Source: a virus
Lineage: Duplodnaviria > Caudoviricetes
Direction: 5' to 3' (one strand)
Virus record (IMG/VR): IMGVR_UViG_3300028833_000064
Coordinates: 64,001 to 128,000 of that record
DNA length: 64,000 nucleotides
Shown: positions 1 through 64,000 of the stretch, one piece after another
Position numbering within the stretch: position 1 is the first letter of the stretch
Layout: every line of letters begins with the position of its first letter
The notes under the pieces: generated by a model
Told to the model about the DNA's origin: nothing
Database searches by the model: none
The model's input: the letters and a program-made list of their open reading frames with translations, nothing else
Made by a program: the position numbers and the translations under genes

Positions 1-342
1 GTATGCAAAACCGGCGTTAATCATATTATGGTCGGGCCAGTACATGGCGGTGGGAACCTTGAAGTCTGGAAAATCTGATGTCCGGAATCGGGTCTCCAAG
101 TGTCCGAGGAAGTGGGAACCGGCGATTCGGTACTCTCCGTAGAGGATGCCGTAACCCACGGCCTGGTTGTTGGTCACTGTGAACTCATTGTACGAATACA
201 CGTTGAAGTTGCTGTCTGACTTGAAAAAGTCGGCGACGAATTTCTGATTCCCGTCATAGGACTGATGCCACTGAATACTCTGGGCGTTTGCTGCTGTTGC
301 CATCACAAAGACGGCGATGATTGTGAAAAGAACTTTCTTCAT
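1..342 (-). CDS. Secreted protein, possibly an outer-membrane beta-barrel (DUF5020/Tsx-like); runs off the window edge
   Basis: Not in the ORF track. Manual translation from ATG at 342: MKKVLFTIIAVFVMATAANA-QSIQWHQSYDGNQKFVADFFKSDSNFNVYSYNEF...; Bacteroidota-type signal peptide (ANA-Q) followed by alternating aromatic beta-strand patterns. Confidence 0.6.
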   Translation of the reverse strand, partial: MKKVLFTIIAVFVMATAANAQSIQWHQSYDGNQKFVADFFKSDSNFNVYSYNEFTVTNNQAVGYGILYGEYRIAGSHFLGHLETRFRTSDFPDFKVPTAMYWPDHNMINAGFAY

Positions 343-386
343 TTTTTTGTGTTTTTTGATGTTTGTTATTTTATTTTTTTCGAAAA

Positions 387-638
387 TTATCCGATGTTAT
401 CGACTTCGATTTCTTCTTCCCTAACGAAAGTCACACTTTGACTCTTCACCCAGAGGGGGGCGTCTACATCCTGTTGCAGATGATGTCCGTCCCATTGAAG
501 ACAGTTGTCGAAAGGAAGACCAGGAAGATGGTTGTCAAGCGGGATGATGCAGGGTGTACCTTGTACGATGATGAGTTGACCCTCTATCCATTCGTTGTTC
601 CAACGTTGTGCCTTGAATATTTGAACCTTTATTTTCAT
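387..638 (-). CDS. hypothetical protein
   Basis: ORF; start moved to MKIKVQ at 638, just downstream of the promoter motif at 658-669. Confidence 0.6.
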   Translation of the reverse strand: MKIKVQIFKAQRWNNEWIEGQLIIVQGTPCIIPLDNHLPGLPFDNCLQWDGHHLQQDVDAPLWVKSQSVTFVREEEIEVDNIG

Positions 639-657
639 TTGTCTTTCCTTTCGTTTA

Positions 658-669
658 AAAGATACTATT
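658..669 (-). promoter_or_regulatory. Class II phage promoter motif AATAGTATCTTT
   Basis: One of 11 copies, all intergenic or start-proximal and just upstream of minus-strand starts. Confidence 0.65.
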
Positions 670-705
670 ATTTTTCGAAAGATTAGAATTTTTTTTTTTC
701 TCATT

Positions 706-733
706 GAAGTCCCCATCGTGAGACGGGGACTTC
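706..733. terminator. GC-rich hairpin GAAGTCCCC-ATCGTGAGAC-GGGGACTTC
   Basis: Inverted repeat between genes; its core is shared with the hairpin at 8801-8829. Confidence 0.55.
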
Positions 734-745
734 AGTATAGAGATA

Positions 746-1555
746 TTATTTACATCTACGGCACTTGGTGGTGAGTTCACCGGAACACATCAAGAAGTAG
801 TTATCCCAAGCTTTTACTGCCGGACTGTTAGCGGTACTGGGACCACTCTTGTGTTTGGCGATGGCCTTCAACCACTTGTCCATAGGATGGTTATCACGGT
901 ATTTGTACCACGACTTGGCCATTGCCTCAAGGTTGGCTCTGGTGGGCATCCAACCGATGGTCTTGAGGATGAGTTTGAGTTCGTCATGTACTTGGTCGGC
1001 CAGAGGAACATCATTTATGGGGAAGACGTATTGTTTGTTTTTCAACTGATTTTCTTTACGTCCTTTTCCGAGAAGGGCTGCACCGGCACGATACCTAGGT
1101 ACGTTGTTTTCGTCGTGCAGCAGTTCATGTTCCAAGCAGAACGTCTGAAGCATTCTATAGTTCTCGTTACCAGCTGTGATGTTTGAAATCACAAAGTCTT
1201 CAGTTGTCCAACCAGTTCTGTCTTTGTTGATGGTTTGGATGTACTCCACTTCTTGTTCGGCTGGAATCTTCACGAAGCGTACTGGTACGGTCGTATCGGA
1301 TGGTAGACCACCGTCGTTGACCTTTGTTATGAAACCAACCTTTCGTCCTGCACCATCGGTGATGTTGTTGGTCATAAGATTGACTTCGATGGGCTGGACC
1401 TGTGCCCAGACTTTGTTCTCGGCGTCATATATCTTCTTGATAATACTCCTCACCCTTGCAGGCTTGACCTGACGATTTTGGGGGTTAAAATTGAATTGGT
1501 TCAATTCTTCGGCTGTGCAACGAGCGTCACCACAATATTCAACTTGGATATTCAT
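746..1555 (-). CDS. ParB/Srx-like N-terminal domain protein
   Basis: NPQNR...PIEVN...ITDGAGR resembles the ParB IxDGxHR motif, followed by IQTINKDRTGW. Confidence 0.5.
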   Translation of the reverse strand: MNIQVEYCGDARCTAEELNQFNFNPQNRQVKPARVRSIIKKIYDAENKVWAQVQPIEVNLMTNNITDGAGRKVGFITKVNDGGLPSDTTVPVRFVKIPAEQEVEYIQTINKDRTGWTTEDFVISNITAGNENYRMLQTFCLEHELLHDENNVPRYRAGAALLGKGRKENQLKNKQYVFPINDVPLADQVHDELKLILKTIGWMPTRANLEAMAKSWYKYRDNHPMDKWLKAIAKHKSGPSTANSPAVKAWDNYFLMCSGELTTKCRRCK

Positions 1556-1592
1556 AGGTTCAATTTTTTATTTGTTTTTTTACTTATGTTTA

Positions 1593-1604
1593 AAAGATAC
1601 TATT
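1593..1604 (-). promoter_or_regulatory. Class II promoter motif
   Basis: AATAGTATCTTT about 38 nt upstream of the 1555 start. Confidence 0.65.
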
Positions 1605-1658
1605 TTATTTTTATTTTATTTGAAAATCTTATTTTTTTTTTTGTAAGAATTTTCGAAA

Positions 1659-2063
1659 TTAGTCGATTTTCCCAACCTCAGTCAGAAGTATCTCTGGGTT
1701 CTCATAGGATACTGTGCCTCCCCAGTAGTCAAGTTCCTTCATTTCCATATTGTCGATGTCGAGTTCCACGACACTCAGACGGAATGAGATTGCTTTACGG
1801 CCAGCACCAAATTCACCGATTCTATAAATTTCGAATGGGGGATATTTTTTCCCATCACTCAACAATGCCGGTTTCTCATTGATGATACTCTTGATAATTT
1901 CGACAGCATCCTTTCTTGATTCTATAATATGGGCATCGGCTAATTTTGCCGTATTCCACCACCCGTAGGTAAATGAAAGGAATCCCGTTTCGGTCTCATT
2001 GTTAGCCTTATCATAGACATATACTCTGATGAAGTAAGACTTCTTTGCTCTCTTGTTTCTCAT
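1659..2063 (-). CDS. hypothetical protein
   Basis: ORF on the coding strand with tight spacing. Confidence 0.65.
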   Translation of the reverse strand: MRNKRAKKSYFIRVYVYDKANNETETGFLSFTYGWWNTAKLADAHIIESRKDAVEIIKSIINEKPALLSDGKKYPPFEIYRIGEFGAGRKAISFRLSVVELDIDNMEMKELDYWGGTVSYENPEILLTEVGKID

Positions 2064-2096
2064 GGTTGTTAGTTTTTGTTGTTTCCTTTCTATGTT

Positions 2097-2273
2097 TTAC
2101 ATTAAGTCTTCGTTTGCTTTGACGAGTTCGTTGATGATTTCTTCTTTGGTCTCGAATCCCTCATACCAATATCTTGGTTTGAATGGGAATTCTTCACGAA
2201 GAATGTCCATAAGGTATTCGATGCTATGCTCGTTGAGTTCGTCTCTCAGTGTTTGTTCCTTTATGTTTTCCAT
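2097..2273 (-). CDS. small acidic early protein (58 aa)
   Basis: Manual translation MENIKEQTLRDELNEHSIEYLMDILREEFPFKPRYWYEGFETKEEIINELVKANEDLM; first ORF downstream of a host-type promoter. Confidence 0.65.
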   Translation of the reverse strand: MENIKEQTLRDELNEHSIEYLMDILREEFPFKPRYWYEGFETKEEIINELVKANEDLM

Positions 2274-2283
2274 TTTGTTTCCT

Positions 2284-2453
2284 TTTTAATTTCTGATGCA
2301 AAGATACGAACTTTTTTTGAATTACCAAACTTTTTTTTCAAAAAAATTTTATTTTTTTCGTAACTACTTCATTTAGTGAAACTAAAAAATGAAAATTTTT
2401 TTATTGTTTATAGAAAATCCCTTGTAAAATTGGTTTTTCACAAGGGATTTTTT
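2284..2453 (-). repeat. Terminator + early promoter cassette, copy 1
   Basis: Near-identical to 5257-5426; contains TTTG(2326-2329)-N19-TATCTTTG(2299-2306) and an upstream hairpin at 2414-2453. Confidence 0.85.
2299..2329 (-). promoter_or_regulatory. Bacteroidota primary-sigma promoter (-33 TTTG / -7 TAnnTTTG)
   Basis: Minus strand TTTG gtaattcaaaaaaagttcg TATCTTTG matches the established consensus with a 19-nt spacer. Confidence 0.85.
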
Positions 2454-2494
2454 TGATTTTTGTTGGTTTTTTTGTTTTCGAAAATTTTGATTGT

Positions 2495-2938
2495 TTATTC
2501 ACCCCACGGACTCTCACACCAGTCATCGTCGTGCCACTCCTGTTCCTTGATGGTGAGCATGTCGGTCATGGGGTCGATGTGTCTTCTCCAACCCATTCTG
2601 TCGATATAGTAACCGTCACCCAAGACCTCCAAACAACCGTCGGGATAATTGGGCTGAGGTGATTTCAAACCTTCTGAGACGTTTCCGTTGACGTATCCTT
2701 TGGTGAATCCACGTTCAAGTCTTTCGGGGTGTGCTTGATTGTAGTCGTGGTAGTAACCCTTACGATGACGGTCTTTCTTCTTGGATTTCTTCTTGGACTT
2801 GGGTTTTTCGAAAGTTTCTGAAGTTCCTTTCTGTTCCTCCCATCTTTTCTTCCAATACTCGTGACGGTCGGGAGTGGTGGAGGACTCTTTCTGTTCCCTC
2901 CACCTCTTTGCCCAATATTCGTGTCTGTCGGTTGCCAT
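2495..2938 (-). CDS. hypothetical basic protein with tandem DRHEYWxKRW repeat
   Basis: ORF with two copies of DRHEYW(A/K)KRW(R/E)EQK. Confidence 0.6.
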   Translation of the reverse strand: MATDRHEYWAKRWREQKESSTTPDRHEYWKKRWEEQKGTSETFEKPKSKKKSKKKDRHRKGYYHDYNQAHPERLERGFTKGYVNGNVSEGLKSPQPNYPDGCLEVLGDGYYIDRMGWRRHIDPMTDMLTIKEQEWHDDDWCESPWGE

Positions 2939-2942
2939 AGTC

Positions 2943-3263
2943 TTAATTATTGTATATTGTTAGTGAGTTACTTTCTTTACTAGGTCTGAATGGGACACAC
3001 TCTTCAAGATAGGTTGTTCTTACCACTGTCGTGTAACGGACCACATAGGTGAAAATTGTGTTGACACCACATATTTTGAGAGCCATCTTTCTTGCTGCTT
3101 CGACACTCTTGTACTTCTTTGCAAGTCTTAATTCACTCGTATAGTTTGGTACAACCTTTGATGATTCCGTCCAGAAGTATTCTTCTCCGTCTTTCTTCAA
3201 CTTGATGACGTAGAACTCTTTTGTGACTTTGGTCACGTCTTCATCTTCTCTGTGTGCTTCCAT
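2943..3263 (-). CDS. hypothetical protein
   Basis: ORF; likely start MEAHRE at 3263. Confidence 0.6.
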   Translation of the reverse strand: MEAHREDEDVTKVTKEFYVIKLKKDGEEYFWTESSKVVPNYTSELRLAKKYKSVEAARKMALKICGVNTIFTYVVRYTTVVRTTYLEECVPFRPSKESNSLTIYNN

Positions 3264-3267
3264 AACT

Positions 3268-3468
3268 TTATTTTCTTTTCTTTGATTGTTGTTCGTAAAG
3301 TTCTTCTCTGATGATTGATGTGATGGCAAATATCACCATACTCACAAGTCCGACAATCCTTTCTGTTTTGGTTAGTCCGGCACCGAGTAGTCCAGACATA
3401 CCGACACTGAATGATATGATGATTATCCAAGTCAAGATTGCTTCCCTCTTATCTGCAAACACTTTCAT
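3268..3468 (-). CDS. small membrane protein (2 TM)
   Basis: Two hydrophobic segments. Confidence 0.55.
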   Translation of the reverse strand: MKVFADKREAILTWIIIISFSVGMSGLLGAGLTKTERIVGLVSMVIFAITSIIREELYEQQSKKRK

Positions 3469-3472
3469 CGTT

Positions 3473-3892
3473 TTAGTTCATTACGTTTCCAATGATGACA
3501 ACTTTGTCATAGTTTTCGAAAAGAAATTCGTCCAAGGTGTCGAATCTGCTGCCGACAAACCAACCACCCGGTTCCTCGTAGAAGACATTTCCATATTCTG
3601 TTATGTTTCCGTCATTCTGAAGTAGTCCGAGAGTATCTCCCTCGTAGATTTTATGTCCGGAACAAACCTCTCCGTTGTCGTCTTTGGTGTTGGCGTGATA
3701 ATCGGTGGCATACTCCAATGTATGGATATCGATTTCTTCAATCGAGATTGAACGTCCCTCCGAATCATACTCAGAGCATTGGTCGATACCGTATTTTTGC
3801 TCCTCACCCTTCGGAGTCCACAGTTCGATGAGATATCCGTAAAACCATTGATTGGTTCTAATACTCTTTGCTCTGCAAGTCTGGATTTTCAT
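3473..3892 (-). CDS. YopX family protein
   Basis: RAKS..TNQWFYGYL...KIYEGD...VIIGNV pattern typical of YopX. Confidence 0.7.
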   Translation of the reverse strand: MKIQTCRAKSIRTNQWFYGYLIELWTPKGEEQKYGIDQCSEYDSEGRSISIEEIDIHTLEYATDYHANTKDDNGEVCSGHKIYEGDTLGLLQNDGNITEYGNVFYEEPGGWFVGSRFDTLDEFLFENYDKVVIIGNVMN

Positions 3893-3907
3893 AGGAAGGA
3901 ATCTTTT

Positions 3908-4156
3908 TTATTGTTTCACATAGATGATAACCCTGTCGTCCTCAAATTCTGCATCACACATCATCGCCCAGGCACGATATTCATTGTCCCATTGTTTCAT
4001 TTCGGCGGGGGTTGCATCGCCTTGCACATACCCATCTGCTTCCATACATTCGATGATGTTATTGATGGCGTTTTCCTCGTTTCCTTCTGTTGTGAGTCCA
4101 ACGGGTATTTCTGTGGTCTCACCAAGAGTTCTTTTAAAGATTTCAAGTTGTTTCAT
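3908..4156 (-). CDS. hypothetical protein
   Basis: ORF in operon. Confidence 0.6.
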   Translation of the reverse strand: MKQLEIFKRTLGETTEIPVGLTTEGNEENAINNIIECMEADGYVQGDATPAEMKQWDNEYRAWAMMCDAEFEDDRVIIYVKQ

Positions 4157-4183
4157 TTTCGAAAATTTTTATGTGTTAGTAAC

Positions 4184-5059
4184 TTATTTGTTTGCTGCTG
4201 CACTACGGAGTTTCTCCATAGCTGAATTGTACAGTCTATTCACCGTGTAGATAGTTATTTTGAGCTCTTCGGCAATATCCTTGTCGTTCTTCTCATATTC
4301 CTCACCAATGCCGAATTTCATACATACAATCTTTCTCTCACGAGAAGTGAGTACCGAAAGATAAAGTTGAATCTCTTTATTCTTGTCTTCCTCGACAAGA
4401 TTTTTGTCTGCTCTGTCACCACCGTCGATTGTGTCGGCAAGGGTGGATTCGTTGGTGTTGTTGTTCCCATCAAAACTGATGGGGGTGCTCATCGAGAGGA
4501 TATTTGTTTCAGTTGCAAAGACGGTTGCAACCATCTCTGGAGTAAGACCTGCCATTTTGGCGATGTCTTCGGTTGAGAGTCCGAAAGTGTCTCCGTTGAG
4601 TTTGTCGATGACCTTCCTCACCTTTTGGGCGGCGATGGTCACGTCGTGGCTCCTACGAACCAAGTGACCCTCTGTCTCGATGGCGTCGACGATGGCTTTA
4701 CGGATGTACCACACAGCGTAGGTGTTGAAACGGTTCTGCTTGTAGTAGTCTTCGTGAGCCACGTATGCACGGGCGGCTTCAAGAAGACCCATGTTCCCAT
4801 TCTGGATAAGGTCGTCCAGTTCGAGACCGAGGTGCATGAAGTGGCGTGCTGACTTCACAACCAAAAGGAGATTGTGATTGACAAAGTTGTCGAAACTATT
4901 CTTGCTTTTCCTGGCGAGTTCGACTGCCTCAATCTCTTCTTCACGAGTGAAGGCGGGATACTTACGTATAACGCTAATATATGTGTTATATATGTCACCC
5001 ATCTGCTCGAATGATGAGGCGTTGTTAAGATGTCCGTTATTCAAATTAACTCTTTTCAT
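4184..5059 (-). CDS. RNA polymerase sigma70-family factor (RpoD/RpoS-like, lacking region 1.1)
   Basis: Region 1.2 YISVIRKYPAFTREEE; region 2 NLLLVVKSARHF..LELDDLIQNGNMGLLEAA..RFNTYAVWYIRKAI; region 4 LTSRERKIVCMKFGI..DIAEELKIT. Confidence 0.93.
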   Translation of the reverse strand: MKRVNLNNGHLNNASSFEQMGDIYNTYISVIRKYPAFTREEEIEAVELARKSKNSFDNFVNHNLLLVVKSARHFMHLGLELDDLIQNGNMGLLEAARAYVAHEDYYKQNRFNTYAVWYIRKAIVDAIETEGHLVRRSHDVTIAAQKVRKVIDKLNGDTFGLSTEDIAKMAGLTPEMVATVFATETNILSMSTPISFDGNNNTNESTLADTIDGGDRADKNLVEEDKNKEIQLYLSVLTSRERKIVCMKFGIGEEYEKNDKDIAEELKITIYTVNRLYNSAMEKLRSAAANK

Positions 5060-5085
5060 TTTTTTAAGATTTTAAAAGTTCAACT

Positions 5086-5247
5086 TTATATTATTTCACA
5101 TTCTACATCAATGATGGTCTCGGGGTCGTAGGGAAGTTTTTCACCCGGCATATAGATGGTGTATATTGTCTGGGCTTCAAGTTTCTTTCCCTCTCCTTTG
5201 AGAGCGGCCTTGATGATGATTCCGATGATTCTTAATAAAGTTTTCAT
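5086..5247 (-). CDS. small early protein (53 aa)
   Basis: Manual translation MKTLLRIIGIIIKAALKGEGKELEAQTIYTIYMPGEKLPYDPETIIDVECEII; lies between the host-type promoter and the sigma gene. Confidence 0.6.
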   Translation of the reverse strand: MKTLLRIIGIIIKAALKGEGKKLEAQTIYTIYMPGEKLPYDPETIIDVECEII

Positions 5248-5256
5248 GTTTTTATC

Positions 5257-5426
5257 TTTTTAATTTCTGATGCAAAGATACGAACTTTTTTTGAATTACC
5301 AAACTTTTTTTTCAAAAAAATTTTATTTTTTTCGTAACTGCTTGATTTTGTGTAATAAAAAAATGAAAAAAATTTTAATCAGAATAAAAAATCCCTTGCA
5401 AAATTAGATTTTTACAAAGGATTTTT
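5257..5426 (-). repeat. Terminator + early promoter cassette, copy 2
   Basis: Near-identical to 2284-2453; TATCTTTG at 5273-5280, TTTG at 5300-5303, hairpin at 5387-5426. Confidence 0.85.
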
Positions 5427-5432
5427 TAGAAT

Positions 5433-5846
5433 TTATGCATTGTTGTCGTAGAATATTTCGACCTTATCTCTTTTGTTGTCTTGTGGTTTGATGGTGGCGT
5501 ATCCTATACGTTTCATCTTAACTGGGCACGTAATCCACTTCTCTTTCGTGTCTTTCACATCCGGAACCTCGTCTTCGGTGGGTTTGAAGATGTGTTTAGA
5601 AATCTTTTTTCTTCCATGTTGTACTGGTTCGTACAACCAAGCGAAAGCACTTGAACCGGACCCATAATACGATAGGGCTTTGAAACAACCGGTGACAGAA
5701 GTTGACACACAGACTCTTTTTGTCTTTTCGTCTTCACCCTCGATAGTGTTGTCCGGAACACGTGGATAGAATATGGTGTTATCATCCCACTTTAAAAAAG
5801 ATAAGTGATAGAGTTTCACTGTTTTACTTAGCTTATACCTTCTCAT
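5433..5846 (-). CDS. conserved phage protein, possible ADP-ribosyltransferase-like fold
   Basis: LYHLS...PRVP...RVCVSTS...DTKEKWI gives an H-S-E-like spacing. Confidence 0.4.
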   Translation of the reverse strand: MRRYKLSKTVKLYHLSFLKWDDNTIFYPRVPDNTIEGEDEKTKRVCVSTSVTGCFKALSYYGSGSSAFAWLYEPVQHGRKKISKHIFKPTEDEVPDVKDTKEKWITCPVKMKRIGYATIKPQDNKRDKVEIFYDNNA

Positions 5847-5850
5847 GTTT

Positions 5851-6852
5851 TTAATTTTCGAAAATAACTGAGATTTCTTTCAAACATCTGACGGGTTGTC
5901 CGTTCTTGGTTCCGGGATTCCACTTGGGCATGCTATTGATTACTTGTATTGCTGCATCACCACATCCGGCTCCGATGTCTTGCAGTACCTTGACGCCTGA
6001 AATTGTTCCGTCCTTTTCGACTATTACCGATACGATGACTTCACCCGATATGTTATATTGTCTAGCGAGGGGTGGATACTCGAGATTAGACTTGATGAAC
6101 TTTTTCAAGGCAACCTTCCCTCCGACAAATGTTGGATACTTGTCTGGGTTCTGACAGATTTCGTCTTTCGAAAAAAACGAAGAATCTTTTTCAACAACCA
6201 TAGAGTCTGACGGACTTGTGTATTCCATCTCGATAGAATCACTTTTGGACATCTTTTCTACCATATCCGTTTTGAACCTGTTTTTCTTGTAGATGAAAAA
6301 CTCACCGAGGTAGTACAAGTCACTATTATACATCCATATCTTTTCGAACTTTGACGAAGATAGTTCTATACACGTGTCTGCATCCTCCAAGTATGGGTAT
6401 TCCTTATTGGCAACAGAAGACGGTACCGGAGTTATCAACGAGTATCCAATTTTTATATTTACATCACTTTCAATATTATATGATGTAATAATCAAGTATT
6501 TACGGAACTCTCCGAACTCACCGCTTTCGTCGGACGAGACATAGTTGGCGATAGTTCTGCACATCAACACCGATGGCCGTTTTTCATAATCTATTGTTGA
6601 AAATTTGAATCCGGCATCCTTGGCGAATGATATACTCTTTGTCATAGTGTCGGCGAACTTGTGTTGCAACTCCCTCCAATTATCTTCTGATTTATACCAG
6701 TCGATATTGCCTTGTTCGTATTTACATTTATAGTACTCGTCGAGAAAGTTGATTATAGTTTCCCGTTTCATTTCATCCATGTACTCCTCATTCGTCATAC
6801 ATGACGAACAAAGAATAGAAATAAGCATTGATACTAAAAAAATCCTTTTCAT
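5851..6852 (-). CDS. lipoprotein with C-terminal TonB domain
   Basis: Lipobox ILCSSC; C-terminal PTFVGG..LEYPPLA..ISGEVIVSVIVEKDGTI..GCGDAAIQVINSMPKWNPGTKNGQPV is a classic Bacteroidota TonB CTD. Confidence 0.85.
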   Translation of the reverse strand: MKRIFLVSMLISILCSSCMTNEEYMDEMKRETIINFLDEYYKCKYEQGNIDWYKSEDNWRELQHKFADTMTKSISFAKDAGFKFSTIDYEKRPSVLMCRTIANYVSSDESGEFGEFRKYLIITSYNIESDVNIKIGYSLITPVPSSVANKEYPYLEDADTCIELSSSKFEKIWMYNSDLYYLGEFFIYKKNRFKTDMVEKMSKSDSIEMEYTSPSDSMVVEKDSSFFSKDEICQNPDKYPTFVGGKVALKKFIKSNLEYPPLARQYNISGEVIVSVIVEKDGTISGVKVLQDIGAGCGDAAIQVINSMPKWNPGTKNGQPVRCLKEISVIFEN

Positions 6853-6853
6853 T

Positions 6854-7933
6854 TTATTTTATGTTTAAAGTGATTGACAAACCGACAAAACATTTTACTT
6901 GTTTTCCATTCACCGAACCGGGATTCCACTTGGGCATCGACTCTATAATTTTTTTGAAATTCTCTCCATATCCTCCACAGTCCTTGATGACATTGACGTT
7001 GAAAACCTTTCCGTCCTTGTCGACAAAGAATCCGATATAAATGTCTCCGGACGTTTTCACTTTCGGCTCGATTGACGAACTTTGCTCTTTAAGATATTCA
7101 AACAATGAGTCGAAGTAGTCACCATATTGTGGAGCTTCCTTTATGGACACATACCAGTCTTCTTCTTTGATGAAAGGTTTGAGAGATTCCTCATACTCTT
7201 CCATAGAAAATATCTTTCCACTGATGTCTTCGACTGCTGTCACCGTGAGATTGTTGGTGGAGTCTTTAGTCGTTTGTGTGTTGTCTTGACTATTTCCATC
7301 TCTCCATCCAATATTTAAATCGGTGAAATCCAAATCCAGCATAGACGTTTTATCAGCAAAAATGTATGTACCCAATCGGAGTATAGTTACGGACTTATGA
7401 CAATTACAATTTGAATCTATCCAATTTTCTATTTCCAAATTAGATACTTTGTTTTCAACACAAGTGTCTCTGTATATGTATGGAATATGTTTAAATTTTC
7501 TTTTTTTAAATTCAGCTGCCGGTGTAAGGGATATTATATTGTAACTCACCATAAGTGAGTTTTTACCGTCTGGCGTTAGGTTCTTCATTCTAATTCTTGA
7601 GTGAATTTCAAATTGTATTACTTGACCATATTCGATAACCTTACCACCATCGTCGTGTTTCTCATAATATCCGAGAACTTTTGTTTTGTGGACATAATTA
7701 GAATTTAGGTTGCCGAGGTTTTCGGCCATAGATTTTGCAAAACAGATGTCAGATGTCATCTTCTCAGCAAAGGCTTCCTTTATGTTTACACATCTTCTGG
7801 ATGTGTCCCACCAAATTGGATTTGTGTCGGTGTATCCGTCTATAAATTCCGACATATTTTTGTGACCCTCACCTTCACATGAGACAAGGAATAATGCAGT
7901 CAGAGACAAAAGTATCAAAGATAGTTTTTTCAT
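6854..7933 (-). CDS. lipoprotein with C-terminal TonB domain (paralogue)
   Basis: Start MKKLSL at 7933; lipobox FLVSC; C-terminal GDIYIGFFVDKDGKV..IIESMPKWNPGSVNGKQV. Confidence 0.8.
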   Translation of the reverse strand: MKKLSLILLSLTALFLVSCEGEGHKNMSEFIDGYTDTNPIWWDTSRRCVNIKEAFAEKMTSDICFAKSMAENLGNLNSNYVHKTKVLGYYEKHDDGGKVIEYGQVIQFEIHSRIRMKNLTPDGKNSLMVSYNIISLTPAAEFKKRKFKHIPYIYRDTCVENKVSNLEIENWIDSNCNCHKSVTILRLGTYIFADKTSMLDLDFTDLNIGWRDGNSQDNTQTTKDSTNNLTVTAVEDISGKIFSMEEYEESLKPFIKEEDWYVSIKEAPQYGDYFDSLFEYLKEQSSSIEPKVKTSGDIYIGFFVDKDGKVFNVNVIKDCGGYGENFKKIIESMPKWNPGSVNGKQVKCFVGLSITLNIK

Positions 7934-7944
7934 TTTTTTAGAAT

Positions 7945-8385
7945 CTATTCTCCCCAAATGGTTTCGAAAACTTTTTCGAGGAAAGGTTTGTTAATGTTGT
8001 AGGTTTTATTTTTCAAGATTATTTTAGGATTCTGAATCTCGGTTCCGTCTTCTTTATAGAGCAGTGAATGAATCGTTGACTCCCACGATAAGGGAGTTTT
8101 TTGTGAAAGGTATTGCATCAAGAGGTCAGTCTGGTTTCTCCAGCTATTGTACTCTACGGACCAGTCTCTGTTATTGTCGGCTACGAAGTCGGAGAACTTT
8201 GCTATTCTGATTCTCAATCCATTTTTATTTTTTTCTTCCGGTTGGTGTTTCGAAACAATATCGTCCATCACACCACGGATGATTTCTTTCATCTTTTCTT
8301 CGGCTTCCAATCTTTCCCTTTCGAGAATTTTACATTTGGATGTAATGTCACGGATTTGCTGTCCGAGTTCTTTTAATTTTTCCAT
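7945..8385 (-). CDS. hypothetical protein
   Basis: ORF with N-terminal coiled coil. Confidence 0.6.
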   Translation of the reverse strand: MEKLKELGQQIRDITSKCKILERERLEAEEKMKEIIRGVMDDIVSKHQPEEKNKNGLRIRIAKFSDFVADNNRDWSVEYNSWRNQTDLLMQYLSQKTPLSWESTIHSLLYKEDGTEIQNPKIILKNKTYNINKPFLEKVFETIWGE

Positions 8386-8458
8386 ATTCTATTTGTTTAT
8401 TGTATTGTAGTATCTTTCATCTAAAGACACAACTTTCTATATTTATTAGTAAGTTTCT

Positions 8459-8755
8459 TTAAAGTGTTAAGATGAATTTCCAAACATATTCGTGACCTGA
8501 AGAGGTTAAAATGGCATCAACTTTGGAGTATCCGGATTTTTTATACTTATCAACAAGTTCGTACACAAACTTTTCTTTGTGAGAACCGTGTATTGTGAAA
8601 GACCATTTTTTGGGAGGCATACCACAACGGCTCACCCGGATGTATTCTTCTACTCCTTTTCTTTCAGCGGACTCAACCTCTTTGTTGAAACAGTCTCTTT
8701 CAATTTCTTCATTGGTCACATAGACCATCTGAATGAATTGTTCAGGTGTTATCAT
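8459..8755 (-). CDS. hypothetical protein
   Basis: ORF downstream of a class II motif. Confidence 0.6.
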   Translation of the reverse strand: MITPEQFIQMVYVTNEEIERDCFNKEVESAERKGVEEYIRVSRCGMPPKKWSFTIHGSHKEKFVYELVDKYKKSGYSKVDAILTSSGHEYVWKFILTL

Positions 8756-8772
8756 ATCTTTAACTTTTTTAT

Positions 8773-8784
8773 AAAGATACTATT
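8773..8784 (-). promoter_or_regulatory. Class II promoter motif
   Basis: AATAGTATCTTT about 18 nt upstream of the 8755 start. Confidence 0.65.
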
Positions 8785-8800
8785 ATTTTTTTAAATAAAT

Positions 8801-8829
8801 AAAAAACCCCCGTCTCACGACGAGGGTTT
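8801..8829 (-). terminator. intrinsic terminator with GUGA tetraloop
   Basis: Minus strand AAACCCTCGTC-GTGA-GACGGGGGTTTTTT. Confidence 0.75.
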
Positions 8830-8855
8830 AAAAATATGAATAAAATTAATAGATA

Positions 8856-10676
8856 TTAATATGTTCCATTTTTATCAAATCGTTTCTCATACGAATTTAA
8901 GTCGCCGATAATCATATTGGTGGTTTCAACCAAATCGTTTACATCTTTTTGACGACCGTATGACTTTTTGGCATCGAAGATGTGTTTTACGTTGGCGATG
9001 TGAAAACCTTCCGAACATTTCAATTCACTGTCAAATTCCGAATCTGGTTCCTGCACCCATATGTTAAACTCGATATTGTTATATGGGAATATATATGGTT
9101 TATGTTTGATATGTGGAATTTTTATCTCTGGTTTTTGAGAAAACTGGAGTTTTTCAATTCCTCCATACATTTCAGTAAACACCTTTAGTTTATTTTCTGT
9201 TTCCTCATCACATTTTATTACAATATCGATGTCGTGGACGAATCTTCCAACGGGGAGAAGTCCTTGTTTCAAGAGGGCGATACTTCCAGTGACCATCACG
9301 TTTTCCGGAGATATTTTGAATCTTTTGGTAAAGGATGTAAGAGTTTTCAACATGAAGTCTGCATTTCTTTTTTGTGAGTCATAGAAGTTGTTCTTTGACT
9401 TTTCAATATCTTCCACCCTCTTTCTCTTGAAAAAGTTGTTTCGAAAACATATTGTGATATGTTTCACCCAATCTTCATCAACAGAATCACTGATGGTAGA
9501 ATTTTTACATTCGGTCTCCATCCTTTTAACCATATCTGATAGTCGAGCGTCAAGTTCCGAATACTTAAACTTACGTCTCCGGACATCGAGTAGGAAGTCA
9601 CGGTCTATGTTGGTTCTGTCGAGCAAGAGTCCCTTACCTTGTGCAATTTCTATGCACATTGCCACATTTCGAAAACAATGATACATATTCTTGACATCGT
9701 ACTTGTAATCTGGGTTTCCTTGTTTTTCGGCGACCATATTGGATTCGTAGCGTGCTTTGTTTCTCTTCTGCTTCCACTCCTCATACTCCTTGTATTTCCG
9801 GCAGTGTGTGCCGTATCCGTCGGCGTTATATGTCATCATGCAGATTGGTTCTTCCTCCTTTTGGGTCGAGCAAAGTCTGACTGTGTTAGACGTTCCGTCG
9901 TTGTTGATGATTCCACAATGACCTCCGAAAGGTTTTTCGGTCATCTTTACAACATAGTCAACCATGACACTGTATTCAGTCTGTTTTTGAAATCTATCCA
10001 TGAAATGAGAAACAGCGAACTTACCAAAACTTGTTTGTTTGTTTATCTCATCACCCATGTTTACGTTGGCGAGTCTCAGATGCTGACCGAAGTCATAGTA
10101 CATCAAGTAACAGTCTTTCATGTTCGTGAGGTTTGTCAGACCACAGCAATCTTGACGAAGACCGTTTCTTTTGAGCCATTCTTGGATGTTTATACTTCCT
10201 TGACGACCATCAAAGGTGAAACAGAAATCAAGTGGAGTCTTTCTCTCCATGTTCTCCATATCCCAATGAATTTTTTTCTCCTGTCCACGAGCCTTCTTTA
10301 CCTGAGATGAAGCGTATTCACCGAATGGTTTGAAACATTTCTTCGTTAAGAATTTGTAACCTATATTTCTGATATGTTCCTTGAACAACGGATGTTCATA
10401 CAGAATTTTATCATCGGGGACAAAAAAGGCTTCGAGTACTGCTGGGTTGGAATTCATGGCAAGTTTCATAAATTTGCCGAGTTCCCACCATTTGTTGTCG
10501 TTCTTCTCATCGGAGACTTCATCTTCGAAACCAAAGTCGAAATTGTTGTCCATGATATAAACTCCACCGGTGTCTATATCTGCACTTCCGTCGTCAAGAC
10601 TTGTGTTATATAGGTGACTTCCTCTCACATATTCAAAGAGAAGAAGACCTCTATTTCTTATATCTTCAAATGTCAT
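8856..10676 (-). CDS. RlaP/YcgL-like nucleotidyltransferase fused to a second Pol-beta-type NTase domain
   Basis: N-terminal RGSHLY..ADIDTGGVY, ELGKFMKLAMNSNP, YDVKNMYHCFR; C-terminal second GS...DxD motif (VTGSIAL..VHDIDIV). Confidence 0.75.
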   Translation of the reverse strand: MTFEDIRNRGLLLFEYVRGSHLYNTSLDDGSADIDTGGVYIMDNNFDFGFEDEVSDEKNDNKWWELGKFMKLAMNSNPAVLEAFFVPDDKILYEHPLFKEHIRNIGYKFLTKKCFKPFGEYASSQVKKARGQEKKIHWDMENMERKTPLDFCFTFDGRQGSINIQEWLKRNGLRQDCCGLTNLTNMKDCYLMYYDFGQHLRLANVNMGDEINKQTSFGKFAVSHFMDRFQKQTEYSVMVDYVVKMTEKPFGGHCGIINNDGTSNTVRLCSTQKEEEPICMMTYNADGYGTHCRKYKEYEEWKQKRNKARYESNMVAEKQGNPDYKYDVKNMYHCFRNVAMCIEIAQGKGLLLDRTNIDRDFLLDVRRRKFKYSELDARLSDMVKRMETECKNSTISDSVDEDWVKHITICFRNNFFKRKRVEDIEKSKNNFYDSQKRNADFMLKTLTSFTKRFKISPENVMVTGSIALLKQGLLPVGRFVHDIDIVIKCDEETENKLKVFTEMYGGIEKLQFSQKPEIKIPHIKHKPYIFPYNNIEFNIWVQEPDSEFDSELKCSEGFHIANVKHIFDAKKSYGRQKDVNDLVETTNMIIGDLNSYEKRFDKNGTY

Positions 10677-10680
10677 TGTC

Positions 10681-11115
10681 TTATTGTATTTGATTGACTA
10701 AAATATTTTTGAGAGTCTTTCTCATATTCGGAAAGTACCTGTCCAATGTTAGTCCGTATGTGAATCCATCCATTTCGGTCAAGGTGTTTCCGTAGTTGTC
10801 GACAAATGTCGACGTACATTTCATCTTCTTTAAGTCTGGTGTATCTTCGAGTTCTATATAGAAGATGTGGAGGTCTTTATTCTGATTGTACTTTTGTCTT
10901 CCACAATCTTTAAAGAACTTAACGTTCAAATCTTTATAATCAAGACCCGTCTCTTCTTTCAATTCACGACATGCAGTATCAAACGGGTCTTCACCATCTT
11001 CGACATGACCTTTGGGAATATCCCAAAAACCATTATCTACAGGTTTGGCCGTAGGGTGACATTGGAGATACCCAACAGGTGTCTTTATAAGGAATCCAGC
11101 ACTTAATTGTTTCAT
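10681..11115 (-). CDS. NUDIX hydrolase (T4 NudE-like)
   Basis: Nudix box PKGHVEDGEDPFDTACRELKEETGL. Confidence 0.9.
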   Translation of the reverse strand: MKQLSAGFLIKTPVGYLQCHPTAKPVDNGFWDIPKGHVEDGEDPFDTACRELKEETGLDYKDLNVKFFKDCGRQKYNQNKDLHIFYIELEDTPDLKKMKCTSTFVDNYGNTLTEMDGFTYGLTLDRYFPNMRKTLKNILVNQIQ

Positions 11116-11129
11116 TGTTTAGTGTTTAG

Positions 11130-11495
11130 TTATTTTTCGAGTTTTGTTATTTTTTCATTTAATTCTTTTATTTCTTTGTCTAATTTTTCATTCTGCAATT
11201 TGATTCTCAGAATACTGAGAATAGTCATATAGCATTTATGAAACATAGGTGTTTCTCGGCGTGTTTTTCTTGATACATAACAATATGCAATCATAATATT
11301 TATCTGTTCCTGGTCGAGGAACTTATACATCTTTGCTTTACCGAGTTGGTAACTTCTCTTGTACCAAAGATATGGGTATGGGTCTAGACCGAGGTGCATC
11401 CTTGAAATGTTACATTCTTTTGTTATTTCAAGGATGTTACTTTGTTTCACTCTTGGTAAATACGTGGTTTTCTTATGTTTTCTTATGTTTTTCAT
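11130..11495 (-). CDS. hypothetical basic protein
   Basis: Start MKNIRK at 11495 overlaps the upstream stop (ATGA). Confidence 0.6.
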   Translation of the reverse strand: MKNIRKHKKTTYLPRVKQSNILEITKECNISRMHLGLDPYPYLWYKRSYQLGKAKMYKFLDQEQINIMIAYCYVSRKTRRETPMFHKCYMTILSILRIKLQNEKLDKEIKELNEKITKLEK

Positions 11496-11768
11496 TTTAT
11501 GATTGTTGAATCTTCCCAAATTTTCTCTGGGGTCAAACCGAGTTCGTTTTTACTCCAATAAGGTGTGATTGTAACGATTTGTATGGCTTCGAGTTTGTTG
11601 AGTTTATTTTCGTTGCACTCAAAATTAACACGTACATCAGTGACCTCATTAAGACCACCCCAGAAATCAAAAGAGTTCGCCTTTTTTAAACACCCAATCG
11701 GTGTAGAACTGACCGACGATTCGGATGTTATCTTCGTAGTCTTTCCATCTAAACTGTATTATACTCAT
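11492..11768 (-). CDS. about 91-aa protein interrupted by a +1 frameshift at CTC TTT TGA (programmed, mutated or sequence error)
   Basis: Frame 0 MSIIQFRWKDYEDNIRIVGQFYTDWVFKKGELF-stop; the +1 frame continues DFWGGLNEV...STIIK and ends in an ATGA overlap with the next gene. Confidence 0.6.
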
Positions 11769-11783
11769 ATCTTTTTTTTTTTC

Positions 11784-11795
11784 AAAGATACTATT
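11784..11795 (-). promoter_or_regulatory. Class II promoter motif (here also a perfect TATCTTTG)
   Basis: AATAGTATCTTTG about 16 nt upstream of the ATG at 11768. Confidence 0.65.
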
Positions 11796-11809
11796 ATTTT
11801 TTTGAAAAA

Positions 11810-12994
11810 TCAAATTTCGAAAATATCTTTCATTTTTTCAATAAGGTCGAGGTTTTCCCAAGGAAAGTATTTTATTCCGTCTTTTACATAACTTTTTCTT
11901 CCGAAGTGACCGTACTTTGCTGTCTCGAGATAGATTGGGTTGAGTAATTGCAATTTATCGATGATACCTCTTGGTGTGAAATCGAAATGCTTATGGAGTC
12001 TGTCTGCAATTTCAGCATCACTTATATCGATTTTGCAAGTTCCGTTGGTATTCACAAAGATTGAGATGGGTTGTGCCATGCCGATTGCATACGACACTTG
12101 GATTGTAACCTCGTCTGCAATTCCGGCAGCGACAAGGTTCTTGGCGATATATCTGCAAAAGTATGCAGCGCTTCTATCGACTTTGGATGGGTCTTTACCA
12201 GAGAACGCTCCCCCGCCATGAGGGCAGTGACCACCATAGGTGTCGACGATAATCTTACGTCCGGTCAAACCGGTATCACCGTGTGGACCTCCGATTACAA
12301 ATCTACCCGTTGGGTTTATATATAATTTATAATCATTGAAAAGGTCTGATACCCAAGATGGTACATCTTTTCGTACAATCAAGATTGCTTCTTGTATCAA
12401 TTCTCCGAGAACTTCCATAGAAAGTTTAGGAGAATGCTGTTGGGATATGATGATTGTATCGATTTTTACAGGTTTGTTGTTATCGTCATATTCTATGGTG
12501 ACTTGTGATTTGGCATCGGGGCGTAATCCGATTTCAGGATAGTTACGTCTCAACGTCTCCATTGTTTGGAGAAGTTTATGTGAGAGCATTATCTCAAGTG
12601 GCATATACTCTATTCCATCCTTGATGGCGTATCCGAACATTATACCTTGGTCTCCGGCACCTTGGTTGGGTTTGTTTACTCCTATGGCGATGTCGGGTGA
12701 CTGCTCGTGTATTGTGTTGATGACTGCACAGGAATGTCCGTCGAAATACAAATCTCCGTTGTCATATCCGATGTCTATGATTGTGTCTCTTACGGTTTTC
12801 TGTATATCGATATAACCGGTGGTCGTTACTTCACCGGAGACTACGGCGAGACCCGTTGTAACGAGTGTTTCACAGGCGACATGGGCGTTATTGTCTTGTT
12901 TCAACATTTCGTCAAGTATGGCATCAGATATTTGGTCTGCAACTTTGTCTGGGTGTCCGGACGACACTGATTCTGAAGTAAAAAATTTTGACAT
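11810..12994 (-). CDS. metK: S-adenosylmethionine synthetase
   Basis: [52 protein letters not shown]. Confidence 0.98.
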
Positions 12995-13000
12995 TATTCT

Positions 13001-13183
13001 TTATTCTTTATGTGGTTTTATTTCATACACATCGTCAGAGCAATCTTGATAAGATTCCTTTATCTTCTGATGTTTTACTCTTTTGGCCTCAGAGTGTGAT
13101 TCGAAAGTACAGACGTATATTCCGTTTTCAAATAAATCATACCATTTTGGTTTATAGAGTTCTTGTTTTTCTTCTTTAGTCAT
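13001..13183 (-). CDS. hypothetical protein
   Basis: Likely start MTKEEK at 13183. Confidence 0.55.
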   Translation of the reverse strand: MTKEEKQELYKPKWYDLFENGIYVCTFESHSEAKRVKHQKIKESYQDCSDDVYEIKPHKE

Positions 13184-13433
13184 TTGTGTTGTTTTCGTTA
13201 GAAATGTGATAAAGACCATCATCACCCTTGAATAGATAACGAGTATCATAACGTTTCGGAAACATCACCGAACTTGGTGACACATTGTCTAGATATGAAA
13301 TACCCCAATGCTCATCATTGAGGTTACGACCCGCTACCATAAGGACCAGTTGATGGAGGTCACTCCATCTTTGGGGACCGTTTGCTGCAACAAAGTTGCA
13401 AATAATTTTATGAATATTGTGTTTCTGTCTCAT
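13176..13433 (-). CDS. hypothetical protein
   Basis: Start at 13433 in an ATGA overlap with the upstream gene. Confidence 0.55.
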   Translation of the reverse strand: MRQKHNIHKIICNFVAANGPQRWSDLHQLVLMVAGRNLNDEHWGISYLDNVSPSSVMFPKRYDTRYLFKGDDGLYHISNENNTND

Positions 13434-13723
13434 TTTAGATATGGTATTATATTCCAACTATTTTTTGATATTTTAATAAATTTCCCAGTATCTTTATTCA
13501 ATACTTTTAAATCTGGGCTCACACAACCTGGTCGGTATAATATATTGAAATTATACTTAATGGTTTTTAATTCATATATATAATAACTATCATTATGACC
13601 TATTCTCTTAATGTCATTAGTGTTTTTGAAAATTTCGTTCCACACTTCATCATTCTTTCTTTTTAAGTGTAATAGGTAGAAGATTATGACTAAAAATAAT
13701 AATACTATAATTACAAATAACAT
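13430..13723 (-). CDS. membrane-anchored hypothetical protein
   Basis: N-terminal TM helix. Confidence 0.55.
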   Translation of the reverse strand: MLFVIIVLLFLVIIFYLLHLKRKNDEVWNEIFKNTNDIKRIGHNDSYYIYELKTIKYNFNILYRPGCVSPDLKVLNKDTGKFIKISKNSWNIIPYLK

Positions 13724-13735
13724 TTCAACCTCCTT

Positions 13736-14029
13736 TTATAAAGAATTTGTGATTACTGAACAAAGATTAAAAGTACTTGTTGTATGACAACGAATTCTCG
13801 CTTCCATGTCTTGACATTCTTTTCCGAAAGGACATTCTGAACATCCCATTTGATAAAAATACTGTTGGATAGTATTTTTAGAAATTTGAACACCTTCAAC
13901 AGAATATACTTTTTTGGAATTTTCGTTGTACGTGTTGAGTTCTTTTTGGTGATTTTCAGCAAGTGCTTCATCTGTGAATTGTTTTCCATCTGAAGTTTCA
14001 AATATTGTTTTGATTTTAAGTTCTTTCAT
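13736..14029 (-). CDS. hypothetical protein
   Basis: FETSDGKQF..ALAENHQ phage-type motif; Cys cluster. Confidence 0.6.
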   Translation of the reverse strand: MKELKIKTIFETSDGKQFTDEALAENHQKELNTYNENSKKVYSVEGVQISKNTIQQYFYQMGCSECPFGKECQDMEARIRCHTTSTFNLCSVITNSL

Positions 14030-14037
14030 GTTATTTT

Positions 14038-14481
14038 TTATTTTAGTTCTTTTATCATATAATAATGGTCATTATCAGAATGGTTATAACCCATTTGTTC
14101 CCAAAATCTTTTTGATATTCCGTAGTCATCATTTTCATCACGATGCTGTAAGATAATGAAATCAACCGGAGTTTTTTCTAGGTACTCTATCATTAATTTA
14201 CCATATCCTTGATGTCTGAATTTCCTTGACACTTCAAACGCTTCAATATACATACAGTATTTGGGTAAGGGTATTTGTAAATCGGTAAAAACATTGAAGA
14301 GAAAAAAGAAATCAAAATCTTCAATCATTATACTCACCCCACCGACAAATTGTCCCTTTTCGTTGTAAAACTCTATTTTTTTACGTATGTCTGAATTGAC
14401 ACCGTTGAACAAAACATCGGGGCAGTGCCTTATGGCTTCTATTGAAAACGTGTCAACTTTTTTTGGAAAGATTTTCATCAC
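14038..14481 (-). CDS. GNAT family acetyltransferase
   Basis: YIEAFEVSRKFRHQGYGKLMI (motif A), RFWEQMGY. Confidence 0.8.
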   Translation of the reverse strand: MMKIFPKKVDTFSIEAIRHCPDVLFNGVNSDIRKKIEFYNEKGQFVGGVSIMIEDFDFFFLFNVFTDLQIPLPKYCMYIEAFEVSRKFRHQGYGKLMIEYLEKTPVDFIILQHRDENDDYGISKRFWEQMGYNHSDNDHYYMIKELK

Positions 14482-15299
14482 TCATCTATTAAGTCTTTTT
14501 CACGAAGTATGTCGTACAGTTTTTTAACGTCGAGACGGTATCTTGACTTGTACTCGGTTCCTCCATAGTAATCTGATAACCAAAATTCATCGATGTCTAC
14601 ACACTCGGAGAAAATTTTCTTGTATTGCAAGAACGTTATTGTTGGACAAATCTTTTCAAGTAATTCATCAAACTCTTCAAATGATTCTGGTTGTTCGTCT
14701 GGTTCTATGGTTTCTTCATAACCACCCCACGAACATAATGTTCCACCACGTGACCATTCCTTACTATATATATATTTTCCATTATCGTTGTCAATCAATG
14801 GTAAAAAGTTGTTGTTCCAGTTATTGTCCTTGAAAACATATCTGTGTTTGAACGAAAGATGAACATTTTTGTCCATATTATAGACAAATCCTCTTATTCT
14901 GTCTTCATCAACTTCCTCGAATTGGATATTGTTGATTGTTACAGAAACATTTCTGCCGTCTGCTCTACGGTTGATGTTTTCACGACAAGCATCTCTGTCT
15001 TCGTTCCAGTAGACAATCGTCAAATCGTGTCTAGCACCACCACATCTTTCAAAAAAATCGTGGGTTTCCTTTATGATGTCTTCTAGTTTTTTCTGTGTCG
15101 TTATAAGTGAGTCTATTACCAAGTTTCGTTTTAAGATACCCTTCAAACTGGATAAGACTTCACTGATTGGTTTGTACTTTCCATCGACAATGTAGTCGTC
15201 CATATGAACGATGGTAGTCCAGTCGTTCTCTAATCTTTTCGTATAGAACGTCTTTCCACTACCTGGTAGACCGTATAATATTGTTATATTCTTTGGCAT
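14478..15299 (-). CDS. P-loop kinase (AAA_33/polynucleotide kinase-like) with C-terminal domain of unknown function
   Basis: ILYGLPGSGKT, LVIDS, ACRENINRR lid. Confidence 0.7.
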   Translation of the reverse strand: MPKNITILYGLPGSGKTFYTKRLENDWTTIVHMDDYIVDGKYKPISEVLSSLKGILKRNLVIDSLITTQKKLEDIIKETHDFFERCGGARHDLTIVYWNEDRDACRENINRRADGRNVSVTINNIQFEEVDEDRIRGFVYNMDKNVHLSFKHRYVFKDNNWNNNFLPLIDNDNGKYIYSKEWSRGGTLCSWGGYEETIEPDEQPESFEEFDELLEKICPTITFLQYKKIFSECVDIDEFWLSDYYGGTEYKSRYRLDVKKLYDILREKDLIDE

Positions 15300-15301
15300 A
15301 G

Positions 15302-16462
15302 TTATTCCTCTCTTTCTTCTTTTTTTCTTTTTATAGTTTCAAGTATGATTTCTGCAAACTTTATGTGCTCGTCATAGTTTACATCTTGTGAATGGTGTGT
15401 TGCATCCCCCCAAGTGAGTTGTAGTGACCAGAGTCCTCTTATCAAGGCGGCGATTTCAATAACTTCTTTTCTATATTTTGGACGGAAGTGTTCAAGAGAA
15501 TCCTCAAATTGACAAAGAATAAGTTCCGGCAATAGTATATAGTCTTGGTAGAAAAGTCCGTGAAATGGTTTTCGAATAAATGTGTACTCATAGTTGTTTT
15601 GCTTTCTACCATCACCATCACTTCCAGACGCCAAAAGAGTCGTTATTATGAAATCACGAACTTCTTTATCCTCTACATTACCATACTTTTTCAAAAGTTC
15701 ATTTTTTTTCTCCTCATCGTTGAACAGTATACTTTCTCGTTCCAACACAAATTCTAGGAATGATTTCCTATACTGCTCTGGAACCTCAACACCAATTGTT
15801 GAGCACAGTTCCTTTAAGTTTCTAATGGTTTTTCCATAATCATTAAAATTCTCCGGCAACCACACATAACACCGTTCCTTTAACATGGGAAGTGAATCGT
15901 GAGTCCAGTCAATTATCTCATAGTCGTGGTCATCTTTTCCAACACAATTTTTCTTATATCCGAGACTTTCGATGATTTCATGGGGTATTCTCCAAAATTC
16001 ATGGTCTTCGAGCATCTCATTTCCTACCGATACAAGATAGTCGAAAATATTCTCATGTTCCATGATAAAATCAAAAGTAATGTCGAAGTCTTTTCTATAG
16101 TTTAACTGTGCTTTGAAAAAATTTGTTTCTTTTATCTTTCTGATGATATCTTCCATTTTTTGTGAAAACGGTTCTCTATTTGAACGGTCATCACTTATAC
16201 TATTGACTATACTTTCGATATTCATTCCACAGAAAAAAGTTTCAAGACGTTTGACACCGGGTGTCATATCTACATTCTCAATTCCACCATAGTCGTTATA
16301 CTCTCCTCGAATTGGGACAGATATTGGTGTGAATGAATAACCTGGTGAAAATTCATCGGGTTCATTCATTGTGGTTGGCCGTATACCGACAATGACAACT
16401 ATTCTGTCACCATAAGTGATAGGTAAGTTTGAAAAATTTGCCGTAAAATTAAAACATCCCAT
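15302..16462 (-). CDS. hypothetical protein (MGCFN... N-terminus)
   Basis: 386-aa ORF containing PIRGEYNDYG; downstream of a class II motif. Confidence 0.7.
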   Translation of the reverse strand: MGCFNFTANFSNLPITYGDRIVVIVGIRPTTMNEPDEFSPGYSFTPISVPIRGEYNDYGGIENVDMTPGVKRLETFFCGMNIESIVNSISDDRSNREPFSQKMEDIIRKIKETNFFKAQLNYRKDFDITFDFIMEHENIFDYLVSVGNEMLEDHEFWRIPHEIIESLGYKKNCVGKDDHDYEIIDWTHDSLPMLKERCYVWLPENFNDYGKTIRNLKELCSTIGVEVPEQYRKSFLEFVLERESILFNDEEKKNELLKKYGNVEDKEVRDFIITTLLASGSDGDGRKQNNYEYTFIRKPFHGLFYQDYILLPELILCQFEDSLEHFRPKYRKEVIEIAALIRGLWSLQLTWGDATHHSQDVNYDEHIKFAEIILETIKRKKEEREE

Positions 16463-16478
16463 TTGTTAATCTTTTTTT

Positions 16479-16490
16479 AAAGATACTATT
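16479..16490 (-). promoter_or_regulatory. Class II promoter motif
   Basis: AATAGTATCTTT about 17 nt upstream of the 16462 start. Confidence 0.65.
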
Positions 16491-16511
16491 TTTTATTGAA
16501 AAATAAAAAAA

Positions 16512-17600
16512 TTATACCTTTGGACTATCGTTGGTTATTACTTTCGAAAAAGATTTCTTGAACTCACTCTCTCTGTCCATCTCATCACAATGTGTGATTT
16601 CAACAATATAACTCTCTTCTCCACAATCTTCTTCAATCCTTTCTTTTAGTTCTCCAATATCAAGTTTAGAGTATTTGAACTCACCTTGTCCATCGTTAAA
16701 ATGATTTGTCCGGTCTTCTTTGATTCCAGTTGATATTACTGCTCGGTTTAACTGTGAAAACTCACCGTCACCATGTCGTGTAAGGTATGGTCTTGTTACA
16801 TAGTGTAGAAGAGTGTTGCAATTTTTTTCGGTCAATCCCATTTGATTCATTATTATTTTTGAATAACTTATTCCAGTATCTGATGGGGTTGTATCATAAG
16901 TATCTTTACCAGTGTCTTTTAAAAGTAACCCTTGACCATTTTCGAAAATAAAGTTGTCAAATTTAAATAGTCTTTCACTCTCTGCTGAAACGGGAACAGT
17001 GTTCTCGAACATGAATGTGCAGTCATTGATGAAGTGCCAAACTAGATTTGGGTCGTTCCATATTTTTTTCCATCCATCGGGTATGGTTATCTTTTTTTCG
17101 TAGTAACTCTTGACTTTCATCAAGTAGTCAAATCTCATCCGAACAGGAATATCATCACAAAAGTGGTCGAAACCCATTGTTGATGTTTCTTTGTATCTTG
17201 TGATTGTGTTCCATATTCCCATCCGACAGGAAGCGTGGGAACCTTTTAGTTCCTCCATTATAGAGTTTGCAATCATATCGAATGGGGTCGACCAGCGACA
17301 ATTTACGTCACGATAAGTCACAACCGGTTTAACAACCAACTCGTTCCATTCTTTTACAAATTGCATTGGGTTCAATATGAAAAAAGAAGAATAGTAGTTG
17401 GCTGCCCCGTAATATGTTCCGGAACCGAAGTGTTGAAAGGTGTGTTCTCCAACATCTGTTATCACGGAATGACCTCTTTGGGAACCTCCGTTTGTTAAGA
17501 TATTAAGGACTTTTTCACTTTCTTTGGTGTATTTCGCCACCACAGTTCCCTTTCCTTCGTCACCGTTGTTGCTGCCGACTACTATTCTTGCTGTTTTCAT
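16512..17600 (-). CDS. divergent adenylosuccinate synthetase (PurA)-family ligase
   Basis: GSNNGDEGKG, NGGSQRGHSV, FENGQGLLL, YLTRHGDG, ITHCDE; the canonical TTGRxR aspartate loop is absent. Confidence 0.8.
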   Translation of the reverse strand: MKTARIVVGSNNGDEGKGTVVAKYTKESEKVLNILTNGGSQRGHSVITDVGEHTFQHFGSGTYYGAANYYSSFFILNPMQFVKEWNELVVKPVVTYRDVNCRWSTPFDMIANSIMEELKGSHASCRMGIWNTITRYKETSTMGFDHFCDDIPVRMRFDYLMKVKSYYEKKITIPDGWKKIWNDPNLVWHFINDCTFMFENTVPVSAESERLFKFDNFIFENGQGLLLKDTGKDTYDTTPSDTGISYSKIIMNQMGLTEKNCNTLLHYVTRPYLTRHGDGEFSQLNRAVISTGIKEDRTNHFNDGQGEFKYSKLDIGELKERIEEDCGEESYIVEITHCDEMDRESEFKKSFSKVITNDSPKV

Positions 17601-17612
17601 TTGTTTGTTATT

Positions 17613-18491
17613 TTACCAAGTAATTTCACCGTTCTCGTTAATCATATTTTGAGCAGGAACGGTTTCATTTAAATTTGAACTACCTTCAATGGATTCATCA
17701 ATACATTCTTCAATTGTTTTTGACAAATTATTGATAGTAGAAACTTTAAGTCTATCTCCAAGTATTTGACCGAATGTGTTTTCAATTCCATTTTTATGAT
17801 GATAATATGAATTTGCATTATCGTCAACAGCAATATGGAAAACATCAAACTTTTCAATCACTGACTTATAGAGTTCCGGAGTTTCGATATCATTTTGTTC
17901 AGTCGAACCAATGATATTGTTAAGTTGTTTTTTGGGCAAATAAGGATTAAGTTCCTCGTCACCCATGGTGATAATGATACCCTTACGACCTTGTTCGTTG
18001 GCGTCGAGTTTGGTACGATTCAGTCCCATGTACCATGCTGCCGTGTAACTTTCGAAAGAATTGCCACCGCCGCCTTTTTCCATATAGATTTTGTCGAGAC
18101 TCTCGGCAATTCTTACATCACTCTCGAACTGAGACATCTGAATCGGTGCTTCATCATAGGCGAGGTCTCCAATACCCATCACACAAAATTCGATATCCTT
18201 ATACTTTTTGTATAAGTTAGACATAATCACTCCGAGAGCTTCGGCACACTCCTTACACGAGTTACCCATACTTCCTGTCACATCAAGCGCCAAGATTACT
18301 GGAATGGTATTAGGGTGTTCGTCAGAATTGACACACTCACGAATGGAGAATTTACATGGGTCGAGACTTGGGTCAAGGTATCTCATGGTGTATTCTTGAC
18401 CGGATACTCTACCCGATGAGGTGTCATAACTTTTGCCCAACGATGTACTGTAAATAGCATATGCTTTGGTTGACCAAGTTCCTGAACCCAT
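17613..18491 (-). CDS. von Willebrand factor A domain protein
   Basis: MIDAS-like ILALDVTGSM, GIGD, GGGGNSFESY, IITMGDE. Confidence 0.8.
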   Translation of the reverse strand: MGSGTWSTKAYAIYSTSLGKSYDTSSGRVSGQEYTMRYLDPSLDPCKFSIRECVNSDEHPNTIPVILALDVTGSMGNSCKECAEALGVIMSNLYKKYKDIEFCVMGIGDLAYDEAPIQMSQFESDVRIAESLDKIYMEKGGGGNSFESYTAAWYMGLNRTKLDANEQGRKGIIITMGDEELNPYLPKKQLNNIIGSTEQNDIETPELYKSVIEKFDVFHIAVDDNANSYYHHKNGIENTFGQILGDRLKVSTINNLSKTIEECIDESIEGSSNLNETVPAQNMINENGEITW

Positions 18492-18493
18492 AC

Positions 18494-19120
18494 TTAACCC
18501 TCCTCTTCATTAGTGTTAGTGGTGGTAGTGTCTTCATCTTCATCATCTTCGATGTTGAAGTCGAAATCAAACATTCCATCAAATGGGTTAGATGCCTTGT
18601 TACCCATCATCATGGACATCGCCATCATCTGTCCAAAGTTACCCATACCATTGGTGTTTCCACCACCCATCATCTGGGTCATCATCATCATCTTGACCAT
18701 GTTAGAAAGACCCTTACCATTCTTGAAGGCGTTGCCGAACATCGAGACAATCTTACCGTAGAAGTAAGTACTGCCCATGAAGATGTGGCGCTCAGGAATA
18801 ACCTCACGAATCTCGGAGTTCTCATAGTCGATGACCTTGATGGTCTTCTTTGTTGCCTCGATGACACATTTGGGTTTACCACCAACGAGGATGATGTCTC
18901 CAACCTCTACCTTATTAGTAGGAATAACGAAGAACATCTCATCACCAATATTAAAGCAGAAATTGGTGACATTGGTGAGTATACCCTTTTTGACATTGTA
19001 GGTCTTGTACTGACCATTACTGCACTGAACGGCGATACCGCCATTCATAGTTAGACGACATTTACCTGGTTCGGTCTTACCGAACATTCCGTTGAAAGAT
19101 TTTTGAACGTTTTCAAACAT
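18494..19120 (-). CDS. hypothetical protein with Met/Gly-rich, acidic C-terminal tail
   Basis: MMMMTQMMGGGNTNGMGNFGQMMAMSMMMG then DFDFNIEDDEDED; 2 bp from the vWA gene. Confidence 0.75.
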   Translation of the reverse strand: MFENVQKSFNGMFGKTEPGKCRLTMNGGIAVQCSNGQYKTYNVKKGILTNVTNFCFNIGDEMFFVIPTNKVEVGDIILVGGKPKCVIEATKKTIKVIDYENSEIREVIPERHIFMGSTYFYGKIVSMFGNAFKNGKGLSNMVKMMMMTQMMGGGNTNGMGNFGQMMAMSMMMGNKASNPFDGMFDFDFNIEDDEDEDTTTTNTNEEEG

Positions 19121-19150
19121 AACTTTAAATTTTGATTGTTTATATGTTTT

Positions 19151-19324
19151 TTATAAAATTTCCTCGATTGTAACATTTTCATCAATCCAAAGTGAAGCCT
19201 CTTCTGCTTTCTTTCTTGATGAAAATATTGCCTTATGTTTTTGTGAAGAAGCATAATATGTGAAAATGAGTTTTCCAGTATTAATGTTTCTTAACACAAA
19301 GAGTTTTTCGTATTCTGTTTTCAT
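19151..19324 (-). CDS. hypothetical protein
   Basis: Start at 19324 in an ATGA overlap. Confidence 0.5.
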   Translation of the reverse strand: MKTEYEKLFVLRNINTGKLIFTYYASSQKHKAIFSSRKKAEEASLWIDENVTIEEIL

Positions 19325-19596
19325 TTGAAGTTTGGTGGTTTTGGGAGTTTCCTCCAATGAGTTACTTCACACTGGTTGTTAATATAGATTTCATCAACTC
19401 TGTCATCATTATCGAGAAGCCATTTCTCGAATTGCCATGAATATTCTGCAATTGATGGAAGTCCTACAAACCTACCATCTTTCTCTCTATGTGCAATGAG
19501 TACCCAATCCCATCTACATCTGTCTGGTAGGTGTTTCTTACATGGAATCCAAAACCCCAATAGGGCAAGAAATTCCCAAAATGCATTCTTTATCAT
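19321..19596 (-). CDS. DUF551-like phage protein
   Basis: WIPCKKHLP...VTHWRKLPKPP. Confidence 0.65.
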   Translation of the reverse strand: MIKNAFWEFLALLGFWIPCKKHLPDRCRWDWVLIAHREKDGRFVGLPSIAEYSWQFEKWLLDNDDRVDEIYINNQCEVTHWRKLPKPPNFK

Positions 19597-19608
19597 AACT
19601 TACTTTTT

Positions 19609-20346
19609 TTAGAACAATGCCTCACCATAGTTTTGGTCTACATCTGGTTGTTTGATTCCGAGTATAAAGTCACATATCCAGTTCCTTGCATAGTCCTTTG
19701 AAATCATACTCCGGTCCTCAGAACACAAACCCGCTTGACCACTACTCTTAGATGAAAGAATGTTTTTAATAACTTTACTTTGTTGTCGTGTCTCACCGTC
19801 AAGAGGTTCACAGTTGATGAAAAAATATGCCGTAGGTTTCTTGAAGAAATCACCACGTTTTGTCCTGTCCATATCGACGAGTGTCGGAGCCATCACGAAG
19901 TTTGCTTTCAAGAATGTCTGCTCACTCCAAGGGTTTTCCATTATGAGTCTCAGACCCCTCATCTGTGCAACAGCAAGCATCTTTACAGCAAGACTGAAGA
20001 AGTATTCCCTGTTGTGGCTCCTCTCAAGAATCAAGTCTGTCTTTTCCTTCATTGTTTTCTTCCGATAATTCACACACGTCCAATACATAGACATCTGTGA
20101 CAAGGCGGAGAAGTAGATGCAAGGGAAGAAAGCCACTATCAAGTCATCCTTTGTTATGTTATCGAAGATAGAAGGTTTGTCATCGTAGGCATTCTCTATC
20201 TCCTTGAATAAATCATCTTGGTGGTCAGTCTCACCGAAATTGTTCTGAATGTCATAGTCTTCGGCCGGTATTCCGAGTTTAATAAACTCGTTTTTGAAAG
20301 TTCCGGACTGCTCGAAGAAACAATGAACCTTTCCTTTTATTACCAT
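19609..20346 (-). CDS. compact phage DNA cytosine methyltransferase-like protein
   Basis: CFFEQSG (variant motif I), AFFPCIYFS (motif IV), IMENP (motif VI), KKPT. Confidence 0.65.
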   Translation of the reverse strand: MVIKGKVHCFFEQSGTFKNEFIKLGIPAEDYDIQNNFGETDHQDDLFKEIENAYDDKPSIFDNITKDDLIVAFFPCIYFSALSQMSMYWTCVNYRKKTMKEKTDLILERSHNREYFFSLAVKMLAVAQMRGLRLIMENPWSEQTFLKANFVMAPTLVDMDRTKRGDFFKKPTAYFFINCEPLDGETRQQSKVIKNILSSKSSGQAGLCSEDRSMISKDYARNWICDFILGIKQPDVDQNYGEALF

Positions 20347-21347
20347 TAGAATTTTCTTTTGATTATATCTACAGCGAGCCGGTTGAGTTCTTTATTGACG
20401 ACTCTTTGCTCATTAGATGAAAGGTCGTTATACTCGGGATGGTCTTTTGTAAATTCCTCAAGAGTATCTGCTGAGAACTCTTTGATAAGAAGACCCATCT
20501 GCTTGGGTATCTCAATCTCACCGAGGTGTGACACGACATTGTTGATTCGTGCCTCAGTCACATACTGACCAATCACTGAGACGAGTTTGTTGCAAGTATC
20601 AGAGTACTCAACTTGAACCTTCTCTTTCTTTTCACTTTTCTCAAATTCGTTGAACTTCGGGTTCTTATTCTTGATGATGATTCTCTCACCGTTGGCGAAT
20701 CTGATGTCCTCAATGGGTTTGATTACAACACCTTCTGCATAGTTGTTCTCGAGTCTTGGATAACCGAGACGTTCACCAATCGTGCTGATGAAAATTGGGT
20801 CGTAAGCGAGACACTCATCAAGTGTACCACGGAAGAGTTCCTTGTTGTAGAAGAAACCGAACTCTTCGAAAAGACGGTTGCACTTATCAACACCGAGGTA
20901 GATATTCTTCTCACCGTCACTTACGAGAATATCAAAGGCATAGAACTGATGGTCTGGGCAGTACTGAATACCTTTCTGAATCTTCGGAACATTACTCTTA
21001 TACCCGTCATATCCACCACCAAAAAACTCACCGAACACTTGGATTTGGTTGATGTCCATCTCTTTCTTGAGTGTATTCATAATACTAATGACACCACCTT
21101 TTAGATTACATTCAGCAAAGTCCTGAAAACCATAGAACTTATCTTCTGGTGCAAGAACCGAACCACGTTTACCGGTCATAATTTGTCCAGAGTCATCTGT
21201 GATTACTGACGTGTTACACCCGTCAACTTTCTCCGATATGGAGAAAAGCATATTTGGACAACCAAGGAAGTTGAGACTCTCACGTACTTTCTCAATGTAT
21301 GCTTCCCTGTAACTATTTTCAATTGAGGTATATTTCTTAAAATCCAT
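20346..21347 (-). CDS. RNA ligase, Rnl2 family
   Basis: FKKYTSIEN, SEKVDGCN, VFGEFFGG, FYAFDI, AEGVVIKP, IIKNKN. Confidence 0.9.
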   Translation of the reverse strand: MDFKKYTSIENSYREAYIEKVRESLNFLGCPNMLFSISEKVDGCNTSVITDDSGQIMTGKRGSVLAPEDKFYGFQDFAECNLKGGVISIMNTLKKEMDINQIQVFGEFFGGGYDGYKSNVPKIQKGIQYCPDHQFYAFDILVSDGEKNIYLGVDKCNRLFEEFGFFYNKELFRGTLDECLAYDPIFISTIGERLGYPRLENNYAEGVVIKPIEDIRFANGERIIIKNKNPKFNEFEKSEKKEKVQVEYSDTCNKLVSVIGQYVTEARINNVVSHLGEIEIPKQMGLLIKEFSADTLEEFTKDHPEYNDLSSNEQRVVNKELNRLAVDIIKRKF

Positions 21348-21360
21348 AACTAAACTATAT

Positions 21361-22395
21361 TTAAACTTTAGTTTCTTTTTTCTTCACTATTAAAGATAAC
21401 AAAATTGAACCAAAAAGTATTCCTAAAATTATAAAAAGTGAAGATAATGTTGTAATTTCTATTCCAAATATCTCGTGGTTTATCATCTTTACTCCGACAA
21501 ACACAAGTAGAAATCCAAGTCCGTACTTCAACATCCAGAATTTGTCATTGACACCGCTAAACAAGAAGAACAACGACCTGAGACCCATGATTGCAAAAAT
21601 GTTGGAGAAATATATGACAAACGTATCTCTCGTCACCGAAAATGCCGCCGGTATGGAGTCGACTGCAAACACAAGGTCTGAGAACTCAATGACGAGTAGG
21701 ACGAGTAACAACGGGGTCATATGCAACATTCCATCGATGTCTGTAAGAAATTTGTGTCCGTCAAGTTTTTTCGATACATAAAAATGTTTGTTGGCGAACT
21801 TGACGATGGGATGGTCTTCTGTTTTCACATCACCATCGTCTTTACTATAAAACATTTTCACACCACTGAAGATGAGTACCACACCGAAGATTGCAAGTAT
21901 TATAGAGAATTTAGAAACAATTGTACCGAGTAAGAAGATGAATATAAATCTCATCACGATGGCGACCAAGATACCCCAAAACAAGACTCTGTGGTAGTAT
22001 ATCCGGTCGATTCCGAAACTGATGAACACCATCAACATCACAAATATATTGTCAATCGACAGTGATTTCTCCAACCAATAACCGGCCATATACTGCTCGA
22101 AGATTTCCCTTCTGTATATCTTCAGTGCTTCCGAATATTCCATACCAGGTTGGATAAGTTTTTCAAGTCCTGCATCCTTTGCATAATTCAAAAGACTCTC
22201 CATGTCGGTTATTCCATGAACCCACTCTGCATGGAACAACAAGACAAGACTGAACAGCATTGCCATTCCAATCCAAATTCCGGTCCAGATGGCCGCTTCC
22301 TTGATTCCAATCACATGGTCTTTTTTGTGGAAGACACCGAGGTCGAGGGCGAGCATTGCCGTTATAAATACCAAAAATATGATAAAAAATGTCAT
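21361..22395 (-). CDS. terC: TerC/Alx family membrane protein
   Basis: LEKSLSIDNIFV, RVLFWGI..AIVMR, IEFSDLVFAVDSIPA, SNIFAIMGLRSL. Confidence 0.93.
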   Translation of the reverse strand: MTFFIIFLVFITAMLALDLGVFHKKDHVIGIKEAAIWTGIWIGMAMLFSLVLLFHAEWVHGITDMESLLNYAKDAGLEKLIQPGMEYSEALKIYRREIFEQYMAGYWLEKSLSIDNIFVMLMVFISFGIDRIYYHRVLFWGILVAIVMRFIFIFLLGTIVSKFSIILAIFGVVLIFSGVKMFYSKDDGDVKTEDHPIVKFANKHFYVSKKLDGHKFLTDIDGMLHMTPLLLVLLVIEFSDLVFAVDSIPAAFSVTRDTFVIYFSNIFAIMGLRSLFFLFSGVNDKFWMLKYGLGFLLVFVGVKMINHEIFGIEITTLSSLFIILGILFGSILLSLIVKKKETKV

Positions 22396-22739
22396 GTCGT
22401 TATTGATTCTTCTTTTTTAATTGGAATGAATATTGCATAATCGTTATCGTCTTCAAAGTGATTGATGGTGTCCAAAAATGAGTTACCACACTTGAAACGA
22501 ATGTATTCAAATTCTTTACCGTTCCATCTTGCATGTGTTGTGTTCCGTGTGTCTCCAAGATACCAAGAACCAATCTCAAGGTCTTTCTTAGATATTGCAC
22601 CACAACGGATTAGATTCGGTATTATAACATCTTTGTAGAATGTTCTCTCTTCTTCGGTTCTGCAAAGAGGAATGTCTGGGATGTCGTGTTCATTTTCGAA
22701 AGGTTTTAGACTTTCCCAGTATTCTTTATTTTGGTTCAT
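22392..22739 (-). CDS. conserved phage hypothetical protein
   Basis: ORF with overlapping start/stop. Confidence 0.65.
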   Translation of the reverse strand: MNQNKEYWESLKPFENEHDIPDIPLCRTEEERTFYKDVIIPNLIRCGAISKKDLEIGSWYLGDTRNTTHARWNGKEFEYIRFKCGNSFLDTINHFEDDNDYAIFIPIKKEESITT

Positions 22740-23077
22740 TATCTTAGTTTAGTTTCACGTTTCCAATGTTCACACGTATGACAGTAGTGACAGAACCTAT
22801 CCTTACCGTTTTGGTTTGATGGGTGTCCACACACAATCCCTTCGGGAATTTTGAAGTCACGGTCGGCAATACGGTTTGCACAGACAATGCAGTGTTTGTT
22901 CTCAACGTGGTTAAAATAGATACTCATACCACGACTCTCATTTTCTATGAGTTCTATCTGTCTGTCAACTTTATTCATCAATCTGTCAACTTTACCCATA
23001 AACTTTTGAAGAAGACTCTTCTTTAAATTGAGTTTACGGAGACGTGCATTTTTTTTACACATTGTATTTTCGTTCAT
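22739..23077 (-). CDS. hypothetical Cys-rich protein
   Basis: CxxC motifs. Confidence 0.55.
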   Translation of the reverse strand: MNENTMCKKNARLRKLNLKKSLLQKFMGKVDRLMNKVDRQIELIENESRGMSIYFNHVENKHCIVCANRIADRDFKIPEGIVCGHPSNQNGKDRFCHYCHTCEHWKRETKLR

Positions 23078-23321
23078 TCCACTTATCCATTATTCTCGTT
23101 GCTATTGGTTGGACGCCAAGCACTCTTCCACTCTTTTTCATTTCAACACCACATTGGGGACATTTGATAACAATAGTCCTACTCGGTGTATAATCGTTTC
23201 CTTTAAGGTGCCAAATTGGTGTTGTTCCACAAAACGGACATGGTTTCAAAAGAGGATTTTCTGAGTCGTAGTTGTGGATTTCAACTTTTACTTCGGGTTC
23301 AAAACCAAGATTGATTTCCAT
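23055..23321 (-). CDS. Lar-family restriction alleviation-like Zn-finger protein
   Basis: LKPCPFCG...IKCPQCG...KWNER. Confidence 0.7.
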   Translation of the reverse strand: MEINLGFEPEVKVEIHNYDSENPLLKPCPFCGTTPIWHLKGNDYTPSRTIVIKCPQCGVEMKKSGRVLGVQPIATRIMDKWNERKYNV

Positions 23322-23322
23322 A

Positions 23323-23814
23323 CTAAGCGAGTCTTAAACCATTGAGAACCTCTTTTTTAACAGCGTTCTCTATCCCACCGACGAAGGATATGAACTCTTT
23401 TTCAAGAATTTCTTCGTCTGTTACACCTTCACCGGCACGTTTTAACTTGTATATGTCAAACGTAGGGTAGTTTTCACGGTCCCACACTCTTTCGTCTGCA
23501 AGGACACAAATCGATGTCGTAAGATTTCCAAGGTCTTCCTCCTCGAATGTCTCAAACTTGATACCGTGTTCTTTGAAGACTTCCATTATGGTGGACATAT
23601 CGGACACAGTACCGCCTGACAACATAACGAGGGTTTTGTCTGTGTTCAACCACTGCTGCAAGTCCTCATCGTCCCAATGTTTTCTGACATACTCACACAC
23701 ACCGTGTGTTGTCTGGACACCTTTGTTTTGACCGTCGAGATGTCTCAAGACAAGGCTGTACATTTTATAACCGGTTTTCCTGTATATTTTGTAACCTATT
23801 TTTTCCTCTTCCAT
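23323..23814 (-). CDS. peptidyl-tRNA hydrolase 2 (Pth2)-like protein
   Basis: KMYSLV..KGVQTTHG..QWL..KTLVMLSGG..FEEEDLGNLTTSICV. Confidence 0.65.
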   Translation of the reverse strand: MEEEKIGYKIYRKTGYKMYSLVLRHLDGQNKGVQTTHGVCEYVRKHWDDEDLQQWLNTDKTLVMLSGGTVSDMSTIMEVFKEHGIKFETFEEEDLGNLTTSICVLADERVWDRENYPTFDIYKLKRAGEGVTDEEILEKEFISFVGGIENAVKKEVLNGLRLA

Positions 23815-23815
23815 T

Positions 23816-24397
23816 TTATTCTGTTAATTCTTCGATTTCTTTTGATATTTGTTCTTGTACTTCCTTAATGATGTTTGGTGCAACAATCTCTGGTGTAATC
23901 GGTTCTAGTGTGATGTCTTCCGTTTTATCACCTTTTTCGTTATTGCAGACAACACACATCGTCTGATAGTTATCGAGTTTATCTTTCCCACCTTTGGAGC
24001 GTGGTATAATATGGTCTTTTGTCATAAGGACATACTGACCATCGGGTTTCTGACCGATAAGTTCAAGATGGTAGTGTGGGTTGGGTGTACCTTTTTTACC
24101 TTTGTTTTTTACCATGATGAAGAATTTTCCTTCTGCACCACAGACCACACACTTCATTCCCTTTGTGAAGAATAGTTGCAGTCTCTGTGAGTTCGCTTTC
24201 ACTTCCTCACCGTCGATTTCCACTCGTTTCCTACATCCGGTCAAGTATTTTTTCCCCTTTTTGTTCTCCCTACATTCGATATAGTTTGAGAACAAACTGT
24301 CTTTCACTGCTTCATGTACTTCCTCAATCGAGTATATTTTGTCACGAACTATGACACTATCGGGAACTCCGAAAACTTCAATTCCGTTGATATTCAT
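23816..24397 (-). CDS. HNH endonuclease
   Basis: CVVCG...TKDHIIPRSKGGKDKLDNYQTMCVVCNNEKG. Confidence 0.88.
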   Translation of the reverse strand: MNINGIEVFGVPDSVIVRDKIYSIEEVHEAVKDSLFSNYIECRENKKGKKYLTGCRKRVEIDGEEVKANSQRLQLFFTKGMKCVVCGAEGKFFIMVKNKGKKGTPNPHYHLELIGQKPDGQYVLMTKDHIIPRSKGGKDKLDNYQTMCVVCNNEKGDKTEDITLEPITPEIVAPNIIKEVQEQISKEIEELTE

Positions 24398-24981
24398 ATT
24401 TTACACTCTTTCAAGATGTTTAACGTTATAATATCGTTGTTCTGATGAGCCATATCGTTCAGTTTTTCCAAATCAAATTCTTCCTTTTGGAATTTGAACT
24501 GAATCCAGTTCGGCTCATGTTCACGGTAATCGAGACGAGATTTTGGTTCGTCTGTTTCCAGAACAAGTTTCACCATTCTGAGAAGTCTTTCACCGGCGAG
24601 TTTCGATTTCACAAAACCAGAAAGGTCGTAACTGACTCCACGAGATACCCAATACTCACCTTCTTCTGGTCTTTCGTCTGGGGCGACGTAATGGATACGC
24701 TGATTATACTCTCCCGTAAAATTGGTATTTAGTCTGAATGTCATACCGATTCTTGAACCAAAGGCAGTAGATGTGTAATCCACACAGAACAATTCATTAT
24801 CTGATTCTATGAATACGGGTGTTTCATATATGTTTCTGTTGTTTCGGTTTGCTGTTTGTATAGCGCCTTCAACATATTCAAACAATTCACCTAGTGATAA
24901 AGTTTTAATACCTTTATCCTTTTCATCCTCACTTTTATATTGAGAACATTCGTAGTTTTTATATTTTTCACCTAAATACAT
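24394..24981 (-). CDS. hypothetical protein
   Basis: ORF; its N-terminus is duplicated at 25684-25773. Confidence 0.65.
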   Translation of the reverse strand: MYLGEKYKNYECSQYKSEDEKDKGIKTLSLGELFEYVEGAIQTANRNNRNIYETPVFIESDNELFCVDYTSTAFGSRIGMTFRLNTNFTGEYNQRIHYVAPDERPEEGEYWVSRGVSYDLSGFVKSKLAGERLLRMVKLVLETDEPKSRLDYREHEPNWIQFKFQKEEFDLEKLNDMAHQNNDIITLNILKECKI

Positions 24982-25042
24982 AGCTAATTAATCATTTTAA
25001 TCATTTGATATACAACTGACCCCATAATTTTAATCATCTTCA

Positions 25043-25303
25043 TCATATAATGAATTTTACAGTGTCTCCAATATGGTATGATGAATTTTTAGTTTCAAAA
25101 AAGAACTCTTTACCAGCAAGTTCAAAGAAATCATAACAGAATAATAATTGTTCATTGATGTCTCTTAGATATACGTTATAAGTTCCTTCTTGATAAGAAT
25201 ACTCAACTCTAATAACAATACCTTTATCATTCTTTAAATGCTGAGTACAACTACTAAAACAAATTATTACTAAAAGTAATAGTAAAAATTTAATCTTTTT
25301 CAT
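25043..25303 (-). CDS. small lipoprotein
   Basis: MKKIKFLLLLLVIICFSSC lipobox. Confidence 0.65.
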   Translation of the reverse strand: MKKIKFLLLLLVIICFSSCTQHLKNDKGIVIRVEYSYQEGTYNVYLRDINEQLLFCYDFFELAGKEFFFETKNSSYHIGDTVKFII

Positions 25304-25343
25304 TTTTATATTTTCTTATATGTTTCCCAATGTTTTTTTTTTA

Positions 25344-25353
25344 AAAGATACTA
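25344..25353 (-). promoter_or_regulatory. Class II promoter motif (variant)
   Basis: TAGTATCTTT upstream of 25303. Confidence 0.55.
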
Positions 25354-25369
25354 GGTAGTGTGAAACTAC

Positions 25370-25773
25370 TCACATCTCATTGTCTTCCACCAAAGAACTA
25401 TGGTTATGTTTGAATTCATTACTTTCTACACAATCCATAATGTAGTCCATAGAATATATGGTAAACATTTTTTTGGCCTTTTCGGCCTCTTTTTTTGTAT
25501 TGAAAAGAAAAATTGATTTGCAGTAGTTTGTTATTTTTTTCCAAGCGAAATAATCAATTTCGTGTACTGCAATACCTTTGTCTGTGGTTTCACTGAATGA
25601 GAGAATCCACTTTGATGGTGCCGCTGCAAGATTTATCTCATCCTCTTCAATATCTCTCTTTTCAATTTCATTGTACAACACATAAGTGACATGGTTCTGA
25701 TACCTTCATCCTTTTCCTCATCGGACTTATACTGGTCACAATGATAGTTTTGAAATCTTTTACCGAGAATCAT
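25370..25773 (-). pseudogene. out-of-frame chimera of paralogues of the two neighbouring genes
   Basis: ATG at 25773 gives MILGKRFQNYHCDQYKSDEEKDEGIRTMSL (like the 24981 N-terminus) and stops at 25633; the overlapping frame 25370-25681 resembles the C-terminus of 25777-26385. Confidence 0.6.
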
Positions 25774-25776
25774 AAT

Positions 25777-26385
25777 CTATCCCTCCACTTGATTAATTTT
25801 TGAACTTTTCTTGCCGTGGTTCACGTAGTTGATGATGTGCCCCATACTTGTTGATGCAAACATTTCGGAAACTTGGACGGCCTCGGCGAGTGTGTCGAAC
25901 ACAAACATCTCTTTCCACGTACCTTGAATCTTGTTCTCAAAACTAAGTTGGTCGATTTGGTGGATGGCAGGTCGTGCATTTGTACGTGAGTTTGAGAAGG
26001 ATATGATATACCTTTCTTTGGCCTCTCGTAGAGAACTCTCCGAGACGATGAGACCTTTGTCGTTTGAGTTTATGCCAACAACCTTATATTTAGTATAGAG
26101 CATGTTGTTTTTGATTTCGTGGATGACCTCTTTCACCTCATATATAGAGTGGAGATACTTGTTTCTTTCGTTTGGATTGAAACACACCTTGTCTCCAACC
26201 TTGTAGAGGTCTGGAACGTTGCTCTCGTATGAGATTTCAAAGTAGTCTTTGTTGTTGAAGTCAATGAACGGATAATTTCTCTTGAGTTCCTCAAGTCTGA
26301 ATTTCTTACCTTTTGTTATGGTACCGTCAATGTCACGTTTTACGGTGACAACCGATATATACTTTTTTCCTTTTGGTTCTTTCAT
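25777..26385 (-). CDS. hypothetical protein
   Basis: ORF with a YKVGDKV SH3-like motif. Confidence 0.65.
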   Translation of the reverse strand: MKEPKGKKYISVVTVKRDIDGTITKGKKFRLEELKRNYPFIDFNNKDYFEISYESNVPDLYKVGDKVCFNPNERNKYLHSIYEVKEVIHEIKNNMLYTKYKVVGINSNDKGLIVSESSLREAKERYIISFSNSRTNARPAIHQIDQLSFENKIQGTWKEMFVFDTLAEAVQVSEMFASTSMGHIINYVNHGKKSSKINQVEG

Positions 26386-26406
26386 TTCTTTTTTATTTTT
26401 GTGTGT

Positions 26407-26601
26407 TTATTTTTCTGCTATTGCTTCTGCTTGTATTTTTTCAATAATCTCGTCGGCAGACTCTTTCACCTCCACATTACCCATCCCATATATGAGAACG
26501 GTTGTTGGGTCTGTGTAGTTCTTTTTTCTCGGAACGGCAGCAATTTTACGGCTGCTATCGAGTTTAATGGGGTTTCCATTCAAATCGTGTAAAACAATCA
26601 T
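26407..26601 (-). CDS. small FlbD-like hypothetical protein
   Basis: LHDLNGNPIKL...TTVL...VEVKESADEIIEKI. Confidence 0.5.
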   Translation of the reverse strand: MIVLHDLNGNPIKLDSSRKIAAVPRKKNYTDPTTVLIYGMGNVEVKESADEIIEKIQAEAIAEK

Positions 26602-26615
26602 AGTGTTATTTTTTT

Positions 26616-26957
26616 TTATTCGTTTAAGGCAATTTCTTGAGATGGATGAGGTTCGGGTGTACCCTGTGATTCATCAAACGAGGGGTGTTTCTTATTCTGT
26701 TCTTTTTTGAATGGACACCAGTCTGGAATATCACATTTTTCACTCCAATGAACAGTCGTGTCAATATACTTCCCGAAATTGTTGTTGAATTTTGATTGTT
26801 CGGTATGACTATTGTCGGTTTTGTCAGACTTGCAATAGAACTCATAGTTGGGTTCGTCAAAACTGTCGAAACAGCAACGCCTATCTTCTTTCTTGTGGCA
26901 GAAAGGGCACTCGTTGCAATATTCAACATTGGTTGTTTGTGTCACTATAACTCCCAT
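26616..26957 (-). CDS. Cys-rich hypothetical protein
   Basis: CNECPFC...IPDWCPF. Confidence 0.6.
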   Translation of the reverse strand: MGVIVTQTTNVEYCNECPFCHKKEDRRCCFDSFDEPNYEFYCKSDKTDNSHTEQSKFNNNFGKYIDTTVHWSEKCDIPDWCPFKKEQNKKHPSFDESQGTPEPHPSQEIALNE

Positions 26958-26969
26958 ATTCTTATTCTT

Positions 26970-27848
26970 TTAAATTGTTTCTAAAATACTTTTCACATAA
27001 TCAAGATGTTCCTGAGTCATCTGCTTACCAGCATAATTGACAAGGAGGAATGTCTTGAGGACATCATCGTCAGTCGTTCTGCAATTCATAGTCGCCAGTG
27101 TGAAGCATGTAACGAAGCGAAAATCATGTCTGGCAATTAACGACATATCTGAGAAGTACTTACCATTAAGGTCGGGATACTTGTCATTTACAAACTCAAT
27201 AAGAGCATTCAGACGCTGTTTTCCATCCACGATGTCGTAGAAAGCAATTTCTTCATCATCGTTTTTCAAAGTTTTCTCAACTTCGTCGTATGAATGTTCC
27301 CTTAATACAATCTTACCACAGTCTACACCACGGTAGACTGACTCAATGAGTTGTTTTTTCTCATCAAGAGACCAACAGAAGTCACGCTGGTAATATTGCT
27401 TTTCACCATCTTTGTTGATAACGTATGGATTCCAATTCAGAAACTTGACTGGCAAGATTCTTCCAGTTTTGGATTTTACTGTCCATTCATTCTCGGGTCT
27501 TTGACCATATTCTCCAATCGTGTTGAGTAAAGAACTGATACAACAAGGCATAAAATTTATTTTCGGCATTTGAATTGTTTCCGAGAATGGATTGTAACCC
27601 ACATACCAAGGGTCTTTCTCCAAGTCCGATATATTCAACTCAAAGGTTTCCTCGTTACATGTTATAGAACTATCTTTGATTCTTACAATACATTTTCCAT
27701 TTGATAAAATTTCTTCAACAATGGCGTGTATCGTCTTATTCTTTTCTTCAAACGGTTTAACCAATTCAAGTGGAAACTCAACATAGTCACCAACTTGTAT
27801 TGGAGTATCCATATATTCCTTAGCCTCTTTTGATAGTTTGTCTGCCAT
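26970..27848 (-). CDS. DUF262 (GmrS/ParB-like) domain protein
   Basis: YQRDFCWSLDEKKQLIESV, IVDGKQRLNAL, FLLVN. Confidence 0.85.
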   Translation of the reverse strand: MADKLSKEAKEYMDTPIQVGDYVEFPLELVKPFEEKNKTIHAIVEEILSNGKCIVRIKDSSITCNEETFELNISDLEKDPWYVGYNPFSETIQMPKINFMPCCISSLLNTIGEYGQRPENEWTVKSKTGRILPVKFLNWNPYVINKDGEKQYYQRDFCWSLDEKKQLIESVYRGVDCGKIVLREHSYDEVEKTLKNDDEEIAFYDIVDGKQRLNALIEFVNDKYPDLNGKYFSDMSLIARHDFRFVTCFTLATMNCRTTDDDVLKTFLLVNYAGKQMTQEHLDYVKSILETI

Positions 27849-27866
27849 AATTTTTTCCTTTTTTTA

Positions 27867-27878
27867 AAAGATACTATT
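27867..27878 (-). promoter_or_regulatory. Class II promoter motif
   Basis: AATAGTATCTTT upstream of 27848. Confidence 0.65.
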
Positions 27879-27893
27879 TTTAATTGAGAAAAT

Positions 27894-27927
27894 AAAAAAA
27901 AGGAGGATTTTTTTAAATCCTCCTTTT
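27894..27927. terminator. intrinsic terminator
   Basis: AAAAGGAGGATTT..AAATCCTCCTTTT with flanking A/T tracts. Confidence 0.7.
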
Positions 27928-28294
27928 AATACGTTTCATCATTGTCGGTTTCTTCTTCTACTTTTGGTGGCAACTTTATAACACCCAAAGACCTTATGAA
28001 GTCATACGACCACAAACCATTGGCAGAAAGTGTGCATAAAACGAATGTGATTACAAAATTAAACCAACTTTTAAAAGAATTAACTTGGAAATCTGCAAAC
28101 ATTCCTGTTTCGTAGAAGTGACCCATTAAAAGTGCAAGACCACAACATACTATTGATACAACTAGACTAAGAATTTGTTTCGGCAATTTCTTGTTGGGAA
28201 ATTTTTCGTCAAGTTTCAATTTGTTTTTCAATAACTGTGTGAGTGCAATCACCAATGCAGTGACACCGGCAAAACTAAAGTCAAGTTCAATCAT
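27926..28294 (-). CDS. holin-like membrane protein (3 TM)
   Basis: GVTALVIALTQLLK, LSLVVSIV, LSANGLWSY; charged C-terminus. Confidence 0.5.
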   Translation of the reverse strand: MIELDFSFAGVTALVIALTQLLKNKLKLDEKFPNKKLPKQILSLVVSIVCCGLALLMGHFYETGMFADFQVNSFKSWFNFVITFVLCTLSANGLWSYDFIRSLGVIKLPPKVEEETDNDETY

Positions 28295-28314
28295 TGTTTT
28301 TATTTATTGTTGTA

Positions 28315-28539
28315 TCAGAAGAAATTTGACAATCTACTGAAAATATTCTTTATCCATTTAGGATACAACTCACCGTGTCTTTTGATATGTCTTTCGATAC
28401 AGTCTTCAATTATGTTGCTTATAATAAAGAACATAATCCAAAGACATGCAAGGAAAACATATAGTGTAATAAACGGCAGTGATACAATTATTAGCAATAT
28501 CGTCAAAAATCTAAAAAATATTATCTTTATCTTATTCAT
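28315..28539 (-). CDS. small membrane protein
   Basis: Hydrophobic N-terminal half. Confidence 0.5.
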   Translation of the reverse strand: MNKIKIIFFRFLTILLIIVSLPFITLYVFLACLWIMFFIISNIIEDCIERHIKRHGELYPKWIKNIFSRLSNFF

Positions 28540-28541
28540 AT

Positions 28542-28802
28542 TTATGGACGTATATATTTTATAATTTTGTCGGTCGTAGATGTCACCACTTCTACAATTT
28601 CCAATTCAAGATTGATTGGATTCACACGATGTTCTGCATGAAGACATAATGATAGACAAGCAACTTTTGCACCAGCGATATTTTTGAATATTTTTGCTCT
28701 TTTAAAATCACCGAATGAAGAATGATAAAATGTATCCGAACCATTATAATAGTCCTTTTCTTCGACTCTTCTTATAACATATCTATTTTTAATCTCTTCC
28801 AT
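28542..28802 (-). CDS. hypothetical protein
   Basis: ORF in operon. Confidence 0.55.
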   Translation of the reverse strand: MEEIKNRYVIRRVEEKDYYNGSDTFYHSSFGDFKRAKIFKNIAGAKVACLSLCLHAEHRVNPINLELEIVEVVTSTTDKIIKYIRP

Positions 28803-29043
28803 AACTTAAAGCTTTTGTTCTTGTTATAATGAAATAAGATTTTTCATCGTTATCACCACACTTTGTAACTATTTTTAAAAGATTATCATCTATTCTTTTC
28901 ATTTCTATATATTTATAGTTGAGATAAAGATGATACAATGCATCACCAATTTTTTCGAAAAATAATTGATTTGTAAGTCCGAAAGAATTTATGTAAACAC
29001 TTCCATCTTCATTCGTCCGTTCTAAATATATTATATCATTCAT
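28789..29043 (-). CDS. hypothetical protein
   Basis: ORF in operon. Confidence 0.55.
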   Translation of the reverse strand: MNDIIYLERTNEDGSVYINSFGLTNQLFFEKIGDALYHLYLNYKYIEMKRIDDNLLKIVTKCGDNDEKSYFIITRTKALSYGRD

Positions 29044-29650
29044 CTTCGTCGTCGTTTAAAAAATCACAAATTATTTCATCATTTAGTTCCCAATTGTGTA
29101 TCTTACCATTTTCGTCTATGTTTATTATGATATAGTCACCATAACCACTATCTTCTATCGATAAGAAGTCTGGGACATAACACCAATGTACTTCTCTGAG
29201 TAGATTTCCACCGAGTCCGAAAAATGAAATATTATTCTCATCACAAGATTTATAATGCACTTGTGCAGTCATGCCGGTTGGCCAGTTTTTAATCACTCCT
29301 GTATTTGCATCGATGTCGATTGTCCAAAGCACTTCATCTTCATCTACTTTTTCAATGAAAGGCATTCTTGGATGGTTTTCGTCATCATCTTCACCATTGA
29401 TGGTTGTATCTCCAACATATCTTATATTTGAATGTAATCTGATGAATCCGATTTCTGACATGTGTGGGATATATTTATTTTTTTCATCGTCTTTTCTATT
29501 AATATATTCGTCTGGTGTTTCGAAATATTTTGGAGACACACACCATCCTGAGTCTTTTAGGACTTTTATTTCTTTATTGTTCGATAAAAAGGTGTCAAGG
29601 TCATCTTTTGTCGTACATTCGGCAATAATTGTTATAATTTTTTCATTCAT
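29036..29650 (-). CDS. conserved phage hypothetical protein
   Basis: C-terminal TGVIKNWP..VHYKSCDE..YVPDFL..GYGDYIIINIDENGKI. Confidence 0.65.
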   Translation of the reverse strand: MNEKIITIIAECTTKDDLDTFLSNNKEIKVLKDSGWCVSPKYFETPDEYINRKDDEKNKYIPHMSEIGFIRLHSNIRYVGDTTINGEDDDENHPRMPFIEKVDEDEVLWTIDIDANTGVIKNWPTGMTAQVHYKSCDENNISFFGLGGNLLREVHWCYVPDFLSIEDSGYGDYIIINIDENGKIHNWELNDEIICDFLNDDEDE

Positions 29651-29653
29651 ATT

Positions 29654-29878
29654 TTACTGTTTATTTGTTTCATTAATTTTTTCTGAAAATCCAACCTTTT
29701 CGGCATCGATAACTTCGATAGAAACGATTGGATAATAACCGTTTAATTTTTCCCAATACACTTTTTCCGCTTCTGAGAAATTTTGTGCAAGTACAATGTA
29801 TGTACTACAATCACAATAATTACAATTCTTCGTTGTAATCCTAAATGCTCTGTTAAAGTCTTTATACATTTTTTCCAT
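29654..29878 (-). CDS. hypothetical protein
   Basis: Likely start MEKMYK at 29878, downstream of a class III motif. Confidence 0.55.
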   Translation of the reverse strand: MEKMYKDFNRAFRITTKNCNYCDCSTYIVLAQNFSEAEKVYWEKLNGYYPIVSIEVIDAEKVGFSEKINETNKQ

Positions 29879-29902
29879 TATAAAATTTTTATATCTATAT
29901 TC

Positions 29903-29949
29903 TAAATATAACAAAAAAGTTGGTGAAATTTTAATCTCACCAACTTTTT
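29903..29949 (-). promoter_or_regulatory. terminator hairpin fused to class III motif TTTGTTATATTTA
   Basis: The U-tract of hairpin 29913-29949 runs directly into the motif at 29903-29915. Confidence 0.6.
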
Positions 29950-29964
29950 ATTTTTCTTTAATAT

Positions 29965-30387
29965 TCAAGATTCAATCTGAGAAAGACTATACAACAAATC
30001 ATTCATTCTTTTCCTTCTATTTTCAAAATAATCAATCTGAGCTCTCAGTTCTTTCACTCTATAATGTAACGAAGATGATAGTTTTTCAATTTTATTCTTT
30101 TTGTACTCATCTTCAGTATAACCAAATGTTACCCAATAATACATTCGGTGACATTCGGTATTGTTGAAGACAACGAGTTCCTTTTTATTATCGGATAAAT
30201 CATAGATTGTATAATCAGAAAAATTACAAGTATCTTCTGTTATTTTTTCTTTGTCTTCAAAACACTCCTCTATAATGTCTTTAATGATAGGATTACTTCT
30301 CAACTTCTCATCGATGGAATTCAATATTTCCATATCCCAATCTATAATTCTGTTATATTGTTCGGCAAATTCTTGTATCGTTGTCAT
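29965..30387 (-). CDS. hypothetical protein
   Basis: ORF downstream of the class II motif at 30407-30418. Confidence 0.6.
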   Translation of the reverse strand: MTTIQEFAEQYNRIIDWDMEILNSIDEKLRSNPIIKDIIEECFEDKEKITEDTCNFSDYTIYDLSDNKKELVVFNNTECHRMYYWVTFGYTEDEYKKNKIEKLSSSLHYRVKELRAQIDYFENRRKRMNDLLYSLSQIES

Positions 30388-30406
30388 ATATTTTTTCTTT
30401 TTTTAA

Positions 30407-30418
30407 AAAGATACTATT
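30407..30418 (-). promoter_or_regulatory. Class II promoter motif
   Basis: AATAGTATCTTT. Confidence 0.65.
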
Positions 30419-30422
30419 TTTT

Positions 30423-31445
30423 TTAGAAAAGTTTTCTACATTCATTGGTATATTTCTCGTCCATCGATATGAAGTTATATTTATCGGAATTGTATACCTC
30501 ATTTCTTAAAACTAACGGAGAATGAGAAATTACAATTATCTGGCAACCGTATTTGTCTATGATGGATGGAAATATTTTTGTATACAATTCGTTTACATTG
30601 AGAATGTCAGTCGATTTGTCAATCTCATCGAACAAATATGTGTTCTGACCATTTGGGTCAAACGCCATCGGAAAAGATTTGAAATACTCTTCTTGTGCAA
30701 GAAAACAATTTTTCCAACAGTCATTTGAGTGAATATGTTTTCGATTAGGTTCCAAAATCTCCTTGTATGTTATGGTCTTTGACATAAATTTCATCAACTT
30801 TGAAAACTGATAAAACATTTTTTGACCATTAGAAAACTTATTTTTGGATATCATCCAAGACATTTCTTCTCCTATCGATTCAATAATTGAACCACTTAAA
30901 TCTCCAATCTGACCATAATTTTGTCGATTTTCGAAATTATGGTAATAAATTGGACTACCGTCCCAATCGACTTGGGATGACGTGCCACTCATTCTGAGTA
31001 TTATTTTCGCTATATTTTTTTTATATACTTCTAAAGACCTATCTTCATCAAACCCAAGTCTAAAGTCCATTGGTTGTTGGAATGAAGAAAATCCATCCGT
31101 GCAAAAGGCGTGTGAGGCAATAGACTTTAATATGGTGGATTTTCCTGAAGCGTTGGGTCCGAAGATTAGGTTTATTTTGTCAGAAGAAAATTCAAACACA
31201 CGGCCGACAAGAAGTTTTGAACACTCGACCTTGTATTGACCTTTGTGTTTTTTATAGAATTCCATATCTTCTTTATATCTCTTCATGTCTTGTGAGAATT
31301 TTTCTTCATCCAGAATCCGAATGTGATTTTTGTCATATTTGCTATAACGAAAATCATTCTTATTCGGTTTTTCTGGTTTATCGGCGGTTGTATATTTTTC
31401 ACCGATATAACCCTTTTCTCCGTCAAATAATATACTCTTAATCAT
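30423..31445 (-). CDS. soluble ABC-type ATPase (AAA_15/21-like)
   Basis: Walker A GPNASGKST, signature FSNGQ, Walker B YLFDEID, H-loop VISHSP. Confidence 0.82.
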   Translation of the reverse strand: MIKSILFDGEKGYIGEKYTTADKPEKPNKNDFRYSKYDKNHIRILDEEKFSQDMKRYKEDMEFYKKHKGQYKVECSKLLVGRVFEFSSDKINLIFGPNASGKSTILKSIASHAFCTDGFSSFQQPMDFRLGFDEDRSLEVYKKNIAKIILRMSGTSSQVDWDGSPIYYHNFENRQNYGQIGDLSGSIIESIGEEMSWMISKNKFSNGQKMFYQFSKLMKFMSKTITYKEILEPNRKHIHSNDCWKNCFLAQEEYFKSFPMAFDPNGQNTYLFDEIDKSTDILNVNELYTKIFPSIIDKYGCQIIVISHSPLVLRNEVYNSDKYNFISMDEKYTNECRKLF

Positions 31446-31717
31446 CTTCTTCCGTGTTTTATTCCTTTTTCTTTTTTTCTTTTTTTCTTGGCTCTATCAA
31501 CCTTATATTTCGCCATATTACCTTTTGTGGTATCCTTATATATGATGTTCGGGACAACTGATGATAAGAAAGACGAGAATTGTGAATTTTCATTGTAATC
31601 CCCACAAGTTTCTGCATTCATATTGTCTGTGTGTCCTGCATTGCACCACCATCTACCAAGGTTTATCTGACAACCGTAATTTGAGCATTTGATACAACGT
31701 TTTTCGTTATCTTCCAT
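31442..31717 (-). CDS. hypothetical protein
   Basis: CxxC motif, basic tail. Confidence 0.55.
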   Translation of the reverse strand: MEDNEKRCIKCSNYGCQINLGRWWCNAGHTDNMNAETCGDYNENSQFSSFLSSVVPNIIYKDTTKGNMAKYKVDRAKKKRKKEKGIKHGRR

Positions 31718-32087
31718 CTTTTATTATTTTTATTGCTATCATGTTTGGATGTATTCCGATAATTTCCTTGTTCACGTTACACAACCATATTGTATTTGTC
31801 TTAAATATGTATCTTGATTTTACGATATTGTATGTTGCACCAGCATCATCTTCATCAATCTTATTAATGAGAATGTCAAAATTGTTGACCATAGAGTTGT
31901 GTACTTTATCTACAACACCCTCGTATATTATATCTATATACACATAACAGTCATTTCCGGTGATTTTTAAAATTTCATCAAGTAGTTTGTCTGAACCATC
32001 AACCATCTGCATTTCAAGTATACGGTCGATTGAACATGGGTTGTCGACGAACCAATGGTCACAAACTTTCACAAACTTAATTCTCAT
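31707..32087 (-). CDS. hypothetical protein
   Basis: WFVDNP..MVDGSDKLLD..IWLC. Confidence 0.6.
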   Translation of the reverse strand: MRIKFVKVCDHWFVDNPCSIDRILEMQMVDGSDKLLDEILKITGNDCYVYIDIIYEGVVDKVHNSMVNNFDILINKIDEDDAGATYNIVKSRYIFKTNTIWLCNVNKEIIGIHPNMIAIKIIKDGR

Positions 32088-32917
32088 TGTGGTATCATTT
32101 TCATTAATTCATTTCTCCCATCTATTTCAGACAATATGGGCATAGGAAATGGTTCCCAAAATGTTCTTGTGGTTGTGTTGACTCCGTCTTTCACAAATTG
32201 TTCCGGAATCTCAACCTCCCTTTCTACTTTTTTGATGAGTCTGCCAAATTTCAATTCGGGTTCAAAAGTTTCCCAATCGACACCGTTCTCCTGTTTCAAC
32301 ATCTCAATCTGCTTGTCGGAATTAACACCGATGAGTTTGTTGTGTGGCAACCAGGTCTGGGCGGTCTGCTGCTTCGAGTTACGAATACAGTCGAGTTGGC
32401 GATACAAGAACCAAGCATAGACTTCGTTCTCATTCGGAACATTCCACACCTTGCAGTCGAATTGGAATGGTTTCATTCCCAATATTAAATTGGACAATTC
32501 GTCGAAAACTTTTTTCCAATCTTTCTCACCACTATCTTGAGTGTGTTTTATAATATCTTGTGAGAGAAACAACTGGTTGAATCTTCCAGTTGCAAGTGAA
32601 GCGGCAATCGACAACAATTTCGTCTGTCTCAATCCGAAAAATGAACCAGATGTCGGTTCGTCTTTGATATATAACGAAATTTCGTCCGATTGGACGTAGG
32701 CGAACTGAGCACCGGGTATATTCTCACATAGATATTGTGCTGTGAGGTTCATCATCCCAACAAACATAGGGTCGAATGGGAGTTTGAACCTTTTTTTAAT
32801 CACTTTAGAAAATGACCTTCCGTCAAGCATCATAATGATGTGACCATTGGGCATTAAAGAGTGTTCTCCACCCTTACGATAGTAAAGACACTTGTCTGCT
32901 AAAGAATCAAATATCAT
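32084..32917 (-). CDS. tRNA(His) guanylyltransferase Thg1-like protein
   Basis: MLDGRSFSK, YVQSDEISL, FDCKV, YRQLDCIRNS. Confidence 0.93.
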   Translation of the reverse strand: MIFDSLADKCLYYRKGGEHSLMPNGHIIMMLDGRSFSKVIKKRFKLPFDPMFVGMMNLTAQYLCENIPGAQFAYVQSDEISLYIKDEPTSGSFFGLRQTKLLSIAASLATGRFNQLFLSQDIIKHTQDSGEKDWKKVFDELSNLILGMKPFQFDCKVWNVPNENEVYAWFLYRQLDCIRNSKQQTAQTWLPHNKLIGVNSDKQIEMLKQENGVDWETFEPELKFGRLIKKVEREVEIPEQFVKDGVNTTTRTFWEPFPMPILSEIDGRNELMKMIPQ

Positions 32918-32930
32918 ATTTTTTATTTTT

Positions 32931-33329
32931 TTAATTATAGCAACCCCTATTTGTTATTTTATTATACCAGCCGACACCAAACCGTCCAAACCAGTTTGTC
33001 TGTGAAACAGAGTATTTTCCAGTAAAAATCCATTTCAGCGGGAGTATGATGAAACATTCGATAATTGAAAAAATAAAGAAAAACGGATATGTGAGTCTCC
33101 AACCAAGACCGCCACTCTTCTTTTCTTCTTTCCAAGCATAGGCAATAAAAGGCATATCAAGATTGCCACGATTTCCACTGTTACCGAAAGATTCGATGAG
33201 TTTTCTTCTCTGCCATTCTTCAAGACCCTTTCCACCGGTTCTTTCTTTCAGTGCTTCGTCAATCAAATTGACAGTTTCGAGACCATTCAAAAGGTGATAT
33301 CTGTCACCAAGATTTCTTATTAATTTCAT
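32931..33329 (-). CDS. membrane-associated hypothetical protein
   Basis: WRLTYPFF..LPLKWIFTG. Confidence 0.6.
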   Translation of the reverse strand: MKLIRNLGDRYHLLNGLETVNLIDEALKERTGGKGLEEWQRRKLIESFGNSGNRGNLDMPFIAYAWKEEKKSGGLGWRLTYPFFFIFSIIECFIILPLKWIFTGKYSVSQTNWFGRFGVGWYNKITNRGCYN

Positions 33330-33331
33330 AA

Positions 33332-33739
33332 TTACATCATATATTTTTGATAAAAAATTTTATAATCAATTTGTTTTTTCACCACACTTCCTTTATCTTC
33401 TATGATGGAAAATTCAAAATCATAGATTTTTTCATCCTTGATGTTATAGTTAATGTCTTTGAGTTGGTTGTCCAAATCTATTCCACATTTTCCAATCATA
33501 AAACCTGGTCTTATCACATATACAAAAATCGTTTTTCCCAAAACAATGATGTCTGTGATTTGGGGTGCCATCTTTCTTTTTGTCCAATATTTTGATATTT
33601 TTGATATTACATAGTCAAATTCTTCTTTATTTTGAAGTTTTTTTCCAAGATACCACCAAATAGACGAGGTTATATTTTTTCCTCTTTGTCTATGTTTTAA
33701 ACAGTTTTCAACAATTTTAATTAGTACTTTTTTTAACAT
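33332..33739 (-). CDS. type II KH domain protein resembling the ribosomal protein S3 N-terminus
   Basis: ITDIIVLGKTIFVYVIRPGFMIGKCGIDLD aligns by eye with S3 IHTARPGIVIGKKGEDVE. Confidence 0.6.
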   Translation of the reverse strand: MLKKVLIKIVENCLKHRQRGKNITSSIWWYLGKKLQNKEEFDYVISKISKYWTKRKMAPQITDIIVLGKTIFVYVIRPGFMIGKCGIDLDNQLKDINYNIKDEKIYDFEFSIIEDKGSVVKKQIDYKIFYQKYMM

Positions 33740-33756
33740 AATCTAATATTTTTTAA

Positions 33757-33828
33757 AAAGATACTATTTTTTTGTGAAACTTACAAATTAAATATAACAA
33801 AAATCCACCCCATTTCGGAGTGGATTTT
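33757..33828 (-). promoter_or_regulatory. terminator + class III motif (33789-33801) + class II motif (33757-33768) in tandem
   Basis: Hairpin AAAATCCAC..GTGGATTTT, then TTTGTTATATTTA, then AATAGTATCTTT. Confidence 0.65.
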
Positions 33829-33908
33829 CGAAAAATATTTTTATTTTTTTAGAATGTAAATGTGTCTATCGATATTGTTGACCAATCAACTCTGACTACA
33901 ATTTTAAA

Positions 33909-36900
33909 TTACTGTTGTATTGCTTGAATTTGAGATGCTTTGTTCTTCCAATATTGTGCTGCTTTATATGTTTCTACACTCCCAGTAGGTACATAGATTA
34001 TATAAGTTGTATGAGTTGGAAGTGTTAAAATCGATATTGTTGGAGGAGTTGTTCTTAAAGATGTGATAGAAGTAAGACCACTACAACCATGAAAAGCACT
34101 ATTTCCAATGCTTGTCACTGAGTTAGGTATAGTAACTGAAGTCAGACCAGTGCAATTACTGAAAGCATAATTTCCAATGCTTGTCACATTGTCAGGTATT
34201 GTGATTGAAGTAAGACCAGTGCAATTACTGAAAGTACTATCTCCAATGCTTGTCACGGAGTTAGGTATTATTGTATTTTTACAACCAGTAATTAACGTAT
34301 TAGTTGATGTCTCTATGATGGCGTTACAGTTATTACGACTATCATATACAGTATTACCATCAGAAACTATTATTGAGGTAAGACCATTACAACCACTGAA
34401 AGCACTATCTCCAATGCTTGTCACTGAGTTAGGTATAGTAATTGAAGTCAGACCACTACAACCATGAAAAGCACTATTTCCAATGCTTGTCACTGAGTTA
34501 GGTATAGTAATTGAAGTCAGACCACTACAACCATAAAAAGTATTATTTTCAATGCTTGTCACGGAGTTAGGTATTATTGTATTTTTACAACCAGCAATTA
34601 ACGTATTAGTTGATGTCTCTATGATGGCGTTACAGTTATTACGACTATCATATACAGTATTACCATCAGAAACTATTATTGAGGTAAGACCGGTACAACC
34701 ATAAAAAACATCACTTCCAATGCTTGTCACGGAATTAGGTATTTCGATTGAAGTAAAACTACTACAATTATCGAAAGCATTATTTCCAATATTTGTCACG
34801 GAGTTACCTATAGTGACAGAAGTCAGACCTCTACAATTACTGAAAGCACTATTTCCAATGCTTGTCACGGAGTTAGGTATAGTGATAGAAGTAAGACCTC
34901 TACAATCACTGAAAGCTCTAATTCCAATGCTTGTCACGGAATCTGGTATAGTGATAGAAGTAAGGTTTCTACAACCATAAAAAGCCTCTTCTCCAATGTT
35001 TGTCACTGAATCCGGTATAGTGACAGAAGTAAAATTATCACAATCAGTGAAAGCACTATCTCCAATGCTCGTCACATCATTGTCAAAAGTAATAATTCCA
35101 ACTCCATTTTCATAATCATTACTTACAATATTTGCACCGGAATAATCTACACTTTCATCTATATCCGCCACATTTCCATCACTTGTCGTATAATATATCA
35201 CATTTTTCGGTTTTTGTGTTATGGGCATTTCTATCGATTTTGAAATTATCCAGTTATCATTCATAACTTTAGTGGATATTTCAATACTATTATTTGCTTG
35301 AAGTGTTATTGGTGTTAAATTGCCAATTATACATACACTTTGTATAATTGGTGGAACAAGTGTGAGTGTAATGTTTGAATTCGATATATTCTTTAACAAG
35401 AAATGATGTATATTTTCATTTCCAACCAAGTCACCACTTACTGTCGGGAAGTTAAAAGGAATATTTATAGATGTTCCCGTTGTAGTCACCGATGTGTCAT
35501 CAAATTCAACAAGTGTGTATGAGTTGTTCACACTAGATATAGAAGTCATATAGTCACTTGAATTAAAATAAGTGAAACTTCCATTTGTATAAAAAGCAGA
35601 ATTAGATGTATAATTCTTTGTTTGTGTAAGACTGCTTTTTGAATATGTGTTATCATCCACACTTCCGTCTGCTTTCAAAAACTGAGACGATGTTCCATCA
35701 CGTTTAACGAAACTTGCCGCCTTTAATGCACCAGTACTTGGATTGAATGTCAAACCTTTATTCGTATCGTCTGAAACATATTGGATTTTTATTGCATCAT
35801 CATTTGCACCGAATGGAATTGTTCTATCTGAACTTGTCCAAGAAGTATCAGTGTTCATATTAAATCCACTTGAAAACGTTTTCACACCGGAAATCGTCTG
35901 AGCACTGCTTAAATCAACGTAATCAGAATGTGTGTGGTCTGAAGTTGAATATGTGTTATCATCCACACTTCCGTCGGCTTTCAAGAATTGAGAAGATGTT
36001 CCACCAATGACTTTGAAATGTCTTGCTCTTATCGTACCACTACTTGGTTGACATGTAAGAGTACTAAACGTATATGTAGTACTTGTGGTACTCTTTGGTG
36101 TAAAACCTTCTGAACCGGCATTATATCCTATAACAAGTGGTCTCCAATATGTGTAACCCGATGCCGAAGCGTATGTCTGTGTAGTATTGGTATCACTTAA
36201 ATAAATTCTTGTCAAAACCCAGTTCGTACCATCGTAATTGGCAATCCACCAAGAAGCGGGAAAGTTACTTGTTGTTGGAGTTGCCGTACCAATTTTGATT
36301 GGTTTGGGTTCTGTACCATTTACACTGAGCGTAACATTGGATGTTGCACTATTTGTATTAGTTGTCTGAAGAAATATTCTTTGTCCGGTTACTAGTTCAA
36401 AGCCTGGCATCGTGGCTTTTTTAGCAGCGGTTGCAGCAGCGGTACTACAATAGGCGACACCACTTAATGTACTATCTTTATAACATTCAGATGGTATTTC
36501 TCCACTTAATTTAGATGCATCTATAACAGTTTGAGTATAATCAACACCATCTAGATATATTGTTTTTTTACTTTCATCAAAAATAATCACACCACTTTCA
36601 TTATCTTCAGATTCATTATATTCTTTTTTTCTAAATCTTATATTTAGTGGTATTGCTCTTAATTTAGATAACATAAATTCATTATCTTTGTAAAGATATT
36701 CATAAAGTTTTAAACAATTTTGTGGAACATATATATTATCAACATACAAATCAGAAAGATGCACATCGTTTGGATTTTGGTCTAAAATGGTTATAGAAGA
36801 CAATGGTGAGTCTAATTCATTAAAAACTTTTCCTGAAAAATCACTACTATCAATAATTTCAGATTTTGGTATTACTATTGATTGTAATTTATCATTGTAA

Positions 36901-39620
36901 TAAAACACACCATCATAGACCATATTAACAGTATCAGGTATAGTGACAGAAGTAAGTGAAGCATCTACACTTACCAAAGTAGTTTTTGTATTATCTGTAT
37001 AAACTAAACCATCTTCAATATACCCATTAACACATTTAGCACCCCATGGACTTCCATTTGCACTTCCATTATAATTAACATTTCTTATAGCATAAAAAGC
37101 ATTACTTCCAATGCTTGTCACGGAGTCTGGTATTGTGATAGAAGTAAGACCACTACAACCTTGGAAAGCACTATTTCCAATGTTTGTCACGGAGTCACCT
37201 ATTGTGACAGAAGTAAGACCATTACAACCATAAAAAGCATAAGTTCCAATACTTGTCACGGAGTTACCTATAGTGACAGAAGTAAGATTAGTACAATTAT
37301 AAAAAGCATTACTTCCAATGCTTTCAACGGAGTCGGGTATAGTGACTGAAGTAAGTGAATTATCTACACTTACCAAAGTAGTTTTTGTATTATCTGTATA
37401 AACTAAACCATTTTCAACATACCCATTAACACATTTAGCACCCCATGGACTTCCATTTGCACTTCCATTATAATTAACATTTCCTACACCATAAAAAGCA
37501 TTACTTCCGATACTTGTCACGGAGTTAGGTACAGTGACAGAAGTAAGACTATAACAATTTTGGAAAACATTACCTTCAATGCTTGTCACGGAGTTACCTA
37601 TAGTGACAGAAGTAAGATTTTTACAATTATAAAAAGCATAAGTTCCAATACTTGTCACGGAGTTAGGTATTGTGACAGAGGTAAGATTTTTACAATCACC
37701 GAAAGCATAAGTTCCAATACTTGTCACGGAGTTAGGTATTGTGACTGAAGTAAGACCAATACAACCACGGAAAACATTACCTTTAATACTTTTCACTAAA
37801 CCCGGTATTGTGACAGAAGTGAGACCAGTACAATTGTGGAAAGCATAAGGTTCAATATTTATCACGGAGTTGGGTATTGTGATTGAAGTAAGACTAGTAC
37901 ACTCATTGAAAGCATAATATCCAATGCTTGTCACGGAGTCTGGTATTGTGATAGAAGTAAGACCACTACAATCACTGAAAGTATAACTTCCAATGTCTTT
38001 CACGGAGTTTGGTATAGTGACAGAAGTAAGACCGGTACAACCTTGGAAAGTATTAAATCCAACGCTTTTCACGGAGTTGGGTATAGTGACAGAAGTAAGA
38101 TTTTTACAATTATAAAAAGCATTACTTCCAATGTCTTTCACGGAGTTGGGTATAGTGACAGAAGTAAGTGAAGCATCTACACTTACCAAAGTAGTTTTTG
38201 TATTATCTGTATAAACTAAACCATTTTCAACATACCCATTAACATATTTAGCACCCCAATGGTTTATTGGTACACTTCCATTATAATTAACATTTCTTAC
38301 ACTATTGAAAGCATTACTTCCGATACTTGTAACGGAATTAGGTACAGTGACAGAAGTAAGACCACTACAACCACTGAAAGCACTATTTCCAATGCTTGTC
38401 ACGGAATCCGGTATAGTGACAGAAGTAAGATTAGTACAATTTTGGAAAACATAATCTTTAATACTTTCCACAGAGTTAGGTATAGTGACAGAAGTCAGAC
38501 TAGTACAATTATAAAAAGCATAAGTTCCAATAGTTGTCACGGAGTCTGGTATAGTGACAGAAGTAAGACTACTACAACCACCGAAAGCACCATTTCCAAT
38601 GCTTGTCACGAAGTTACCTATTGTGACAGAAGTAAGACCACTACAACCACTGAAAGCACTATTTCCAATGCTTGTCACGGAGTCTGGTATAGTGACAGAA
38701 GTAAGACCACTACAACCTTGGAAAGCACCATTTTCAATAGTTGTCACGGAGTCTGGTATTGTGATAGAAGTAAGATTAGTACAATAATTGAAAGTATTAC
38801 TTCCAATGTTTTCAACGGAGTCAGGTATATTGACAGAAGTCAGACTGGTACAATAATTGAAAGCATTACTTCCAATGTTTTCAACGGAGTCGGGTATAAT
38901 GACAGAAGTAAGACCGGTACAACCTTGGAAAGCATTATTTCCAATGCTTGTCACCGAATCTGGTATAGTGACTGAAGTAAGTGAAGTACTTACACTTACC
39001 AAAGTAGTTTTTGTGTTGTCTGTATAAACTAAACCATCTTCAACATACCCATTAACACATTTAGCACCCCATGGACTTCCATTTGCACTTCCATTATAAT
39101 TAACATTTCTTATAGCATAAAAAGCATCACTTCCAATACTTGTCACGGAGTTAGGTACAGTGACAGAAGCAAGACCACTACAACCTTGGAAAGAATAACC
39201 TCCAATGCTTGTCACGGAGTTACCTATAGTGACAGAAGTAAGACTACTACAACCACCGAAAGCATAAGTTCCAATACTTGTCACGGAGTTAGGTATTTCG
39301 ATTGAAGTAAGACCACTACAATATTGGAAAGCACTAGTTTCAATACTTGTCACGGAGTCTGGTATAGTGACAGAAGTAAGACCACTACAACCACTGAAAG
39401 CACCACTTCCAATACTTGTCACGGAGTTAGGTAATTCTATTGATTTAAGAATTCTGTTATTAATTTTAATGCTTGTAATGTTTCCATTAAACTTAATTAC
39501 ACCTTTACCATTGCTATATGTGTTTGATAATACCTCAACATTTGAATTTAAAGTTTCTGTTTTTAATAATTTGTTATACCAAGTAGTATACCAAATTTCA
39601 TCGTTAGGAATATTTGACAT
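33909..39620 (-). CDS. 1903-aa BspA-type (LRR_5) leucine-rich-repeat adhesin with a central tail-fibre-like segment
   Basis: Dozens of 23-aa LTSVTIPNSVTSIGxxAFxxCxx repeats in two arrays; centre has YCSTAAATAAK..TLSVNGT and two GTSSQFLKADGSVDDNTYS copies. Confidence 0.88.
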   Translation of the reverse strand: MSNIPNDEIWYTTWYNKLLKTETLNSNVEVLSNTYSNGKGVIKFNGNITSIKINNRILKSIELPNSVTSIGSGAFSGCSGLTSVTIPDSVTSIETSAFQYCSGLTSIEIPNSVTSIGTYAFGGCSSLTSVTIGNSVTSIGGYSFQGCSGLASVTVPNSVTSIGSDAFYAIRNVNYNGSANGSPWGAKCVNGYVEDGLVYTDNTKTTLVSVSTSLTSVTIPDSVTSIGNNAFQGCTGLTSVIIPDSVENIGSNAFNYCTSLTSVNIPDSVENIGSNTFNYCTNLTSITIPDSVTTIENGAFQGCSGLTSVTIPDSVTSIGNSAFSGCSGLTSVTIGNFVTSIGNGAFGGCSSLTSVTIPDSVTTIGTYAFYNCTSLTSVTIPNSVESIKDYVFQNCTNLTSVTIPDSVTSIGNSAFSGCSGLTSVTVPNSVTSIGSNAFNSVRNVNYNGSVPINHWGAKYVNGYVENGLVYTDNTKTTLVSVDASLTSVTIPNSVKDIGSNAFYNCKNLTSVTIPNSVKSVGFNTFQGCTGLTSVTIPNSVKDIGSYTFSDCSGLTSITIPDSVTSIGYYAFNECTSLTSITIPNSVINIEPYAFHNCTGLTSVTIPGLVKSIKGNVFRGCIGLTSVTIPNSVTSIGTYAFGDCKNLTSVTIPNSVTSIGTYAFYNCKNLTSVTIGNSVTSIEGNVFQNCYSLTSVTVPNSVTSIGSNAFYGVGNVNYNGSANGSPWGAKCVNGYVENGLVYTDNTKTTLVSVDNSLTSVTIPDSVESIGSNAFYNCTNLTSVTIGNSVTSIGTYAFYGCNGLTSVTIGDSVTNIGNSAFQGCSGLTSITIPDSVTSIGSNAFYAIRNVNYNGSANGSPWGAKCVNGYIEDGLVYTDNTKTTLVSVDASLTSVTIPDTVNMVYDGVFYYNDKLQSIVIPKSEIIDSSDFSGKVFNELDSPLSSITILDQNPNDVHLSDLYVDNIYVPQNCLKLYEYLYKDNEFMLSKLRAIPLNIRFRKKEYNESEDNESGVIIFDESKKTIYLDGVDYTQTVIDASKLSGEIPSECYKDSTLSGVAYCSTAAATAAKKATMPGFELVTGQRIFLQTTNTNSATSNVTLSVNGTEPKPIKIGTATPTTSNFPASWWIANYDGTNWVLTRIYLSDTNTTQTYASASGYTYWRPLVIGYNAGSEGFTPKSTTSTTYTFSTLTCQPSSGTIRARHFKVIGGTSSQFLKADGSVDDNTYSTSDHTHSDYVDLSSAQTISGVKTFSSGFNMNTDTSWTSSDRTIPFGANDDAIKIQYVSDDTNKGLTFNPSTGALKAASFVKRDGTSSQFLKADGSVDDNTYSKSSLTQTKNYTSNSAFYTNGSFTYFNSSDYMTSISSVNNSYTLVEFDDTSVTTTGTSINIPFNFPTVSGDLVGNENIHHFLLKNISNSNITLTLVPPIIQSVCIIGNLTPITLQANNSIEISTKVMNDNWIISKSIEMPITQKPKNVIYYTTSDGNVADIDESVDYSGANIVSNDYENGVGIITFDNDVTSIGDSAFTDCDNFTSVTIPDSVTNIGEEAFYGCRNLTSITIPDSVTSIGIRAFSDCRGLTSITIPNSVTSIGNSAFSNCRGLTSVTIGNSVTNIGNNAFDNCSSFTSIEIPNSVTSIGSDVFYGCTGLTSIIVSDGNTVYDSRNNCNAIIETSTNTLIAGCKNTIIPNSVTSIENNTFYGCSGLTSITIPNSVTSIGNSAFHGCSGLTSITIPNSVTSIGDSAFSGCNGLTSIIVSDGNTVYDSRNNCNAIIETSTNTLITGCKNTIIPNSVTSIGDSTFSNCTGLTSITIPDNVTSIGNYAFSNCTGLTSVTIPNSVTSIGNSAFHGCSGLTSITSLRTTPPTISILTLPTHTTYIIYVPTGSVETYKAAQYWKNKASQIQAIQQ
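36950..39430 (-). repeat. 69-bp coding tandem repeats (LRR) with four copies of an about 40-codon spacer cassette
   Basis: NVNYNGS...WGAK.VNGY.E.GLVYTDNTKTTLVSV near 36970, 37370, 38180 and 39000 with high DNA identity. Confidence 0.85.
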
Positions 39621-39692
39621 AATTTTTATATTTTTCTTTTTTTAATATTTATGGCAATCTATTAAAAAGAGAATTAGAAAAAACTAATTTTT

Positions 39693-40268
39693 CTAATTCT
39701 CTTCATTAATCCAATGGTGTCTGCAAACAGATTTATATGTTATATTTTCTGTTTCTATTGCAACCGGTTTCACAATTCCTTTTTCTCGTACACCATTGAT
39801 ATATCTGATATGGGTGACCGCTTTATGTGAACACCCGTCTATTTCACACGGAACTTCTATTTCATTTGTCTCGTCGGCAAGAGCCAAAAGTGTCGCTGCA
39901 CCAGAGAATAAGTCTCCATTCACGTCTGTCTTTAAACCATAACATATAACTTCTTTTTCTTCTGCAACTTTACAGAGAACCATCACATCTTCTTTTGTCA
40001 AAAATTGTGCCTCATCGACAAACAATGTATTGAAGTCCAATTTCGAAAGTTCCGAAGACAAATCTTCATAATAGTACGAGGGTTCCTCATATTTTGTAAT
40101 CCTTGATTTCGTAATCCCCCATCCGACAAAGTTTCCTTCCCTGTTGTCTATGCATGGTTTGACAATAACCGGTTTCTTTCCTCTTCTTTTATATGAGTCG
40201 AATTTAGTGAGCATCGCCGTTGTCTTTCCGCTTCCCATGCATCCATAGTTAAAAACAAGTTTTCCCAT
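39693..40268 (-). CDS. tdk: thymidine kinase
   Basis: YGCMGSGKT, FVDEAQFL, YGLKTD, YKSVCRHH. Confidence 0.93.
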   Translation of the reverse strand: MGKLVFNYGCMGSGKTTAMLTKFDSYKRRGKKPVIVKPCIDNREGNFVGWGITKSRITKYEEPSYYYEDLSSELSKLDFNTLFVDEAQFLTKEDVMVLCKVAEEKEVICYGLKTDVNGDLFSGAATLLALADETNEIEVPCEIDGCSHKAVTHIRYINGVREKGIVKPVAIETENITYKSVCRHHWINEEN

Positions 40269-40271
40269 ATA

Positions 40272-41000
40272 TTATTTTATTTTTTTTGATAGTTTGCATA
40301 AATCTCTTATCACATTGTCCAAGTATACACCCCCATCTTCAAAATTAAAGAAAATATCCTTGAACTGATATGAAGACAAGTCCGCCCAAAATCCTTCCTT
40401 TCCTCCTTTTGACACATCTATTCCCACTTTACCATCAACCTTTTCACGGAAATCCACAATTGTATATTTGTTCTTTATAGGACACCAAATGAGGGCGACT
40501 GCTTTGTATTTGTCACCATATTCCTTATATTCGTACCCTCTGAAAAAGAATTTTTTTTCACGTATCGACCGTCCTGCCCAATCAGTTTTCAAATCAAATC
40601 TCAAATTTTTGTTATCTAAAAGATTTCTGAAAATAAAGTCTGGAGTGTTAGTTGCAACCTTTTCAATATCCCTTGTTTCATACTCGTTCAAATCTATTTT
40701 AATATAGTCTGAATATTTTTCATTAAAGGGTTTGATGAATAAGTCCTCTGTTACAAAATTACCACAAATGTCACGTGCTGCTTCAAAAGGAGTTCTATGG
40801 TCAGTTCTTATTTTATCAAGTTCGAGTATTCTTTTATATTCATCTGGAAATTTCAATTTAAATTCGCTCTCATCCAAAGTGAAAAGTCCTTTGATATGTT
40901 CTTTATATCCGAACTCATTATATAGTTCGTTAATGGCCTTACTTGGCCATATTTTTTGTAGATAGTCTAAAATTTTTGTGAGATTACTTGTATATTTCAT
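40272..41000 (-). CDS. PD-(D/E)xK nuclease-like protein
   Basis: VTEDLF...TNTPDF...RFDLKT catalytic pattern. Confidence 0.55.
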   Translation of the reverse strand: MKYTSNLTKILDYLQKIWPSKAINELYNEFGYKEHIKGLFTLDESEFKLKFPDEYKRILELDKIRTDHRTPFEAARDICGNFVTEDLFIKPFNEKYSDYIKIDLNEYETRDIEKVATNTPDFIFRNLLDNKNLRFDLKTDWAGRSIREKKFFFRGYEYKEYGDKYKAVALIWCPIKNKYTIVDFREKVDGKVGIDVSKGGKEGFWADLSSYQFKDIFFNFEDGGVYLDNVIRDLCKLSKKIK

Positions 41001-41024
41001 TATATTAACTCTTTATTTTTCTAA

Positions 41025-41127
41025 AGTAGTATGAAAACATACTTTCTATGAATAGAACGGAAACGAGTTCCCACCCATTCTTTTCTATAAGGTTAAGTTT
41101 GGAACTCGTTATCTCGTTTGGTATGTG
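41025..41127. ncRNA. putative structured RNA/DNA element
   Basis: 10-bp inverted repeat AACGAGTTCC(41062-71)/GGAACTCGTT(41101-10) plus small hairpins and a possible closing helix, in a 147-bp intergenic gap. Confidence 0.35.
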
Positions 41128-41147
41128 TATTATCTTATATTCGTACA

Positions 41148-42338
41148 TTATTTCCCTATTGTTGTTTGTTCGTAAATTCTATTTAATTGATTATTAACTC
41201 TATAAAACTCACAATTTTTTGAAATATCTTCGAGTTTTTTTGCACCAATATATGCCATTGCTGAACGAAGACCACCAAGAAATTCGTTGTTCATATCGTG
41301 AACGCTTCCAGTATATGGGACAAGTGACACACGTCCTTCAGATGTTGTGTACCAACTTTTTCCGTTTCCGAATTTTTCTTGTGCAAGTTCGGAACTCATC
41401 CCATAGAACAATTTATATTTCCTTAGAATTTCTTTACGATTTTTTTTCTCATCAAACACCGGTAATGCTTCCGCCTTTTCGGTTGGTTCTGTCAATATAC
41501 CACCTTCTCCGACATATGTGTAATAATCAGGAGTATAGATATTTGTAAATTCTTTTTCATATATGATGTCACCCTCGGCTTCGTCGGTACCGGCGTAAAG
41601 AGACCCAATCATAACAAAATCGGCGCCTGCCCCGAATGCCTTTACGATGTCTCCTGAACAAGTGATTCCACCGTCTGAACAAACCAATCCACCGACTTTG
41701 TGGGCTGCCTTTGCACATTCTATTATTGTAGATAGTTGTGGTCTTCCGACACCGGTCTGTTTTCTGGTCAGACATTGACCACCTCCACCGATACCAACTT
41801 TAACTATGTCAGCTCCAGATTTGATTAATTTTTTGGTCATATCTCCAGTGACGACATTCCCGACCATCAATATACATTTGGGAAATTCCTCTCTTACTTT
41901 TTTTACAAGGTCGACAACATTAGAAATATATCCATTTGGAACATCAATGCAAATTGGTGGAATTTTATCCCAATTTCTTATTTTTATTTCTCTTATTTTG
42001 TTGATACCATCGTCTCTCAACCCTATCGATAAAAAACATTTATATCTTTTTCTACTCCAAAACAATATATCATTATAAAATTTATAAAGTTCTTTAATTT
42101 CATGGTGTTTGTGAAGACAAGCAAAACAATTATCATCAATCATTTTTCTAGCGAGATTGAAATTACCGATAGTACCCATATTTGCATTTATGATACCGGT
42201 TCCTTCCACAACAGTACCACTCCACTTAAATTTATAATCACGTGTAATATCAACATACTCTCTCGATGTAATATCTGATGATTTTGGTCTTATTAAGACA
42301 TCGCTAAAATCCAATTCTGTTTGTGAAAATATATGCAT
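41148..42338 (-). CDS. guaC: GMP reductase
   Basis: LDFSDVLIRPKSS, CIDVPNGY, GNVVT, KVGIGGGGQCLTR, SDGG, FYGMSS, SEGR; likely start MHIFSQ at 42338. Confidence 0.92.
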   Translation of the reverse strand: MHIFSQTELDFSDVLIRPKSSDITSREYVDITRDYKFKWSGTVVEGTGIINANMGTIGNFNLARKMIDDNCFACLHKHHEIKELYKFYNDILFWSRKRYKCFLSIGLRDDGINKIREIKIRNWDKIPPICIDVPNGYISNVVDLVKKVREEFPKCILMVGNVVTGDMTKKLIKSGADIVKVGIGGGGQCLTRKQTGVGRPQLSTIIECAKAAHKVGGLVCSDGGITCSGDIVKAFGAGADFVMIGSLYAGTDEAEGDIIYEKEFTNIYTPDYYTYVGEGGILTEPTEKAEALPVFDEKKNRKEILRKYKLFYGMSSELAQEKFGNGKSWYTTSEGRVSLVPYTGSVHDMNNEFLGGLRSAMAYIGAKKLEDISKNCEFYRVNNQLNRIYEQTTIGK

Positions 42339-42362
42339 AGTATTATTTTTATCATTACAAAT

Positions 42363-42404
42363 TAAATATAACAAAAAAATCTGTTCTTTTCAGAACAGAT
42401 TTTC
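42363..42404 (-). promoter_or_regulatory. terminator hairpin fused to class III motif
   Basis: AAAATCTGTTCT-TTTC-AGAACAGATTTT; motif at 42363-42375. Confidence 0.6.
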
Positions 42405-42406
42405 TT

Positions 42407-43417
42407 TTATCTTCCAGTATTTTTTATAACATCTGCAAATGTGAATACCGTCGGTGTTCCATCAACAATATGATATATCGACACTATATTCATACACAAA
42501 TTTGAATTTGCATCTACATTATATACGTATGGTTGAGTTAGAATTGCACCGTTGAAAAAGAAATATGTCGAAGTTTGGAAATTTGCAGGGTCTATTGTAA
42601 CGTTTATTGTCTCATTTGTGATATTGGCGTAATAAAGTCTCAACTTATTTCCGAATGACGGCATAGATTGGAATGAAACCGTCTCACTCGTTGTTCCTAT
42701 TATAAGAATCGTGTTGTAACCGGCAGCGTCAATGTTACTGCAAGAAACCAATGTCTTGTAGTTTGTAGATTGTGCATTTACATCACTTGCAGTGATTTCT
42801 GAACCAATCTGAACGTGACCATAAGAATCGGATGCAACCTTGACTGCATGTGGTGTTAAACCAACGGGTGCTATTTTGTGTGATATTATCAGATTGTTTT
42901 CCAACGTTCCACCACCACTCAATGCACCGGTTCCGGTTACACTTGTTGTTTTTGGTACATAACCGTTCAATGCAACAGCTGTTGCTTTACCCGTCATTGC
43001 CTTACTTTCATCTGTGTATGAATATGTGTTTGTCAATTCTGGTATGAGTGGTTGGTTTGTCAAATCATTATAACTGATTTTCAAATCACTTGTTGTTTTG
43101 TTTCCACTCAATGTAACTCCGTTTATCTGTGGTTGTGAAGACAAGCTGTTGTATGAACCACTTGTAGCAACATCGTTAAGGTTCAGATATCCCTTCAACA
43201 CAGGAATGGTGATTATATCGACACTTTCATTGTTGTTATTCCTATAAATGAACTTTCTGTTTTCGGTGTCAAATGCAACCGAAGTCACCTCAGATGCTTC
43301 ATCATTTTGTATGAGATACAATTCGTTTTGTTTAATCTTGTTTTTCCTTGACAATTCGTCAAAAATTGCCTTACTTTGCAATTTGTTTATAACAAGAGGT
43401 ACCTTTACTTCGTTCAT
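42407..43417 (-). CDS. tail fibre/virion appendage-like protein
   Basis: VATSGSYNSL..PQINGVTLSGNKTTSDL..SYNDLTNQP and VTGTGALSGGGTL fibre-type motifs. Confidence 0.6.
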   Translation of the reverse strand: MNEVKVPLVINKLQSKAIFDELSRKNKIKQNELYLIQNDEASEVTSVAFDTENRKFIYRNNNNESVDIITIPVLKGYLNLNDVATSGSYNSLSSQPQINGVTLSGNKTTSDLKISYNDLTNQPLIPELTNTYSYTDESKAMTGKATAVALNGYVPKTTSVTGTGALSGGGTLENNLIISHKIAPVGLTPHAVKVASDSYGHVQIGSEITASDVNAQSTNYKTLVSCSNIDAAGYNTILIIGTTSETVSFQSMPSFGNKLRLYYANITNETINVTIDPANFQTSTYFFFNGAILTQPYVYNVDANSNLCMNIVSIYHIVDGTPTVFTFADVIKNTGR

Positions 43418-43422
43418 TTTAT

Positions 43423-44547
43423 TTAGACTTTAATTATTTTATAGTTTTTTGATGTTTCGAAAAGTCCGGATAGTGTCAACTGTTCGACCCATCTTCCGTC
43501 TATCTTCTTATACACTTTTGAACAAGGACTCCATACTCCGTCGACCTTTACATACATGGTTTCAATCAAACCGGATGAACCGTATAAAACCGTGTCTCTT
43601 GTTAGTGTGAATGTATATGGGTTGTCTGTGGAAACAAGTGTTGTTCTACCTTCGTTTGAAAACCAACCTTTAAATTCATATCTGTTGCTTGTTGATGTTG
43701 CAGTAACGATTACCTGTGTTCCGGTTTTCGCCTTGTTTGTTGAAGAAGACACATTCAGATTTTCATCACCATATACAGATACATTATACAGAAGTGTCCC
43801 TTTTGCATACAGTGTTGTATTTTGTGTTATGGTTGTTACGTATGTGGCGTCGGATGAAACTTTGTTATTTCCATCTGCATCACTATACCACCCGTCAAAT
43901 TCAAAATTGTCTTCTATTGTGGCCGTGAATGTCACCGTGTCACCATCAATAACTTCAGTTTCAGATACATTTACATTTTTTATACCGCTACCGTCAATAT
44001 AACTTGCTTGACAATCGAATACGTCTTCATATTCAATCGTTACGTTTGCTTGTGTCACCCTTATGATTGCTTCCGATTCCTTGTTGCTCGTTGCAGTGTA
44101 TGAACCACTTGTATAGACACCGATTACAACATTTGCATCATAGATTGACTGGTATATTGTGTTTAATCCTGATACATTCTGGTATGTGTTTGTAAATGTT
44201 TTATAGTTCTCTGTTACTGTATTGTCTGAACCCTTAACAAAATTACCACCATGTATTGATACAGATACCCCGCTTACGGGTGAATTTATATTTGCACCAC
44301 TTGTTGTATAAATAGAACGTATCAATGACGAAATACCGGTTATATATATTTTTCCGGTTATGTCGGTGTTGTCACACCTAAATGTGGATGTACGGTTTGA
44401 ATTGTTTGTTGTCAAATTATGATATATATAACTTGTACCATCATCCGATGTAACATCATTTATCAACACATAACCACTGCTACCACTGCTTGCACTATGT
44501 GTAAAAGATACATCGTTTGTTGGATAAAGTATTATACTTTTAGCCAT
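43423..44547 (-). CDS. virion-associated protein with two InlB B-repeat-like domains
   Basis: Two copies of (F/Y)EF(D/K)GW(Y/F)S...VS.D..Y..T(I/L)T..T.LY; C-terminal MYVKVDGVW..VYKKIDGRW. Confidence 0.65.
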   Translation of the reverse strand: MAKSIILYPTNDVSFTHSASSGSSGYVLINDVTSDDGTSYIYHNLTTNNSNRTSTFRCDNTDITGKIYITGISSLIRSIYTTSGANINSPVSGVSVSIHGGNFVKGSDNTVTENYKTFTNTYQNVSGLNTIYQSIYDANVVIGVYTSGSYTATSNKESEAIIRVTQANVTIEYEDVFDCQASYIDGSGIKNVNVSETEVIDGDTVTFTATIEDNFEFDGWYSDADGNNKVSSDATYVTTITQNTTLYAKGTLLYNVSVYGDENLNVSSSTNKAKTGTQVIVTATSTSNRYEFKGWFSNEGRTTLVSTDNPYTFTLTRDTVLYGSSGLIETMYVKVDGVWSPCSKVYKKIDGRWVEQLTLSGLFETSKNYKIIKV

Positions 44548-45239
44548 GATTCAACTTCAGTTTTAAGTATATTTTTCAAATTGTCAATATGTGGGAGACA
44601 ACCTGGTATCTTGTCTTTTATTATACCCAATTCATTTATGGTATCGTACATATCTATGATAGAGACATTTATTGCAAACATATACATATCGTTGTATGTA
44701 AAGTCAACAGTACCGGCGACTTTTTTCCCATTATACATAAAATCATTTCCATCCAATGACAGTTCTGGATAATATCCTTTCAAAAAATTAAATATTCTAT
44801 CTTTGAGTCTTTTGTTGCAATCATCACTTTCTGGTATTGCTATACAGAATCGGAAATCCCTTTCGTCTGTTATTATTATACCACCGTTCTCATAACCACA
44901 TCTGAAACAATCAAGTCCATATTGTGAGAATCTTTCATCATCGGTAAATCCAAACGGTACGAGTGCAAACGGTTTGTCGTATTCAACAAAGAAACAAAAC
45001 GGTATTGCATTTTGGTAGTTTTGGTATGCAAGTGGTTGTAACACTGTTGCCGAATCTGTTACGGGTGTTATATTATATATTTTTATACTGTAATAAAACT
45101 TGTCTCTTCTGAATTCATCCAAGTCGTCATATCCGGCAATAATCAGATATTCGAAAATATTTGCTTTATTGTTTCCATTGACAACCTTTTCTTGCAGATA
45201 TTCTTGTTCTTTCTGCATTGCTAATTCTATGTTCTTCAT
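44532..45239 (-). CDS. lipoate-protein ligase (BPL/LplA/LipB)-like domain protein
   Basis: GGIIITDERDFRF (cf. GGGAVYHD.GNL.F) and GNDFMYNGKKVAG (cf. RNDL.VDGKKISG). Confidence 0.6.
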   Translation of the reverse strand: MKNIELAMQKEQEYLQEKVVNGNNKANIFEYLIIAGYDDLDEFRRDKFYYSIKIYNITPVTDSATVLQPLAYQNYQNAIPFCFFVEYDKPFALVPFGFTDDERFSQYGLDCFRCGYENGGIIITDERDFRFCIAIPESDDCNKRLKDRIFNFLKGYYPELSLDGNDFMYNGKKVAGTVDFTYNDMYMFAINVSIIDMYDTINELGIIKDKIPGCLPHIDNLKNILKTEVESWLKV

Positions 45240-45240
45240 T

Positions 45241-45555
45241 TTAACTTCTTAAATATATGTCTCCATCGTTACCGAGATTTGCATTAGGTTCTGTAGTTCC
45301 GTAGTAAAAATTGTTTATCTTAACGTTTCCTAAAACCTCGTTTCCATTTGCCCAAGCCGAATATCCTTCAATTATTTCGTTTGGAGATGCAATGTTGTAT
45401 CCGGTTGTTTGTGTTCCATCTGATGTGAAATTTCCTTCAACACCCAATATTGTCACTCCGGATTTGATGTTCTCTTCGATGATGGTTGAACCATCACCTT
45501 CGACAAACATAACATTAACACTCTTTATTTTATCTTGACCCAAATATAAACTCAT
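45241..45555 (-). CDS. small tail-associated protein
   Basis: ENIKSGVTILGVEG, IIEGYSAWANG, GTTEP..LGNDGDIYL. Confidence 0.6.
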   Translation of the reverse strand: MSLYLGQDKIKSVNVMFVEGDGSTIIEENIKSGVTILGVEGNFTSDGTQTTGYNIASPNEIIEGYSAWANGNEVLGNVKINNFYYGTTEPNANLGNDGDIYLRS

Positions 45556-45566
45556 ATTCTTATAAT

Positions 45567-46718
45567 TTAAATTGTTTGAATATCATCGTTTGTCCAAGTT
45601 CTTATTGTTGTCAAATTCTGCTCAACGTAGTTCTTTACATTGTTTGCTGTTGCAATACCATCGTTTGAACTGCTTGAACTTGATATGTCTTTTGTTTTAA
45701 GACTTGAAGTCAATGTCGATGTTAAAACTCCATCTGTTGTAGAGTTTGACACACTTACACTTATATAATCATTGCTTCCATTTGTTATTGGTGTTTCTCC
45801 AATTATTGAATTTATAACAACTGGAAGTGATATGTCTCCACTTGTTGAAGGTGTGTATGTTTTTCCGTTTATAGTTACGGATTTTACATAACCACTCAAA
45901 TCTATTGTTGTTGTACTAATGTCGACCCACTTGTAACTAGTACCACTCTGCACCGTCATAATTTGGTGGTAGTCACCAGTATATGATGTTGTTTTACAGA
46001 GATATATTCTGTTCATTGTGTTTTCACTTGCAGTGAGATTACCAGTACGTATCTGATTCGTGTCATAATAATGTGAATACCCAACAGGACAAGTTTCATT
46101 GCTGCTTGGTTCAATGTATTGAATCTGTCTTGACGAAAGTGTTACAAGTCTTGAATCAATGTCTGATATTGATGTCTGCACATCCGATGTTTCAGAATTA
46201 TATATTATGGACACATCTGTAGCATTACCGGTTGTTGCAACCTTCGACAGTGTAATGGTATTTGAGGTATTGTTCGATATGATACCGTTACTTTCGTTTA
46301 TTGAAGATTTTATTGAAACAACACCATTGTTGTCTGATGCTATTGTTATATCATTATCAAGACTATATATTGCATCGTCGACAGCTTTTGTTATCGAGCC
46401 ATTTCCTGTACCCGTTATTGTTGCAATAGAAACACCGTTTTGATTTATGTCGTCTCTCAATTTACTCAAAAGACTCGATGGTTCGTTTGCACTTGTGTCA
46501 TCTGTCAAGTTCAATGAAATCACAGAACCGTTTATGTCTGTAATTTGTAATGTTTTATTTGAATTGTTATATGTTGCAGATTTTACATTTGAACCAAATC
46601 TTTCACCACTTACCAATATGGTCTTTGTTATTGTATCAAATACAACAACACCTTCGATATTGTCTGTTGAACTGTTATATTCTTTTTTTCTTAATCTTAC
46701 ACTAACGTTATCGGCCAT
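45567..46718 (-). CDS. tail fibre-like Ser/Thr-rich protein
   Basis: GNGSITKAVDDA, KVATTGNATDV, DLSGYVKSVTINGK; N-terminus shared with an internal part of the LRR protein. Confidence 0.6.
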   Translation of the reverse strand: MADNVSVRLRKKEYNSSTDNIEGVVVFDTITKTILVSGERFGSNVKSATYNNSNKTLQITDINGSVISLNLTDDTSANEPSSLLSKLRDDINQNGVSIATITGTGNGSITKAVDDAIYSLDNDITIASDNNGVVSIKSSINESNGIISNNTSNTITLSKVATTGNATDVSIIYNSETSDVQTSISDIDSRLVTLSSRQIQYIEPSSNETCPVGYSHYYDTNQIRTGNLTASENTMNRIYLCKTTSYTGDYHQIMTVQSGTSYKWVDISTTTIDLSGYVKSVTINGKTYTPSTSGDISLPVVINSIIGETPITNGSNDYISVSVSNSTTDGVLTSTLTSSLKTKDISSSSSSNDGIATANNVKNYVEQNLTTIRTWTNDDIQTI

Positions 46719-46740
46719 TATTGATTGTTATTTTTTATAT

Positions 46741-46787
46741 AAAAAAGAATCATACCCAACAATTATTGTCAGATATGATTCTTTTTT
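46741..46787. terminator. bidirectional intrinsic terminator
   Basis: AAAAAAGAATCATA...TATGATTCTTTTT. Confidence 0.65.
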
Positions 46788-46832
46788 ATCCAACTTTGCT
46801 ATAATATATTTATGCAATGTTGTAGAATTTTG

Positions 46833-47330
46833 TTAGCGATTTTTGGCACAGTAACCAGTTTCCATCACACGTTCCAAAGCTTCTCCTTCAGCAAGTACAA
46901 CTTGAATGAAATGGTCTGCCGACATCTCAAAGACGGTGGAAATTGCACAGAACACACCATGAATTTCTGTCATGATTTTCCAAGCGGTACTCTGTGATTT
47001 ATACTTCGCCTTGGTCATGGCGACATTGTAACCATATTCCTCACTATACGGGTCTCCACTATCACTTCTGTGAATTGTCTCACCCTTGAATCTTCTTGTC
47101 CAACCACCGAGTTTGTAATCATACTTGAAACCATACTTTTCAAGAATGTTTCTAATAAACTCTGGGACTTCTTTAAAACCGAGTTCGGCAAGTTCCTTAT
47201 TCAACTTGGTTTCTTTGAAAATGCATGGGATACTTACAATCGTTTTTGTATAAGTGATTCCATCGATTTCTTGTTTTACTACTTTTACGCTTTTTTTCTT
47301 CTCGTCGTAAGTAAGTTTGATTCTGTTCAT
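46833..47330 (-). CDS. conserved phage hypothetical protein
   Basis: GDPYSEEYGYNVAMTKA motif. Confidence 0.65.
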   Translation of the reverse strand: MNRIKLTYDEKKKSVKVVKQEIDGITYTKTIVSIPCIFKETKLNKELAELGFKEVPEFIRNILEKYGFKYDYKLGGWTRRFKGETIHRSDSGDPYSEEYGYNVAMTKAKYKSQSTAWKIMTEIHGVFCAISTVFEMSADHFIQVVLAEGEALERVMETGYCAKNR

Positions 47331-47354
47331 TTTTCTAAATATTTAATTAAACTT

Positions 47355-47840
47355 TTAATAAAAAATTTCTTGAAGATTATCAACACACACGTCCGTACAT
47401 ATATCATCCACATAAAATGTGACATCTACTCCAATTGTATGGGGATATTCACCATCTGCTTCATACTCTCTATATTGAACAATAAAACCACCACATTTTA
47501 TTGTACATTTTCTATCAATCGCTTCATCGATAAGTTTGAACATACATTTTTTAATCTCATCTACCGTTGGAATACCGGATTCTGCATCTGCCCAATTCCA
47601 TCCAACATTTTCCATGTGATTGTGTATCTTTACGAGGTCTATTTCTCTAAGACAGTTCTCTTTTATTTTTCTTTTAATATCCTCTATGTTTTCAACTTGT
47701 GTATTAATCTTTGTTTTACAATAAGGACATTCAACAAGACCGAAATCAATGTCTGACTTTTCATATGTGAATACACATCCACATTTTTTACAAGTCATTT
47801 CAATGGGATTACTTCCTTTTTTTATTATGTTTATCGCCAT
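47355..47840 (-). CDS. Zn-ribbon protein
   Basis: CKKCGC...CPYC. Confidence 0.6.
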   Translation of the reverse strand: MAINIIKKGSNPIEMTCKKCGCVFTYEKSDIDFGLVECPYCKTKINTQVENIEDIKRKIKENCLREIDLVKIHNHMENVGWNWADAESGIPTVDEIKKCMFKLIDEAIDRKCTIKCGGFIVQYREYEADGEYPHTIGVDVTFYVDDICTDVCVDNLQEIFY

Positions 47841-47859
47841 ATCTAAGCTCCATTTATTC

Positions 47860-47872
47860 TAAATATAACAAA
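47860..47872 (-). promoter_or_regulatory. Class III promoter motif
   Basis: TTTGTTATATTTA about 20 nt upstream of 47840. Confidence 0.55.
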
Positions 47873-47945
47873 TTATTTTCCTATTTTCATCAAAATACTA
47901 ATAATTTCTTCATTTATTTCTTCCAATAATTCATTGGATAATATT

Positions 47946-49667
47946 TTAGTCAAATCTTCCATCTTTTCCATAAAAATAGATAACCGTTGGGAACCTAAGT
48001 GATATACCTCCTTGCATATTATTTGTTTCCTCAAAATATTGAACCTTAACAATAGAACCTTTGATTTCTTCGGGATGGTCGTGTAGATATTCTCGTTCCT
48101 CTTTCGAAAATCCAGAACCAACTTTGACATCAAATCCTTTGTGTTTGATTACAATAGCCGAGAGAACCTCTTTTTCTACTTGACGACCTTCTTCTACAAA
48201 TCTCATATTTCCCATCTCATAGTCAACAACCTCATATTCATTGTCAAAGAAACCTTTTACCTTTAACAAATTATTTGTTCTACCACACTCATAAGGAACA
48301 TCCTTTCTAATCATAAGACCTTCCCAACCTCTTTCACGTGACTTTGCAAATTGTTTCATCAAATCCTCCTTTGATTCAACCTTTGTCTGCTCTACAAGAT
48401 TGAAATTTTCACCAATAACACCACCATTCTCTAAGAAAAATCTTTTCAACTTTTCATATCTTTCTGTGAATTTGGGACTTATTGTACGACCAAAGAACTC
48501 ATCTTCTGTCAAAATGTCAAACACTTTCATAACCGGATGCTCTATGGTATAGTTTTTCTTCGTGATTACTTTCATAATCTCTTGAAAATTCTCGTTACCG
48601 TCTTTATCCACGATGCAGACTTCACCATCCAATACAAAATCACCGGAAACGTTTTGAATAATATTTCTAATAACATCGAGAGTTTTTATTTCCTTGCCTT
48701 GTCTAGAGAAACATACGACACCCCTTTTATTTTTAATGAGAATCAAACGATTACCGTCAAGTTTTCTGGACCATAACCACACCTCACGTAAAAAGTCTAC
48801 CTTATCCTCACGGTCAAAGTACTTGTTAGCAAGGGCGACATACTCAGTGAACGGAAGTTTTACGGGAAACACTTTCGCCATAGTTTTTACATTCACACCA
48901 CATTTGAAGTCTTTGTCGAGAATCATCTTGAACATTTTAACAGATTTTTCACCATAATCTCTATCCAACATATCGACAAACTTCTTTGTTGTTGCCAATG
49001 CAGTGTCACCGGTTAGTCTTCTTTTTGACAAATCGTCAAGAAGTGTCATAAATTCACTATATATGTTTCCGACCGTATCTTTTGAGAAATCGTCAACTTT
49101 TTCAGATGTTATTCCAAACGTGATGTCACCATCATATATATAATTTAAAATCTTATTATAATATAACATTCTGTCAATATAGACATCACTGTTTTTAAAA
49201 CGTGTCAAAATATCAATTTTCAACTTGGTGGATGAAATTGATGCAAGACTCTCATGTAAATTATAAAGTGTTTCAAGAAATAAATTTACATCAACAATTT
49301 TATTCTGTGTTGCATTGATTGAAATTATACTATCTATTACCGTGAGTTCCTCACCGGTTTCTTCATTTATTTCTTTATGACAGTAACCTGTTGGAAAAAA
49401 TCTGAAATAATTTGGAGATTTTTCAATCGTCTGTTTAAATGCAGTACCTTCAGCAGTGCATTCAATTGGAGTTATGTCACCAACAATTGTGTTGTCTTCA
49501 TTCTTATAGATTTCGTTAACCATATATCCTGAATGTTTCAATCGTATTGTTGGTTCTGGATGGTCTATCGTACCAACACAATCTCCCCTTTTAACCCTTT
49601 CAACAAATTCTGACATAACTTTATCAGGAATTTTAAAGTTTTTTCCAAGTTCTATGTTTATTTTCAT
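47946..49667 (-). CDS. ATP-dependent DNA ligase with an extra N-terminal prohead-protease-like domain
   Basis: RKLDGNR, VLDGEV, FDIL, EGLMIR, LLKVK, VGSGF, LRFP; about 120-aa N-terminal extension. Confidence 0.92.
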   Translation of the reverse strand: MKINIELGKNFKIPDKVMSEFVERVKRGDCVGTIDHPEPTIRLKHSGYMVNEIYKNEDNTIVGDITPIECTAEGTAFKQTIEKSPNYFRFFPTGYCHKEINEETGEELTVIDSIISINATQNKIVDVNLFLETLYNLHESLASISSTKLKIDILTRFKNSDVYIDRMLYYNKILNYIYDGDITFGITSEKVDDFSKDTVGNIYSEFMTLLDDLSKRRLTGDTALATTKKFVDMLDRDYGEKSVKMFKMILDKDFKCGVNVKTMAKVFPVKLPFTEYVALANKYFDREDKVDFLREVWLWSRKLDGNRLILIKNKRGVVCFSRQGKEIKTLDVIRNIIQNVSGDFVLDGEVCIVDKDGNENFQEIMKVITKKNYTIEHPVMKVFDILTEDEFFGRTISPKFTERYEKLKRFFLENGGVIGENFNLVEQTKVESKEDLMKQFAKSRERGWEGLMIRKDVPYECGRTNNLLKVKGFFDNEYEVVDYEMGNMRFVEEGRQVEKEVLSAIVIKHKGFDVKVGSGFSKEEREYLHDHPEEIKGSIVKVQYFEETNNMQGGISLRFPTVIYFYGKDGRFD

Positions 49668-50410
49668 TTTTCGTAATTAAAATCTGTTATGATGAATGGT
49701 GAACCATCCGTCTTATATTTTTTATAATCATCATCAGTAAAACAATTACTTACTGCACAGTCAAGACAGACATACATATCACTATCCAAACCATTCAATA
49801 TGTTTTTGTCATTTATATCCATAACTTTATGGAAGTTGTAATACACTTTTACAGAATCTGGATACCAAAACAAATCACATCTATTTTCTTTTTTGAGTTT
49901 TTGATACCATTGATATGTTAAATTAGTTGTACCGAAGTTACCATACCCTTTTCCAAAAACATTATCACCATCTCGTCCATAGAATACACCGGGATGGATA
50001 CGATTTAATCCAAGAAACTTCTTATAGTTTGGTTTATTTTTACAGAAGTATCCTTCTCCACTCCATCCTTCAACAATATCAATTTCGGGTGGCCAATTGT
50101 CCCATCCACTTAACCAAATTGCCGGCCACAGATGTACACCGATGGGTAGTATGTATTTAAACTCAAAGTGTCCGAATCTGAATCTTTCCAAAGTTGATAT
50201 ATATCCACATCCATATGGTTTTGTGTGATTGATATCTCCATCGAAATATTTTGCATCATCCACAACACTTAAAATTAAGTTATCGTTATGGTCTTTTTTT
50301 ACACAATCTTCATTAGAGTACCATAACTGGTTTTTATCTGAATGGGCGACACCCCAAGGTTGTCCGTTCATCCATCCATAACCTTTCCAATCAAATAATT
50401 TTTCAAACAT
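49664..50410 (-). CDS. glycoside hydrolase family 16
   Basis: WPAIWL...WPPEIDIVEG catalytic ExDxxE; no signal peptide. Confidence 0.85.
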   Translation of the reverse strand: MFEKLFDWKGYGWMNGQPWGVAHSDKNQLWYSNEDCVKKDHNDNLILSVVDDAKYFDGDINHTKPYGCGYISTLERFRFGHFEFKYILPIGVHLWPAIWLSGWDNWPPEIDIVEGWSGEGYFCKNKPNYKKFLGLNRIHPGVFYGRDGDNVFGKGYGNFGTTNLTYQWYQKLKKENRCDLFWYPDSVKVYYNFHKVMDINDKNILNGLDSDMYVCLDCAVSNCFTDDDYKKYKTDGSPFIITDFNYEK

Positions 50411-50411
50411 A

Positions 50412-51539
50412 TTAAAACAATGATATTTTATATTTTTTATCTATAAACATTCTCTTAAAAATGAAATAAAGTACTGATACGACTATACTGTTACCGGCAA
50501 GTTTTAGACATTGTGACCTAGGTGTGACTTCCATGATTTTGTCTATGTCTGATTCATCAACATCCATCAACCTGAAATTTTCTCTAGGTGTAAAATATCT
50601 GACTTTTAAACAATGGTCTATATTGTCAAATGTCACCTTATCATATTCATTTTCGATTGGTTCTATAAGAATGTTATCCTTTAGTACGGTAGTTACTGTA
50701 TTTGCACAACAATTTTCACCAATGTCATAATACTTGGAACCACTTCTGAACTTTGCACCATTGTCTCCGAAATTATGTCGTCTCAACTTCTCCTCATCCG
50801 TCCTTCTCATCTTCAATACTTGTGGATATTTTATTTCCATATTGTTAAGACGACAACCGACAGGTCTGTTTTCTATGGCATATTTGAACATCTCAACCAA
50901 TGTTTCTTTTTTAAAATAATCGTCTGTTGGAACGTTTTCCTCAATGATGTCAAAAACGTGTTTTTTTAGTTCAACACCAGATGGGAACTCAAACCATTCA
51001 TCACCGAGAATAGATACCATAAAGACACGTTTTCTTGATTGTGGAACACCATAGTCCATAGAGTTCAACATTTTGAAAAAGTTTTGATACCCATAAGACT
51101 CAAGTATGTCACACCATTTGTTAAAATTTTTTTTGTGTTTCTTCGACAGAATGTTGTCAACATTCTCCATTAATAGATACTTCGGTCTTTTTATCTCAAC
51201 CGTTTTTCTACATTCCCACAACAATGACGAGCGTGTACCGGCACCCTCTACGAAACCCTTTCCGAACCCACCGATTGAAATATCTTGACATGGAAAACTA
51301 TATGTGAATAAATCAAAGTCCGGAACATCGTTCCAATCTATTTTCGAAATATCCCCATAGTTTTTATCGACAGAATCTGGAAACAGGGCGTTATGGGCAT
51401 TTATTGCATATCTATCTATCTCACTCCATCCAACCAAATCATAATCGAATAAATCGGGGAAGTCTCGCTTCAGTCTATCCAAAGCGAGACATTGACTGTC
51501 ATATCCACTAAATGCAGTAAATACCCTTATTTTATTCAT
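50412..51539 (-). CDS. DNA (cytosine-5)-methyltransferase
   Basis: FSGYDS, YSFPCQDIS, MENV, PQSRKRVF, LAGNSI. Confidence 0.93.
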   Translation of the reverse strand: MNKIRVFTAFSGYDSQCLALDRLKRDFPDLFDYDLVGWSEIDRYAINAHNALFPDSVDKNYGDISKIDWNDVPDFDLFTYSFPCQDISIGGFGKGFVEGAGTRSSLLWECRKTVEIKRPKYLLMENVDNILSKKHKKNFNKWCDILESYGYQNFFKMLNSMDYGVPQSRKRVFMVSILGDEWFEFPSGVELKKHVFDIIEENVPTDDYFKKETLVEMFKYAIENRPVGCRLNNMEIKYPQVLKMRRTDEEKLRRHNFGDNGAKFRSGSKYYDIGENCCANTVTTVLKDNILIEPIENEYDKVTFDNIDHCLKVRYFTPRENFRLMDVDESDIDKIMEVTPRSQCLKLAGNSIVVSVLYFIFKRMFIDKKYKISLF

Positions 51540-52069
51540 TTTCTTTTATTCAATTTTTCCAATACAATATCGAGGATTGATTTGTATCCGTCAACATTTC
51601 CATTTATAATCATGTATGGAATTTCACTTTCATCAAGTGTGTTCTTAATCTTATCGTCAATATTCTTTGCCTCATCCTCGTTCTGAAATCTTCCATTTTG
51701 GTCATAAGGAACAGTTCTTTTCAACAACACGTTGATATTGTTTTCCTCATACTTGTTAAACTCTTCGAGAACTGCTGCTTTAAGTACTTTGGATTCGTCA
51801 TACACCATACTTATAGCAATTGGTGAATCGGTGATAATAACATCAACTTTTCCAAAGCATCTTGAAATTTTGAAAGCCTGTTTACCGGCGATATAAAACT
51901 CACACTTGAAAACTTCTCCATTATTTTCCCACACTTTGTCTTTTGCAAACTCAGAGACATACTCACAGTCTATTCCGTTTAATTTAAGTTGTGAAAACAA
52001 CCAAGATGCACCGGTGGTCTTGCCACAACCAGGACCGGCGAAAAAATTTACAACGATTGTATCTTTCAT
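51536..52069 (-). CDS. AAA_28/NadR-like nucleotide kinase
   Basis: FAGPGCGKTT, EFAK, IITDSP, GRFQ. Confidence 0.75.
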   Translation of the reverse strand: MKDTIVVNFFAGPGCGKTTGASWLFSQLKLNGIDCEYVSEFAKDKVWENNGEVFKCEFYIAGKQAFKISRCFGKVDVIITDSPIAISMVYDESKVLKAAVLEEFNKYEENNINVLLKRTVPYDQNGRFQNEDEAKNIDDKIKNTLDESEIPYMIINGNVDGYKSILDIVLEKLNKRK

Positions 52070-52072
52070 AAA

Positions 52073-52570
52073 TTACAGATTTAATTTTTTATATGCTATT
52101 TTTAATTCATTTTCAATATCATTCACCAAATCGGAATACTTTCTTATTTCTTCCAAGTTTTTTCTATCCGGAAGCAATCCAAGTTTAGATAACTGCCTAA
52201 TCGTCTTGTTACTTTCATCAAATGAACGTAGTGTGGAGATTATTCTTTCAATCTCATCCTTTGCATCCAATTTGGCAGCGTGTTTTGTGTAATGAGAACA
52301 CTCCCAGTCAATGACCATTGCATCCCAGTCTGCATGTTTGGTTCCATGTAGAAATACATATAGAAGATGATGACGACTGTGTTTGTTATGGAACATTTGT
52401 ACTTTGTCATAACTCATAAACAGTCTCATCCAAGGCTTGTACCAATCGTGAAATAAATATTTGAATTTCCATTGGTGACAATTGAGGGCGACCATCTGAA
52501 AAGAACACCAATGGGCGAACCAGTATGGGAACGAACTCCTATCTTCTTTTGTAAAACCGTACTTTTTCAT
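52073..52570 (-). CDS. HD-like metal-dependent hydrolase (DUF5662-like)
   Basis: FAHW, FHDWYK, HSRHH, MVIDWE. Confidence 0.55.
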   Translation of the reverse strand: MKKYGFTKEDRSSFPYWFAHWCSFQMVALNCHQWKFKYLFHDWYKPWMRLFMSYDKVQMFHNKHSRHHLLYVFLHGTKHADWDAMVIDWECSHYTKHAAKLDAKDEIERIISTLRSFDESNKTIRQLSKLGLLPDRKNLEEIRKYSDLVNDIENELKIAYKKLNL

Positions 52571-52577
52571 AACATAT

Positions 52578-52625
52578 TAAATATAACAAAAATGGAGAAA
52601 GAAGTAAATTCTTTCTCCATTTTTG
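52578..52625 (-). terminator. terminator after the tRNA cluster, fused to a class III motif
   Basis: AAAAATGGAGAAAGAA-GTAAA-TTCTTTCTCCATTTTT; motif at 52578-52590. Confidence 0.7.
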
Positions 52626-52640
52626 TTTTAGTTATTTTTG

Positions 52641-52713
52641 AGTTCCGTGAGGGATTCGAACCCCCGTGCCAGGTTTTGCAGACCCGTGCCTGAACCGACT
52701 CGGCCAACGGAAC
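52641..52713 (-). tRNA. tRNA-Cys(GCA)
   Basis: GTTCCGT acceptor stem, CT-GCA-AA loop, GTTCGAATC T-loop; CCA not encoded. Confidence 0.92.
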
Positions 52714-52720
52714 ATTTTAG

Positions 52721-52792
52721 TTCACCCATCAGGATTCGAACCCGAATCAACTGGTCCGTAGCCAGTCGTTCTATCCATTGAACTATGGGTGA
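52721..52792 (-). tRNA. tRNA-Arg(ACG)
   Basis: TCACCCA/TGGGTGA acceptor, ACTGG-CTACGGA-CCAGT anticodon arm, TTCGAAT. Confidence 0.92.
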
Positions 52793-52798
52793 ATTTTG

Positions 52799-52871
52799 TA
52801 CCCCCGCTGGGACTCGAACCCAAGTTTCCACCTTGAGAGGGTGGCGTCCTAACCGATTAGACGACGGGGGC
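52799..52871 (-). tRNA. tRNA-Glu(CTC)
   Basis: GCCCCCG acceptor, CCACC-CTCTCAA-GGTGG anticodon arm, GTTCGAGTC. Confidence 0.92.
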
Positions 52872-52903
52872 AAGTTTCCCACACGAATGTGGGATTGTTT
52901 GTA

Positions 52904-53560
52904 TTAGTCTTCCGGTGCAATATAACCGAAAACGGGAACTGTGTCTGTCGTAATAACAGTGTCGGCCATAATGGTGTCGTTCACATCAGGTTCATCGAAT
53001 CCCTCAAACACGGGGTTTGTGGCGCTCACACTACCTGTCATCACATCAACATAGACTTGACACTGCTGGTTTCCAAAAATGTATTGTGGGTTACAATCTT
53101 TGGGTCCGACCTCTTTACGGATGACACAATGTCTGCTGTGTGGTTTTGGGCAATTTGCCTTATACATCTGTGACAATGCCTTTTCAAGATTAACCTTGAA
53201 TGGGGCAAATGTGTCCATTCTGTTATCACCTACCCAGATACCATACTTTTCCTCAACTACCATGGTGTCTTTGGTGTGTGCAATCATCACAACCTTTTCG
53301 GTGAAAGTGGAACTGTCGATAACAGTCACAATCTTGTAGATGTTGGCCACGCCGGCGACCTCGTGTCCGTTGTCTTCATCGAGGAAATCGACGAAATCGA
53401 TGCAGCACTCGAGCCACTGATAGTCATCATTTGCATAGTTTTCAGCCATGTACTTGGCATCTTCTTGGTTGATTTTTTCAACCCATCCGTCCTTGTTACA
53501 CGATGTGACAAACATTGCAGCAAGGAACATGATTACACTTAAAAAAATGTTTTTCTTCAT
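52904..53560 (-). CDS. lipoprotein, possible PepSY-like C-terminal part
   Basis: Lipobox FVTSC; VYVDVMTGSV. Confidence 0.65.
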   Translation of the reverse strand: MKKNIFLSVIMFLAAMFVTSCNKDGWVEKINQEDAKYMAENYANDDYQWLECCIDFVDFLDEDNGHEVAGVANIYKIVTVIDSSTFTEKVVMIAHTKDTMVVEEKYGIWVGDNRMDTFAPFKVNLEKALSQMYKANCPKPHSRHCVIRKEVGPKDCNPQYIFGNQQCQVYVDVMTGSVSATNPVFEGFDEPDVNDTIMADTVITTDTVPVFGYIAPED

Positions 53561-53591
53561 AGATTTTTTGTTATTTTGTTTATATTATTTA

Positions 53592-54029
53592 TTATATTAC
53601 TTTGTACCCTAGATTTTCTAGAAGACGTATAGCTTCTTTCTTTTTCTTTTCAATCATTTGTCTCTTTTGTTTTTCACTTTCATATACATGCTTATCGATT
53701 AACTTTTTTTGGAGTTCAATTCTTTTTTCACGCTCTTCTGGTGATTCTTTTATTTCTTCTTCGGTTTCAATGCATATTGATGGTACCGTATCTTCATCAT
53801 CACATAAATCACAATTATAATATCCCTCAAATACATTTATGATGAATCTTATATTATTTCTTTCTTTGAATTTATCTCTAGCCTTGACTAGTTTATCGAC
53901 AAATGCAGAAAAATCTTTATTTGTCATACGTATTTCGTTGGTTGCATCAAAATCACCGAAAACTTGACAAACTTTTTCTCTTTTATATGTCGATACGTTA
54001 TCTTCTATTTTAATACCTTTATATTTCAT
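53592..54029 (-). CDS. hypothetical protein
   Basis: ORF with the class II motif only 5 nt upstream of the ATG. Confidence 0.6.
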   Translation of the reverse strand: MKYKGIKIEDNVSTYKREKVCQVFGDFDATNEIRMTNKDFSAFVDKLVKARDKFKERNNIRFIINVFEGYYNCDLCDDEDTVPSICIETEEEIKESPEEREKRIELQKKLIDKHVYESEKQKRQMIEKKKKEAIRLLENLGYKVI

Positions 54030-54034
54030 GTTTA

Positions 54035-54046
54035 AAAGATACTATT
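54035..54046 (-). promoter_or_regulatory. Class II promoter motif
   Basis: AATAGTATCTTT; implies a near-leaderless mRNA. Confidence 0.6.
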
Positions 54047-54068
54047 ATTTATTCATATTCTTAAAAAA

Positions 54069-54284
54069 TCACCATCCTTTTTTTAAATCGGAAAATGTTA
54101 TCTTGTTATCCTTTTTAGAATTTATTATCCTCCAAAACTGATTGAATGATATAGAAAAGTCTTCATAAAAGATAACAAGGTCATCCGATGTAAATCTTGT
54201 TCCTATTTTTTCTTTTGAATTTTCACCGTCCGGAAATGTTCCAAAATCAAAATGGTCAAAAATATGTCCTATTTCTTTTATCAT
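54069..54284 (-). CDS. hypothetical protein
   Basis: ORF in operon. Confidence 0.5.
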   Translation of the reverse strand: MIKEIGHIFDHFDFGTFPDGENSKEKIGTRFTSDDLVIFYEDFSISFNQFWRIINSKKDNKITFSDLKKGW

Positions 54285-54295
54285 CTTTTTTTTTA

Positions 54296-54646
54296 TTATT
54301 TTTCACGTAGATATAATTCCACTTTTCTCTTTGCTTTCAGAGCTTCAAGTATTTCTTCTGGTACTTCCTCTATATATGCAAAGTAAAAATATTCACTACT
54401 ATTGGCAGGGTCGTTAGCATCTCTGTAAGAATACCAACATTTGTATAGTTTGTCATTCTGTATCCTATTTTTTACGGATGGGTCGAAATATCCTACATGT
54501 CTGTAGTCACCAAGAAAATCTGGTTCACTTTCGAAAAGTTGACTACCTTTAAACAAATCGACACTGAAATCCGACAATTTACTATAACCCCAAGGTCCAT
54601 TATTTTTTATTTTTTCATCTGTTGGTTTTTTCTGAATTTGTGACAT
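54296..54646 (-). CDS. hypothetical protein
   Basis: ORF in operon. Confidence 0.6.
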   Translation of the reverse strand: MSQIQKKPTDEKIKNNGPWGYSKLSDFSVDLFKGSQLFESEPDFLGDYRHVGYFDPSVKNRIQNDKLYKCWYSYRDANDPANSSEYFYFAYIEEVPEEILEALKAKRKVELYLREK

Positions 54647-54675
54647 TCATCAATATCCTTTCCTTATTTTTTTAA

Positions 54676-54921
54676 TCATAATTCTTCTGTTGTTGTTTTA
54701 TAAAAGTCAGAAATCTCGACTGTCAAATTTCTATATCTCTCGTCTTGCAATTCATACTCCTCTATATATTTAGTGACAACTTTCTTTATGTCTTTTTTAT
54801 TGCAGTCGAACCTTCTTGCTGAAAAATAATCATCCTCCAACCATTCATTCTCATCCTCATCAAAATACTCATACTTCCAAGAAAAGGATACAAACCACGA
54901 ATAGTCTCTTCCAACTTTCAT
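54676..54921 (-). CDS. hypothetical protein
   Basis: ORF with ATGA overlap. Confidence 0.55.
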   Translation of the reverse strand: MKVGRDYSWFVSFSWKYEYFDEDENEWLEDDYFSARRFDCNKKDIKKVVTKYIEEYELQDERYRNLTVEISDFYKTTTEEL

Positions 54922-55109
54922 AATTTTTTATCTTCGTTTAAATATTCCCAACTAATCACTTTGGTATCTATTTGATAACCCGGTGGAATTATAAACATAT
55001 CTGTGTATGTGTCAAAGTCTATGAGTGCTTCGACTTCTGTCCATGTTTTTAGTTTTGCACGGACGGTTACATATCTTTCACCAAACGGAGCTTCCGGTAT
55101 TCCTATCAT
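54918..55109 (-). CDS. hypothetical protein
   Basis: ORF in operon. Confidence 0.5.
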   Translation of the reverse strand: MIGIPEAPFGERYVTVRAKLKTWTEVEALIDFDTYTDMFIIPPGYQIDTKVISWEYLNEDKKL

Positions 55110-55269
55110 AATTGTGTTGATTTATCCTAATGGAATAGATGCTTCGGAATATATTTTCATGGGATTCCCGAAAATGGAAATAAACTTATTCCATTGAATG
55201 TTATTACGATTCTGTAAAATTTCTATAATACTGTCTACAATACACATCCCTTTTTAAATTTCATCTCTT

Positions 55270-55638
55270 TCATATTGATAAGTCATTTTTAGAATCTTCC
55301 ATGTGTTTCTTAAAACTTTCTATGAATTCCTTAACCAAATCTCTATCCTCACAATCCATACAAAGTTCACTCATGGTATTTTCATCCAACCAAGACACGG
55401 CCTTTTCAACTAGCATATCTTTTATTCTTCTGATTAAATGTCTATTAGTATAGTTATCTGTTTCTATACCATCTGGTTTTACGGCATTATAAATCTTAGG
55501 CGGAAGTGTATTTTCATTTCCCTCAAGATACCTTTTAAAAGAGTCCTTAAAAAAACAATTGCAACCATCTTTACAATTGTTGTTACACTCACAATCAAGA
55601 CAATACCATTTTAATGCCTTTTTGATAATGTTTTCCAT
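55270..55638 (-). CDS. hypothetical protein
   Basis: Cys cluster; EKAVSWL motif. Confidence 0.55.
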   Translation of the reverse strand: MENIIKKALKWYCLDCECNNNCKDGCNCFFKDSFKRYLEGNENTLPPKIYNAVKPDGIETDNYTNRHLIRRIKDMLVEKAVSWLDENTMSELCMDCEDRDLVKEFIESFKKHMEDSKNDLSI

Positions 55639-55976
55639 TATATTATCCCTTTCTTAATTAGATATTGTGTAATCGTAAGCATATTAAACATCCCAAGAGA
55701 TTCGTCGGAACAATCATAGGCATACCCTGCAATCTTATAATCGTCAGTGTCTCCGACCAACCAGTCGTTGACATCATTACATAACTCATTGTTATAGTCT
55801 TTATATTCTTCTTGGTATTCAAAATCTTCTCTTTTTAAAATATCGATTCCAAGAAGGGAACTCAAAATATATCTACATTCACGAAGAGTCAGTTTTCTTT
55901 TCAGAATAAATCCCTTTGGAAAACCATTGTTATGCATTTCGAGTTTTACCTTACCTATATTAAGAAATTTTCTCAT
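55638..55976 (-). CDS. hypothetical protein
   Basis: ORF in operon. Confidence 0.55.
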   Translation of the reverse strand: MRKFLNIGKVKLEMHNNGFPKGFILKRKLTLRECRYILSSLLGIDILKREDFEYQEEYKDYNNELCNDVNDWLVGDTDDYKIAGYAYDCSDESLGMFNMLTITQYLIKKGII

Positions 55977-55991
55977 CTTATTTTTTATTTA

Positions 55992-56651
55992 TTACCATAA
56001 ATCATTACTATCGAGTTTGTCTTCCCAATAATTTAGTTTTTTCACTTGTCCTGAGTTCAATGCAATTTTGGCCGCCTCTTTCCTGTCAACCCATCGTCCA
56101 AATGATGTGTAAAACCCATCGGTAGATTGGTCAATCTCTTGTCCGAAACAATGAAGTATTTCGGCATGGTGTCTTCCGATTCTACATTGGTAGATATCAT
56201 CTCTCTCTTTTGTACCTGTTTTCCAAACTTCACCTTGGTGGCACACATATTCCGGTTTAACCTTGTATGCAGCCGCCATAATCGTCTCAACTTTATCATC
56301 GGTATATTTGGATTCAATAAAGTCAGATACTTCCTCAAATCCCATGAATCTACCAAGATTTCGTATATCAATATTTGTGCATTTTTCATTTAAGACAGAA
56401 TCAGAATCCGGAATAATTTCCCATAGTTCATCTGTTCGTTTGTCGACAAATTCTTTTATACCATCAACGGTTATAGGGTCGTCGGGAAGAGAATCGAAAA
56501 AATTCTTGAAATATTCCATACACTGCAAATATCCATTCCAATATGATATTTCACCATGTGAGTTCGGATATTCTTTTTCGAGTTTTCCAACATGTTGTTT
56601 ATATAATTCCAAGAGTCTTTCTATCTCTTTTTTTACTTTGTCTATTTTCAT
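55992..56651 (-). CDS. conserved phage hypothetical protein
   Basis: C-terminal GRHHAEI..GFYTSFGRWVDRKEA..LDSNDLW domain. Confidence 0.65.
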   Translation of the reverse strand: MKIDKVKKEIERLLELYKQHVGKLEKEYPNSHGEISYWNGYLQCMEYFKNFFDSLPDDPITVDGIKEFVDKRTDELWEIIPDSDSVLNEKCTNIDIRNLGRFMGFEEVSDFIESKYTDDKVETIMAAAYKVKPEYVCHQGEVWKTGTKERDDIYQCRIGRHHAEILHCFGQEIDQSTDGFYTSFGRWVDRKEAAKIALNSGQVKKLNYWEDKLDSNDLW

Positions 56652-56826
56652 AATCCTTCAATATATTCTTTTATAGAATAAAATCCTTTCTCACCATATC
56701 CACATTTTACATAACTTTCATCAATTTTATCAATATATCTCAATAGTTCGTTCTTACTTACCATCTTATCAGAAGTGTCTGGAATAGAACTCTTTTTCAA
56801 ATGCCTTTTAATATTTTTTCCCATAT

Positions 56827-57036
56827 TTAAGTGTTTATAATTAATGAAACTGAAACAAGTACCGTCATCATCATCAAAATTGACCAGACTATAAATGTTA
56901 GAACCCAAGTAGCATTATGCAATTTCGACCATCTCTTTTTAGAAATTTTGCATATAATTAGGTGAATTATTGAAAACAATATGAACAGAAACAACTCAAA
57001 TACTATTATTTTCAATATATTGTCTAACATTTCCAT
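56827..57036 (-). CDS. small membrane protein
   Basis: Two TM segments. Confidence 0.5.
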   Translation of the reverse strand: MEMLDNILKIIVFELFLFILFSIIHLIICKISKKRWSKLHNATWVLTFIVWSILMMMTVLVSVSLIINT

Positions 57037-57147
57037 TAGAAAAACAAATCGTCAAAAAGGTCTTCAAAAAAATCAAAAACCGGTGTTAGTATGATGGCGA
57101 TTACACTTCCAAGAATACCCGTGACGATTGCCTCAAATATTTGTTCA

Positions 57148-57447
57148 CTACTCATAGATATTACTCATTGGTGGATACTCGTAGTTTCCCTGTTCCGAAA
57201 TGGGTATTTTTTCATTTTGGCAATAATAGAAACCATCACGAATTTCATTAATGTATGGTAAACCATCCCTAATATTACGTTTTGCTTCGGTAAGTGTTCT
57301 CATGCTGTCACCAACTTTAAATTTTGGAATTTCTTTGTCGATGAATAAAATCAATCTAGACAAAATTTCTTCTGAGTCCGAGTAAGTCTTACGTGATTCG
57401 TTGTACAACTCAACCACTTTATTTCGTATAGTTTCTCTAATGTCCAT
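57148..57447 (-). CDS. hypothetical protein
   Basis: PKFKVGD motif. Confidence 0.55.
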   Translation of the reverse strand: MDIRETIRNKVVELYNESRKTYSDSEEILSRLILFIDKEIPKFKVGDSMRTLTEAKRNIRDGLPYINEIRDGFYYCQNEKIPISEQGNYEYPPMSNIYE

Positions 57448-57459
57448 AATATAATGTTT

Positions 57460-57672
57460 TTACTTCAAATCGAATCCAAAATTTGCTCCAGCAATATAGG
57501 CTTGTTCTATTTCCTTTCTCCACATACTTCTCAATTCCATTGTGTCCAACCGATGGTATAATTCACTTTCTATATTGAAAGAATAAACACCGGCTTGCAT
57601 TTTCAATCCTTCGTCAAAACCTTTATGTATACCACCATTTTCGTCGGTTATAACAATATCATTCTTCGTCAT
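57460..57672 (-). CDS. hypothetical protein
   Basis: AYIAGA motif common in Bacteroidota phage ORFs. Confidence 0.55.
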   Translation of the reverse strand: MTKNDIVITDENGGIHKGFDEGLKMQAGVYSFNIESELYHRLDTMELRSMWRKEIEQAYIAGANFGFDLK

Positions 57673-57979
57673 TGTTGATTGGTTCTAATATATACCATTT
57701 GTCTGAAAGATTTCCATTTATTTTAACAGATTGCTTTTTATGGTTTTTTCCATATTCTATTACAGCACTTGAAGTTTGTGCATTTATAATAAAATCAGTA
57801 ATAGAAGAATATGTCAAATCAAACGGAAGTTCCATAAACCTCTCACCAATTTTTATGGCTTTATAGTTACCATCAACCGGTTCCAATGGAAATTGAAAAC
57901 GAAGATTCCCAATTATTATCTGGACTTTTTTTACCTCCACCGGCGGTTCTTTGGTGTTTTTTCTTTTTAACGACCACAT
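57659..57979 (-). CDS. hypothetical protein
   Basis: ORF in operon. Confidence 0.55.
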   Translation of the reverse strand: MWSLKRKNTKEPPVEVKKVQIIIGNLRFQFPLEPVDGNYKAIKIGERFMELPFDLTYSSITDFIINAQTSSAVIEYGKNHKKQSVKINGNLSDKWYILEPINNDEE

Positions 57980-57986
57980 AGAACTT

Positions 57987-58199
57987 TTATTTTCTTATTT
58001 TAGAAATTATCTTTAAAATAAATTTGTAAACCGGATATAGAATTATTATTATTATCGAACCAAACCAAACAATAGCAAAGAATAATGATACAGCTATAAT
58101 TAAATCCCCATTAAAATCCGTACATTTGGCCATAAGAATTATAGATGTAACAAAAATGAAGAAAAACCCAGTAAGATAAATTATCCAATACACACTCAT
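57987..58199 (-). CDS. small membrane protein
   Basis: Two TM segments. Confidence 0.55.
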   Translation of the reverse strand: MSVYWIIYLTGFFFIFVTSIILMAKCTDFNGDLIIAVSLFFAIVWFGSIIIIILYPVYKFILKIISKIRK

Positions 58200-58214
58200 A
58201 TTTATATAATTTTA

Positions 58215-58628
58215 TTAACAAGCTACCTCATATAAACCTATTTTATTTTGAAGCTTACTGAAATCTCTTTCTAGTTCTTTACTTTTATCTTTTATATTAT
58301 TTACAATCTGGTTTACTTCATCGAATTTCTCAGACGTTGATTCTTTCATCAAGAAACAAAGACCTTTTTCAATAAGTTCAATATACGGACCACAGAAAGT
58401 GTCTTGGACAAGGAATTTTCCATAAATGTCGTGATATGAGTGAGTATACCCCCAATGATAGTTGCATCCGATACACAATGTGTCGATACCGGTGGATGTC
58501 TTCGTAAACTTGACCATTTCTATACGGTCATTCATATCAAGGTCAAAGAAGACACGACCATCGTATTTTTCGGCAAGTTCGGGTGTAATGTCGATTTCAG
58601 TTTTCAATATCTCATCTGTTTCTTCCAT
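58215..58628 (-). CDS. hypothetical protein
   Basis: Likely start MEETDE at 58628; hybrid motif TTTGTTATCTTTA at 58648-58660 upstream. Confidence 0.55.
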   Translation of the reverse strand: MEETDEILKTEIDITPELAEKYDGRVFFDLDMNDRIEMVKFTKTSTGIDTLCIGCNYHWGYTHSYHDIYGKFLVQDTFCGPYIELIEKGLCFLMKESTSEKFDEVNQIVNNIKDKSKELERDFSKLQNKIGLYEVAC

Positions 58629-58801
58629 AATGGTTTCTTTTATATTATAAAGATAACAAAAAATCACTCGTTTTTCATTTTTTCATCTTTAAAAATAACA
58701 AATATAATAGTGAAAAAATACAATTACAAAAAATATAAGAAAAAAATATAAAATAGTTTATATTATTTTATTCAAAATACGACCTTATTGAATAAGTATT
58801 A

Positions 58802-59635
58802 CTATTGTTCATACCTAATCAATTCTTTTTTATTACTATCCCATTTATATCCCGCTTCATGTATTTTTCGAAATAAGAGGTCATATTGTTCCTTTGTTGC
58901 AGGAAAAACACTACTAAGTTCACCAAAATGGGATAACATGTGGTAAGTACTTTTTAGTGTAAGTTCTTCATTTGCATCAATACCAGCATAATAGTAAGCA
59001 AGTCCATTATTATATCGGTTTTTATCATATATAAACGGATTGCCTTTTTTAGTTGCAAGCACATCACCATTTTTGGCATCTTTAATTGACCAAAGGTGAC
59101 AGTCATTTTCCTTATCAAAACCAATGGAATACCGTATTCCGTTATTATACGAAATTACTTCATACCAAGACTCACACACCTCTATGATTTTGTAGATGCC
59201 CACACCATTCTGTACAACCCAGTCACCTACCTTGAATTTACAAATAGGTTTCTGTTCGTCTTGCTTTTCAAGATGTTTGAAAAGTTGTTTATCCAACAAA
59301 ATATCAACCCCATTATCTCTTGCACACATTCCCCAAATATGACCATTATATTCAAATGATATTCCACTATATGGATTTGTTTTTTCATCTTGTTTTTCAA
59401 GCCAATATATTAGGTGACTCTTTGGAATAGTATTAACGTAGTTATGGTCTGGGGAGCAATGCAAAAGTACTGCAACCTTTAAGGCATCAATAATCTTACT
59501 CTCTTCAATCTCTTCGAGTTCTGGAAAGAGTCTAAATATCTGTCTTGCAGCATCACAATCTTGTGAACCACAATCTTCTAGTTCTTGTTTGGCATATTTA
59601 AGAACTTTTTTATATTTTTCTTCATAGTTTTCCAT
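58802..59635 (-). CDS. modular Bacteroidota-phage hypothetical protein
   Basis: WLEKQ, KFKVGDWVV, WSIKDAKNGDVL and PATKEQ modules. Confidence 0.65.
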   Translation of the reverse strand: MENYEEKYKKVLKYAKQELEDCGSQDCDAARQIFRLFPELEEIEESKIIDALKVAVLLHCSPDHNYVNTIPKSHLIYWLEKQDEKTNPYSGISFEYNGHIWGMCARDNGVDILLDKQLFKHLEKQDEQKPICKFKVGDWVVQNGVGIYKIIEVCESWYEVISYNNGIRYSIGFDKENDCHLWSIKDAKNGDVLATKKGNPFIYDKNRYNNGLAYYYAGIDANEELTLKSTYHMLSHFGELSSVFPATKEQYDLLFRKIHEAGYKWDSNKKELIRYEQ

Positions 59636-59712
59636 AGTTGAATTTTATTATTTTTAAGTGTCATAATCACTAGTACCCTATAACCTTTTATATTATAGTC
59701 TATACATTATCT

Positions 59713-59991
59713 TTAACTTATAATATCACCAGATTTTAATGTATCGTTTGTGTTTATTGGATTGTTAGCGGCATCACAAACCGGCACAATAGTTACCATA
59801 CCTATGCCGAGATACTTATTATCAATGCAGTCATATTCCAAATTATTAGGGAGATTGTTGATACATCTTTCAATCTTACCATGCTTTATCTCACTAATTT
59901 CCTCTCCCCACGGAGTCTTATAGTTATGGAGATAGAGACGAGTATAACCAGCTATAGGTTTCAATGAAAGGGAATTTTTAATTTTAGTCAT
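59713..59991 (-). CDS. hypothetical protein
   Basis: ORF. Confidence 0.5.
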   Translation of the reverse strand: MTKIKNSLSLKPIAGYTRLYLHNYKTPWGEEISEIKHGKIERCINNLPNNLEYDCIDNKYLGIGMVTIVPVCDAANNPINTNDTLKSGDIIS

Positions 59992-60013
59992 TATTGTTTT
60001 ACATTATCTCTGT

Positions 60014-60538
60014 TTATTCAAAATATGCCATTGCTTCATAGTTAAATCTCACAAATGGAATGTTGGAATCACACTGTGACTGAAGAATATCAGGCCATTG
60101 TTCCATTGGAGTGCCATCAAGAATCAACTTGTTGAGAGCATCTCCGAAAATGATGTTCTGTCTGATAACCTCATCTTCTGTTGTATCAAATCCATATTCA
60201 CAAGCCTCTCTACTGTTGGATATGAACATAGATATGAAGAAACCGTGTAGTCCGTATCTGTCGGCAAAGTTACCGGCATAACACCAGACTCCAATAATTC
60301 TTCTCTTTCTCAACATTTCAAGATGTGACCTGTCGATGCAGTATCCGTTCCAATGTTGGTTGAATAGACCAAGTTCACTTCCGTGCCCGAATAATAACAA
60401 ATCATTGGAACTCCCTCTGAGAAGTTCTTTGATTTGATGTCCACTCGGATTTACAAGAAGATTTGTCTCCACACCAGATATTATATTGGTGTAAAAACTT
60501 GTATCAGGACGACTGTCAATTACTATTGCATCTAACAT
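60014..60538 (-). CDS. putative caspase/CHAT-fold (His-Cys dyad) protein, early expressed
   Basis: LLLFGHGS and IIGVWCYA motifs; first gene after a host-type promoter. Confidence 0.5.
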   Translation of the reverse strand: MLDAIVIDSRPDTSFYTNIISGVETNLLVNPSGHQIKELLRGSSNDLLLFGHGSELGLFNQHWNGYCIDRSHLEMLRKRRIIGVWCYAGNFADRYGLHGFFISMFISNSREACEYGFDTTEDEVIRQNIIFGDALNKLILDGTPMEQWPDILQSQCDSNIPFVRFNYEAMAYFE

Positions 60539-60558
60539 ATCATTGTATATTTTCTCGT

Positions 60559-60618
60559 TGCAAAGATACGAACTTTTTTTGAATTACCAAACTTTTTTTC
60601 AAAAAAAAATTATTTTTT
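60559..60618 (-). promoter_or_regulatory. Bacteroidota promoter, early cassette copy 3 (partial)
   Basis: Same core as copies 1 and 2: TATCTTTG at 60561-60568, TTTG at 60588-60591. Confidence 0.85.
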
Positions 60619-60645
60619 ATATAAAATCAAATCAATAAATACTTT

Positions 60646-60951
60646 ATGGGATATGTATATTTGATTTGTGACAGTAAGAATGAGTATTATAAAATAGGTG
60701 TCACTACAGGAAAAATTGAAAATCGTATTAAACAATTACAGACGGGCAATGGTACTGAGTTATTCATTCGTGATTATTTCGAAACTGAATATCCGTTTAA
60801 ACTCGAAAAACTCCTGCATAACAAATTCATTACAAAAAAAGTATTGAATGAATGGTTTATGCTTTCCGTTGAGGATGTATGTGGATTCAAGAACACATGC
60901 AAAGAACTTCAGCACACAATTGAAGTTCTACTAAATAATCCATTTTTTTAA
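60646..60951 (+). CDS. T5orf172/GIY-YIG-like nuclease domain protein
   Basis: GYVYLI..YKIGVT..RIKQLQTGN..LEKLLH..NEWF; the only clear plus-strand gene. Confidence 0.85.
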   Translation: MGYVYLICDSKNEYYKIGVTTGKIENRIKQLQTGNGTELFIRDYFETEYPFKLEKLLHNKFITKKVLNEWFMLSVEDVCGFKNTCKELQHTIEVLLNNPFF

Positions 60952-60961
60952 ACGTTTCATA

Positions 60962-61360
60962 CTATTTTATATCTAAAAATTCAACTTCAATCGTATCATT
61001 GATATTGACTTTGTTACCATTTAGTTGGGTTTCATCAAAATAAACTTCCACCTTATATTCATGGTCGAGCATTATAATCACACCATCACAGATGTATTGT
61101 CTTCGATTGTGAAAATGTACGGGCTCTACTTTTGTATAGTTTGAATTTATAATTGTACCATAGTCTTCTATCACAAATTTTGGGTTGCATTTGTTTCTAT
61201 AAAAAACCCTCATCCCATTTTTAAGTGGAAGTGGTTTCCAAATAGTTATGTTTGTCCCATCCTCGAAATTTATTTGAGTTGGTTCATCAAATACCGTACC
61301 CTCCGGAAGAGTACGGTATTCTTCGATTGTCATAGTGACCTCCTTAATTTTTCTTTTCAT
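60962..61360 (-). CDS. hypothetical protein
   Basis: ORF. Confidence 0.55.
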   Translation of the reverse strand: MKRKIKEVTMTIEEYRTLPEGTVFDEPTQINFEDGTNITIWKPLPLKNGMRVFYRNKCNPKFVIEDYGTIINSNYTKVEPVHFHNRRQYICDGVIIMLDHEYKVEVYFDETQLNGNKVNINDTIEVEFLDIK

Positions 61361-62048
61361 CGATACACATCAATGTATATTTTATAGCTTCGTTTATAGC
61401 ATCAATTTTTGAATACTTATATCTACACTCTTTGCTTATAATATCATCAAACATATCGTCGACTTTTTTTCCGAATCTATCATAGACAGACCATACATAT
61501 TTCATAGTATCGTCATATTCATATGATATACCGATTTCGTATCCAAACTCCTTTTTCAACCATTGGAGTGCTGCAAAGAGTGTTGGTGCATACACAATAT
61601 TCCCATTTTTCTTTTTATCTCCATACACAAGTTTTTCAATATTTTTCCTTGATGAAGGCCATGCACTATGTTCATAATACATTAAAGTTTCTTTGTCGAA
61701 ACCCTTTTCCTTCATAAGTTCAGCGACAGAAAAGTCAACAACTATTACCTCATCTTTTAACATTTTAGATATAACCTTCATATTGTCATTGATACTCGAC
61801 CATCCACTCTCATCCAAGTAATTAATAAAATGGAATGGTAAATATACGAAATAGAGCACTAGAAGGAGTGGCCAAAATAATGTGGTTAAAAAACTTAACA
61901 TCCCGAAATCTGGGACATAATCACCATAAGATATACCTGTGTTGTTGAAGAGTTTATTGAAGTACTTTGATTTCTTGTTCAAATACACTATCCCAGCAAG
62001 TATTAATATGCCGATTACAAAATATAATACTATAAAAAATACTACCAT
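61344..62048 (-). CDS. membrane-anchored phage protein
   Basis: Two N-terminal TMs fused to a VDFSVAELMKEKGF..APTL..ALQWL domain. Confidence 0.6.
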   Translation of the reverse strand: MVVFFIVLYFVIGILILAGIVYLNKKSKYFNKLFNNTGISYGDYVPDFGMLSFLTTLFWPLLLVLYFVYLPFHFINYLDESGWSSINDNMKVISKMLKDEVIVVDFSVAELMKEKGFDKETLMYYEHSAWPSSRKNIEKLVYGDKKKNGNIVYAPTLFAALQWLKKEFGYEIGISYEYDDTMKYVWSVYDRFGKKVDDMFDDIISKECRYKYSKIDAINEAIKYTLMCIDEKKN

Positions 62049-62089
62049 AATATTTTACTTTTTTTTAATTTAAAATATGAATTTTTATA

Positions 62090-62407
62090 TCAGAATTTTA
62101 AAAACAGATACAATATCAGAAATAGAACGAACATACCCACTCCAAGATAAAATCGAAAGTCATATATCCCAAAGTGAAACAAATTTATAAGGGCAATAAA
62201 AAAACCCCCAATCGAAAAAAATATAGACACTACTCTTATGAGTATTACATATTCAAAATCATCGTCATCTTCATAACCACCGTCATATTTGTAACTCGAA
62301 TCCATATCTTTATCAAAATCTTCGTCTTCACAATATGGGTCGTTTTCTGGGTCAAGGTTTCCAGCACAATGGTGAATCCACCACGGGTTTATTATAAAAG
62401 GTATCAT
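62090..62407 (-). CDS. membrane protein with acidic N-terminus
   Basis: Likely start MIPFII at 62407, after the class II motif at 62420-62431. Confidence 0.55.
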   Translation of the reverse strand: MIPFIINPWWIHHCAGNLDPENDPYCEDEDFDKDMDSSYKYDGGYEDDDDFEYVILIRVVSIFFSIGGFFIALINLFHFGIYDFRFYLGVGMFVLFLILYLFLKF

Positions 62408-62419
62408 AATTTTTTTTAT

Positions 62420-62431
62420 AAAGATACTATT
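62420..62431 (-). promoter_or_regulatory. Class II promoter motif
   Basis: AATAGTATCTTT. Confidence 0.65.
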
Positions 62432-62445
62432 TTTTTTTAATAAAA

Positions 62446-62661
62446 TCAATCCAATTTGCAAAATGGTTCCTTTGTCCATAATTCACAAATGTTGTTACAA
62501 TCTTTTATAATTTCATTTTTAGGTTCCTTGCAGTCGTGATTATGACAGACCCAACAACAACATTTTGACATCAAGTCACAAAACCTGAATATCTCCCCTT
62601 TTGTACCGTTTACGTTTGTCGTGTATTCGATACCATATCTGCATTTTATTCTTTTTTTCAT
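62446..62661 (-). CDS. Cys-rich hypothetical protein
   Basis: ORF with ATGA overlap. Confidence 0.5.
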   Translation of the reverse strand: MKKRIKCRYGIEYTTNVNGTKGEIFRFCDLMSKCCCWVCHNHDCKEPKNEIIKDCNNICELWTKEPFCKLD

Positions 62662-62909
62662 CTTCTACCATAACCACAATATCCACACTCACCACCACTA
62701 AGTGACATCCCACAGAACGGACATTCGTTATCCTCACTGCCTTCATTCTCCATCTCTATACTTTCTATAACCGAAAGTACGTTATTAAACACCTCTTCTT
62801 TACCATGACAATGGATGTACATCCAGTCACTTTGATTGCCTTGTTCTTTTGCTGTGGATTTTAATTCATTGATTCTTTTCTTTAATAATTTTGTGTCTAT
62901 CAGTCCCAT
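62658..62909 (-). CDS. hypothetical protein with C-terminal Zn ribbon
   Basis: CPFCG...CGYCG. Confidence 0.55.
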   Translation of the reverse strand: MGLIDTKLLKKRINELKSTAKEQGNQSDWMYIHCHGKEEVFNNVLSVIESIEMENEGSEDNECPFCGMSLSGGECGYCGYGRR

Positions 62910-63023
62910 TTTTTCTTTCTTTTAATTCATCGGAATCGATTCCGAAAGCGGCTATACAAAACTCATCGTAAGACATTTCCTTTACTGGTTGATGTTTCGT
63001 AAAATCAATTTCTATAAACGTAC

Positions 63024-63548
63024 TCATACTTTCTTTTTTTCGTCATGTATATTACCTATTACTTCGGCAAACAACAAATCATTCTCGTTTTCAATAAATG
63101 GAAACTCATCTTTATTCAAGATATTGAAATACATATCAATGATTTTAGATGGGGTTGTGACTCTAAATTCACTCGATAATAAACTCAAAGGAATGTCACT
63201 ATCAACGGTGATAAATTCTCCATTTTCGAATTTTACCTCATCTTCAACTTTTACAATATCTTCTTCTTGTTGTGGATAATTAAATATATCTATTGTTAAT
63301 CCTCTAACTTGATAAAAAACGATAATATCATGTTCATATATCATATTGCCGTTTTTATCGGTTAAACCGGAACATTCACCTACTGTGTTAGGGTCAACCT
63401 CATACTCTTCACCATCTTTTGTTAGAATAATATAATGGTTTATCTGACCACGATGGTGTGTACCTTGTTCGACTCTTTCGAAATACCAACCATATACCCA
63501 TTTTGAATCACGGATACATTTTCCTCTAAATATTATTTCTCTTTTCAT
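63024..63548 (-). CDS. YopX family protein
   Basis: MKREIIFRGK..WVYG..TVGECSGLTDKNGNMIYEHDI..EVIGNIHD. Confidence 0.85.
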   Translation of the reverse strand: MKREIIFRGKCIRDSKWVYGWYFERVEQGTHHRGQINHYIILTKDGEEYEVDPNTVGECSGLTDKNGNMIYEHDIIVFYQVRGLTIDIFNYPQQEEDIVKVEDEVKFENGEFITVDSDIPLSLLSSEFRVTTPSKIIDMYFNILNKDEFPFIENENDLLFAEVIGNIHDEKKKV

Positions 63549-63870
63549 TTGGTAAAAATATTTCTTTAACAGGGTCTCTAGCATCTTCCCAATCCGGACT
63601 ATAATTAAATGTGTCTTGAAAAACTTCTTTCATTTTTTCCAATTTCAAAGTTTCCCTCTCCATTTTATCAATAAACTCATCTTTTTTGTCTAAATCGAAT
63701 GTACCATCATCTTTCGTACAAGATGTTCCAATCCCCGCTATTCTAGCGTTAATTTCATTATAAATTGTCTTATATACGTAATGTACAGCATCTCTCTTAA
63801 AATCATCAGATACTATATAACTATTTATAATTGATGTTACTATATTTTCACCAACAACTTTTCTATCCAT
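63526..63870 (-). CDS. hypothetical protein
   Basis: ORF. Confidence 0.55.
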   Translation of the reverse strand: MDRKVVGENIVTSIINSYIVSDDFKRDAVHYVYKTIYNEINARIAGIGTSCTKDDGTFDLDKKDEFIDKMERETLKLEKMKEVFQDTFNYSPDWEDARDPVKEIFLPNEKRNNI

Positions 63871-64000
63871 AATTTTTATATTTTATAAAACGAAATCAAA
63901 TTCAATCCCAATATCATTCATAACATGTTGTAAATGATGTAAACCTTCAACTTTTTTTACAGTATAACCATCTATACAACAGAACATACCAGCATTGTCA

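Follow-up and report, generated by a model that had tools for sequence, protein, structure and literature searches.

Two adjacent minus-strand open reading frames, P0001 and P0002, were analysed in a window of 64,000 nucleotides (the whole stretch of DNA under study) that lies inside a 185-kb IMG/VR virus record. The phage context assumed by the first-pass annotation was borne out by the one-strand arrangement of the genes, a tRNA cluster and PHROG matches. The phage record is 63% complete. Both frames lie in a five-gene unit, whose features are listed below in the direction of transcription.

8804..8829, minus strand: terminator-like hairpin at the end of the upstream (RlaP-type nucleotidyltransferase) unit; 11-pair stem with 6 GC pairs, then a T-run
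8773..8784, minus strand: promoter-like motif, phage-specific, AATAGTATCTTT on the coding strand, heading the five-gene unit
8459..8755, minus strand: 98-aa gene, first of the unit, without signal peptide and without family
7945..8385, minus strand: 146-aa gene, second of the unit, without signal peptide and without significant family
6854-7933, minus strand: P0002, 359-aa open reading frame counted from ATG
7877..7933, minus strand: P0002 signal peptide with lipobox LVS/C (Cys19); Cys invariant in homologues
7340..7876, minus strand: P0002 N-domain, residues 20-198, a new alpha/beta lipoprotein domain (alignment; local HMM E 2e-68)
7133..7339, minus strand: P0002 linker, residues 199-267 (alignment; boundaries by analogy with the P0001 model)
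6857..7132, minus strand: P0002 degenerate TonB-type C-terminal domain, residues 268-359; YP tyrosine lost, Gly, Gly and Trp landmarks kept
5851-6852, minus strand: P0001, 333-aa open reading frame
6799..6852, minus strand: P0001 signal peptide with lipobox CSS/C (Cys18)
6274..6798, minus strand: P0001 N-domain, residues 19-193; four helices and a six-stranded sheet (model)
6136..6273, minus strand: P0001 linker, residues 194-239, not Pro-rich, predicted disordered (pLDDT 22-40 over residues 194-230)
5854..6135, minus strand: P0001 canonical TonB C-terminal domain with YP motif, residues 240-333 (Pfam/NCBIfam, Foldseek, alignment)
5433..5846, minus strand: 137-aa gene, last of the unit
5385..5428, minus strand: terminator-like hairpin closing the unit; 19-pair stem, then a T-run

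The AATAGTATCTTT motif was present in the window in 10 exact copies and one copy with one mismatch, against 1.0 expected, and 11 copies were never reached in shuffles. With the five genes placed between predicted terminators and behind this 11-copy phage motif, P0001 and P0002 are predicted to be co-transcribed. An alternative TTG start of P0002 at 7957 overlaps the upstream gene, and the 137-aa gene was also found 3' of a TonB_C copy in three related contigs. The unit contained no lysis genes, no embedded gene and no transmembrane partner. A search of the 63%-complete record for a TonB-dependent transporter (TBDT) or ExbB partner returned no Plug domain, and one ExbB-like frame of 42 aa was rejected as spurious.

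P0001 and P0002 proved to be paralogous over their whole length, as proposed from the sequence earlier, and have diverged (23% identity, E 6e-16, BLASTP). Both begin with a lipoprotein signal whose Cys is invariant, followed by a domain of ~175 aa (N-domain), a disordered linker, and a C-terminal TonB-type domain (CTD). The motifs that the first-pass annotation listed as shared are genuine conserved columns of a 12-sequence alignment, in which F66, M70, T71, I74, F76, K78, Y137, D159-T160-C161 and L182-G183 are invariant or nearly so, and the identical 20-nt stretch that it reported (5912-5931 = 6918-6937) is embedded in a 50-nt repeat with 78% identity. The lipobox Cys assigned to each paralogue (C18 in CSS/C of P0001, C19 in LVS/C of P0002) is invariant across all phage homologues, and since the n-region, h-region and lipobox pattern fit, we infer that both proteins are lipidated. 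Neither protein carries the N-terminal transmembrane anchor of TonB, in agreement with the earlier observation, and neither has a Pro-rich linker.

The earlier assignment of a TonB CTD to each protein held fully for P0001, whereas the domain of P0002 is only a degenerate version. The CTD of P0001 matched Pfam TonB_C (PF03544) at E 1.4e-15, with 58 bits against a cut-off of 24.6, and also scored above the NCBIfam TonB_C threshold. Foldseek with the model of this domain gave 6i97_D as the best match (E 1.3e-4, TM 0.69 on target), with a series of further solved TonB CTDs after it, the matches including structures of transporter complexes (6i97_D, 9dc4_T, 2grx_C, 2gsk_B). Its sequence retains the YP motif as well as residues equivalent to G174, G186 and W213 of E. 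coli (alignment; landmarks from PMC10350073), L-E-Y-P of P0001 and its orthologues being aligned to Q-Y-P of E. coli TonB. The CTD of P0002 remained below the Pfam TonB_C cut-off (E 0.027, 15 bits), and is recognisable mainly via the CTD of P0001 (41% identity over 65 aa, E 1.9e-12). P0002 and its orthologues have S-I-E-P in place of the YP segment, so that the tyrosine, the most conserved feature of TonB and a contact to TBDTs (PMC10350073), is absent. Since this tyrosine is lost, the idea of two decoys serving different transporter sets is left without support, and the diverged CTD of the 359-aa protein probably recognises something else, or no canonical partner at all.

Among chromosomal sequences, the CTDs closest to that of P0001 came from Bacteroidales and Prevotellaceae (41-44% identity), and the relatives of the N-domain were about 20-28% identical; near-identical host genes, named beforehand as an observation that would count against the decoy idea, were thus not found. 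Of the 21 bacterial proteins most closely related to this CTD, about 13 are secreted or are lipoproteins and likewise have no TonB anchor, so that the absent transmembrane helix does not by itself point to a decoy.

The N-domain, described by the first-pass annotation as an unknown middle domain, is indeed without a known family (nothing in Pfam, NCBIfam, PHROGs or PADLOC), but is in fact the core of the family, found also without any CTD. It is the family-defining unit and was previously undescribed. The model for P0001 was confident (pLDDT 88, pTM 0.83) and contained four helices and a six-stranded sheet; no fold was assigned by Foldseek against the PDB (best E 0.067), by VIA-align against 48,161 chains (best Z 3.6), or by a search of BFVD (best E 0.036), and weak rows for an OB-fold and for DUF5043 were rejected as not above background. 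ESM Atlas features scored at most 0.79, under the level of a usable lead. The domain is rare, with only 35 cluster representatives matching among 1.84 billion proteins. No relatives turned up when 185,579 species genomes were scanned with a pattern, and a profile search of 401 Bacteroidales genomes gave four weak matches, which were not counted because they were confined to the signal-peptide end of the profile. On rare occasions the domain makes up a whole lipoprotein in bacterial chromosomal surroundings; the gene context of one such homologue comprises GH97, a cation-efflux gene and glycogen synthase. Two family members are on contigs of ~1 kb, without gene context.

In related phages, the genes form tandem arrays of 5, 3, 2 or 1 copies, some of them without CTD, and in this phage lineage one or two array copies bear a TonB CTD on a flexible linker. 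All related contigs had a copy with canonical TonB_C, but the presence of the other copies varied, one contig keeping a start-less relic of the P0002-type copy. For P0001, dN/dS was 0.07-0.09 in the CTD and 0.11-0.13 in the N-domain, and for P0002, 0.11-0.17 in the CTD and 0.33 in the N-domain. The CTD is therefore the most constrained part of both proteins (0.07-0.17), and the degenerate CTD of P0002 is still under purifying selection.

A phage lipoprotein with a TonB CTD was already known; the fusion to the N-domain, the tandem arrays and the five-gene unit are new. The known example is CPT_21_73 of phage 21 (UMO75484.1), a lambdoid coliphage lipoprotein of 108 aa with a TonB CTD only, and similar genes are found in the coliphages ev017 and JLK-2012 and in Stx1a-converting phages. 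Common to this protein and the window pair are the phage gene, a lipobox (LAVG/C in phage 21), and a TonB CTD with neither a transmembrane anchor nor a Pro-rich linker. The coliphage gene is a single-copy moron beside lysis and bor genes of temperate phages, whereas the window pair belongs to the tandem arrays of a huge Bacteroidales phage, and has its CTD separated from the Cys by an extra ~175-aa domain plus a linker of 46-69 aa. The principle is common to both, but they do not form one family: pairwise similarity is marginal (28% identity over 53 aa, E 0.008), and the lipoprotein-TonB-CTD architecture may therefore have arisen independently. Literature searches returned no functional studies of phage TonB-domain lipoproteins, and TonB_C records labelled "UNVERIFIED Bacteriophage sp." were rejected as further phage examples, as they look like ordinary bacterial TonB or M56-TonB genes.

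Compared with TonB transducers (E. coli TonB; the Bacteroides TonB4 type, 227-228 aa), P0001 has the same CTD fold with the YP, Gly, Gly and Trp landmarks. The transducers, unlike the window proteins, have an N-terminal transmembrane helix for ExbBD and a periplasm-spanning linker, and a long transmembrane anchor was seen both in Bacteroides TonB and in the TonB of a 735-kb phage; the window proteins have a lipoprotein signal in that place, and P0002 in addition has no YP tyrosine. Bacteroidota also have fusions of TonB_C to small domains specific to that phylum, for example B. thetaiotaomicron TonB8 (BT3673: TonB_C and DUF4488), whose partner domain, like the N-domain, is mostly solitary and is fused to TonB_C in a minority of cases (19 of 146 DUF4488 sequences; PMC10350073). 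TonB8 differs in the partner domain and in the domain order (the CTD is last here), and the present genes are in phage-borne tandem arrays. T5 Llp and Cor are phage outer-membrane lipoproteins that jam a TonB-dependent transporter from the periplasmic side, the same mechanism as is proposed below (PMC9586334). Llp differs in its size of ~60 aa, in lacking a TonB fold, in its binding site, which is the plug and not the TonB box, and in the position of its gene beside that of the receptor-binding protein; P0001 and P0002 are not adjacent to tail or receptor-binding genes. No similarity to Llp or Cor was found: scans of Pfam, PHROG and PADLOC matched TonB_C alone, and the fold searches with the N-domain were empty.

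P0001 and P0002 probably interfere with outer-membrane transporters of the host. The reading that we prefer, held tentatively and at somewhat less than an even chance, is that they are phage lipoproteins whose CTD acts on TonB boxes and so blocks or retunes the transporter, with lipidation, orientation, binding and phenotype as we infer them. The proteins would be made during infection from the phage-specific transcription unit, exported via Sec and signal peptidase II, anchored in the outer membrane, and located on its periplasmic face. The motor-less TonB domain of the 333-aa copy would dock on SusC/BtuB-type TonB boxes by beta-strand pairing, the docked CTD would hold the N-domain at the transporter, and the blocked or retuned transporter would either keep out rival phages or toxins, in the manner of Llp, or impair uptake in a dominant-negative way. 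In favour of this reading are the canonical CTD of P0001, with its landmarks and its fold match to TonB CTDs from transporter complexes, the strong constraint on both CTDs, the constant presence of the canonical TonB_C copy, the invariant lipobox Cys, and the predicted co-transcription behind a phage motif. By analogy, such a decoy has precedents in periplasmic TonB fragments, an over-expressed periplasmic TonB domain inhibiting TBDT import according to the account of Howard 2001 in PMC9841981, and in T5 Llp, a periplasm-facing phage lipoprotein that jams FhuA (PMC9586334); the CTD-only lipoprotein of lambdoid coliphages is a further precedent. The decoy idea is weakened because Bacteroidota chromosomes commonly encode motor-less TonB_C proteins, which are presumably not decoys, and because the acidic segments behind the lipid Cys of the CTD-bearing copies resemble the surface-export signal of Bacteroides. 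Loss of SusC-type import could also starve the infected host, which speaks against transporter blocking, as do the position of the genes away from tail and receptor-binding genes and the failure to find a TBDT or ExbB partner in the 63%-complete record.

It is conceivable, if doubtful, that P0001 and P0002 are surface-exposed lipoproteins, possibly packed in outer-membrane vesicles. The acidic segment would then be an export signal, and the N-domain and TonB-fold domain, displayed outside the cell, would mask or modify receptors (as surface remodelling, exclusion or vesicle decoys) and leave periplasmic TonB boxes untouched; no function is known for an extracellular TonB fold, which counts against this reading. 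Over positions +2 to +6 behind the lipid Cys, both window proteins (M-T-N-E-E and E-G-E-G-H) carry a net charge of -2; nearly all homologues with a CTD have -1 to -3, and the CTD-less paralogues and the remaining N-domain-only members mostly 0 to +1, a contrast drawn from few independent lineages and to that extent a weaker argument for surface exposure. In Bacteroides, surface display is maximal at a net charge of -2 to -3 in this segment (PMC13192725, PMC6222051), and in B. thetaiotaomicron secretion peaks there too (PMC13192725); if this rule applies, the CTD would point outwards, away from the TonB boxes. Published signals of surface export in Bacteroidota are CS(D/E)2, X-K-(D/E)2, and two acidic residues after a polar or basic one, and one relative has C-M-A-K-E-E; a Saprospiraceae chromosomal TonB_C lipoprotein begins with C-E-R-D-D-D-D-D-D-D, an overt export signal. 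Against this, the acidic pair is at +5/+6, away from the optimal +3/+4 or +4/+5, position is critical in C. canimorsus (the K at +4 of its signal is absent in the present proteins), and B. thetaiotaomicron prefers Ser at +2 and D/E at +3 (PMC13192725). Since the pair is not at the optimum, the argument from surface export is indecisive in both directions.

An unlikely alternative is that the N-domain is the effector and the TonB-fold domain a generic periplasmic tether or adaptor for an envelope task of the phage, with transporters not blocked. It draws on the N-domain-only paralogues within the same arrays and the single-domain homologues, one of them in a chromosomal context, and on TonB_C fusions elsewhere, in which the partner is a 788-aa glycosidase-sized protein, a thioredoxin-like domain, an M56 peptidase or, in TonB8, DUF4488. 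However, the CTD is more constrained than the N-domain, the copy always kept is a CTD-bearing one, and no ligand or partner can be named for a domain with neither a fold match nor a Pfam family. That the genes encode lysis or virion components, such as a spanin-like outer-membrane lipoprotein, or are decaying passengers with no function, is very improbable. A lipoprotein signal is common to o-spanins, but these are small and Pro-rich, whereas the window proteins have 333-359 aa and two folded domains; a spanin was rejected, as the proteins do not end in a transmembrane segment, and the unit holds neither a lysis gene nor a membrane gene that is embedded or could be a partner. The cleavable lipoprotein signal argues against a virion component, and dN/dS of 0.07-0.33 across all domains against decay, although one relative has lost most of its P0002-type copy; both of these readings were likewise rejected.

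Nutrients enter Bacteroidota mainly through TonB-dependent transporters, and such transporters often serve phages as receptors in E. coli and other well-studied bacteria. A non-energised phage TonB domain anchored in the outer membrane, if the transporter-decoy reading is true, would be a simple and general route to all TBDTs, serving the exclusion of rivals or the retuning of uptake. The occurrence of lipoprotein-TonB-CTD genes in coliphages, and of a more elaborate form in huge gut or rumen phages, suggests that phages came to this strategy by convergence. The N-domain family, modelled confidently but matching no known fold, offers a well-defined target for studies of structure and function, and the question of the export signal makes P0001 and P0002 a natural test case for the rules of lipoprotein sorting in Bacteroidota. 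More speculatively, and with still less probability than the N-domain-effector reading, the N-domain may be a new module that binds or gates the transporter plug, and the arrays a modular toolkit in which the CTD is a universal address tag for TonB boxes, with which huge Bacteroidales phages would turn off or re-programme selected SusC/BtuB-type transporters in the course of long infections; if true, the phage would thereby run its own layer of control over the chief nutrient gates of gut Bacteroidota and have a broad exclusion system as well.

The genes for P0001 and P0002, the two TonB-domain lipoproteins, lie 1 base apart on the minus strand within a five-gene unit bounded by hairpins:

8829-8804, minus: terminator-like hairpin ahead of the unit
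Between the hairpins, minus: five genes in the order 98 aa, 146 aa, P0002, P0001, 137 aa
6854-7933, minus: P0002 gene, 359 aa counted from ATG
5851-6852, minus: P0001 gene, 333 aa
5428-5385, minus: hairpin closing the unit

The two proteins were aligned end to end by BLASTP (23% identity, E 6e-16), which bears out the adjacent paralogues described in the first-pass annotation; the motifs that it listed as common to both coincide with conserved columns when 12 sequences are aligned, and its identical 20-nt stretch was confirmed (5912-5931 = 6918-6937). Each N-terminus has a basic n-region and an 11-13-residue hydrophobic core followed by a lipobox (CSS/C and LVS/C, respectively), the Cys of which is invariant across all phage homologues. 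The structural description of the pair is solid.

An AlphaFold model of P0001 was divided into three parts:

Residues 19-193: N-domain, helices and sheet
Residues 194-239: linker, disordered and not Pro-rich (pLDDT 22-40)
Residues 240-333: C-terminal domain (CTD)

For the P0001 CTD, Foldseek placed the TonB CTD 6i97_D first among solved structures (E 1.3e-4); numerous further TonB entries came next, and TolA domain III matched less well. The domain scored 58 bits against Pfam TonB_C and marginally over the cut-off of NCBIfam tonB_Cterm. Of the conserved TonB landmarks (YP motif, G174, G186, W213; PMC10350073), the YP motif is retained in P0001 when aligned to E. coli TonB, and the equivalents of the E. 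coli G174, G186 and W213 are invariant among all CTD-bearing members. A TonB CTD had been assigned to each copy, and this holds for P0001; the P0002 CTD is homologous to it (41% identity across 65 aa) but scored 15-18 bits only against TonB_C, had no significant match among solved structures (best TonB2, E 0.39), and lacks the YP tyrosine in the alignment. Despite this degeneracy, the CTD is the most constrained part of both proteins (dN/dS 0.07-0.17 for CTDs, 0.11-0.33 for N-domains, 0.19-0.83 for linkers).

The window spans bases 64001-128000 of its IMG/VR virus record, and its minus strand holds nearly all ORFs of at least 120 aa not overlapping a longer frame, and a three-tRNA cluster:

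52640-52871, minus: tRNA-Cys-GCA, tRNA-Arg-ACG, tRNA-Glu-CTC

Phage-family matches among the large ORFs included a DNA ligase, a methyltransferase and a PurZ-like synthetase, and Megablast found no near relative among deposited phages. The 362-aa adenylosuccinate-synthetase-like protein at 16512-17600 matched PHROG 1211 (E 6e-30), which contains PurZ-type enzymes and is annotated 2-aminooxy adenylosuccinate synthetase. A 1903-aa protein at 33909-39620 matched two PHROG families of unknown function (E 1e-209 and 1.5e-174), each over 10-11 repeated stretches.

After the first hairpin, the five-gene unit is preceded by a 12-nt motif, AAAGATACTATT on the plus strand and AATAGTATCTTT on the coding strand, which occurs 11 times in the window (658, 1593, 8773, 11784, 16479, 27867, 28517, 30407, 33757, 54035 and 62420) against 1.0 expected, usually just 5′ of minus-strand genes, and is probably a phage-specific promoter element. 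The unit sits directly upstream of a phage sigma-factor gene; the small proteins co-transcribed with the pair (98, 146 and 137 aa) gave no signal peptide and no family. From the hairpins, the motif and the sigma-factor neighbour, we infer that a promoter specific to the phage drives the unit as part of the infection programme, and that the unit is not an isolated moron.

The neighbourhood is kept in related phage contigs, in the order SAM synthetase, NUDIX, RlaP-type nucleotidyltransferase, array and sigma factor, with arrays of 5, 3, 2 (window) or 1 copies. Two contigs have three-copy arrays, with a 210-aa N-domain-only lipoprotein between the degenerate-CTD and canonical types. The largest array and a relic were located in two related phage contigs:

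L032, 8446-12773: five copies (262, 257, 245, 332 and 337 aa), the first three N-domain only, the fourth with a degenerate CTD, the last with canonical TonB_C
L010 (194-kb IMG/VR relative), 5781-5942: relic of a P0002-type gene, last 54 codons, no start, 85% identity

The relic abuts the RlaP-type nucleotidyltransferase stop in a single-copy contig from which the 98-aa gene, the 146-aa gene and most of the P0002-type paralogue are deleted. Since copy numbers vary, the single copy in two lineages is the TonB_C copy, and the P0002-type gene survives as a relic in L010, the canonical TonB_C copy is the constant array member and the others are accessory.

The first-pass annotation proposed that lipid-anchored, non-energised TonB CTDs jam TonB-dependent transporters; its observations stood, and its interpretation was supported in part only. 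On this reading, which is ranked first but held tentatively, a lipid-anchored CTD on a flexible linker beneath the outer membrane would pair with exposed TonB boxes, and docking could also keep the N-domain at the transporter. The precedents are sound: in E. coli, transport via these transporters is inhibited when the periplasmic TonB domain is over-produced (Howard 2001, cited in PMC9841981), and T5 Llp is a phage lipoprotein facing the periplasm that jams FhuA and prevents superinfection (PMC9586334). The missing YP tyrosine of P0002 argues against the pair being simple decoys for two transporter sets. The phage record, as far as it is available (185 kb, estimated completeness 63%), encodes no TonB-dependent transporter or ExbB partner, and tail genes do not adjoin the pair.

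The segment after the lipid Cys also weighs against a periplasmic decoy, which would fail if the proteins were flipped outwards across the outer membrane, an arrangement we consider somewhat less likely than the decoy. Net charge over the five residues after the Cys is -2 in P0001 and P0002, and nearly every homologue with a CTD has -1 to -3; in CTD-less paralogues and other N-domain-only family members it is mostly 0 to +1. Such an acidic segment is a lipoprotein export signal for surface exposure in Bacteroidota (PMC6222051), and display in B. thetaiotaomicron is highest at net -2 to -3 (PMC13192725), but the acidic pair here lies at +5/+6, off the optimal positions, so the surface prediction is ambiguous. 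The 21 nearest chromosomal relatives of the CTD comprise ~13 secreted proteins or lipoproteins, one thioredoxin-like fusion and only 7 anchored TonBs. One of the ~13 has an overt poly-Asp export signal, a 159-aa lipoprotein with C-E-R-D-D-D-D-D-D-D before TonB_C (L026, Saprospiraceae MAG contig CAYWOZ010000172.1, match 180-476), which suggests that the TonB fold may be displayed on the cell surface in some Bacteroidota. TonB_C fusions in B. thetaiotaomicron include M56, CarboxypepD_reg and DUF4488 (PMC10350073); in this phylum, TonB_C domains lacking a TonB anchor are commonplace, a further point against the decoy reading.

A lipid anchor with a motor-less TonB domain is already known in coliphages. 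Lambdoid coliphages encode such a lipoprotein, and that of phage 21 was confirmed as a 108-aa TonB CTD alone with a lipobox (annotated 'TonB C-terminal domain protein'), and literature searches found no functional study of a coliphage TonB-CTD lipoprotein. It shares these two features with P0001 and P0002, with a sequence relation marginal at best, whereas the new extra domain, linker, tandem arrays and host phylum set the pair apart. Unlike the pair, a complete TonB-like protein of a 735-kb uncultured phage (LR756501.1; L043, 2018-2752), with N-terminal membrane anchor, Pro-rich linker and TonB_C, is an energisable, anchored TonB and not a lipoprotein.

The family is defined by the N-domain, which has no Pfam family. 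A model from 30 sequences (pLDDT 88, pTM 0.83) has a six-stranded sheet with four helices packed on it, and no convincing structural neighbour was found (Foldseek best E 0.067 in PDB, VIA best Z 3.6, BFVD best E 0.036). An N-domain-only profile searched against 1.84 billion cluster representatives matched only 35 proteins, the majority of 190-260 aa and consisting of a signal peptide, usually with lipobox, and the N-domain only. Neither a search of 401 sampled Bacteroidales species genomes nor a pattern scan across all species genomes turned up a convincing copy, and one N-domain-only homologue has a plainly bacterial gene context (GH97, cation-efflux gene, glycogen synthase). On these grounds, the N-domain appears to be a rare lipoprotein module of Bacteroidales, acquired and expanded by huge phages.
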